Source: a virus (Duplodnaviria; Caudoviricetes). Taken from it: 40,149 nucleotides of DNA. Under the pieces are notes generated by a model. It was not told where the DNA came from, did not search any database, and saw only the letters and a list, made by a program, of their open reading frames with translations. The position numbers were made by a program, and so were the translations under genes. Every line of letters begins with the position of its first letter. Positions within the stretch are counted from its first letter, which is position 1. Positions 1 to 40,149 of the stretch are shown here, piece after piece. Where the stretch lies: the IMG/VR virus record IMGVR_UViG_3300012942_000082, positions 1-40,149 of that record. One strand, written 5' to 3'.

Positions 1-1224
1 GCTATTAGCATTAGTGCAGATGTGCTCAAGGTTGATGAGAAAGACCGCAGCGACCCAAAAGTGGTTGAGATGTTTGAGTCACGACTCGATTTCTCAGCTT
101 ACAAGTGGATACGAGAGTTTTCTAACCCAAGCAGTGTGGGTTTTGGTGTCGATGGCACATATAGCCGTTCTGACCAACGGCATTGGATGGTAACGTGCCA
201 CCGCTGCAACTACACCATGTACATGGATTTCAAGGCTGAGGATGTCTTACTAGCTGACAAGACAGTTAAAACACACTACGTCGATATTGAGCGTAAGCTG
301 TTTGCCTGCGGCAACTGCAATAGAGAACTGAGCACAGCCGATCGGACAAATGGTGAATGGGTTGCTAAATATCCCAGCAACGACAAGATACATGGCTACT
401 GGTTCAGTCAAATGATGGCCCCATGGTTCACGGCTGAAGAGATTATCGACAAGTACGAGAACAACAGTGTTGAATACTTCCATAACTTCGTACTTGGGAA
501 AGCGTTTACACCAAGTGATCTTATCGTTGACAGGGCAACTATCTTGCGTGCAACTGCCCCAAGTAATATTGCCCGGGAGCAAGTTGCGATTGGGGTTGAC
601 CAGGATGCAGGTGGCCAGTATTTTGTCGCTATGACACCACAAGGTGTCTTTGCTCATGGCTATGTTGATAGTTGGGAACGGATTGAACACTTGAAACTGA
701 TGTACAACGCTATTGTAGTCTGTGACCCCAACCCGTACCAGGCGATGCCAAAGCAGATGGCAGCAAAATATAACGATTGGTACCTATGTTACTTTAAGAA
801 CTTAGACGGTTTGTCTGCGGTGCAGTGGAAAGAAAAAGAACAGGTTGTCTATGCTGATAGGACACGCGTCATTGATATCCGCGCCAATGAGATTACCCAG
901 GGACGATTGCTATACCGTGAACACCCACATGCGTTGGAAGATATAATTGCCCACTGGAATAATTTGTATCGTACGACTGAAGAAAAAGAAGATGGACGCA
1001 GCCGTTCTATCTGGATTAAGAAGGATGATAAGCAGTCTGACTATCCATTTGCTGAGGTATACGCTAGGATTGCGCTGACGAAGTACATGGGTGGCGCAAG
1101 TGAGCTCGTTGAGGGTACATATCCAGTTGATAGGAAGCTGACAAATGTAGCTGCTAAGAATGAAAATACGGTTGCGGTTGATTTCAGTGGTATATTAGAA
1201 GACACATACGCGAACATGCAATGA
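1..1224 (+). CDS. terL: Terminase large subunit, GpA-like (5' partial)
   Basis: Frame is open from base 1 (AISISADVLKVDEKDRS, Walker-B-like). It has the CxxC..CxxC insert (CHRC/CGNC) followed by GEW..HGYW, FHNFVLG and the nuclease motif IGVDQ. It lies upstream of the portal. Confidence 0.9.
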   Translation, partial: AISISADVLKVDEKDRSDPKVVEMFESRLDFSAYKWIREFSNPSSVGFGVDGTYSRSDQRHWMVTCHRCNYTMYMDFKAEDVLLADKTVKTHYVDIERKLFACGNCNRELSTADRTNGEWVAKYPSNDKIHGYWFSQMMAPWFTAEEIIDKYENNSVEYFHNFVLGKAFTPSDLIVDRATILRATAPSNIAREQVAIGVDQDAGGQYFVAMTPQGVFAHGYVDSWERIEHLKLMYNAIVVCDPNPYQAMPKQMAAKYNDWYLCYFKNLDGLSAVQWKEKEQVVYADRTRVIDIRANEITQGRLLYREHPHALEDIIAHWNNLYRTTEEKEDGRSRSIWIKKDDKQSDYPFAEVYARIALTKYMGGASELVEGTYPVDRKLTNVAAKNENTVAVDFSGILEDTYANMQ

Positions 1225-1523
1225 ATGAAATACAACGACTTATAATCGAGCGTCGGCAATTACGGATTGAGGTGCAACCTGTTCCACAAGACAGATATTA
1301 CCGCTGCCTTGTCAGCTTAAAACGGACAGACAGACCGCGTTATTGGGGTTTCCGGTGCCATAATTGTGGTGAAAAAGTCGTGGAACTACAGAATCTTGAG
1401 GTATTTACGATAGATGACTTTTATGACCCGCAGGACATTAATAACACCGCTATTGGTAAGGTCTGCCATGGCAAAGTGGATGGAAAACGATGCGGTTATA
1501 TGTATTTTTTCCATGTCGGATGA
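1221..1523 (+). CDS. Small zinc-finger protein
   Basis: FRCHNCGEKV...VCHG...RCG motifs; ATGA overlap with the terL stop. Confidence 0.7.
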   Translation: MNEIQRLIIERRQLRIEVQPVPQDRYYRCLVSLKRTDRPRYWGFRCHNCGEKVVELQNLEVFTIDDFYDPQDINNTAIGKVCHGKVDGKRCGYMYFFHVG

Positions 1524-1559
1524 TATGCTAATGGTAATCTAACAGATTAGGAACTAACT

Positions 1560-3707
1560 TTGGCTGACACTAACCCGTATACCCAGCAGCAAGATGTCTA
1601 TGAAGAGGCATTTACTGAGCTATACACACAAGATTCTGAGTTTGAAGCACTGAGCCTTGAACTTACCGATGACCAGCTAACAAAACTACTGGTTACTTCC
1701 TTGCAAGCAGACCGTGACCACTGGAATAAGAAGCCATGGGTATTACAAGATACTGATGTCGAGAACACGGCTTTTGTATTAGGTGACCAGATTGATGACA
1801 AAGACTATCTGAAGAACGATGTGAAGTATATTGACAACCGATTGTTTACTTCTATCCGGGCAATCCTGAGCTATGCTACCGGGCAGCTTGCAAAGCCTGA
1901 GATTACCCCATCCAAAGGCGATGAGATTTACCTCAAGGCTGCTCGTGATATTGGTTCGGCACTATATCAGCACAGTTTGGATGAAAAAGTTGATTACAAG
2001 GTACGCGCTGCAGTTATGAACCTCATCAGTCGCAAGCGTGGCTTCCTAAAACTGCGTTGGGATCCAAACCGTGGCATGAATGGTGACATCGTTACTGAGG
2101 TTTGCAATCCTGAAGACATCATCATCGACCGTTATGCTGGTTATTTGGACAATCCAGCAAAGATTTACCACCGTATTCAGTCATCTATTGAGGACTTATG
2201 TGCCAAGTTTCCCAACAAATCAGACCAGATTATGTCAGCATATGGTATCCAACGGGGTGTCTATTCACAAATGTCGCGTATGGTGGCGTACTTCGAGTGC
2301 TGGTTTACGTATGCTGATGACTCAGGCAAGCCCGCTGAAGGTGTCTGCTGGTTCATCCATGAGAAAAAGCTGATTCTTGATAAGATAAAGAACCCAAACT
2401 GGGTATACATGAGTTCTGATAAGAAAGAAAAAGAAGCGAACGTCATGAGCATGCCACCAAAACCCTTTGTGGCGTTTAACTACATCAATACTGGCCATAG
2501 TTACATTGATGAAACCTGTCTTGTTGAACAGGCACGTCCCATGCAACGCTTGCTTAACAAGCGCGGGCGGCAGATTTGGGAAAATGCTGACTATGCTAAT
2601 GGCCGGTGGGTAGCAGATAAGAATGCATTTAGCCAGGAAGATGCTCGTAACCTGATTAATAAGGGTGCAAAGACGGTTGCAATGGCTGATTTAAGTAAAA
2701 CCGCCCAACCGTTGCAGAATGTGGCACCGCAAGCAATGCCGGCTTTTGTTTATAACACACTGCTTGATGCTCGTAATGAGATTGACCAGATTATGGGTAC
2801 GCCAAGTCAGTTCCGCGGTAGCGCGCCGGAAAGCCAAGATACACTTGGCCGCGATTTGCTCGTAAAACAACAGGCCGGGGCGCTGCAGGATGACCTCGTG
2901 GCTGCAGTAGCGATGAGCATGGAAACGTATTACACCATTAAACTGCAAATGATGCGCGTGTATTACACCGATGACTACTGGTTCCAAACACGCGGTGGTG
3001 ATGGCAAGTACGATTTCATCATTATCAATGGCGAGAAGCTTGATAGTAACGTCAAGGTTGGTGTCCAGACTGATTCTACGTTGCCACTTGATAAAGCCAC
3101 GATTCGGGCAACGGCAATGCAGCTCTGGCAAGCAGGACAGGCAATTGACTACAAGACATTCATGGAAGACCTTGGCTTACCAAACCCAGACATCCGCGCC
3201 GAGCGCTACCTCAAGAGTAAGATTGATCCGCTGAACTACCTCAAGTCTGTCGAAGTTGACCAGATTGACGATGACGCTGAAAGCGATATCCAGTTACTCA
3301 TCATGAATAAGACACCGGATGAACGTGATAACTACGATGAGAACTACTTTAATTACTTCAACCGCTTTATGGCCAGCAACCGGTTCAATAAGCTTATGGG
3401 TGAGAATCCAAAGGCCGCTCAGCGTATTGTTGCCTTCATTATGGCTATCCAGCATGTTATGATGCAATCAGCTAACCTACAGGGCTCACTGATTGACGAG
3501 GCTGGTATCGTGAATGACCCAATGGCGATGCCACTACCAAAGCAATCTATCGATATCCGTGCAACACCTGACCCTATGACCTCAGACCGCTTGGCAGCTC
3601 AAGCTGCTGGCATACCACTACAGAATAGCCAACAGCAAGCCGTCAATCAGACACCGCAGCCACCACAAAGTCCACAGTCACCGACACCACCCGTACCAAC
3701 GCAATAA
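1560..3707 (+). CDS. Portal protein (podovirus/P22-like)
   Basis: 715 aa after terL; features such as LKLRWD, NPEDIIID, MQRLLNK and a Pro/Gln-rich tail; position. Confidence 0.8.
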   Translation: MADTNPYTQQQDVYEEAFTELYTQDSEFEALSLELTDDQLTKLLVTSLQADRDHWNKKPWVLQDTDVENTAFVLGDQIDDKDYLKNDVKYIDNRLFTSIRAILSYATGQLAKPEITPSKGDEIYLKAARDIGSALYQHSLDEKVDYKVRAAVMNLISRKRGFLKLRWDPNRGMNGDIVTEVCNPEDIIIDRYAGYLDNPAKIYHRIQSSIEDLCAKFPNKSDQIMSAYGIQRGVYSQMSRMVAYFECWFTYADDSGKPAEGVCWFIHEKKLILDKIKNPNWVYMSSDKKEKEANVMSMPPKPFVAFNYINTGHSYIDETCLVEQARPMQRLLNKRGRQIWENADYANGRWVADKNAFSQEDARNLINKGAKTVAMADLSKTAQPLQNVAPQAMPAFVYNTLLDARNEIDQIMGTPSQFRGSAPESQDTLGRDLLVKQQAGALQDDLVAAVAMSMETYYTIKLQMMRVYYTDDYWFQTRGGDGKYDFIIINGEKLDSNVKVGVQTDSTLPLDKATIRATAMQLWQAGQAIDYKTFMEDLGLPNPDIRAERYLKSKIDPLNYLKSVEVDQIDDDAESDIQLLIMNKTPDERDNYDENYFNYFNRFMASNRFNKLMGENPKAAQRIVAFIMAIQHVMMQSANLQGSLIDEAGIVNDPMAMPLPKQSIDIRATPDPMTSDRLAAQAAGIPLQNSQQQAVNQTPQPPQSPQSPTPPVPTQ

Positions 3708-3723
3708 CGTAAAGGAGTAAGAT

Positions 3724-4692
3724 ATGGCAGACCAACCACAAACAACAGAGGCAGAACGCGCACAGGCTGCGAGCGATGCCGCAGCAAAGGCAGCACAACT
3801 ATGGCAGGGAGATTTTGACGAAGCAGATCTCAGTATTCCTTATAAGCCACAGACTGTTAAGTCTGATGATGAGTCGGCTGAAGACGATAATGCAGACCAC
3901 ACCCATGATGGTGATGAACAGCCTGGTGAAGGTGACAATCCTAATAAACAGGACACAGTAGAGCCGGAACAATATGCTGAAGCATCGCAAGTTGTGACTG
4001 TGCAAGACCCCGGTGATTTCGTACCAGCTGATTATTCTTTTGAAGTCACATTAGCCAATGGTAAGACCGTGAAAGTATCTACCCCTGAACAGGCTGATGA
4101 GATTGCTGACAATGATGAGAACTTCGAGTCTACTAAGCAGTTGATGGATTTCATCAAGAAATCGAATAAGATGCAACGTCAGCTTGACCGTGACTACGAT
4201 AAATGGGAAGCACAAAAGCAAACCTTTGAACAGCAGAAAGCTGAAGAAGATGCGCGGATAGAAACCGTTAAGAATCTGGTTTCTGGTTTTGAGTACCTGG
4301 AATCAAAAGGCCGTCTACCTAAATTAACAGAGGAAGAACGGAATACAGATTGGACAAAGCTTGATGTATCTAAGCATCCGAATGTCAAAGCACATATGGA
4401 TTTAATTGAATACATGGAACGAGAGAACCAAATACGAGATAAAGCAGGTGTTCCACGTTTGAACTCTGCGCTTGATGCAATTAATGCCTATGACCTTGAT
4501 AATCGTGGCAAACAAGAAGATAACACCAAGAAAGCAGCCGGCGAAGCCAGGCGTGCAGCTGGTTCCCGTGTTGCTAGCCCAAGTGCAAGTAGCCAAGGCC
4601 AGTATGTACCGAAGGGCATTGCTGTTGGTCGTACTTTGAACTTCCGTGGCGGCCAAGATGCCTGGAACGCAGTTCTTGAGGCACAACAATAA
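3724..4692 (+). CDS. Putative capsid scaffolding protein
   Basis: Acidic N-terminus and coiled-coil core; between portal and capsid; SD AAAGGAG. Confidence 0.65.
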   Translation: MADQPQTTEAERAQAASDAAAKAAQLWQGDFDEADLSIPYKPQTVKSDDESAEDDNADHTHDGDEQPGEGDNPNKQDTVEPEQYAEASQVVTVQDPGDFVPADYSFEVTLANGKTVKVSTPEQADEIADNDENFESTKQLMDFIKKSNKMQRQLDRDYDKWEAQKQTFEQQKAEEDARIETVKNLVSGFEYLESKGRLPKLTEEERNTDWTKLDVSKHPNVKAHMDLIEYMERENQIRDKAGVPRLNSALDAINAYDLDNRGKQEDNTKKAAGEARRAAGSRVASPSASSQGQYVPKGIAVGRTLNFRGGQDAWNAVLEAQQ

Positions 4693-4697
4693 TCCAG

Positions 4698-4763
4698 TTG
4701 ACAGAATAGCGAAAGCACTTTATTCTTCATCGTAGGAGAAGCCCGGTTAGTCCGGGCTTTTTT
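4698..4763 (+). promoter_or_regulatory. Promoter plus promoter-proximal terminator (late element 1, before major capsid)
   Basis: TTGACA-17-TATTCT, then GTAGGAG AAGCCCGG-ttagt-CCGGGCTT TTTT. Confidence 0.8.
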
Positions 4764-4786
4764 AGTTAAAAGAATAAGGAGAACGC

Positions 4787-5860
4787 ATGTCGGCGACAGC
4801 CCAAAATGACAGGGTGAATAACATTACCCTCCAGGACTACAACTCAACAGTAGTCGACACCATTAACAAATCAAGTGAAATCATGAAGCGTGTGGTTTCT
4901 CGTCCAGTTCCATGGAACGGTCGAAGCTACAGTTCACCAATTTTCACCAATAACAGCCAGCTCGGTATGAGCTTTAAGGGTACTGAAACTGTCGATACTA
5001 CGATTGACTACAACACCCAGCAGATGACTTGGTTCCCAACCGGTTATTTGCAACCAGTCGGTGTCAGCATCGTGGAGCGTTCGATTAACGCCACTCCAAG
5101 TGGTGTTATTGACCTTTACAAGTCTTCCTACCAGTATGCACAGAACTCCATGATTACTGCCCTCGGCCAGATTTTCTACGGCTATGGTAACGGTAACGAC
5201 TTTGATGGTCTGGGCAACATTGTTGACGATGGCACAAACACTTCTAGCTATGCAGGACTGAGCCGCACCACTTACCCAACCATTAACGGTTTCCTGACGA
5301 CTGCATCCGGTGGTGTATTAACGCTTGACCTGATGGCTGCTGCTGACGATGGCGCAACCATTTCTGGTAACGAGTCTGAGACACCAAATGTCATCATGAG
5401 CAACCAGACTGTCTGGAGTCTCTACGAAAGCTTGCTGACCCCAACGGTTAACAGCTATTACATGGGTCAAGGTGGTGATTTCGTTGATGGTTCTACTAGT
5501 GTTAAACAAAGCGTATCCCAGAGCGACTCATTGTGGCTCAAGCAAGGTGCTACAAGCGTCAGCTTCCGTGGTAAACCCTTGGTTCGTGACCAGAAGGCTC
5601 CAAGTGGTGTCATGTTCGGTCTGAACGAGAACTGGTTCTACTTTAAGAGCTTGAAACTCCAGGGTCTTGACCTGATTGCTACCCAAGAAGATGCCACTGC
5701 TGGTGCCTACGATTCTTACAAGGTTTCTGCCTTCCAGTTCCGTGAACCACTCATGCCGGTTAACCAGTTAGCTGAAGTTGGTATCTTCGTGATGTATGGC
5801 CAGTTCTACTGTGAGAACCCGAACCGCAACTTTAAGATTAGTGGTATCTCAACTACTTAG
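4787..5860 (+). CDS. Major capsid protein
   Basis: 357 aa; FYGYGNGNDFDGLGNIVDD..YAGLSR, FRGKPLVRD and YGQFYCENP pattern typical of HK97-fold coats of this phage type; strong SD AAGGAG. Confidence 0.85.
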   Translation: MSATAQNDRVNNITLQDYNSTVVDTINKSSEIMKRVVSRPVPWNGRSYSSPIFTNNSQLGMSFKGTETVDTTIDYNTQQMTWFPTGYLQPVGVSIVERSINATPSGVIDLYKSSYQYAQNSMITALGQIFYGYGNGNDFDGLGNIVDDGTNTSSYAGLSRTTYPTINGFLTTASGGVLTLDLMAAADDGATISGNESETPNVIMSNQTVWSLYESLLTPTVNSYYMGQGGDFVDGSTSVKQSVSQSDSLWLKQGATSVSFRGKPLVRDQKAPSGVMFGLNENWFYFKSLKLQGLDLIATQEDATAGAYDSYKVSAFQFREPLMPVNQLAEVGIFVMYGQFYCENPNRNFKISGISTT

Positions 5861-5892
5861 GAAGAAAAGAAAGGATATAGGAGAAATAACAT

Positions 5893-6624
5893 ATGGGTTT
5901 AGCAGCAACAATTCAGATTGCCGACCAAGATGTCTATCAGCAATCTACTGTAGCGAACTCTGAACTAATTGGTCAGATCGCTCAGACTTCATCGGGTCTT
6001 ACATGGATGTACGCCAACGCCGGTGGTGCATTGACTGCTGGTCAGGTTACACAGCCTGTCGCTGTCACTGCAAACTACGCTACTCGTACACTTTCTACGG
6101 GTGTAGCAGCTGGCTCCAACCAGGTAACTATCCCACTTGGTACTACCGCTACTCAGAACGCCTTTGTAGGCTTCTGGTTGGTCGTTACTGATGGTACCGG
6201 TAAGGGTCAGGGTGCGTACTACGTTACGGGTAACACCGCAGCTACTGCTGGTAACAGCAATACAACGACTGTCAGCATTCGTGGGGCTATCAACATCGCA
6301 CTAGACAACACTAGTGTAGTTGGTCTGTACCCAAGCCAGACCAGCGCTATTACGCAGCACACTGCTAGTTCAGCAATTCCCGTTTCTGGTGTACCAACCA
6401 TTAATGTTACAAGTGGTAACTGGTGCTGGGTTCAGACCGGTGGCTATGCTTCCGTTCTGTCTGACCAGGCTATTACCAAGTACGCAATGGCTATCCCATC
6501 CGCTTCGGTGGCTGGTGCAGTCACTATCGACCTAGCTGCTACCGTTACCGGTGCAGTCGGTTACGCGCCTGAATTGACTGTCGATACGAAGTACTCACCA
6601 CTTGTGCTAACGTTGCTGACATAG
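5893..6624 (+). CDS. Putative capsid decoration/minor capsid protein
   Basis: Follows the capsid gene; WMYANAG and WCWVQTGG motifs; Ala/Thr-rich. Confidence 0.6.
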   Translation: MGLAATIQIADQDVYQQSTVANSELIGQIAQTSSGLTWMYANAGGALTAGQVTQPVAVTANYATRTLSTGVAAGSNQVTIPLGTTATQNAFVGFWLVVTDGTGKGQGAYYVTGNTAATAGNSNTTTVSIRGAINIALDNTSVVGLYPSQTSAITQHTASSAIPVSGVPTINVTSGNWCWVQTGGYASVLSDQAITKYAMAIPSASVAGAVTIDLAATVTGAVGYAPELTVDTKYSPLVLTLLT

Positions 6625-6634
6625 GAGTAATCTG

Positions 6635-6934
6635 ATGGCAATTGGAAACAAGAAACTCGAAAACTATAAATCAGTTGTTAAGTACAACCAAGGTCTTACT
6701 AGTAACTATCCCGCATACTTTTCAAAAGGTGTGGCAACTACCTCTGGTGGTACGCTTACGAGCGGTGTCCAGATTGGTGCAGGTGGTGCCGGTGTCTTTA
6801 CGGGCACTGGCACACCAACCTTTACTGCTCCGGCTGGCAGTCTTTTCCTAAACATTGCTGGTAGTGGTACAGCCAACCGTTTATTCGTTACCTCTGGTAG
6901 TGGTACTTGGATAGCAGTAACGACCGCAAGCTAG
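6635..6934 (+). CDS. Small virion protein
   Basis: GTGTPT..APAGSLFL..LFV...GTW motif common in phage structural proteins; SD AGGAG. Confidence 0.6.
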   Translation: MAIGNKKLENYKSVVKYNQGLTSNYPAYFSKGVATTSGGTLTSGVQIGAGGAGVFTGTGTPTFTAPAGSLFLNIAGSGTANRLFVTSGSGTWIAVTTAS

Positions 6935-6942
6935 GAGGTAGA

Positions 6943-7158
6943 ATGGCAGATACGCACATCAACGCATTTGAACAAGAAGTCGAAGAAGCAAAGCTAAAGG
7001 TTAACCAAGCTCAAGCTGAACTCCAGACCGCCCGTCAGCGATTTGAAGATAAGAAACGTGAGCTTGGCCTAACTGAAACGACTGAACCTGCTCCAGTTGA
7101 GCCACAGGACCCAACCGTGAAGGCAACCGTAAATACAGGCGATAAGAAGAAAAAATAA
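6943..7158 (+). CDS. Hypothetical coiled-coil protein
   Basis: Likely start at ATG 6943 after SD AGGAGG. Confidence 0.6.
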   Translation: MADTHINAFEQEVEEAKLKVNQAQAELQTARQRFEDKKRELGLTETTEPAPVEPQDPTVKATVNTGDKKKK

Positions 7159-7406
7159 TGGTATACATAACTGCATCCGGTTCTCAAACAGTCGCTACTG
7201 CCTGTAATGGCTTGTACGTACAAGTTAATACTGCATTGACTGGTACAATTACATTGGCCGCCGGCGGAACTACCTTTGCAGTTATTACCAATCCTACCGC
7301 TGGCAATATTTTTCGGTATAATGGATTACGTGGTAAAGGTGCGATAACAGTTAATCCGAGCGCAACGACGGATATAACGATTAGCTTCCTTAACCGCGAT
7401 ATATAA
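7158..7406 (+). CDS. Small beta-rich virion protein
   Basis: TAATG coupling; Thr/Gly-rich. Confidence 0.6.
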   Translation: MVYITASGSQTVATACNGLYVQVNTALTGTITLAAGGTTFAVITNPTAGNIFRYNGLRGKGAITVNPSATTDITISFLNRDI

Positions 7407-7425
7407 GACAGGCTTGATCAGCACT

Positions 7426-7459
7426 GCAGCACCTATTACAGGGTGCTGTTTTGCTTTTT
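7426..7459 (+). terminator. Intrinsic terminator of the capsid operon
   Basis: GCAGCACC-loop-GGTGCTGT followed by TTTGCTTTTT. Confidence 0.7.
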
Positions 7460-7485
7460 ATAATGCATATGGTATATTTTGCTCT

Positions 7486-7689
7486 ATGACTATAGAGGAA
7501 CGAATCAAGAACGCAGAACAGCGGTTTAATGAGTTAGATACCCAACGTAATTCAATTAATGAGGAAATGGCTAAGCTCCAAGGAGAATGGCGTGTCCTAC
7601 AAGATATGTTGAAAGAGCAGGAAAGCTCAGATGAACCAAATAAAGAGGCAGCTGTTATCGAGGCAGTGCCAGAAGAGGAGAGTAAATAA
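7486..7689 (+). CDS. Hypothetical coiled-coil protein
   Basis: Probable start MTIEER at 7486, just after an extended -10 (TGGTATATT). The ORF-track start at 7414 runs through the terminator. Confidence 0.6.
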   Translation: MTIEERIKNAEQRFNELDTQRNSINEEMAKLQGEWRVLQDMLKEQESSDEPNKEAAVIEAVPEEESK

Positions 7690-8354
7690 TGGCAGTTGTA
7701 GGCCCTGGTGCAATCGTACAGAATGATGTCGCCCCTGAACCACTTCTAACCGGTATTAGTGAGTATGAGTATGTAACGGTACATAACCCGCTGAATGATG
7801 ACTTTGCAGTCCAGGTAGCCCAAGATATTCCTGTTAATATGCCGATGGAAATTAGAGATAAGACAGCTGGTGTCCAAGACCGTAATGGGTTAGTTATGAA
7901 CTATGGCCAAGACTTTAAAAACCCTGACTTTCAGTCTAGGAAGCATGTTTTGAACCAGACTATTATCCCAGCTGGTAAAAGTGTTAACTTCCGTGGCAAT
8001 GAAGCAATGGTAGCTGTCCGTCAGCTTACTAATGAGCTTATGCAACGCGAGAAGAACTCCAAGTTTCTAGCAGATCCACACTTGCGCCGTGTAGCTGAGG
8101 AAAAAATCGTAGTGAAGCGTGGCTATATCCAAGAACTTATGGATACTACAATTCAGTCTCCGCAGCAGCAGGCATTACATGCAATTGACCAATCAAATGA
8201 GGTAGGACATGTCCAAGAACAAGCTTTCCCCGCCCTCGGCCAGCAACCTGAATCAGGAGATAGCAGCCAAACAGCACCAGCTGAATCACCTGCAGCAAGC
8301 GATTCAAGTGAGCCAAGACGAGTGGGACGCCCAAAGAAAACAGATAGCCAGTGA
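7689..8354 (+). CDS. Hypothetical protein
   Basis: 221-aa ORF, TAATG-coupled; ends in RRVGRPKK. Confidence 0.7.
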   Translation: MAVVGPGAIVQNDVAPEPLLTGISEYEYVTVHNPLNDDFAVQVAQDIPVNMPMEIRDKTAGVQDRNGLVMNYGQDFKNPDFQSRKHVLNQTIIPAGKSVNFRGNEAMVAVRQLTNELMQREKNSKFLADPHLRRVAEEKIVVKRGYIQELMDTTIQSPQQQALHAIDQSNEVGHVQEQAFPALGQQPESGDSSQTAPAESPAASDSSEPRRVGRPKKTDSQ

Positions 8355-9003
8355 TACGGAAATCACCATTCAGTCTTCAAGAGAGGCGATTGAGAAAGCT
8401 ACTACTGAAGCTAAAAAGGCGCTAAAGAAGCTTGAGGATCAGAAAGTAGTTGCTGAGGAATTGGCACAAGACAACCAGAAGAAGTATGAAACTTCTATTA
8501 TTGCTTATGAACAGTGGTTAAAAGACTTAGAACATGATATAAAAGTTGCTTCTCGTACTAATGCAAACTTGCAAGAAGAGAATCGTAATCTCATAAGTGA
8601 TATTGAAGTCCGAAAAGACTCCGTGAGTGACCTTAAGCGTCAAGAAGAAGGTTTGTCTGGCCAAATAGCTGAACTTAAGATACAGGATGAACAAGCTGCT
8701 GACCATTTAGTGGAACTGCGTAAGCAAGAACAAGCATTAGAGAAACAGATAGAAGAGCTAAAAGCTGACTTTAACCGTGAAAAAGCTGATATTGAACACG
8801 AACTGACTATCCTACAGGCCAAATTATCTGACTTACAGCAAGAGATACTCAGTAACCGACAAAAGGATGAAAAGGTACGCGATAATCTTGCCCAATGGGC
8901 TAAAAACCTTGAAGCGCAAGACCAAAATATCCGGATTAGAGAAGAAAAACTTAGCCAACAGCAAAGTGCTATTGCTAGAAACTATAATTTGTTGAACTTA
9001 TAA
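8209..9003 (+). CDS. Long coiled-coil protein
   Basis: Heptad-rich throughout; SD-like GAGGTAGGA upstream; overlaps the previous gene. Confidence 0.7.
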   Translation: MSKNKLSPPSASNLNQEIAAKQHQLNHLQQAIQVSQDEWDAQRKQIASDTEITIQSSREAIEKATTEAKKALKKLEDQKVVAEELAQDNQKKYETSIIAYEQWLKDLEHDIKVASRTNANLQEENRNLISDIEVRKDSVSDLKRQEEGLSGQIAELKIQDEQAADHLVELRKQEQALEKQIEELKADFNREKADIEHELTILQAKLSDLQQEILSNRQKDEKVRDNLAQWAKNLEAQDQNIRIREEKLSQQQSAIARNYNLLNL

Positions 9004-9011
9004 GCTATAAT

Positions 9012-9881
9012 TTGGCACAAATGGCCTCTACTGCACGAACTCCCAACAATATTGAAGGCTTAAGTGCCCAAAATTCTGTAACAGGACAAAATGAGTACTT
9101 ACAGAGCACAGCACACGCATTAGATGTCTATGTTACCAATGGTGGAAGTGGTGGCGGAGACGTACAATATACCGATGGACAGGTTTCGCCTACTCACCCT
9201 ATTGGTAATGCCCTAACCTATAGCAACGGTACAAATATGATTGCTGTTAGTAGCAGCAATCCATTGCCGGTGAATGCATCTGTGAGTATTACAGGTGTTT
9301 CTACGGCTGCTAATCAGACGAGTGGTGGCCAAAAGACACAAGTTGTCGATGCTTCAGGCAATGTTATAGGGTCAACTTCCAATGCACTTAATACATACAT
9401 AACAGGTGGTACAATTGGAAATACTTCATTTCAAGTTACCCAGGCTACCGCTTCCCAACTTAATGCCACAGTAGTAGGAACGGGTACATTTGCCGTACAA
9501 GCCGCCCAAAGTGGTACATGGAACATTACGAATATTAGTGGTACCGTAAGCCTACCAACTGGAGCGGCTACTTCAGCCAACCAAACAAATGGTTCCCAAC
9601 GAAGTGGTTCATCTAGTTCCACAGTTAATGTTGGTCAGACTACTTCTGGTACAACTGCTGTTCAGCTGACTGCTACGTCAATCTCCATGACGAATGGCAT
9701 TCTAGTACAAGCATTATCTACTAATACGGCTTCAGTTTTCATTGGTGGAACTGGAGTGACTACTGCAACAGGTTTTGAACTCCAACCAGGCCAGGCAGTT
9801 CCTTTTACAGCCGCTAATATCACCAGTCTTTACGTTGTAGGGAGCAACACCAGCGATAAAGTCTGCTGGAATGTCTTGTAG
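9012..9881 (+). CDS. Virion fibre/spike-like protein
   Basis: Ser/Thr/Gly-rich with repeated ATSANQT/STAANQT; C-terminal beta domain (ILVQA..N...VFIGG..V....GFEL.PG). Confidence 0.6.
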   Translation: MAQMASTARTPNNIEGLSAQNSVTGQNEYLQSTAHALDVYVTNGGSGGGDVQYTDGQVSPTHPIGNALTYSNGTNMIAVSSSNPLPVNASVSITGVSTAANQTSGGQKTQVVDASGNVIGSTSNALNTYITGGTIGNTSFQVTQATASQLNATVVGTGTFAVQAAQSGTWNITNISGTVSLPTGAATSANQTNGSQRSGSSSSTVNVGQTTSGTTAVQLTATSISMTNGILVQALSTNTASVFIGGTGVTTATGFELQPGQAVPFTAANITSLYVVGSNTSDKVCWNVL

Positions 9882-10678
9882 TGGCTATTCCTCCGTTTGG
9901 GTCACCTCCTACCCCACTTGCGACCAGTACTGTTGCTGGAAAGATTAAACTCGCTGGCGATTTGACGGGCACAGCTGCTAGTCCTGCACTTATTACAACT
10001 GGTGTAAGTGCAGGTAGCTATACAAGCACTAATCTTACTGTGGATGCCAAAGGACGTATTACGGCAGCTTCTAATGGGTCAGGCGGTGGGAGTACAACTA
10101 ATATCACTACTAATACGACAAAGATTGATGTAGGTGGTGGGAGTGGTACGACGACATGGGGAACATTAAGCGGGTTGATTAATGGTAGTAACGCTGTGTT
10201 TACAGTTAGCAATGGCTCGTACGTATCTGGTACATTGCGTGTGGAACTTATGGGTCAAGATCAGGTCAATGGGTCGTCTAATGACTGGACTGAAACAGCT
10301 CCTGGTTCGGGTACGTTTACATTTGCTATTGCCCCGCCCACTGGATCAATCATTGTTGCTACGTATACGACATCTTCTACTTCCAGTGGTAATATTTATA
10401 ACCCTATCGCTACTAAAACCTCAGCCTACACTATTAACGGTTCTACTGATAACTATATCCGGGCAGATGCAACTAGTGTAGCTTTCAGTGTGACGCTTCC
10501 TACTGCCTCTAGCTTTACTGGGTTTGAGTACATTGTGAAAAAGATAGATAGTTCAGCAAATGCTGTTACAGTAGTTGGAACTATTGATGGAGCAACTAAT
10601 TACAGTCTTCCATCGCAATATAAGTTTTTGAGAGTAAGAAGTAATGGAACTAACTGGGACGTTGTAGGTAACAACTAA
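9881..10678 (+). CDS. Tail fibre-like protein
   Basis: GSYT..TVDAKGRITAAS fibre repeat; C-terminal TLP...VKKID...SNGTNW domain. Confidence 0.7.
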   Translation: MAIPPFGSPPTPLATSTVAGKIKLAGDLTGTAASPALITTGVSAGSYTSTNLTVDAKGRITAASNGSGGGSTTNITTNTTKIDVGGGSGTTTWGTLSGLINGSNAVFTVSNGSYVSGTLRVELMGQDQVNGSSNDWTETAPGSGTFTFAIAPPTGSIIVATYTTSSTSSGNIYNPIATKTSAYTINGSTDNYIRADATSVAFSVTLPTASSFTGFEYIVKKIDSSANAVTVVGTIDGATNYSLPSQYKFLRVRSNGTNWDVVGNN

Positions 10679-11199
10679 TGGGTACACTTAAATATGCAGA
10701 AATGCTTTTAGTAGATACAGCAAGCACACTGCCAGCTATTGCCGATAAAGGCCAGATAGGCTATGCACAAGATACGGGTTTAGCCTACCAGTTTGATGGG
10801 GGGTATTGGAGTCCAAGCGCAAAAGTGTCTGTTAAAAAGACATCTGCGGCTATTAATGCTAAAAATACCGGTAATACACTGCTATATACATTGGAGAATA
10901 GCTCGTTTAACTTCTATCCAACTATGGTAGTTCCACGTGCAACAGGAGTTGGTATATCAGGAGTTGTAACGGGGCCCACAATGTCTATTGGTACTAACGC
11001 AACCTCATACAATAATGTTGCGGTTTCATCTCTACTTAGTAATGTACTAACAACTCTTACGGGTGGTAACAGCTTATCGACTACTATATATTCACCTGGC
11101 CTGGCAGGTAATACCGCAATTTACGTGAACGTTTCAGTGGCTGCAGTAGCCACTAATTACACAGTACTGTACGATATAATAGGATTTTATGACTTATGA
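10678..11199 (+). CDS. Putative virion protein
   Basis: Translationally coupled within the fibre cluster. Confidence 0.55.
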   Translation: MGTLKYAEMLLVDTASTLPAIADKGQIGYAQDTGLAYQFDGGYWSPSAKVSVKKTSAAINAKNTGNTLLYTLENSSFNFYPTMVVPRATGVGISGVVTGPTMSIGTNATSYNNVAVSSLLSNVLTTLTGGNSLSTTIYSPGLAGNTAIYVNVSVAAVATNYTVLYDIIGFYDL

Positions 11200-12518
11200 G
11201 CCAGACACGTATTCCTAAAGCACAGCTTGATACAACACTCGTTGATACGACGAGTGCCCAAACTGTTCAGAATAAGACGTTTGATGCTACGAGCACCTAT
11301 CCTACTTTTAACCAAAGCACTACAGGAAACGCGGCTACTGCAACTGCTCTCCAGACAGCTCGAACAATCCAAACGAGTTTATCTTCTACTTCCTCAGCAT
11401 CTTTTAATGGTACTGCTAACATAACCCCCGGTGTAACGGGTACTCTAGCAGCTACTAACGGGGGTACAGGAAATGCAACGTATGCTATTGGCGATATTCT
11501 GTATGCTTCAACTACTAGTGCTTTATCTCGGTTAGCAGATACGGCTACAGGAAACGCTCTAATATCGGGAGGTGCAGGTGTCGCACCGAGTTGGGGTAAG
11601 ATTGGCCTTACTACTCACATTAGTGGCGTTCTTCCAGTTGCGAATGGCGGTACAAACGCTTCAAGTGCAAGTATTACTGCATTTAACAATATAACTGGCT
11701 ATACGGCCACGGGTGCAACTGGTACTACTTCAACCAATCTGGTGTTTTCTACTTCTCCTACTATTACTACCCCTAATATTGGCCAGATTAATGATACGAA
11801 TGGTAACCCTTATATCATTTCTAGTCCACAAGTAAGTTCGGTAAACCAATTGACCATTGCAAATGCCACTACTGGATCCGGCCCATCTATTAGCGCTACC
11901 GGGACGGATACAAACATTCCTTTGACATTAGTAGCTAAAGGTAGCGGGAGTGTACGTTTAACCAACTCTAATGGCCTTGATATCATAGGTGCTTCTTCTG
12001 CACCAAGTGCCCCACTCTCTGGACTAGGTAGATTCTATACAATTGGCTCTACTACGGTACGTCCTCACTTCATGAACTCAGGAGGCGTTGATGAGACTAT
12101 TGTAACGGATGCTGGAAATATATGGACCACCTGGACTCCAACCTGGACTGGATTGACTTTAGGTAATGGTACAGTAACTGCACAATATGTCCGTATTGGT
12201 AATGGAGTCTGGTTCAGGCTATATTTATTATGGGGAAGTACAACGGCAGCCTCTTCTTCAGCCAATAGCTTTAGTTTACCACTTACAGCCAGCTCATTTG
12301 GAGGTGTTTCGGGTGCTAACATTGGTAACTCAAAGATGTATGATGGTACAAATCAGTTTGAGGGTCCACTACCATTAACTTCTACTACGATGGTTACTTT
12401 TCGTTGGTTCCAAGTACAGGGTTCGGGTATTAAAGATGCAAATGTTACAAATGCGGCCCCAAACTCCTGGATAACTAACAATGAATGGTATGCACAAGGC
12501 TATTATCAAGCAGCATAA
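11196..12518 (+). CDS. Tail fibre / receptor-binding protein A
   Basis: GNAATATALQTARTI, L.VANGGT and GDILYA repeats; C-terminal WTPTW..GNG...Y.RIG..V domain. Confidence 0.75.
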   Translation: MSQTRIPKAQLDTTLVDTTSAQTVQNKTFDATSTYPTFNQSTTGNAATATALQTARTIQTSLSSTSSASFNGTANITPGVTGTLAATNGGTGNATYAIGDILYASTTSALSRLADTATGNALISGGAGVAPSWGKIGLTTHISGVLPVANGGTNASSASITAFNNITGYTATGATGTTSTNLVFSTSPTITTPNIGQINDTNGNPYIISSPQVSSVNQLTIANATTGSGPSISATGTDTNIPLTLVAKGSGSVRLTNSNGLDIIGASSAPSAPLSGLGRFYTIGSTTVRPHFMNSGGVDETIVTDAGNIWTTWTPTWTGLTLGNGTVTAQYVRIGNGVWFRLYLLWGSTTAASSSANSFSLPLTASSFGGVSGANIGNSKMYDGTNQFEGPLPLTSTTMVTFRWFQVQGSGIKDANVTNAAPNSWITNNEWYAQGYYQAA

Positions 12519-12522
12519 TATA

Positions 12523-12566
12523 TGCTACAATCCAGTCAGGATATGCCCTGCGTAAGCGGGGCTTTT
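12523..12566 (+). promoter_or_regulatory. Promoter plus promoter-proximal terminator (late element 2)
   Basis: Extended -10 TGCTACAAT, then GTCAGGATAT GCCCTGC-gtaa-GCGGGGC TTTT. Confidence 0.7.
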
Positions 12567-12579
12567 GTATTAAAGAACT

Positions 12580-13398
12580 ATGCAACCGACCACTTCCCAA
12601 CAGGCATTATCACAGTTAGAGAGTACCGAGGGTCAGGCCCAAGACCCGAATACTATTCTGCAACAGCAGAACCAACAATACGGGGTTAATAATGCCCAGA
12701 ACACAGTTACTGGTCTCCGTGGGGCTATTAATAATACTACAAAGCTGTTGCAGCAAGTCGCTCCATCGGTAATGGGGCGTACTGGCAACTCACTTGTAAC
12801 TGCTGCTCAAGCAGCTAAGCAAGTAGATAATGAATCTGCGCCGCTTAATACAACGCTTACGAATCAGACTAATCAGTATAATCAGGCAAATCAAGATCTG
12901 CAAACAGCTGAACAGAATGCCCAAACAGCTGCTAGTGGCATTTATCAGGGACAACAGGATAAGCTGAGTTATATGCAGAATGTCTATAACAACTTGTATC
13001 AGGCGGAACAAGCAGCAGCTCAGCAAGCGTACCAACAGCAACAGTTAGCTGAACAGGAACGAGAAGCAAACCAGAGTAGCTCTAGCAGTTCAGGATTAGG
13101 GTCGGTTCTATCTGCGCTTCTGGGTGGAGGTAGTACTTCCTCAGGAACTGGCTCACCCACTGCCAGTACTAATAAGTCTGCCGCAACGCTTACGGGCGGA
13201 AAATCACTTAATGATGCAGCAAATGCCTTGAAACAACTACTTGCTACGAATAATGCATCTACTATTCGTAATACCTTATCGGCTATTCAGAAATCTGCTA
13301 GCTATGGCAACACCTATGACCAAGCGAAGTTACAGTTAATCAATAGCCAACCAGAGTTTAAGCAGTATTTAGCTAACTTCAATGGGGCAACATTCTAA
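12580..13398 (+). CDS. Putative internal virion/ejection protein
   Basis: Gln/Asn/Ala-rich helical protein; podovirus context. Confidence 0.5.
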   Translation: MQPTTSQQALSQLESTEGQAQDPNTILQQQNQQYGVNNAQNTVTGLRGAINNTTKLLQQVAPSVMGRTGNSLVTAAQAAKQVDNESAPLNTTLTNQTNQYNQANQDLQTAEQNAQTAASGIYQGQQDKLSYMQNVYNNLYQAEQAAAQQAYQQQQLAEQEREANQSSSSSSGLGSVLSALLGGGSTSSGTGSPTASTNKSAATLTGGKSLNDAANALKQLLATNNASTIRNTLSAIQKSASYGNTYDQAKLQLINSQPEFKQYLANFNGATF

Positions 13399-15599
13399 TG
13401 TTTGATCAGAGTACGCTCAATAATGTCTGGAAAAGTGCTTCGGCTTCGAGACCCCAAGTAGCGACTCAGACTACACCAAAGAAATCTAGCGGTGGCTTAG
13501 GGGGATTTTTACATGCAGTGGTATCTCCGGCTGCATATTTCCTCAATACTGATATCATTAATCCTACGAAAGAAGTTGCTGCCACTTTAACGGGTAATAA
13601 GACGGCTATGAAGAATGCAGAAAATGCCCAATCAAAGACTATCGGTGCAACACCAGGTGAGGCATTTAAGCGCCTTGCGGGAAATACGGTTGGGCTAGCT
13701 GCAACTACGATTGCTCCAGAAGCAAAAGTGGGACTAGGCGCCAAAGTGCTTCAGGGTGCTAAAGTTGGTGCGGCTGCCGGTGCTGGAAACGCTGCCGCTA
13801 ATGACCAAAGTATCGTTAAGGGTGCTAGTCTTGGGGCTGTTACTGGAGGAGCTACCAATGGTATCCTAAGCAAAATATTTGAAGGTAAGCCATTAAACGG
13901 TTCTTCCGATGCCAATGCGGTTACTGCCGCAAAACAAGCTAATGGGCTTCGGAATCCGTTAGCTTCTGCGGGCGCACAGGCTAGAAAATATGGCACTGAC
14001 CTTCTAGCTAATAAACTCAACATAGATGAAGCATCCGCTATAAAGTTTAAAGGACCTCAGACGGTCGCAACCCTACAGAAAGATTATGGATTGACACCTC
14101 ATCAGGCAGCGCTATTACATCCTATCATTACTGGTAGTGACGGTAAATCTACGGAGGCTCTTGATTCTGCATTAGAAGGCATGGGTAAGGTCAATTTTAG
14201 TGATTTTGGTACAAAAATGCGTCAAGAGTTACAAGATCCAGAATTCTTGAGTGGCAATGATTTATCCCCTTCTCAAAAGAAGAATCTTAATGATTTAGTA
14301 CAACAATACCACGGAGCATTAAATCCAGATACAGATGAAAATTTTATTGGTCAAAATGGAAAAATATCGGCTAATATAGGTGGTTCAGGCACAAACGCAA
14401 AGGCCGCTATGGATGTTGCTCGTAAGCTTGAGAAATCTGGTTATGAGAATCAAGCAACCAGCGATGTTACTAAGAATGCTAAAGGTGATACCGAACTTAA
14501 AATGGCTGATTTTATCAAAAGCCGTATCTACAATGCCCCCGGTGGTGAAGATGCACTTACTGCAGCCAAGGATATGGCCGCTAGCTCACTTAACGATATA
14601 GCCCAACAGAGTGGAAATGCAAAATTGGCTAAAGTAGCCCAAGCATTTCAAACGGCTCCTGATTTTCAGTCTTATAGGGCGATATCATCCCCATTTGTGA
14701 ATGCGAAACAGCTTGTGGACAAAAGTAACATTCGCGACTTTGCCAATAAAGGTCAGAATTCTGGTGGTGGGTTATTTAACACACTTAAAACTGGCGCAAG
14801 CAAAGTAGTGAGCCCTGCAGGTGGCAAGATTTTATCTAATATAGGTAATAAACTTGATAATTTGCCAAATGCATCTGCTCCGGCACAGGTAACACAAAGT
14901 GCAGCAAGTAACGTACTATCTCGACTTCGTGGCACCCCACTTACTGCCGGTGCTACAAGAGAGGCAACTGTTGGCTCTACTGGTCTGATACCAAATAATG
15001 GCAGCAGCCAGCAGGACGAAGGTGCATTGTCTACTGACCAACTCCAAAAACTGCAGACTGACCTTACTCCTGATACAGCTATTAGTAATTCTTCCAGTGA
15101 GCCAGCCAGTGATACAACTGGCTTTGATAAGAATACCCTGCTAGCATTAATTGCAGCCGATCCTACTAACGCGGCTACCTATATGTCCCTCTACAAGATA
15201 GTTGGAACTGATTTGAACTCAGCGAGTCAGAATGCAACTGCATTGAAGAATGAACAGACTGCTGAACAATCACAGAATGCGCTGAATAGTATCGAGTCTG
15301 CATTTAATGCCGCCGGAGGTGGAAAGGGTAAAGTTAGTGGTGCATTTGGTAATTTGGAAGCAAAATTAGGATTGAATAGTAATGTAGCAACCTACAATGA
15401 TACTGCTACCGCACTTGGCGCACAGATATACAAGGCACTTGGTAACACTGGTACCATTAGCGACCAAGACCAACGGCTTATTGCTAACCTCATACCGAAG
15501 ACAACCGATACGGCCAAAACAGCGCAAGAGAAGATTTCTCAGCTGCAGTCACTACTGCAGAACGCTCAGCAAATCGCGGCCCAAGGAGCAACTCAATGA
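13398..15599 (+). CDS. Putative DNA ejection protein
   Basis: 733 aa, Ala/Gly-rich amphipathic segments (GAAAGAG, GAVTGG); C-terminal GTISDQD motif. Confidence 0.55.
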   Translation: MFDQSTLNNVWKSASASRPQVATQTTPKKSSGGLGGFLHAVVSPAAYFLNTDIINPTKEVAATLTGNKTAMKNAENAQSKTIGATPGEAFKRLAGNTVGLAATTIAPEAKVGLGAKVLQGAKVGAAAGAGNAAANDQSIVKGASLGAVTGGATNGILSKIFEGKPLNGSSDANAVTAAKQANGLRNPLASAGAQARKYGTDLLANKLNIDEASAIKFKGPQTVATLQKDYGLTPHQAALLHPIITGSDGKSTEALDSALEGMGKVNFSDFGTKMRQELQDPEFLSGNDLSPSQKKNLNDLVQQYHGALNPDTDENFIGQNGKISANIGGSGTNAKAAMDVARKLEKSGYENQATSDVTKNAKGDTELKMADFIKSRIYNAPGGEDALTAAKDMAASSLNDIAQQSGNAKLAKVAQAFQTAPDFQSYRAISSPFVNAKQLVDKSNIRDFANKGQNSGGGLFNTLKTGASKVVSPAGGKILSNIGNKLDNLPNASAPAQVTQSAASNVLSRLRGTPLTAGATREATVGSTGLIPNNGSSQQDEGALSTDQLQKLQTDLTPDTAISNSSSEPASDTTGFDKNTLLALIAADPTNAATYMSLYKIVGTDLNSASQNATALKNEQTAEQSQNALNSIESAFNAAGGGKGKVSGAFGNLEAKLGLNSNVATYNDTATALGAQIYKALGNTGTISDQDQRLIANLIPKTTDTAKTAQEKISQLQSLLQNAQQIAAQGATQ

Positions 15600-15787
15600 T
15601 TCACTACTTCTTTTCATGGTATTCAGGCAGTATATGGGGTAACTTGATTGCATCCGCAATATGGACTGTACCGGCATATCTGTATGGGCGGTTTCATTTC
15701 AAGAAACTTCATGCTAAACATGATGCCATGCATGAAGATATAAAACGATTACAAAGGAGTAATACGTATGGCAACAACACCTATTAA
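15596..15787 (+). CDS. Small membrane protein
   Basis: One hydrophobic helix (IWGNLIASAIW) followed by a basic/His tail. Confidence 0.55.
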   Translation: MIHYFFSWYSGSIWGNLIASAIWTVPAYLYGRFHFKKLHAKHDAMHEDIKRLQRSNTYGNNTY

Positions 15788-15956
15788 GAAAACTGGTACG
15801 ACTGATGGAGAGTCTAATAATCTCGGCGGAGGCGGTCGTTTCCAGCAATTGGTGAACCAAGGCAAAAGCCCGGCTTTAGCAGCCTATATTGGCCGGCGCA
15901 AGTACGGGTCTAAGAAGATGGCAAACATGTCAGCAAAGGGTAAACCGAGTAAGTAA
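15768..15956 (+). CDS. Small basic protein
   Basis: SD AAAGGAG; GGGGRF..ALAAYIGRRKYG motif. Confidence 0.65.
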   Translation: MATTPIKKTGTTDGESNNLGGGGRFQQLVNQGKSPALAAYIGRRKYGSKKMANMSAKGKPSK

Positions 15957-16156
15957 TGGCCACTACAGGTAATCCACCAGTTACGATTTGGCGTACTACT
16001 TCCGGTAATAACGAATCGGAGAGTTATACGGCTGCGAATATTGCAGACCCGCTGGGCAATCTTTTGATTGACCCGCAGAGTAACTTCGTGGTGGATACCG
16101 GGCTGGTAATGCCATTAATACCTGCAACTGTTTGGACAGAGGATAATTCAATATGA
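15956..16156 (+). CDS. Hypothetical virion protein
   Basis: Coupled to both neighbours (TAATG, ATGA). Confidence 0.6.
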   Translation: MATTGNPPVTIWRTTSGNNESESYTAANIADPLGNLLIDPQSNFVVDTGLVMPLIPATVWTEDNSI

Positions 16157-17073
16157 GCAACATGACCATTCCCCAATATACTGCCGCAGGAAGTATTGAC
16201 CCTGTTCAGGATAAGTTTCTTATGTGGCAAAATAGCACTAATAGTTATGTCAGTATTAGCCGCAACACAATTATGGGTACTACTGGTACACCTGTTGACA
16301 CAAGTTCTAGCCAAACGCTTACCAATAAGACGCTTACTGGGCCAAGTATATCTAGCCCAGTTCTATCTGGTACCATTACTGGAACGTATACCTTAGGTGG
16401 TACACCAACCTTTCCGAGTACCGTAGTAACTACAACCGGTACGCAGACGCTTACTAATAAAACATTAACGAGCCCCAGTATATCTGGAGGTACAATAGAT
16501 AATTCTACAATTACTGTTGATACCATATCGGGACATAGCACTCCTAATAGTGGAACAATTTATGGTGTTCCTATAACTTCAGGGACATTAGGAACAAATA
16601 CGGTAGTAACTTCTAGCATTACTGATGGAGCAGTTACTCCGGCAAAACTACTGGCTGGTACAGGTTCTTCTTGGGCTTGGCAGTCCTGGACTCCAACCTG
16701 GACTGGAGCAAGTGGAAACCCAGCAATTGGTAATGGGACTATTATCGGCCGCTATCTACAGACAGGAAAAACTGTTCAATTCAGGCTTGATATCCTTGCA
16801 GGATCTACAACTACTTTTGGTACGGGAGCTTGGACATTTACACTTCCTGTGACGGCCGCAGCAAACTATACTGCAACTTATGCAATGGGTATTGGATCAT
16901 ATGAAAAACCCGGTACGGGTGACTACTTCGGGCCAATCAACCTCATGAGTACTACCACTTTTCAAATGTGGTACAGTACAGGTACGAATAGTAATGTTTT
17001 AGGATCTGCTGCACCAGAAGCTTGGAATTCCACAAGTTTCTTCCGAATGACAGCAACTTATGAGGCAGCGTAA
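16153..17073 (+). CDS. Tail fibre / receptor-binding protein B
   Basis: QTLTNKTLT repeats, ITDGAVTPAKL; C-terminal WTPTW domain paralogous to protein A. Confidence 0.75.
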   Translation: MSNMTIPQYTAAGSIDPVQDKFLMWQNSTNSYVSISRNTIMGTTGTPVDTSSSQTLTNKTLTGPSISSPVLSGTITGTYTLGGTPTFPSTVVTTTGTQTLTNKTLTSPSISGGTIDNSTITVDTISGHSTPNSGTIYGVPITSGTLGTNTVVTSSITDGAVTPAKLLAGTGSSWAWQSWTPTWTGASGNPAIGNGTIIGRYLQTGKTVQFRLDILAGSTTTFGTGAWTFTLPVTAAANYTATYAMGIGSYEKPGTGDYFGPINLMSTTTFQMWYSTGTNSNVLGSAAPEAWNSTSFFRMTATYEAA

Positions 17074-17990
17074 TGGCACTTACCTGGACTGATATGGAGA
17101 CAAAGGCAGTACGACTTAGTCGAGATACCTCCGCTGCTACTAAGGTACAACTCCAGCAAGATATGAATACAGCCTACCATATGTTTAATGCAAAATTTGG
17201 TAGATATTTTAGCCGTAAGCAGCAGTTTGCAGACCTTGTAGAGGGACAAGGTATTTACCAGACACCAATAGATTGCGTGCGGGTGCTGGGAATGACTGCT
17301 TCGGTATCAGATACGTACAAGATTCCAATTAAAGAAGTCCGAAGTGAGTTCGAGTGGCGACAGATTACTGCATACCCATACGACTCAAACTGGCCGGCTT
17401 ATTATTTTATGCTCGGAGATGATGAATTACAGCTCTGGCCAACGCCAAGCCAAAATGTAGAGAATGGCCTACGCTTTTACTACCAGCCACAAGACTTCGA
17501 TTTGAGTGTTGAGGATGTTATATCAAGCTCTTTAAGTCCTGCGCAGACTTGTACGGTTACGAATGGATTGACGACTATAACTTCTACAGGCTCAACCTTC
17601 ACGAATCAGCTGACAGGATTGTGGTTCCAGCTGCAAGGAGTAACAAACCTTACCTGGTATGAGATAGTTGATGTCCCAAATAGCTCAACACTTACCCTAA
17701 AGAGTGCTTTTGTAGGTAATAGCGGATCTGGGCTTAGTTTTAGGATTGGACAACTCAGCATCATCCCAAATGAGTATCAAGATGTACCAATTCACTATGC
17801 GCTTAACCTCTTCTTTTCTGGCAAAGGTAATGAAACACGCGCTCAGCAACACCTAGCGCTCTATCAACAAGGCATTAATGATGCTGTTCAGGCATACAGT
17901 CTCAGCACTGAGGGCAATGTGATTTTCTCAGATGGTGGGGAGCTAAATGCTTGGTTCCTAACACCATTACCACCTACAAGCGGACCGTAA
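17073..17990 (+). CDS. Head-tail adaptor (tail tubular A-like)
   Basis: Y..P.D..RV, PAYY..LQLWPTP and IP.EY...IHYA motifs typical of podovirus adaptors. Confidence 0.65.
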   Translation: MALTWTDMETKAVRLSRDTSAATKVQLQQDMNTAYHMFNAKFGRYFSRKQQFADLVEGQGIYQTPIDCVRVLGMTASVSDTYKIPIKEVRSEFEWRQITAYPYDSNWPAYYFMLGDDELQLWPTPSQNVENGLRFYYQPQDFDLSVEDVISSSLSPAQTCTVTNGLTTITSTGSTFTNQLTGLWFQLQGVTNLTWYEIVDVPNSSTLTLKSAFVGNSGSGLSFRIGQLSIIPNEYQDVPIHYALNLFFSGKGNETRAQQHLALYQQGINDAVQAYSLSTEGNVIFSDGGELNAWFLTPLPPTSGP

Positions 17991-17991
17991 T

Positions 17992-19995
17992 ATGACAAAG
18001 ACAACGATTAATGCATGGGTATACAGTAACTTTTCAGGTGGTCAGTCAACTGACAAGAAAACGGGTATAGCTAACTCATTTGCTGATAGCCAAAGTCTTG
18101 ATTTTCGTACCTCCCCGAGTCAGTTCAGTGTTCTACCCGCCACTCGGCGAGCTGATAATAATGTCGTAACCGACCTCGTGCAGAATGAAGTTATGACAGC
18201 AGATGGGACTATCTGGGCTATTGGGTCAGCAGGGAATGTATATCGGGTGAGTCCTACGGGCGTATGGAGTTTATTTGGCAATATAGGGTCAGCTGGTACA
18301 TTTGGGATAAACTGGCGGCAGGATCAGGATGCTATCTATATACCTGGTACAGATTCGGTAACTCAGATAGCTACGGTTTCGACTAATCCTACGCTACAAG
18401 TCAAGTATTATGGCCCGTCACAATCAACCTATGATAACTCTGATACTACTGGGTTCAATGTTAATTCAAATCAGAGTGGTAGCACTTCCACTACGGCCAT
18501 TCTAACTTCATATAGCGAAGGCATTACTACTCAAGAACGATTCTTCCAAACTGATGTTACTCCTATCTATAGCATAGGTGTTAATATAGTCAGTAAAGGG
18601 ACGGGTAACTGGACGCTGGTGGTGCACGATGGCTTCAATAATAAGCTGGGAAGCGTGACTATCAGTAATGCTAATCTGGTAAATGGCCAGTTCAATGAAT
18701 TTGTTTTCTCTACGCCTATTCAGATTAACAGCGCTACCTACAATCCAGCTTCAGAAACGACAGGTAGTAATGCGCAGACGTACCATTTTCATCTTACAAG
18801 TACGGTTGCCGATGGTACCATTAGTTCTACGACTACAAATGATCTTTCTACGGCTGATATGAACCTCTATGCCAGCCGGCTTATCAATACAAAGAATGGT
18901 ATCCATGTTCAAATGACCTTCCAGCAGTTTGAGTGTATAACCAATGGTCGGTATCTAAGTGTTTGGGAACCACTGGGTGACCCAACTCCTGATAACTCAG
19001 AGTGGGCACGTGAAGCGCTAACGTTTCCTCCAGGTTATGAAGGTTGCGGAGTAGCAGTATTCAACGAATACCTTGTCATCGCTGCGCAACTTACAGTAAC
19101 AGGTAACAATTCTGCTCAGCAGGGTATATTGTTTTACTGGGATGGACTAAGTTCAACCTATAACTACTTTACCCCTATTCCTGAGGGCTATCCTGAAAGC
19201 TTACATACTTACGAGAATGCCATTTATTTCGTAGCTGGCGGTAACTGGTACACTATTACCTCTGTTGCAGCCACTCCTCAGAAGATACGCCGCTTGCCTG
19301 GTACCGAAGACCAGTTTGTGGAGAGTAACCAAGTCAGCCATGTTTTCCCAAATATGGGTACTGTACGCTACGGTATTCACCTCTTAGGTTACCCGAGTAC
19401 TACCGCTAACCAGTCAATTCCATATGGTGTATATACGTGGGGTCAGACAGATACCACCCAGAATTACTCGTTTGGATACTCATATGTATTGAGTAACGGC
19501 TTGCAGCTTAATGATGGTACGAACAATCTTACGATTGGTATGGTTAAGAACTTCGGTAACATACTGCATATATCCTGGTCAGCAAGCGGCAAGTATGGGG
19601 TAGATATCGTTGATGCCAGTTCTAACCCAGCAAATTTTGCAAGTTGGGAATCACTTATTGAAGATAATGGATACCCATCTAAGCAAAAACTTGCTTCCTA
19701 TGTTGATGCCCACTGGCTACCTATTCAGGATGGTACCCAGATACGCCTCAAGTACTCACTCGATAGAGGAGATTGGGTATATTCACCGTATTACAGTAAT
19801 GCTAATCTTTGGCCAGTAGAAAACGAATCAGGATATGCCCGACTTGATATTGGTGACCCATCCGTAGAAGAGGCTCGTTTTTACGAGATACAGGTCGGGG
19901 TTGAAATATATAATGACAGTACAGTTACTGACACTCCTGTAGTAGTGGCTGTTAGCGTGCCATTTGATACATTAAATAACGAATTACCGATATGA
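17992..19995 (+). CDS. Tail nozzle / packaged DNA stabilisation protein
   Basis: N-terminal NFSGG; beta-propeller-like composition; follows the adaptor. Confidence 0.6.
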   Translation: MTKTTINAWVYSNFSGGQSTDKKTGIANSFADSQSLDFRTSPSQFSVLPATRRADNNVVTDLVQNEVMTADGTIWAIGSAGNVYRVSPTGVWSLFGNIGSAGTFGINWRQDQDAIYIPGTDSVTQIATVSTNPTLQVKYYGPSQSTYDNSDTTGFNVNSNQSGSTSTTAILTSYSEGITTQERFFQTDVTPIYSIGVNIVSKGTGNWTLVVHDGFNNKLGSVTISNANLVNGQFNEFVFSTPIQINSATYNPASETTGSNAQTYHFHLTSTVADGTISSTTTNDLSTADMNLYASRLINTKNGIHVQMTFQQFECITNGRYLSVWEPLGDPTPDNSEWAREALTFPPGYEGCGVAVFNEYLVIAAQLTVTGNNSAQQGILFYWDGLSSTYNYFTPIPEGYPESLHTYENAIYFVAGGNWYTITSVAATPQKIRRLPGTEDQFVESNQVSHVFPNMGTVRYGIHLLGYPSTTANQSIPYGVYTWGQTDTTQNYSFGYSYVLSNGLQLNDGTNNLTIGMVKNFGNILHISWSASGKYGVDIVDASSNPANFASWESLIEDNGYPSKQKLASYVDAHWLPIQDGTQIRLKYSLDRGDWVYSPYYSNANLWPVENESGYARLDIGDPSVEEARFYEIQVGVEIYNDSTVTDTPVVVAVSVPFDTLNNELPI

Positions 19996-20834
19996 GCACA
20001 CCTTACAAATTTACTGGTACACAGAACTATAAAGTCACGACACCGGGTATTGGCGGTGATTCTTTTTCAACGGATAGTAATCTTTCGCGCACATTACCCC
20101 GGCAGATGAGTACGGGTAGTACCAGGGGTACGCAAATAGTCGGATATGGTAATACGAAGATTGATGGTAGCAAGAATAGTATTACATTGGGTACGGGTAT
20201 CATCCTTGATGGAACAAATGAAATTATCACTGTAGAAAATAATAGTACCCCTGTTATTAATATTGGTAAAGATAAAAATAATGACTTTAATTTTAGAGTT
20301 GTCGATAAGAATAATGTTGGACTAGCTCAATTTGGGCAGTTTCCAGATGGTTCAATTGCTCTTAAGGTTGCACAATCTGGAGTTGAAGTTGCGACAGCAC
20401 AAGCCAACCAATTAGTATTCAGTAGTACATCAAGTTTTACAGTCTTAAAGCAATCAAGTTATACTTTTCCTTCTTTTGGGGCAGTACCAGCTGATACTCT
20501 TAATGGAGGTAGTTATACTACTATTGCTCATAACGCAGGGTTTGTTCCAAATGTTAACTGTTTTACCCCATTTGCTTTCTCGGGTGTTACATATGTAACG
20601 GCCCCAGCAGGTTTTCCCATATCATTACCTACATTTGTCACTTCTGGATCGGCTATTACACAGATATCGGGTGCCTCTGGGGATGCATTCTTTAACTTTT
20701 TCTGGTCTGTAGATTCCACTAATTTGTATTTAGGAGCTACATTTCAGAACTCTACTAGTTCTACTGTAACTGCGCTGCCTCTTACCATTAATTACACCAT
20801 ATTTGTCTTATCTGCTGTTAACCAAACCCAATAG
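19992..20834 (+). CDS. Tail-associated protein
   Basis: LKVAQSG.EV..A...LVFSS and IAHNAGFVP motifs. Confidence 0.55.
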   Translation: MSTPYKFTGTQNYKVTTPGIGGDSFSTDSNLSRTLPRQMSTGSTRGTQIVGYGNTKIDGSKNSITLGTGIILDGTNEIITVENNSTPVINIGKDKNNDFNFRVVDKNNVGLAQFGQFPDGSIALKVAQSGVEVATAQANQLVFSSTSSFTVLKQSSYTFPSFGAVPADTLNGGSYTTIAHNAGFVPNVNCFTPFAFSGVTYVTAPAGFPISLPTFVTSGSAITQISGASGDAFFNFFWSVDSTNLYLGATFQNSTSSTVTALPLTINYTIFVLSAVNQTQ

Positions 20835-21108
20835 ATTATATTATATATCCATCATGCTGCTGCTTCCCGAATGTACCCTTATGGCAAGTGGAAAAAGGGG
20901 AGGGGGTGTGGTATGGATGAGGAGTGTATTGCGGCAACAAGGATCAATACTTTTGAAGGTATACATTTACATACGTTTAGATTGCTTATGGTATGATTGT
21001 TAACAGAGACTAATGGAAGGAGTAGCGATGAGACCAAGCGAAACTTTTAAAATAAAAAATTATGTGTTATAATATGCATATGCATTTTCAACTTAGGATG
21101 GATTTCTG

Positions 21109-21360
21109 ATGCCAAACGAGCCCCTTAATAGACTTTCATTCTGGACTGTATTTTCACCCTCGGTAGATGGTTCTATACGCCTTGATCATGACTTGATTGT
21201 CAATGGTGCGCGTTTTCCGACCGGGAGTATTATTAACCCAGGACAATTTATGGCTGGTATTGATATTATTAAGCGCAAAGGTACGGATCTAGCGGTAGCT
21301 AATTCTGTGGATGGGGCTTATATCTTGCGAGGATTCTACTTGCCTGATGGACAACAGTAA
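21109..21360 (+). CDS. Accessory hypothetical protein
   Basis: Downstream of an extended -10 TGTTATAAT at about 21065-21073. Confidence 0.55.
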   Translation: MPNEPLNRLSFWTVFSPSVDGSIRLDHDLIVNGARFPTGSIINPGQFMAGIDIIKRKGTDLAVANSVDGAYILRGFYLPDGQQ

Positions 21361-21772
21361 GCAAACCAAGGGCGCAACTAAGCGCAAAAAGAAATCTGAC
21401 GCTATAGTTACGTCATCCGCACCAAGGGCCCCTATAGTCAATCAGCCTCAAGGCATAATCATTACTACCGCTGAGGCAGGCGCAGATGACCTTGAGGATA
21501 AAGTTAATGCCCTGACGGCACGCCTGGATAAAGAAGTAGACAAGCGTCATAGTGAGCAGAGAAATATTTTTATAGGTGTCCTTCTAGCTGTCGTGCTAAT
21601 TGTTGCTAGTGTCGCAGTAGAGGTGATTATTTTTAACGCGTCGTTTAGCGACAATCTAGATAAGTACAATCAACAAGAGGATCAAGATTATAGAAGCCTT
21701 CGTGATGCCATCGATAACAATCAGCAATCTACGACACAACAGTTATTACAATTAAAATCATCAAATCTTTAG
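21347..21772 (+). CDS. Accessory single-pass membrane protein
   Basis: Hydrophobic stretch IFIGVLLAVVLIVASVAVEVIIF flanked by coiled coils; probable start at ATG 21347. Confidence 0.6.
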   Translation: MDNSKQTKGATKRKKKSDAIVTSSAPRAPIVNQPQGIIITTAEAGADDLEDKVNALTARLDKEVDKRHSEQRNIFIGVLLAVVLIVASVAVEVIIFNASFSDNLDKYNQQEDQDYRSLRDAIDNNQQSTTQQLLQLKSSNL

Positions 21773-21782
21773 AAATGTCTAA

Positions 21783-22793
21783 TTACGCCCTCAACACATC
21801 ATCCAGCCATGTCACGGGCCTCGGCTTCTCACGGACGAGCAGCCATGGCAATAATGCCTGTAGGCTAGCCGGCCAGTCGTAGCTTAGTATTTCCTCATCC
21901 GGTGTCCGGTAGACCAGGTAGATGCCCCGTACGAGCGTAGCGAGCCCCTCTGGAGCCACATCACAGGCTCGAGCAATCAAGTCCTGGAAGACCACACTAC
22001 TGTTGCGGTTGTAGTGGAAGACGAACTCATCGACATAGTGCTGCAGATACTTCTGGCTGACCGTATGGTACGTACCGGTCATGGAGTTCTTTAGGAGTGA
22101 CCAGATACCCTCTATGGTATTCGTATGGACTTCTCCAGCGTGGTAGGTCATCGGGAAGTGACGCACGGTCTTATGGTCAAAGCGAGCTGCCAGGTGGCTA
22201 TAGACATTACTCTCGTCTGTTACAATGTCGGTTCCGACAGCTACCCGCTGGGCAAAGAAATCCGTTATGAACTGCCGGTTAGGCTGCCGCATGACCTTTA
22301 CCATGGCCGCCCCACCACGCTCTACCGCACCGGTTACCATGACTTTGTTACTGTAGCGTTTCTTCGGGGAACGGCGACCACCTACATAGGCAGCATCTGC
22401 TTCTACGGTGCCACTGAACATATGGGTATCCTGGTACATGAGAGACCGTATCCGATTAGCCATCCGCCAGGCAGTCTTATAGGTAACACCTAAGTGTCGT
22501 TCCAGTTCTTTGGCAGCTACACCGTTCTTCGAGACGGAGAAGATATACATGGCATAGAACCAATACCATATGCTGGTACTCGACTTATGGAAGATGGTAT
22601 CTGCTAGTGGGTAGATGTGCTCCCCACAGGCACTGCAGACATATGCCTTACGGTTGGTGATCTTGTAGAACTTAACACCCACTGAGCCACAGTCGGGGCA
22701 GGTAGATTGGTAGCGGGCGAGGAGGATTTCACGCAAGCAAGCATCATCGTTGGGGTAAGCTTTTCTGAACTGCTTGAAGGTGTATTTATTCAC
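21783..22793 (-). CDS. IS1595-family (ISXO2-like) DDE transposase with C-terminal extension
   Basis: CPDC..CSAC zinc ribbon, TIFHKS, LGVTYKTAWRM HTH, VEAD, VTD, HTNTIEG..LK, YLQ.Y.DEF.F.YN. Probable GTG start at 22793 behind TTGTTC-17-TACAAT. Confidence 0.9.
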   Translation of the reverse strand: MNKYTFKQFRKAYPNDDACLREILLARYQSTCPDCGSVGVKFYKITNRKAYVCSACGEHIYPLADTIFHKSSTSIWYWFYAMYIFSVSKNGVAAKELERHLGVTYKTAWRMANRIRSLMYQDTHMFSGTVEADAAYVGGRRSPKKRYSNKVMVTGAVERGGAAMVKVMRQPNRQFITDFFAQRVAVGTDIVTDESNVYSHLAARFDHKTVRHFPMTYHAGEVHTNTIEGIWSLLKNSMTGTYHTVSQKYLQHYVDEFVFHYNRNSSVVFQDLIARACDVAPEGLATLVRGIYLVYRTPDEEILSYDWPASLQALLPWLLVREKPRPVTWLDDVLRA

Positions 22794-22848
22794 CTTATAT
22801 TGTAACAAATTAACAGAGGTAGAACAAGGGTTCTATGTACTTTATTTT

Positions 22849-22877
22849 TTGACACTCTTAATAAGCCTCCGTATAAT
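22849..22877 (+). promoter_or_regulatory. Perfect consensus sigma70 promoter with no downstream + strand gene
   Basis: TTGACA-17-TATAAT. Confidence 0.85.
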
Positions 22878-22882
22878 TGGGG

Positions 22883-22920
22883 GTATAAGGAGCCCTGGTT
22901 TTCGGAGGGCTTTTTTATTT
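22883..22920 (+). ncRNA. Candidate small RNA 1 (late-element-like hairpin, element 3)
   Basis: AGCCCT-ggttttcgg-AGGGCT-TTTTT directly after the consensus promoter; complementary to the - strand RNA at 23427-23453; a second 9-bp hairpin follows at 22925-22951. Confidence 0.65.
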
Positions 22921-22968
22921 TGTATGTAGGCTTTTTTTCGTTAAGCCTACAGCGACTTGTCCGTAAAC

Positions 22969-22990
22969 AAAAAACCGCCCACTGGGCGGC
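22969..22990 (-). terminator. Intrinsic terminator for the 23024-23332 gene
   Basis: CCGCCC-agt-GGGCGG followed by TTTTTT on the - strand. Confidence 0.75.
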
Positions 22991-23023
22991 TTATCGCATA
23001 AGCAGTATAGTACAGAACTGCTT

Positions 23024-23332
23024 CTAGCAGAAGTACTCAAGTGGCCCTGAGGCAGCCTCAGTGCAGTTAATGGTGACATCGTCATCAGGGCTGTTACAGA
23101 CCATGCCAACACTATTCTTTACCTTCTGGGGTATACAGGTATAGGCACTTGAACGGTTCGGGTTAAATTCCGGGTAGTGGTTGATAACTGATGTGTGCCG
23201 TTCAATCTTAACTTGCTGGGGCTTGTTGTCATACAAGGTGTGGTAGTGAACTGCTACTCTCGTAGCAATGCCACACAGTAGCAGTAATACGGCTATAACG
23301 GGCAGAAGGATTGTTTCAGATAGTCGGGTCAT
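23024..23332 (-). CDS. Membrane-anchored Cys-containing protein
   Basis: N-terminal TM helix, four C-terminal Cys; SD GGAG. Confidence 0.65.
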   Translation of the reverse strand: MTRLSETILLPVIAVLLLLCGIATRVAVHYHTLYDNKPQQVKIERHTSVINHYPEFNPNRSSAYTCIPQKVKNSVGMVCNSPDDDVTINCTEAASGPLEYFC

Positions 23333-23344
23333 TTATTTCTCCAT

Positions 23345-23478
23345 AAATAAGAAAGCAGCCATCGCTGGCTGTCTAGACCTTTCAAAGCAGGGGAATACCC
23401 AACTAGGAGCGATGACTGCTTCCAAAGGGTATAAAAAAGCCCTGCTCTTCGAACTGTCTAGACAATGTTATTATACCA
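23345..23478 (-). promoter_or_regulatory. Promoter and structured two-state leader RNA
   Basis: Extended -10 TGGTATAAT (23478-23470); long hairpin 23464-23370 interleaved with a 14-bp stem (23421-23408/23366-23353) plus U-rich tract. Confidence 0.7.
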
Positions 23479-23485
23479 TATAGAT

Positions 23486-23629
23486 ATGGATATTGGTAAA
23501 TGTCTGTACTGTAAGGAAGAGAAAGAACTGAGAAAATACTCAGTTATAAATCCACTTACTGGAGAAGTAGTTGGTTCAAATATCATGTGCGAGGATTGTG
23601 CTGGACTACTGCCGTATCAAGAAGACTGA
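23486..23629 (+). CDS. 47-aa zinc-finger microprotein (not in ORF track)
   Basis: MDIGKCLYCKEEKELRKYSVINPLTGEVVGSNIMCEDCAGLLPYQED; extended -10 TGTTATTAT at 23466-23474. Confidence 0.6.
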   Translation: MDIGKCLYCKEEKELRKYSVINPLTGEVVGSNIMCEDCAGLLPYQED

Positions 23630-23807
23630 TAGCCTCGAAGTGGTCATCTTTCCGATATAGACGGTAGGGCTGGAAATCGTTCTTAGTAACTAGGAGAAGT
23701 GCTATACCCCCGTTACTGGTATGAATGGTTATATGTATATTCCCATCTTCGCCAATGAATGCGCTTATATCCTTCTTTGCTGAACTGCCTACTACCTCTG
23801 TCCGCAC
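23583..23807 (-). CDS. Hypothetical protein
   Basis: SD GAAAGGA and TGGTAAAAT upstream; its 3' end overlaps the zinc-finger ORF. Confidence 0.45.
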   Translation of the reverse strand: MRTEVVGSSAKKDISAFIGEDGNIHITIHTSNGGIALLLVTKNDFQPYRLYRKDDHFEAISLLDTAVVQHNPRT

Positions 23808-23861
23808 TACTGTTCCTTTCTTGTTCTTACGGGATAGGGGGGTGCTTTCTTAATTTTACCA

Positions 23862-23967
23862 GAAAAAGAAAAAACCTGGATTAACCAGGTATGTTTTTCT
23901 TGTCTAGACAACCCACGAATGAATCGTGTTACATATAAATACTAGCACGTAGTAACAGATATGTCAA
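23862..23967 (-). ncRNA. Promoter and candidate small RNA 2 (~65 nt) with terminator
   Basis: TTGACA-17-TAGTAT, 5' hairpin CACGA-ttcat-TCGTG, GGTTGTCTAGACAA seed, terminator ACCTGG-ttaat-CCAGGT-TTTTT. Confidence 0.6.
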
Positions 23968-24185
23968 CTAAGCATTCGTCTAAGTTCGGGTGACAGATTC
24001 TGTGCTTGCTCTGGATAGACCTTATAGTAGTCTACTTGGTTCGGTTGCAGCATCTCAGCTCTATAACGTACCCTTTGGTCTTCTCGGCTCGCTCTAGCAG
24101 CTGTTTCATTAGGATGGAGCGTTGGAGCATGTTCATCAATATAGACAATCCTGCCATTAACGATTCTGGCGATATTCTTACTCAT
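23964..24185 (-). CDS. Hypothetical protein
   Basis: Coupled downstream in the groES-groEL operon. Confidence 0.6.
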   Translation of the reverse strand: MSKNIARIVNGRIVYIDEHAPTLHPNETAARASREDQRVRYRAEMLQPNQVDYYKVYPEQAQNLSPELRRMLS

Positions 24186-24418
24186 GATGGTGGGTTCAAC
24201 TTCTTCATTAACTTTTCCCTTTCATATATGGCTTCCTGTATGGGGTCTAGCGGGTCTATGAGCATACTCTTTGGCTCTTCCTCTACAGGTATATCTACTT
24301 TATTGTGTACCGCTTGTTCTAATTCCGCAAGCTTCTTCATGATGCCACGAACAAAGTACCCAAGACTAAAGGCTCCTATAAGTGAGATAGCCCATACGGG
24401 GATGAGCCAGTAGAGCAT
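24182..24418 (-). CDS. Small membrane-anchored protein
   Basis: N-terminal TM helix; TAATG coupling to groEL. Confidence 0.6.
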   Translation of the reverse strand: MLYWLIPVWAISLIGAFSLGYFVRGIMKKLAELEQAVHNKVDIPVEEEPKSMLIDPLDPIQEAIYEREKLMKKLNPPS

Positions 24419-26088
24419 TATTTCTCCATGTCTTCAAAGACTAAGGCTAAACCAGTTTTAATCGTCTCAGCAGCCATACCAGTAGCATGCGTAATTGCTT
24501 CACGTACGACGACATATGGGTCTGCTATGCCAGCCTTTAGGACATCTACTAGCTCAGCTGATTCTTTAAGATTGTAACCGTGGCCTTTCCTGGCATTTAA
24601 TGCTTTATCTAATAGCAACTCTGCTTTATTAGGATATGCATTGCTAAGTAATTTCTTGAAAGTCGAACGAAGAGCATTGCAAGTTATGTTAGTAATTGCC
24701 GGTACATTTATAAGTTTTCCCTCTGATTTAAATGACTTACTTAATCCCTCTTCCATTGCATGTTCTAGCATATTTTCTTCAACAGCAGTAAGTTTTAATT
24801 CCTTATTATCTGCAAGTTTACTAAGCTCTAGCAGTGTCACGCCCCCACCAGGCACAATACCTTCAGCATACGCATGTCGTGTAGAGTTGATAGCGTCTTC
24901 AATACGGAATTCAGTCTCTTCTCTCGTAGAATCAGTCGCACCACCAATCTTAAAGATTGCAATCTTACCTTCTAACTTCGCTACTCTGTCACGTAGTTTC
25001 TCGGCAATTGCTGGTGTTTCCTCAGCAGCTAGTTGGTCTTTAATTTCGGTGATACGGGTAATAACAGCTTCGCTCTTATTGTCACCAAATAGGGTAGCAT
25101 CTGACTTACTAGCGACGACTTTATCTACGGTACCAATGTAGTTGGCGTTAAATTGCTTCAAGCTGGTAGTCTCAGTAATCAGGTCACAGCCAGTATATAG
25201 GGCGATATCGTCGAGGAGGTATTTGCCGAGTTCACCATACATAGGTGGGGTCTTAATGATGACTGCATCTATCTGTCCAGCATTGACGGTATTCACAATA
25301 GTGGTATAGGCCTGGTCTTCAATGTTCCCGATAAAGACAATACGTGGTATCTGACCTTGTTTGACGAACTTAGCTTCTACGGTCTTATTCAGGAGCTCAA
25401 TGGCATCCGCACTGGAGGTAAGCCGCTTAGCTGACACGATAATGAATGGGTCTATTAACTCTTTCTTACCGGCCTGAAGTGCAGTAAAGCCAGACTGTAA
25501 GTAGTAGCCATCGACATACTCCCGTTCAATTTCAGCGATTGGTGCTTTCTCAGTAAGGATGCCGCCATCTGGGCCGACATAGAGGATGGCGTCAGCAATC
25601 AGCTGACCAATCAGTGCGTCACCAGCTGATACGGTTGCAACGTCCTTTAGATTTTCATCTTTGACAGGGATGACTTCTGATTTTAGTGCCTCTAATAGTA
25701 CATGGCTATCTTTAATAATTATATCGCTGACATCCATGGGGTGATGCCCAGCAGCAATCGCTTTTACACCATTCTCAAGCAGGTGGTATGTCAGTACGGA
25801 GGTAACGGTTGACCCATCACCACTGATATTATTTGCTGCTCGCGATGCTTCTGCGAGAGCTTGCATACCAATGTTTTCTACTCGGTCTGAACTGAATACC
25901 TGTTCTACAATAGTCACACCGTCACGAGTATAAGTAGGACGGCCAAAGCCTCTTTCTACGATGACGTTCTTACCTTTCGGGCCATATGTGACTGATACTG
26001 CATCATATGCCTTTTTAGCACCTTGCATGACCCGAGCACGTAGTTCATCTTCCGGTATTACTAATCTACCTTCTTTTTTTTCTGCCAT
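24418..26088 (-). CDS. groEL: Phage chaperonin GroEL (Cpn60)-like
   Basis: TYGPKG.NV, TRDGVTI, GDGSTV, KIGGAT, RIEDA, GIVPGGG and GIADP motifs. Confidence 0.95.
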   Translation of the reverse strand: MAEKKEGRLVIPEDELRARVMQGAKKAYDAVSVTYGPKGKNVIVERGFGRPTYTRDGVTIVEQVFSSDRVENIGMQALAEASRAANNISGDGSTVTSVLTYHLLENGVKAIAAGHHPMDVSDIIIKDSHVLLEALKSEVIPVKDENLKDVATVSAGDALIGQLIADAILYVGPDGGILTEKAPIAEIEREYVDGYYLQSGFTALQAGKKELIDPFIIVSAKRLTSSADAIELLNKTVEAKFVKQGQIPRIVFIGNIEDQAYTTIVNTVNAGQIDAVIIKTPPMYGELGKYLLDDIALYTGCDLITETTSLKQFNANYIGTVDKVVASKSDATLFGDNKSEAVITRITEIKDQLAAEETPAIAEKLRDRVAKLEGKIAIFKIGGATDSTREETEFRIEDAINSTRHAYAEGIVPGGGVTLLELSKLADNKELKLTAVEENMLEHAMEEGLSKSFKSEGKLINVPAITNITCNALRSTFKKLLSNAYPNKAELLLDKALNARKGHGYNLKESAELVDVLKAGIADPYVVVREAITHATGMAAETIKTGLALVFEDMEK

Positions 26089-26091
26089 AGA

Positions 26092-26466
26092 TTACTCCAA
26101 GTTAAAGGCACCTGCGCTGCCTGTTTGATCAATTATCTGAATATCTGCGTCTAGATCGTCTGTCCAACCGATGATGTCTGACATATTCAACAAAACAAAT
26201 TCCTCATCACCTTCTTTGAACATACGTCCTCTGTCTTGTAATGCCTCCCAGAACACAATCTTTCCCTCTAATTTCTTATAAAATTGTTGTACTTTCTGAA
26301 GTACATCGAGGTTACCGATAGTATTATCTGCTAAGAATGAGTGAAAACCGAAGTAAATCATATCATCTGGCACCTTCGTCACAACTCCGCTTACTCTACC
26401 ACTTGCGGACCCTCCGAATCTCTTGGTTTCGATTTTAACTTTAATCTTATCGTTAAATGGTTCCAT
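26092..26466 (-). CDS. groES: Divergent co-chaperonin GroES (Cpn10)-like
   Basis: MEPFNDKIKVK (PL.DRV.V-like), G.V..V, EEFVLLNMSDIIG; immediately upstream of groEL; SD GGAGG. Confidence 0.7.
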   Translation of the reverse strand: MEPFNDKIKVKIETKRFGGSASGRVSGVVTKVPDDMIYFGFHSFLADNTIGNLDVLQKVQQFYKKLEGKIVFWEALQDRGRMFKEGDEEFVLLNMSDIIGWTDDLDADIQIIDQTGSAGAFNLE

Positions 26467-26484
26467 TATTTATTCCTCCAATCC

Positions 26485-26592
26485 AAAAAAGCCGCTACCA
26501 GACCGCTGAGCCTTGGTAACGGCATTATTACATTCGAGAATCTCAGCGGTCATCACAATGGTTAATGTACCAGCTTGCAATACAAAACACAA
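26485..26592 (-). promoter_or_regulatory. groES promoter and attenuator-like leader
   Basis: TTGTGT-17-TACATT; two interleaved 10-bp stems; U6 tract before the SD. Confidence 0.7.
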
Positions 26593-26640
26593 GCATATAT
26601 CATTGCAGTAGGAATAAGCCCTACTGGGGCTTTTTTATTT
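26575..26640 (+). promoter_or_regulatory. Promoter plus promoter-proximal terminator (late element 4, before endolysin)
   Basis: TTGCAA-17-TATCAT, then GTAGGAAT AAGCCC-tactg-GGGCTT TTTTATTT. Confidence 0.75.
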
Positions 26641-26650
26641 AAGGAAATAT

Positions 26651-28096
26651 ATGAGCGTAACACAAACAGATGCGGTTAACTGGCTCAATTATCAAGTTGG
26701 CCAGCATCTCGATTATGACCACCTATATGGTCAACAGTGCGTTGATTTCTTCAACTTCTATTATCAGTACGTAACAGGAGATAGTCCCTATAATGACGGA
26801 TATAGCGTTCCATCTGCAGCCGACATATGGAATATTGCTAACAGCCGCTTTACAAAGATTCCAGATAGTAATTCACTAGTTCCGCAGCCAGGTGACATTG
26901 CGGTATATGGAACTGCTTGGGGTGCAGGTAACGGGCATGTAGAGGTCGTACTTTCTACTGATGGTAATGGCTGTACCTTTGTAGGTGAGAATGAACATAA
27001 CAACACTACTGAAGGTGTTGTAAAAGTATCCCGTACGTGGGCACAGATGCGTGGACTGCTTGGTGTGCTTCGATTTTCATGGTCAGTACCAGTTGCTACG
27101 CCACCCCCACCAGTTTATACGGTTATTGAGACATATAACCCTGTTATACAGGTAAAAACGAACAAACAACCGACCACGATGTGGGGTATGAACTATGGCA
27201 CTTTTAATGCCATGGAAGCTAATCCCATAAAGACAGTTAGTGAAGGGACTATCCTGACTATTGTTGAGAAGCTGCAACATGTCACAGGCGGCCAGTACTA
27301 CCGTGAACCTAACAATGTCGATGCCTGGAACGTACTAGACTGTGACCCCTATACCCCACCACCTACACCATACGTACCACCTGCAGCCCCTGTTCCAATC
27401 AAAAAGGCAGAGCAATATGAAGTATTCACGACACTTCCCTACTATGCATCCGCTGATGATACCGCCCAGTCCAAAAATCAGGTAGGGACAATAGCGCCAG
27501 GCACTTACTACGTCTGGAACAAACAGGGTACTAATAACAACTACTGGGATTTGTCGATCAGCAATACCACCGATCAGGGCATGTGGATTAACACTACACT
27601 TAATAAGAAGCCATTAAATGTTCCGGTACCAACACCGACCGTTCCTGAGGAACAAGCTGAGGCTACACCACCGGCAGAAACAGCCGCAGACGTACGGGCA
27701 AGCTTCCGACCATTCTTCCCAGACGGCTCACCGATATCATGCCAAGTAGTACAGACATTCCTCCTCACTGACCGCTTAGGGCCTGGCGATAACATCACGG
27801 TCAATAAGGTGCGTAAGACCGGTAAACCAAATGTCATTCATATCTATGGCACCTTCATGCAAGGTGGGAAGCCATGGGCGCTTGTACGTGTTGCAGATGA
27901 CCCACAACCAGCACCAGGTCTTCCCTACTACTTCTACGGCATACCGATTACCCACGCCATGCCAGATGCAAGCCTCGGGCCTTTCCTGATTGAAGTTGAC
28001 CCACTGAAAGACCGCTTGCGTTACTACGGTGAATACCTATATGATAAAGCTGTACAGACCATAGACGGTATATTTAAGAAAAAAACTAAAAAATAA
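26651..28096 (+). CDS. Endolysin, N-terminal CHAP domain plus Pro-linked putative binding domains
   Basis: YGQQCVDF, PQPGDIAVY, NGHV and GENE motifs. Confidence 0.85.
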   Translation: MSVTQTDAVNWLNYQVGQHLDYDHLYGQQCVDFFNFYYQYVTGDSPYNDGYSVPSAADIWNIANSRFTKIPDSNSLVPQPGDIAVYGTAWGAGNGHVEVVLSTDGNGCTFVGENEHNNTTEGVVKVSRTWAQMRGLLGVLRFSWSVPVATPPPPVYTVIETYNPVIQVKTNKQPTTMWGMNYGTFNAMEANPIKTVSEGTILTIVEKLQHVTGGQYYREPNNVDAWNVLDCDPYTPPPTPYVPPAAPVPIKKAEQYEVFTTLPYYASADDTAQSKNQVGTIAPGTYYVWNKQGTNNNYWDLSISNTTDQGMWINTTLNKKPLNVPVPTPTVPEEQAEATPPAETAADVRASFRPFFPDGSPISCQVVQTFLLTDRLGPGDNITVNKVRKTGKPNVIHIYGTFMQGGKPWALVRVADDPQPAPGLPYYFYGIPITHAMPDASLGPFLIEVDPLKDRLRYYGEYLYDKAVQTIDGIFKKKTKK

Positions 28097-28107
28097 AAGG
28101 AGCAGCA

Positions 28108-28500
28108 ATGCATTTACTAACATTAATCTGGCACTATCTCGCAGTTCATAAGGATGCGTTATTAGCACTCTTCGGAGGTTCAGCAGGTGTCTGGGCAGCC
28201 GTACAGACATTCCTGCACACCGCTAAGGTACAGGGTGCACTCAAGTCATTCCTCACCAGTCACGTAGGCGCACTTCTAGCAGCGCTCGCTAACTATGCGG
28301 TTACCGGCAGTAATGACAACGTCGGTACAACCTATCTACTTGTCTGGTTTGCGAGCCAGTTCTGGCACTACTTGGCACTCAACCCGCTTTACAATAAATA
28401 CCTGGTGCCATTCCTGACTTGGCTGAACGCTCAGAAAATAGCAACAACGCCTACAGTTGAGACTCCAGCGGATACTGCGACAAGCGCGGAGCTTGTATAG
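28108..28500 (+). CDS. Putative holin
   Basis: Multiple hydrophobic helices directly after the endolysin; SD AAAGGAG. Confidence 0.55.
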   Translation: MHLLTLIWHYLAVHKDALLALFGGSAGVWAAVQTFLHTAKVQGALKSFLTSHVGALLAALANYAVTGSNDNVGTTYLLVWFASQFWHYLALNPLYNKYLVPFLTWLNAQKIATTPTVETPADTATSAELV

Positions 28501-28738
28501 CAACACACTCCTTGCAGTGGTAATAGCGGCCTTTGTGGCCGCTTTTTACATGCAGGAGCCGGTACCTATCCCGGTTGGTTGTGACCTTGTGTAGTAAGGC
28601 ATGTTCCTCACGCATTATGAACCAGTAGAAACTATGGAGGATGGAATACGCAACAAGGCCAGTGATAGTGTGCGGAATAGTTATCTGGTCTTTAATCTCA
28701 GCTGCAGTGAGCCATAGTTGGTGGATAAGCCAATGCAT
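28451..28738 (-). CDS. Hypothetical His/Cys-rich protein
   Basis: Last gene of the - strand cluster; H...GH.....C..C. Confidence 0.5.
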   Translation of the reverse strand: MHWLIHQLWLTAAEIKDQITIPHTITGLVAYSILHSFYWFIMREEHALLHKVTTNRDRYRLLHVKSGHKGRYYHCKECVAIQAPRLSQYPLESQL

Positions 28739-28739
28739 A

Positions 28740-29012
28740 TTATTCTGTGCAGAGCGCGTTGGTCTGCTTGGCGGTGGTTAGTTGGGTACAGAGGGCAGCT
28801 TTCTCGGTCGTAAGTTCTGTCACTTGGGCATTGAGAGTATCATTGCTGGTCTGCAAGGTTTGTACTTGCTTCTGAGTAGCCTTATACAGCGACTGGTAGT
28901 TGGTAGGCTTCGCAGGTGCTTTACGGTGCGAGTAAGTTACTGCCGCAATGCACGAGATACCGATGACAATAAGGATAGCTATTACGATTGAGAATGTTCG
29001 TTTTCGTTCCAT
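28740..29012 (-). CDS. Membrane-anchored coiled-coil protein
   Basis: N-terminal TM helix, coiled coil, two C-terminal Cys. Confidence 0.6.
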   Translation of the reverse strand: MERKRTFSIVIAILIVIGISCIAAVTYSHRKAPAKPTNYQSLYKATQKQVQTLQTSNDTLNAQVTELTTEKAALCTQLTTAKQTNALCTE

Positions 29013-29157
29013 GAGTTCAGTATAGCATTTTCGTCAATTACCTTAGACTTTTTATCCGAACCAGGACTCACGTATGCTTTCTTGACCATCTTATGACCAG
29101 CGTTCGCTTCAAAAATAGCATCAATGTTTATGGGTTTTATCTCTGGCATACGGGGTA

Positions 29158-29379
29158 TTATACTTCGCCAGCTAATTCACGCCTATAGTAATCACGCCAG
29201 CGCTTCATCGTACGGGCTTGGAATGGGTGTCGCTTATCTTTAGCCACGAGTCGGCCTAGTTCAGCATTGCTCACCTGCTTGTCCCAGAGTTTCTGCCACA
29301 ACCACCAGTCAATGCCCTGTGCCTTCGCATGGACTTCTAGACCGCCCTTCTCTTTTATAGTTTGTGCGCCGAACTTCAT
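29158..29379 (-). CDS. Putative HTH DNA-binding protein
   Basis: VSNAELGRLV...ARTMKRWR. Confidence 0.5.
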   Translation of the reverse strand: MKFGAQTIKEKGGLEVHAKAQGIDWWLWQKLWDKQVSNAELGRLVAKDKRHPFQARTMKRWRDYYRRELAGEV

Positions 29380-29397
29380 ATGCTTAATTTAATCATA

Positions 29398-29991
29398 TTA
29401 ATACATAAATGGAATAGATTGTGGGTCACCTTCATATTGTTCGTATTGGCCAGAACCAAACACCCGATCCATTGGGTCTGGAGCGTAGCTTGGTTTCTCA
29501 GCCGGCGCTGGGTTGTCTTCTAGCCATGCGACGAACTTATCAGCTACTGTCAGAACGTCATTGGGGTTGCGGTCTTTGACATCAGTTGGTGCGTAGTAAT
29601 CTACTGCCGCTTTTAAAGCCACCGATTTAGCGATTGCATGGTCATTCTTACCATCTTTAGCAGGGCTACTCGTGATACGCATATCACCTTGCTGACTGTT
29701 CTGTGTGCCTTGATAGTCATTCTGCTGTGGTCGTGAAACTGCCTTGTACTTTAAGCGTAAGCTACCACTGCGGGATTTGTAGCTTTCTATCTGTCCATAC
29801 TTCTTATCACCTATATTTGGTGGTTGCTTGAAGGTAGCATCAACTGGTTCTGACTTGAACTCGTTGAATGTGACACTGCCTTTTACGTTGCCATGGTTAT
29901 CCCGTACTGGTTGGCCTGTCTGCTTATCATTCCAGGCAGACCAAGAGGCTATGGTGAACTCCTGCGGTTGCCTGATTATCTCGTTATTCAT
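29398..29991 (-). CDS. Putative ssDNA-binding protein
   Basis: Beta-rich N-terminus, IAKSVALKAAVD..VL.VADKF..W helix pair, acidic tail ending IPFMY. Confidence 0.45.
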   Translation of the reverse strand: MNNEIIRQPQEFTIASWSAWNDKQTGQPVRDNHGNVKGSVTFNEFKSEPVDATFKQPPNIGDKKYGQIESYKSRSGSLRLKYKAVSRPQQNDYQGTQNSQQGDMRITSSPAKDGKNDHAIAKSVALKAAVDYYAPTDVKDRNPNDVLTVADKFVAWLEDNPAPAEKPSYAPDPMDRVFGSGQYEQYEGDPQSIPFMY

Positions 29992-30152
29992 TTCTTGTCC
30001 TTCTTTAGTCTTACCTTGATGGTTACTTCACCTGGTTTTTCTATAAATGCTACATCCCCATTATCAAGCGCCATGGAAACGTAGAGTTGCTGCCTGCGTA
30101 ATATCTCGACAGTATTCTCGGTATAACCATCATAGAAGTCATACTCAGCCAT
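29988..30152 (-). CDS. 54-aa hypothetical protein (not in ORF track)
   Basis: MAEYDFYDGY...; fills the gap and overlaps both neighbours. Confidence 0.5.
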   Translation of the reverse strand: MAEYDFYDGYTENTVEILRRQQLYVSMALDNGDVAFIEKPGEVTIKVRLKKDKK

Positions 30153-30759
30153 TTACTTCATCCCATATCTGTTCAGTGGGTAAAAGTGGGTAACTCCCTG
30201 GATTGCACATATAGCAGGTTGCCTGCTCTGGTTCGCCAGGGTAATGCCCATGTACATCGGGGTCACCAGGGCCTTTGCCGAACATATCCTCATACCACTC
30301 TTGCTTGCTTCTATAAGCAACAGTATGATGCAGGTTATTCTCAGGCGCTGCTGGGTTACTATTCATATACGGCCTCGTTCTACCATCTTTAGACTTAACA
30401 TAATCATACCTAGTAACAGTATAGCCCCTACGTAGTCAGGGGCAGTAGCAATCACAACACCAAATAGGAAACCAAATGACATAGCTACCCGCCAGTCGAA
30501 CAGACTTACATGGAAGTTTACTTTTGCTTTCTTAGCCATAATGTATTCCTGTTGCATTTCCAGCAGCCACATAATAGATTGTGTTCTTTAGCCATTGATA
30601 CTGCTCTCCAGACTATTAAATAGTTGTTTCTTGCTTGCGGCCTCGTAGACGAAGCAATCGGTTACTTTTAACGCTCCTCGGAACTTTACTTTGACTTCTT
30701 GCATTACACCTCCGCTCCAACAGGCCCAAAAGCCTCTCATGGATTTCGTTATCACTCAT
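30145..30759 (-). CDS. Three small coupled hypothetical genes (30145-30366, 30363-~30572, 30616-30759)
   Basis: ORF track; SD GAGGAGG before ATG 30759. Confidence 0.5.
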
Positions 30760-31087
30760 ATATCCTCCTCGCTGTTTGTTTCTGTATTCAGTATAATACG
30801 CGCACATATACAATGCAAGCATTGAACATAATATGTGTTCATACCTAATGCATGCTCTTGGTAGTTTCTACCCAACCATCCTACTATATAGGTATGTCTG
30901 AAGTAGGCTTACATATTGACTTATCCCACCTCAACCGCAAGCCGGTTCAGCAGGTCAGTGATGTGGCACACCAACTCTGGGAAGTGGGCACCTCACTGGT
31001 GTTCTGGCATGGTAAGTTATCTCGGCCACTGCCGATTCTTGCACATTAGGTGTATACTGCGCGTTACCAATTAACGAAAGGCATCAT

Positions 31088-31264
31088 ATGTCACTATCTC
31101 AGTTACTTTTAGCAGTATGGTTGATCCTCGTCGGTATGACCTGGATGGGTTGGGTATCTATATCTACGACATTCCTCGGAGTATGGGCATTCGTAACAGG
31201 TATTGTCTGGTTATTGGAAGCATACCGACCAATTACTGTTTACCGCCGCCCTCCGCAAGCCTAG
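31088..31264 (+). CDS. 58-aa two-TM membrane protein (not in ORF track)
   Basis: MSLSQLLLAVWLILVGMTWMGWVSISTTFLGVWAFVTGIVWLLEAYRPITVYRRPPQA; TATACT -10 and SD GAAAGG upstream. Confidence 0.65.
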   Translation: MSLSQLLLAVWLILVGMTWMGWVSISTTFLGVWAFVTGIVWLLEAYRPITVYRRPPQA

Positions 31265-31367
31265 TCAATAAAGACTGAACGTATTGTCCAGCCAATCAGT
31301 ACACCTATTAAGAATGTGACGAATAGAAGCATAGTATTACTATGCCACTACTCTGCCCTGCTGTCCA

Positions 31368-31787
31368 CTAGAACGGTAAATCATCAGGGGTGGTGACTTC
31401 ATTTCTGGGCGGGGAAGGGGAGTGTACACCATAATTTGCCACTGATTCTACAAATTCCTCAGCTTCTATATGGCCATAGCAGATAGCTGCTTCCACACCA
31501 CAACTAGCGAGCTCTTTGAGCCATTCACGCTGCTCAGGGCTGACATGCGACAAACCCTTTTTCGCTCGCTTTAATTCAACAGCGATAAGCCTATTATTCT
31601 TGATAATAATATAATCTGGCCATCCAGCTGATGTACCTTCACGTTTCACACGTATGGCACGCCTCCGAGCTTCATCACTATGTCCTGTCTCATTAGGCGA
31701 GTGGTGGAATTTATAACCTTTTACCCGTAGCCACGCCACAAACATACGGGCTTCTTCTGACTCACTTGGCACAGGTAGAGAACTCAT
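31368..31787 (-). CDS. VRR-NUC domain nuclease (putative resolvase)
   Basis: FHHSPNE, G.PD, ELK, VSPEQ.EW and ICYG motifs. Confidence 0.85.
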   Translation of the reverse strand: MSSLPVPSESEEARMFVAWLRVKGYKFHHSPNETGHSDEARRRAIRVKREGTSAGWPDYIIIKNNRLIAVELKRAKKGLSHVSPEQREWLKELASCGVEAAICYGHIEAEEFVESVANYGVHSPSPPRNEVTTPDDLPF

Positions 31788-32124
31788 GCAAACAGCTCAG
31801 GCTGGCAATCAAAACAGGCAACATTACCATTGCTATCAATCGTCATAAATCTATGTTCGTGCATATCATTCCTTATTTAAGCTAGCTGTCATGCCCACGC
31901 GTGCGGTCATGGACATGACAGCGGCAGTATGTACCGGGGCGGGGCACGGACGATAGCTGCCTAACAATCACATACACTCCCGTGATAAAAATGCAAACTC
32001 CGGGTGTTCGTACAGTCTTACCATTCAGGTGGAGGGTACATAGGACCGTTAAACCTGCAGCTCCATACATGATTGCTGTTACTAGTTTAAAAATTAAAGA
32101 ACTTAATTGGTATTGTACTATGAA

Positions 32125-34381
32125 TTATTTATGCCGGTTAGACCCTTCATGCAGTTCCCGCTTATCCAGTGAATTATGGATGACAATTGGCTTACTGTAT
32201 TCAGGTTTGTCTTCGATGCGGGGATGGCACCAGCAGTCTGCGCTTCGCACATGTACCTTCAGGTCTGCTATGGGTTTCACCATGACATGGTCACCCATGT
32301 CTTTATGCATCCAACGATTCACCCTTTACCCCCACCAGGATGCTTGAGCCTAGCTTCCAGCTTTTCAATGCGGTCAGCTACTATTTCACTTACTTCATGG
32401 GGTGCAATAGGGTCTACCTTCTTCAGCTCAGTAATCACAGCCTGGTCTATCAGGCGCTGCAAGTCTTTCCGTAACTTGATATGCTCTACATCTGTGATGT
32501 CAGGCAGGTGGTTGTAGAGTACCGTATCTAAATCACTCGGCATGGCTGTCTTCCTCCTCGCTAAATTTAGTACCGAGCATCTCAGTAATTGAACGGAGGT
32601 AGTAGGCGCAGGCTAAAACTGCGTGATTGGTACTCCCACTTTCGGTTATATCTGCATCTGCCATTGCTAATTCATTATTACCCGCTTCGTAGTATGCTTG
32701 TACGCTCATTGCTTATCTTCTTCATCCTCGCACCAGTGTATGAACTCCGGTTGCTCGATACGCCCGTGCACTGGGCAGTTAAATATCCATATCATTGGCT
32801 GTCTCCCTTACTAGAGCTGTCAGGTTGGGCTAACAACCACTCATCTCTTGCTGCCGTACATTGGTCATGCACAGAGATTTCACTGCTGGGGTCTACAAAA
32901 CCCAAAGGTTCGTACCATTTTTCAACGAATAAATCGTCAAACTTAATTCTGAAATGCCCTCGATAGTGGTCTACCATAACTTCGCCGTGTGAACCATCTT
33001 CGTACTTCTCTGCTTCATCAGCCCACATATCAGCAATTACAAATACCTCCGGGTCTGCTTTACCAAAAAACTGATGCCGTTTATCAACGACCATACGTCC
33101 AAAAGTGAATGTTTTACTCATAGTTGGCTCCTTGTGGTTTAGATAGCTGAGCTTTTCTGGCCGCTTCCGCGCTAGCGTTCCATTGTTTACTCAGTCGCAT
33201 AACAGCCTTTTGGTCAATCTTAAAACCACAGTGTCGTATGACTGAAAATAAATGGTCAGTTTGACTTCTTCGTGCCGCCACCTCAGCCTCTCGTAGTAGT
33301 GCCAGGAGCGTTTCGGCTTCCTCACCGACATACGTCCAAACCTTGCTGCCTTTTTTAACAGTTAGCGCTGTTTCGTCACCACTGGTAGAACCGTCGTCAA
33401 TACCGTAAGTTATCGCTTCTTCGGGGCTAGTGTTCATTGCTTATCTTCCTTCATTTCCTGCCAGCGTTGGCGGGCTTGTTTGCGTAACTGATTACGACTC
33501 TTGACTATGGCGTCGTGGTTCGCTTTAGTCTGGGCAGACGTAAAGGTATTCCGATAAGTTTTATCGAATGCTTTTTCATTTGCACCAATAGCTGTTTTGA
33601 ACCGCTTGTCAAAAAGGTCTTGTATTTTCTCCGAGGCAAGGGCTTGGGCTTTATTGTGGCGTTCATATACCCCTTCCCACTCCCACTCACTGGCAATTTT
33701 AGGTTGGTCATTAATTTCTGAACGAAATTCATCCAGAATTTCCTGCAGTTCACCCGCTTCACGTTTCACCACATTATAGCCACTATAAGGTTGTCCGATA
33801 GTACGTTCTAATTTCTGGCTGTTTTTAGAAGGTTTAGGCTTCGGCATCTTGGGCTCCGTAAGGCTTGCAAGGCAAGTTCTGTTTAATCCATACCGGACCC
33901 ATAAATACGCCATAATCGGGCATAGGGCGTTCTTCTACCGTCTTGCCGCAGTGGGGACAGAATATATGCGTATCATCACTGTCTAACACCTTGTGCTCTT
34001 TGGTATAGTCAAATTCTCTTTCAAATAACTTGCTCATACTGCCTCGCTTTCCGGCCGGTCTGCCAGGTTATTTCTTAATTTTGCTACCTCTTGCAAATAG
34101 AAGTCATGCCACGCATCGCTATCGTTCAATAAGTTCAGATTGTCTACATCGGTCAGGGTTGTTATCCGTGATTCCGTTGTCGCCTGCTGCATATGGGTGG
34201 CAAACAGTTTGACTAGATTATCTACTGCAATTTTCTTCGGTGTAATCTTCATGCTATCATCAACTCCAGGCAGTCTACCGCTCGAAAAGGCTCTCTGGTC
34301 AAAGAAACCTGACATGAGGGCTTTTTCTATTTCTTCGCGTAGCTCCTGCTCGCTTTCAGTTGTGTCGGGTTCAGTTTTCAT
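32125..34381 (-). CDS. Cluster of small coupled early hypothetical genes
   Basis: ATGA-overlapping ORFs 32125-32322, 32319-32543, 32792-33121, 33114-33437, 33434-33913, 33834-34037, 34034-34381. Confidence 0.6.
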
Positions 34382-34755
34382 TTTCTCTCTGCTCCTAAAT
34401 CATATGTACTGTTGTCTTTACGGGTTACTCGCATAGCAACAATACCGTTAGCGTTAAGTAGGCGACACACATCGTCACGGTCGTCAAAGAACATTTGTAT
34501 GCCAAGCTCTTTACACTTAGCTAATTTCAATTCAGGTGATTGTTTTGGGTTATCAAATATCACCTCGTGAATTAAATCATCTGGGAAAGTAGGCCAGTGT
34601 TTATGTACGTCGGTAGCGATTGTGCCAATACGACCTTTACCAATAGCGCTAATAACGTGAATAGTCCAACCAGCTTCATATAGAGCGTCAGCTAGTTCTG
34701 CTAGTTGAGTAGGGTAATGGCTAATTACTTGCCAATAGTCAAAGCCTACGGTCAT
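34378..34755 (-). CDS. HAD-superfamily phosphatase-like protein
   Basis: VGFDYWQVI (motif I variant), VISA, K, MFFDD. Confidence 0.65.
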   Translation of the reverse strand: MTVGFDYWQVISHYPTQLAELADALYEAGWTIHVISAIGKGRIGTIATDVHKHWPTFPDDLIHEVIFDNPKQSPELKLAKCKELGIQMFFDDRDDVCRLLNANGIVAMRVTRKDNSTYDLGAERK

Positions 34756-36257
34756 ACCTGATTTCCCTTCACCCGCTCGATGGTGGCATCTATTTCGCTA
34801 ATCGGTACTGCTTTATTCACCTCGCCGTGATGACCGTAAAGCTGTTTACGTTCTTTCAGCCCCTCAAGCGCCGCAAGAAGCTGCTGCTGGCAATAATCAT
34901 CTAGTGCTTTGGTGGCTTTTTGTTCAGCTTCGCCAATTGTTAAATCGAGCTTTAAGTTGTCCAGATATTGAACCATTAGAGCATCAATAATCTCTGTTTT
35001 CAGTTCGTCTTTAGATGTGGTCATAGCTCCTCAACTTTCTGGCGGAGTTTCTGGTAGTCCAGCTTACCCGTTCCGTTCTCAAAGCTAGTGTCCATCAGCT
35101 CAAATATCAGGTCTTTGATTTGCTGTTTGGCCTTAGCTATATCTTCTGTGGCATCGTAATCTTCGATAAAGCCATAGGATAAGTGATTGTCGTAAGTTTC
35201 GTAAAAACCCAATGGGGTAATAAAAATATCATCAAGCTTGCTCATACCCTCACTCCTTTCCTTCTGGCCGTAAGATGTTTTGTTTGAATAGTTCGATGGC
35301 GAGCTTGGCAGCGGCGTCTTCGGGGGTGCTGGTCTGCTGTGGGGCACCGTCGCCTGCGAAATTCTCAAACCAGTATATGCGGCTGCCGGACATCGTCGTA
35401 TCTAAGTTCAATTGATAGCCGCTTGGCAGCTTCCGCAGCAAGTAGCCGAGGTCGTAGGCGGGACAAAGATAGGTAAAGCTTTTACCATATATTGGGCTAG
35501 TGCTGACAAATGTTCCCTTGTTATGTTCCGGGTATTCATCTTTAGTCCAACCGCTCAAATCAACATCAGTCCATCCCGACAGCTCAAACAGCTCTTTGCA
35601 GTTCTCCAAAGATGCGACGTTCATTTCATCCAACTTTCATATGCCCACTCAAAACATCGACCAATAGTAATGAGAAAAGCTACAATTACATCTATTTTTG
35701 TAAGCTTATAGTTACCGAATAAGTACAGTATTAAATCAGTAGTCCAGGCAATAGCTGCACCGGTAAAAAGTACCGCCCATACCTTATTCATTTTGTACTC
35801 CGAAAAAACCCAGCCAGGGCAGTGCGGAGCTGCTGACGGAGCTGGTTTTGATTAACTACTTTTTCTTTATTTTGGGAAATGTTAAGTAGGGGAACGTCCT
35901 GCATCTCCGGCAATGCCAGGATGGCTTGGTAGAGGGCTTGCTTGGCGTGATTCATGGCATCATAATCAGTTCCGTAAAGCGGGTCATATGACAGTTCTAT
36001 GAGTATGTCATCTGCTGTTGTGGTCATTCTTCTCTCCGATCTTGTTAAGTAGGTTAGTTGGGGTGAGTATCTTCCCCAGCAGTTTCTTTTTCTTTCTCAC
36101 CTAAGCCTAGTCTTTGAAGTAATATCTCCATTTCCTCTTTGCCGAGCTTTCCAACAATACTATTTTCAAAATTATACTTCTCGTCTTTGATTACATGTTT
36201 GAAAGCTAGGCCAATTACTCGCAATTCTCGGTCGCTCAATATTATTCGCTTATTCAT
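34752..36257 (-). CDS. Cluster of small early hypothetical genes
   Basis: ORFs 34752-35024, 35021-~35245, 35250-35633 (PAYDLGYLLRKLP..TPEDAAAKL), 35788-36027, 36054-36257. Confidence 0.6.
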
Positions 36258-36285
36258 ATTCTTCTCCTTAATTGCTATTAGTCAG

Positions 36286-37129
36286 TTTGTGAATAGGAGC
36301 GGGGGCACTAGAGCCGATGGGTTATAAGGCCACCGGTATGCGCAATCCCCCCGCTTCTACCCACAAATCCCAGCTGCCGCTATGAAGCCGCGTTATGACA
36401 TTTCGGCATTATTACAGCCGCCCACCGCTCCATAGTGGTGGCAACTGGCCGAGCGTGGCCTGCACGGGTGTATCCAGTCCAGACAACCCGTAGGTTTACT
36501 GCAACGCATAGGTGTGTCACGCTCGTAGGTGCTGGCTGCTGCTAGGCGAAAATTTAAACACCTCCAAGATTCGGAGGGTGAGCGTTTAGCCGACCTAGGC
36601 CACTCGTCCGAAGACTTCGCTGGCACCAGCACATACGTTCCTGTTTGAGCAGCCATAGCTGATGGCAATTAGTCCGTTCAATGCATATTAGTAACGGCAC
36701 TGCATATGCCTAGCAGTGGCTTACCATCAGCTAAAGTTCTCGTAACAAGCACGGTATTTATATCACTACAATTCCGTTACCAGCTCATTGATGTGACGCA
36801 ACTCGCTGACACTTGTTACGAGATTAAACTGTTCAAACAGGTTATTCAGTAGAGCGCATGGTGCCAGTAGTAATTGGCTGTCGGTTTCTTTACGCGCTGT
36901 TGTCTACCGACTACATGTTTCGAGCTTCCCGTGACTTAGGTCAGTGCTGTACGACACGACCACAAGAGCCTCTGACACCCCTGCCTAGTTACACGATTAC
37001 TACCAGCACTACTGCGCTCTACTGTTTGTTCTGATAGATGATATGTGGCTGGTAGCAAGGTGGCCGAACCACTATTGATGTCACTATTCGACACTCGTTT
37101 TGGTTTGCTACCAGCCTCACATCATCTAT
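36286..37129 (-). ncRNA. Large structured non-coding RNA region (or tandem ncRNAs)
   Basis: At least six 13-28-bp helices; most non-Watson-Crick pairs are G-U on the - strand; cUUCGg tetraloop; no convincing ORF. Confidence 0.75.
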
Positions 37130-37188
37130 TTATGTTAAAGAGCTCTAACTGGAACAGGCCTTTTACCGCCATGCCTAGGGCTGGTAGG

Positions 37189-37791
37189 TTACCGGTAGTA
37201 CCGATACAGGTACACGTGGTACTCACTAAAGCTTATCTTACCTCGCCGGAACAGGGAACGCATCTTCTTTAAGTCTTGGTACTGTTTAGGCGGTAGTTTC
37301 TGCAGGTTCTTCATTACTTGGTTTCCTTTAACTTACGGCCTGCTTCGATTAGGGCATCTTGCACACATTGTACATCTGCGATAGCCTGGGCTATTACTTG
37401 TTCGGCGGTCATAGTGATGCCCTCCAGCCTTCTACGGCTATTTCAGCGCCTCTGAGCGTTTTAAATGTTTGAGTGGTAACTTTGTGCATCTCAAAGTCTT
37501 CAAAAGCTACATGGTACTCTCCAGCCGTCTTACGGACAGACAGGCGACCATGCTTGGTGGTCTGCGACCATGTGTTGTGGTTCGTTATGACTTCGCGGTG
37601 GAGGGTAGAAGTGTTCATTACTTCTTACCCTTAGGATTGTTTATAAAGTTGACGTAGTTATTGACTGCTTGCTTATCATGCAGGCGAGCCTTTAGGAACA
37701 GTGCGTGGGCAAGGTTAGCTGCCTTGATCTGTTCATCCGTCATAGTTGGTTCGTTAATAGGGTCAAATGACATAATTTTAGTTCCAGTCAT
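37189..37791 (-). CDS. Four tiny coupled early genes (37618-37791, 37409-37618, 37314-37412, 37189-37314)
   Basis: TAATG/ATGA coupling in series; first genes after the leftward promoter. Confidence 0.6.
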
Positions 37792-37862
37792 TATGTTGAT
37801 AATGGTAGATTCGGTTGGCAGTTCCAGCGGATTCGTATCTGCTAGCGGTTGAATCTGCTGTA

Positions 37863-37904
37863 ATAGTACTCCTATATAAATACTATGTCAATACATTTTG
37901 TATT
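37863..37904 (-). promoter_or_regulatory. Leftward early promoter with operator-like palindrome
   Basis: TTGACA-17-TACTAT; AATACA-ttt-TGTATT overlapping the -35. Confidence 0.7.
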
Positions 37905-38092
37905 TAATTTATGCTTACTCCATGTTTAGAGGTACTTATTGGGTGTAAATTAGTATATTTCTCTTCGAGTGCAGCCATGCCCATATCAACTACATCAGCT
38001 TGGCTAATTTTAACAGGGAAGTGCCGCGCTACTAACTCACGCACTCTAATTACACGTTGTTTTTGTTCATCAGATACATTTAATGTTGCCAT
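37904..38092 (-). CDS. Putative small repressor (ribbon-helix-helix-like)
   Basis: MATLNVSDEQKQRV..ISQADVVD..L; SD AAGGAG; flanked by repeated operator-like sites. Confidence 0.55.
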   Translation of the reverse strand: MATLNVSDEQKQRVIRVRELVARHFPVKISQADVVDMGMAALEEKYTNLHPISTSKHGVSIN

Positions 38093-38121
38093 TCTATCAT
38101 TCTCCTTATATATCATTGATG

Positions 38122-38163
38122 AGTATACAGTGTATTGACATTAAATACAATACGTGCTATTAT
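38122..38163. promoter_or_regulatory. Overlapping divergent promoters with TGTATT/AATACA boxes
   Basis: + strand TTGACA-17-TATTAT; - strand TTGTAT-17-TATACT. Confidence 0.7.
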
Positions 38164-38191
38164 GTAATCATTCCAATAAAGGAAAACAAAT

Positions 38192-38494
38192 ATGACAAAC
38201 CAAATACAAACAATCGAAATCTACCGCAACGGGGAACTGGAACAACCCAGCATAGCAAGTAGAGCAGGGAACATGTTAGCCTCTGCTGCTATACATGCTC
38301 TCTCAGCCACGTACGAGGCTTCTAAGCGTGTTTTGGGTGACATGAGCACAAGTATTGCTCTTGACATTGTAGACGCCCAGAATGGTACCAATTTACGCCA
38401 TGCCTACTATGAACAGAAACGAACAGCCCGTGTTGCCGCTATTGCCAGTGAGTATGGGATTACTGCCCGGGATAGTGTGGGGCGGTATGTCTAA
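38192..38494 (+). CDS. Hypothetical protein
   Basis: SD AAAGGA; downstream of the rightward promoter. Confidence 0.65.
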   Translation: MTNQIQTIEIYRNGELEQPSIASRAGNMLASAAIHALSATYEASKRVLGDMSTSIALDIVDAQNGTNLRHAYYEQKRTARVAAIASEYGITARDSVGRYV

Positions 38495-38793
38495 ATAAGA
38501 CTTGTTTGGTCAGGCTTCTGTCTAAAGTTCTGAAACCTATCCATATTAGCTTGAGACGGCTTACGACCCGCACCATATGTATTCAATAGTAGAGTATCAA
38601 TGACTTCTAATATTTCTGATCGGTAACGTTTAACTAAAAGCAATGCATCAGGTTTGTTCTTCATACGCTTATAGTCTACGTAACTAGCAAGGAATGATTC
38701 TGGACTATCCATATCTGCATAACCAGACCCATTAAAACTATTAACAGATAGAATTAGGTACTCTAAATCAGTTGTTTTCGGTTGTTTTGCCAT
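38491..38793 (-). CDS. Hypothetical protein with long structured 5' region
   Basis: 100-aa ORF preceded by a hairpin-rich non-coding stretch. Confidence 0.6.
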   Translation of the reverse strand: MAKQPKTTDLEYLILSVNSFNGSGYADMDSPESFLASYVDYKRMKNKPDALLLVKRYRSEILEVIDTLLLNTYGAGRKPSQANMDRFQNFRQKPDQTSLI

Positions 38794-39024
38794 AAGTACC
38801 CTTACCCTTACTAGGCCTTCGGCCTTGAGAGTTTTACATGTTTGGAATCTCAGGGGGAGTTCGCCGCCTCGGCCTATCTCTTCTAATGGGGAAAGGATAA
38901 AGTCTGTAGAGTTTACTAACGTTTATCGTAGAGGAATTGTAAAGATAGATGGCTGTCAGGGTTCACTAGGGCAGTCCTTTTGTTAACGACAGTGGAACCC
39001 TCCAACTACGAATACTGCAAAGTA

Positions 39025-39128
39025 TTGACATCAGTTAATCACAAGTGTATAGTGAAAGTCAAGAGCAGCCAGCTCCCACAGAGAATACTGCAAAGCCCCA
39101 GCGTAAAACCTGGGGATTTCTCTTTTTA
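39025..39128 (+). ncRNA. Promoter and candidate small RNA 3 (~70 nt) with terminator
   Basis: TTGACA-17-TATAGT; CCCCAG-loop-CTGGGG-ATTTCTCTTTTT; repeats 39000-39022. Confidence 0.6.
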
Positions 39129-39249
39129 TATGATATCTTTCAGTAGTACGCATGAATGTCAGGCGTGAGTTGAACTACCTCCCACGGTAGCGCTTAAAAG
39201 TCTTTAGCAACTCCTTGCGTACGCTATAGCAATGTGGTTAGATAGAATC

Positions 39250-39701
39250 ATGGCATTTGTAGTTTATTCCACACCATACCATGGGCATCTAGCAGCCACT
39301 ATTCCACGTGAGACTGCACTAAAGCTTCGCCAGGCACAGAAGCATCCAGAAGAACTCAGTGAAGCTCAGAGAGCCTATATACGAAACGTGAAGCGAATCT
39401 ACATCCCCCAAACCATTAGTGATACGCCCCAAGTTGAATGGGATAAGCGATACCGATGATAACTCTTTTTCGTGGCAAGCTACCATATACCCAAGAAGAA
39501 CTTTCCGAATACATTGGTGATTTGGCTAACCTCACAAAGTTACGTGAGAAAGCGCAAGCAATGGCTGTGGTACACCAGAATGATAGCCGGCAGCAGAAGT
39601 TCCGGGAGCAGACTGATAGGTATGATGAGAACATTAAGACTGCCCAGTTAGCCCTGCAACATATGCTTGAGAAGAATGTGAAGTGGTTGAAAGGGAAGTG
39701 A
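39250..39701 (+). CDS. Two small coupled hypothetical genes (39250-39459, 39456-39701)
   Basis: ORF track; ATGA overlap. Confidence 0.55.
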
Positions 39702-39801
39702 AGGCAAGGGAAGTACTCGTGCGGAGCGCATGGCTCTATACTTTTATAATCTTAAGTGGTATAACTTGGTACATAACATGGATAAGAAAGAATAAACCGT
39801 A

Positions 39802-40149
39802 ATGGCAAATGCTGTTGGTAGACCTTTGAAGTTTAAGTCTCCTGAAGAGTTAGAAACAAAAATAGAAGAATATTTTAATTCAATTATGGGCAATGATATT
39901 GCTACCATTACTGGTCTTGCGGTGTACCTTGACACAAGTAGGCGTACATTGCTTGATTATAAAGAAAAAGATGAATATTCTCACTCGATAAAAAAAGCCT
40001 TAGCACGTTGTGAGGCACAAATAGAGAAACGAGCAATGTTAGGTGGCCTGAATGCTACTATGTCCATCTTTACGTTGAAGAACAATTATGGATGGGTTGA
40101 CAAGACCGAGCAAGACATCACAACTGCAGGTGAAAAGATTGAAAGCAAA
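39802..40149 (+). CDS. terS: Terminase small subunit, P22 gp3-like (3' partial; not in ORF track)
   Basis: MANAVGRPLKFKSPEEL..IEEYF..TITGLAVYLDTSR.TL.DY..IF.LKNNYGW.DK; extended -10 TGGTATAAC upstream. Confidence 0.9.
   Translation, partial: MANAVGRPLKFKSPEELETKIEEYFNSIMGNDIATITGLAVYLDTSRRTLLDYKEKDEYSHSIKKALARCEAQIEKRAMLGGLNATMSIFTLKNNYGWVDKTEQDITTAGEKIESK

Follow-up and report, generated by a model that had tools for sequence, protein, structure and literature searches.

A promoter with no gene behind it, in a phage contig of 40,149 bases that was analyzed whole (hereafter the window), likely produces a hairpin RNA of about 35 nt, and this predicted tiny RNA is complementary to the 5' arm of a structured leader that precedes a membrane-protein gene. 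The leader is the best-supported part of the system, with sequence and covariation placing it in an attenuator family that has no Rfam entry, and folding models suggest that it is a two-state terminator/antiterminator switch that is OFF by default. We tentatively favor, at a little under an even chance, the reading that the tiny RNA binds the 5' arm of the leader during transcription and switches the membrane-protein gene on. The sign of this predicted effect is probably opposite to the silencing proposed in the initial annotation of the locus. The features concerned are as follows.

22849..22877, plus strand: consensus sigma70-type promoter (12/12 match) that is followed by no gene and stands back to back with the transposase promoter.
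22883..22921, plus strand: predicted tiny RNA of ~35-39 nt, from folding and co-folding, with a start inferred at 22883-22885.
22972..22992, minus strand: terminator of the membrane-protein gene, separating the gene from the tiny RNA.
23024..23332, minus strand: 102-aa protein that has four cysteines and a single hydrophobic helix at its N terminus; searches found no homologue.
23339..23342, minus strand: ribosome-binding site, which co-folding predicts to be paired in the OFF state but unpaired in the ON state.
23345..23371, minus strand: intrinsic terminator with stem 23371-23356 and a U-rich tail.
23371..23400, minus strand: 3' arm of the long hairpin.
23408..23423, minus strand: 5' strand of the antiterminator, predicted to pair with 23366-23351 if the 5' arm is blocked.
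23427..23463, minus strand: 5' arm of the long hairpin (anti-antiterminator), with a U-rich bulge at 23439-23433 and the tiny RNA target at 23453-23427.
23345..23463, minus strand: the whole attenuator leader, a member of a Saccharibacteria-wide RNA family by fold, homology and covariation.
23470..23478, minus strand: leader promoter, an extended -10 with predicted +1 at G23463; homologues have a similar -10 box.

The initial annotation described a perfect TTGACA-17-TATAAT promoter on the plus strand, and the site at 22849-22877 indeed matches at 12/12 positions, is gene-less and has a hairpin behind it; it is the only 12/12 site within 19000-28000. The predicted transcript has a short 5' end, a hairpin (22887-22896/22906-22915) with a 9-nt loop and a U tail, and alone it folds at -12.6 (z -2.2), with most of its pairing strand locked inside its own hairpin. 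In the leaders studied here we take +1 to be the seventh base after the -10 box, and the same rule presumably places the start of the tiny RNA at T22884, with both neighbors possible. A promoter this strong would suit the capture of a nascent RNA. A further hairpin lacking a U tail (22922-22948) lies between the terminators of the tiny RNA and the membrane-protein gene, and a -10-like box ~15 bases ahead of the gene's terminator could make another tiny RNA (23032-22965, minus strand). The search with the 102-aa protein returned only the protein itself, with no family and no usable Atlas match.

The minus-strand promoter annotated ahead of the leader was recovered as the extended -10 at 23478-23470, and in homologues a -10 box recurs 5-6 nt ahead of the first helix. 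The leader it would produce (23463-23345, minus strand) is highly structured (-48.2 kcal/mol, z -4.55, 0/200 shuffles as good), and the target of the tiny RNA is, as annotated, the 5' arm of its long hairpin. Folded alone, the leader forms the long hairpin from +1 and then the intrinsic terminator, which is located between the leader promoter and the gene. An alternative helix of 16-17 bp (23423-23408/23366-23351) removes the terminator, and a helix of such length arose in 5/2000 shuffles. When the tiny RNA was placed on the 5' arm in co-folding, this antiterminator won and the ribosome-binding site opened: antiterminator probability rose from 0.0 for the leader alone to 1.0 for tiny RNAs starting at 22881-22883, 0.81 for a start at 22884 and 0.68 for a start at 22885. 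Comparison with shuffled controls, a check proposed in the initial annotation, showed that 2/150 shuffled RNAs flip the leader. The gain from binding the finished leader is -4.5 kcal/mol for a start at 22883 and -1.5 for a start at 22885, and for a nascent leader of 25 nt it is -9.8 kcal/mol at any start site, all folding here being equilibrium prediction at 37 C. Since the terminator is the default fold and pairing with the 5' arm is predicted to free both the antiterminator and the ribosome-binding site, the tiny RNA would activate. The role suggested for the RNA in the initial annotation, switching the leader to its terminator fold and silencing the gene, is at odds with the co-fold, which predicts activation of a leader whose terminator is already the default.

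Three GTCTAGAC palindromes were also considered as operators, and this was rejected for two of them, which are covarying ends of the basal helix. The third (23902) matches the helix/terminator junction of the leader over 12 bp, and similar junction matches across 49 leaders showed no enrichment (7 vs 4 in the control). This palindrome lies in a separate candidate transcription unit (23967-23867, minus strand) with a promoter-like site at the stop of a 73-aa gene, a stretch of ~65 nt and a terminator, and its RNA likewise flips the leader on co-folding (-4.6 kcal/mol). On the plus strand, 23486-23629 holds a 47-aa frame with two CxxC pairs and no Pfam match, preceded by a possible extended -10 that overlaps the leader promoter on the opposite strand.

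In the activation model, a leader with no partner would bury its antiterminator strand in the long hairpin, the terminator would form and transcription would stop at about nt 117. The tiny RNA would catch the nascent leader while its 5' arm is free, which the folding series puts between about nt 37 and nt 70-95, and the occupied arm would leave the antiterminator to form and the ribosome-binding site to open. The same nascent pairing could also be read as silencing through a split terminator, in which the tiny RNA enters by its loop, supplies a missing strand and releases the transcript at about nt 33 as a second lock; this would keep the sign given in the initial annotation, and we regard it as improbable. 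In the 5' arm a GC-rich strand runs into a U tract (7/8 U follow), with no partner strand in cis, and the gain on the 25-nt leader is independent of the start. Oligonucleotides can reportedly mimic terminator hairpins in trans, a result ascribed to Yarnell and Roberts. The available text of PMC3993855 offers no evidence for such an effect in trans beyond a cited title on antisense-stimulated pausing. However, the leader is already OFF by default, the 5' end of the tiny RNA complements bases at or beyond the U tract that would then be inside the polymerase, and the U tract recurs in leaders that have no partner.

The complementarity itself was confirmed largely as annotated: 22881-22906 and 23427-23453 differ by five substitutions, of which three are A>G, one is C>T and one is C>G, and the 26/27-nt match contains one gap. 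It begins at the predicted +1 of the tiny RNA promoter and ends in the hairpin loop. By a pairing score that is G-U-aware, the window pair scores 47, and among windows of 2.69 Mb of unselected fetched DNA used as background, none reach 47 and eight reach 40. Among 315 distinct terminator hairpins, the tiny RNA ranks at the top with 41, the runner-up scoring 33.5, and among 33 terminators sharing the GGG(C)TTTT arm the best after the tiny RNA scores 28. The tiny RNA also ranks its own leader first among 50 family members. The pairing covers positions at which close homologues differ, and the six closest homologous leaders are not opened by the tiny RNA (gain 0 to -0.8 kcal/mol), so that the match is to this copy of the leader. 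On these sequence comparisons the complementarity is real and specific to its own leader, and such a copy-specific match fits co-adaptation and recent local duplication alike.

Several measures of the match were less favorable. When 5335 windows are ranked by raw duplex energy, the target comes only 9th if the RNA starts at 22883 and falls outside the top 12 if it starts at 22885, and the pairing score is 40 from 22883 and 36 from 22885. The core of the match is a common terminator word, the five viral matches to its 19-mer are all ordinary terminator arms, and loci chosen by the core word score 34-49.5. Four leaders that lack a local partner also contain the target core, and a viral pattern search for hairpins like the tiny RNA gave 19 matches, all of them ordinary terminators with weaker partners. 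The initial annotation had argued for selection on RNA pairing from the direction of the four transitions, which preserve G-U pairs; this argument is weak (p about 0.095), and two of the four transitions also serve the tiny RNA's own hairpin.

Taken at face value, these points allow a reading with no functional pairing at all, in which the leader is opened by some signal common to the whole family, be it a protein, the speed of transcription or a foreign RNA, the tiny hairpin is a left-over cassette or an insulator, and the likeness comes from a short local duplication and the common terminator word. We think this possible, though rather doubtful. The frequency of the motif in terminators and the modest G-U bias fit it, and duplication accounts for the specificity as well as selection does; the decay of the element's ends (see below) also points this way. 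On the other hand, the match runs from the predicted +1 of an intact 12/12 promoter into the loop, where it ends, tops the 315 terminators and lies on the one arm that flips the switch when it is blocked.

The leader belongs to a family whose members could be followed well beyond this locus. A nhmmer search detected a homologue beside a related transposase in the phage locus L039 (E 1.9e-7), and the two leaders differ by compensatory changes in both folds. A pattern search in 401 genomes of the class of Saccharibacteria, which are ultra-small bacteria, gave 8 matches and its backwards control 7, so the count alone is no proof; the folds supply it, since a long hairpin, a terminator and an antiterminator, none of which the pattern contains, are present in all 8. 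When trained on the window and L039 leaders alone, a model recovered five of the 8 at E below 1e-4. With a ten-sequence model, the leader was found in 32/151 genomes of the class (four of them training genomes), 73/151 genomes in one family and 12/151 genomes in a phylum-wide sample; misses are weak evidence, because model R1 missed one known member genome-wide. A viral leader-pattern search gave 14 matches, of which only the known L039 contig was real. Given ten homologues, RNAalifold picked the antiterminator as the consensus unprompted. Compensatory changes were seen in 5/9 antiterminator pairs and in 12/16 pairs of the basal helix and terminator, counts that lean toward the model because the 5/9 structure was predicted from the same alignment and the 12/16 alignment was fitted to the model. 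Of 49 leaders, 47 favor the terminator alone, 41 favor the antiterminator with 38 nt blocked and 39 do both. In a few of the loci analyzed (L263, L264, L267, L278b, L282b and L378), script parsing misplaced the leader start. The leader had no match in Rfam, where the window region gave none at E up to 5. Neither it, the pair nor the tRNA-antisense cassettes described below are reported in the accessible literature, and supplements of RNA-motif surveys could hold the leader.

Leaders lie ahead of a gene in 46/50 cases. Downstream frames carry a predicted membrane helix in 31/46, compared to 146/474 longer frames in one genome, and the families behind leaders include DUF4352, DUF805, DUF4190 and TM2, with four frames encoding serine recombinases. 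A subtype of the leader heads large serine recombinases, and in three genomes a membrane-gene leader stands back to back with it at a distance of about 3 kb. The loci concerned are as follows.

L277, 7538-7675 and 10585-10732: locus with the recombinase leader subtype.
L278, 7764-7905 and 11054-11188: locus with the recombinase leader subtype.
L282, 7976-8114 and 11159-11303: locus with the recombinase leader subtype.
L280, 6936-7071: locus with the recombinase leader subtype.

Conservation of the pairing at homologous loci, whose lack the initial annotation named as refuting its proposal, was absent within the fetched DNA: at about 78 other distinct leaders (in overlapping sets), with flanks of 1.5-10 kb or more per side, no comparable partner was found, and the best 5'-arm scores were 25.5-42.5. 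By set, these were 32-39 at 8 loci of 12-22 kb, 27-38.5 at 26 short loci (among matches listed), 29-42.5 for 31 leaders in 8-20 kb, 25.5-40.5 for six leaders, 26-39 for 21 of 23, and 35-38.5 for the six closest. Scans of whole contigs reached 45 in the 710-kb G131 and 44 in 331 kb of G158, neither of them a promoter-hairpin RNA, and a promoter-position search in 5 genomes gave 13 matches and no cognate RNA. The L039 locus has an RNA of similar form in the same slot, for which its own leader ranks 5th by energy and 17th by score of 50, and 46/500 shuffles are as good. These searches covered mostly incomplete genomes and one viral homologue, so a partner may lie elsewhere, but most members of the leader family must be opened by something other than a neighboring tiny RNA. 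The lack of a partner at the ~78 homologues speaks for the reading without functional pairing.

The locus probably lies within the remains of a mobile element. The contig, whose best-matching sequencing run is a soil metagenome, encodes a terminase, a P22-like portal, GroEL and a CHAP lysin, as expected for a tailed phage, and the tiny RNA and leader sit in a variable stretch that is absent from phage relatives. The features of the element are as follows.

21783..22793, minus strand: IS1595-family transposase, by Pfam PF12762/PF12760 and relatives.
20866..20890, plus strand: degenerate IS1595 end on one side, with 14 nt identical to the end in L117.
23818..23842, minus strand: degenerate IS1595 end on the other side, a weak sequence remnant.

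The transposase has its own promoter (TTGTTC-17-TACAAT at 22827-22799, minus strand) and is probably leaderless. Because its closest matches among named genomes are from Saccharibacteria, the host of the phage is presumably a Saccharibacterium. In related elements (L039, L117, L119, L120, L178 and L266) the inverted repeats and target duplication are clear, and clear inverted ends enclose transposase and cargo, whereas the window retains only remnants of the ends and no clean target duplication; the region is probably a decayed cargo-carrying IS1595 element. Single queries of IMG/VR with the membrane protein, transposase and GroEL found no homologue, INPHARED gave no relative, and contigs from two DNA runs gave no sequence variants. 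In phage relatives, reached via the 73-aa gene, the leader was absent from the loci and records searched. At the same place in a related phage (L007, 8220-9460), a direct repeat of ~53 nt flanks an insertion with a gene for a membrane-anchored protein. A GroES-like gene, GroEL and two small genes (23964-26466, minus strand) form a block retained in related phages of ~41 kb. Immediately before the lysin gene of the window lies a hairpin with two alternative pairings and a U tract (26600-26650, plus strand).

Relatives of the element carry RNAs of the same build as the tiny RNA. In the fetched loci, 66 promoter-plus-hairpin candidates were found, eight of which have an exact repeat of 11-13 bases within 2 kb, and in 7/8 the repeat lies ~100 bases downstream inside a tRNA-like gene on the opposite strand. 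Another 29 transposase loci gave 12 candidates and added L345, L354 and, by eye, L347. This makes ten cases of a tiny RNA antisense to a tRNA-like gene (L105, two in L117, L119, L120, L178, L240/L266, L345, L347 and L354), in which the odd tRNA-like gene has an anticodon arm that the RNA complements exactly; an extra case found by inspection in L039 (4063-4130 with 4141-4226) is directed against the long arm of a tRNA whose anticodon is CTT. Some of the targeted tRNAs have four-base anticodons, and the body of some seems unfit for the anticodon; such pairs are candidates for a miscoding-tRNA toxin with an RNA antitoxin. In L117, L119, L120 and L178 the cassette occupies the same slot as the window RNA, divergent from the transposase. 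L119 (2490-2660, plus strand) and L039 (2685-2790, plus strand) also have, immediately within the left end of the element, a further gene-less promoter with a structured stretch of 100-150 nt and a terminator.

The ten cases indicate that the IS1595 lineage does make antisense RNAs of such build, and the sister cassettes, which are likewise short copies of their targets and are recurrent, weigh against the reading without functional pairing. The window cassette matches the leader rather than a tRNA-like gene, the window has no tRNA gene, and the neighboring tiny RNAs of the tRNA-type pairs do not match their leaders. We infer that the tiny RNA may be an antisense cassette of this lineage, here matched to the element's own leader, and that the phage would thereby bypass whatever signal opens such leaders elsewhere. 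A stronger version, a natural small transcription-activating RNA from a retargetable promoter-guide-terminator cassette that is normally aimed at miscoding tRNA-like RNAs and was re-aimed to unlock a lineage-wide attenuator, is conceivable but on the unlikely side. The sister cassettes can also be turned toward a sponge, in which the active molecule would be the ~117-nt leader RNA left by termination, and the tiny RNA would attach to its U bulge and so neutralize or destroy it. The sisters target finished, stable RNAs and may act thus on tRNA-like RNAs, and the U bulge is an open toehold; however, the energy gain on the finished leader is small, and the covarying antiterminator and the place before a gene in 46/50 point to a role in cis, and we consider the sponge very unlikely. 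Returning to activation, the co-fold flip, the family-wide effect of blocking the 5' arm, the covariation of the antiterminator, the specificity of the pairing and the sisters of the same build count for it, and the lack of a partner at ~78 leaders, the small gain on the finished leader, the strand locked in its own hairpin and the dependence on start site count against it.

The predicted system was compared with known regulators. Engineered small transcription-activating RNAs (STARs) act in trans to prevent an intrinsic terminator, according to the available text of PMC10877136 and bioRxiv 10.1101/055327. From what these sources describe, STARs and the window RNA share a default OFF state turned ON by RNA and joint control of terminator and ribosome-binding site, but STARs bind the terminator itself, whereas the window RNA would bind ~70 nt farther upstream and set free an antiterminator that the leader itself contains. 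In the portions available of the 2024 review (PMC10877136), a natural form of such activation is described as 'waiting to be discovered' in B. subtilis.

The pT181 attenuator is controlled by a cis-encoded, fully complementary antisense RNA that represses, and in T-boxes a tRNA acting in trans favors the antiterminator. As in pT181, on a mobile element according to the part of 10.1101/055327 that treats it, a short antisense RNA would capture a nascent leader and decide between terminator and antiterminator, but the window RNA is encoded ~550 nt away, is imperfectly complementary and is a predicted activator. The likeness to T-boxes, which appear in a table of PMC10877136, is a natural RNA in trans favoring the antiterminator at an intrinsic terminator; the window leader differs in having no specifier loop, T-box sequence or Rfam match, its partner is not a tRNA, and the genes behind such leaders encode membrane proteins and recombinases.

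The initial annotation had compared the locus to P4 CI and P1 C4 RNAs and to type I toxin-antitoxin systems, and neither comparison survives the predicted direction of control or the form of the RNA. The C4 RNA of P1/P7 is a phage antisense RNA acting in trans on leader termination, and the window region had no match to the C4 family in Rfam. Type I toxins are small and hydrophobic, usually under 60 aa, and antitoxin pairing represses them. The locus resembles such systems in that a small RNA converges on a membrane-protein gene whose leader is highly folded, but the window RNA and the mRNA do not overlap, recombinases also lie behind homologous leaders, the pairing is predicted to activate, and the 102-aa protein, with its soluble cysteine-bearing domain, does not look like a type I toxin from its sequence. 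P4 CI, too, is an antisense RNA of a phage that affects termination in a leader in trans, but the relevant text of PMC4825925 has CI processed from its own target transcript, using two sites and causing termination, whereas the window RNA is a single hairpin that has a promoter to itself and one target site, and the sign predicted for it is the opposite. For the sister cassettes only, allo-tRNAs offer a likeness as odd tRNAs on mobile elements, some toxic by mistranslation, and the word 'antisense' is absent from the main text of PMC5389517, the source of this description. A review of small RNAs and termination (PMC6582626) covers, in the text available, effects on Rho-dependent termination, and Saccharibacteria are now genetically tractable, as stated in the accessible part of PMC10633639.

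Engineered STARs show that a small RNA can activate an intrinsic attenuator in trans, and this locus is a predicted natural candidate, with the complete candidate system in under 700 bases. The tiny RNA is the first candidate trigger found for a common, uncatalogued Saccharibacteria leader that precedes genes for membrane proteins and for serine recombinases on mobile DNA. Even if the pairing in the window is idle, the leader family and the pairs of tiny RNAs and tRNA-like genes stand. If the stronger version with a retargetable cassette is true, the variable 5' arm would be an RNA-sensing lock, and other leaders of the family may await RNA keys from elsewhere, for example from incoming phages.
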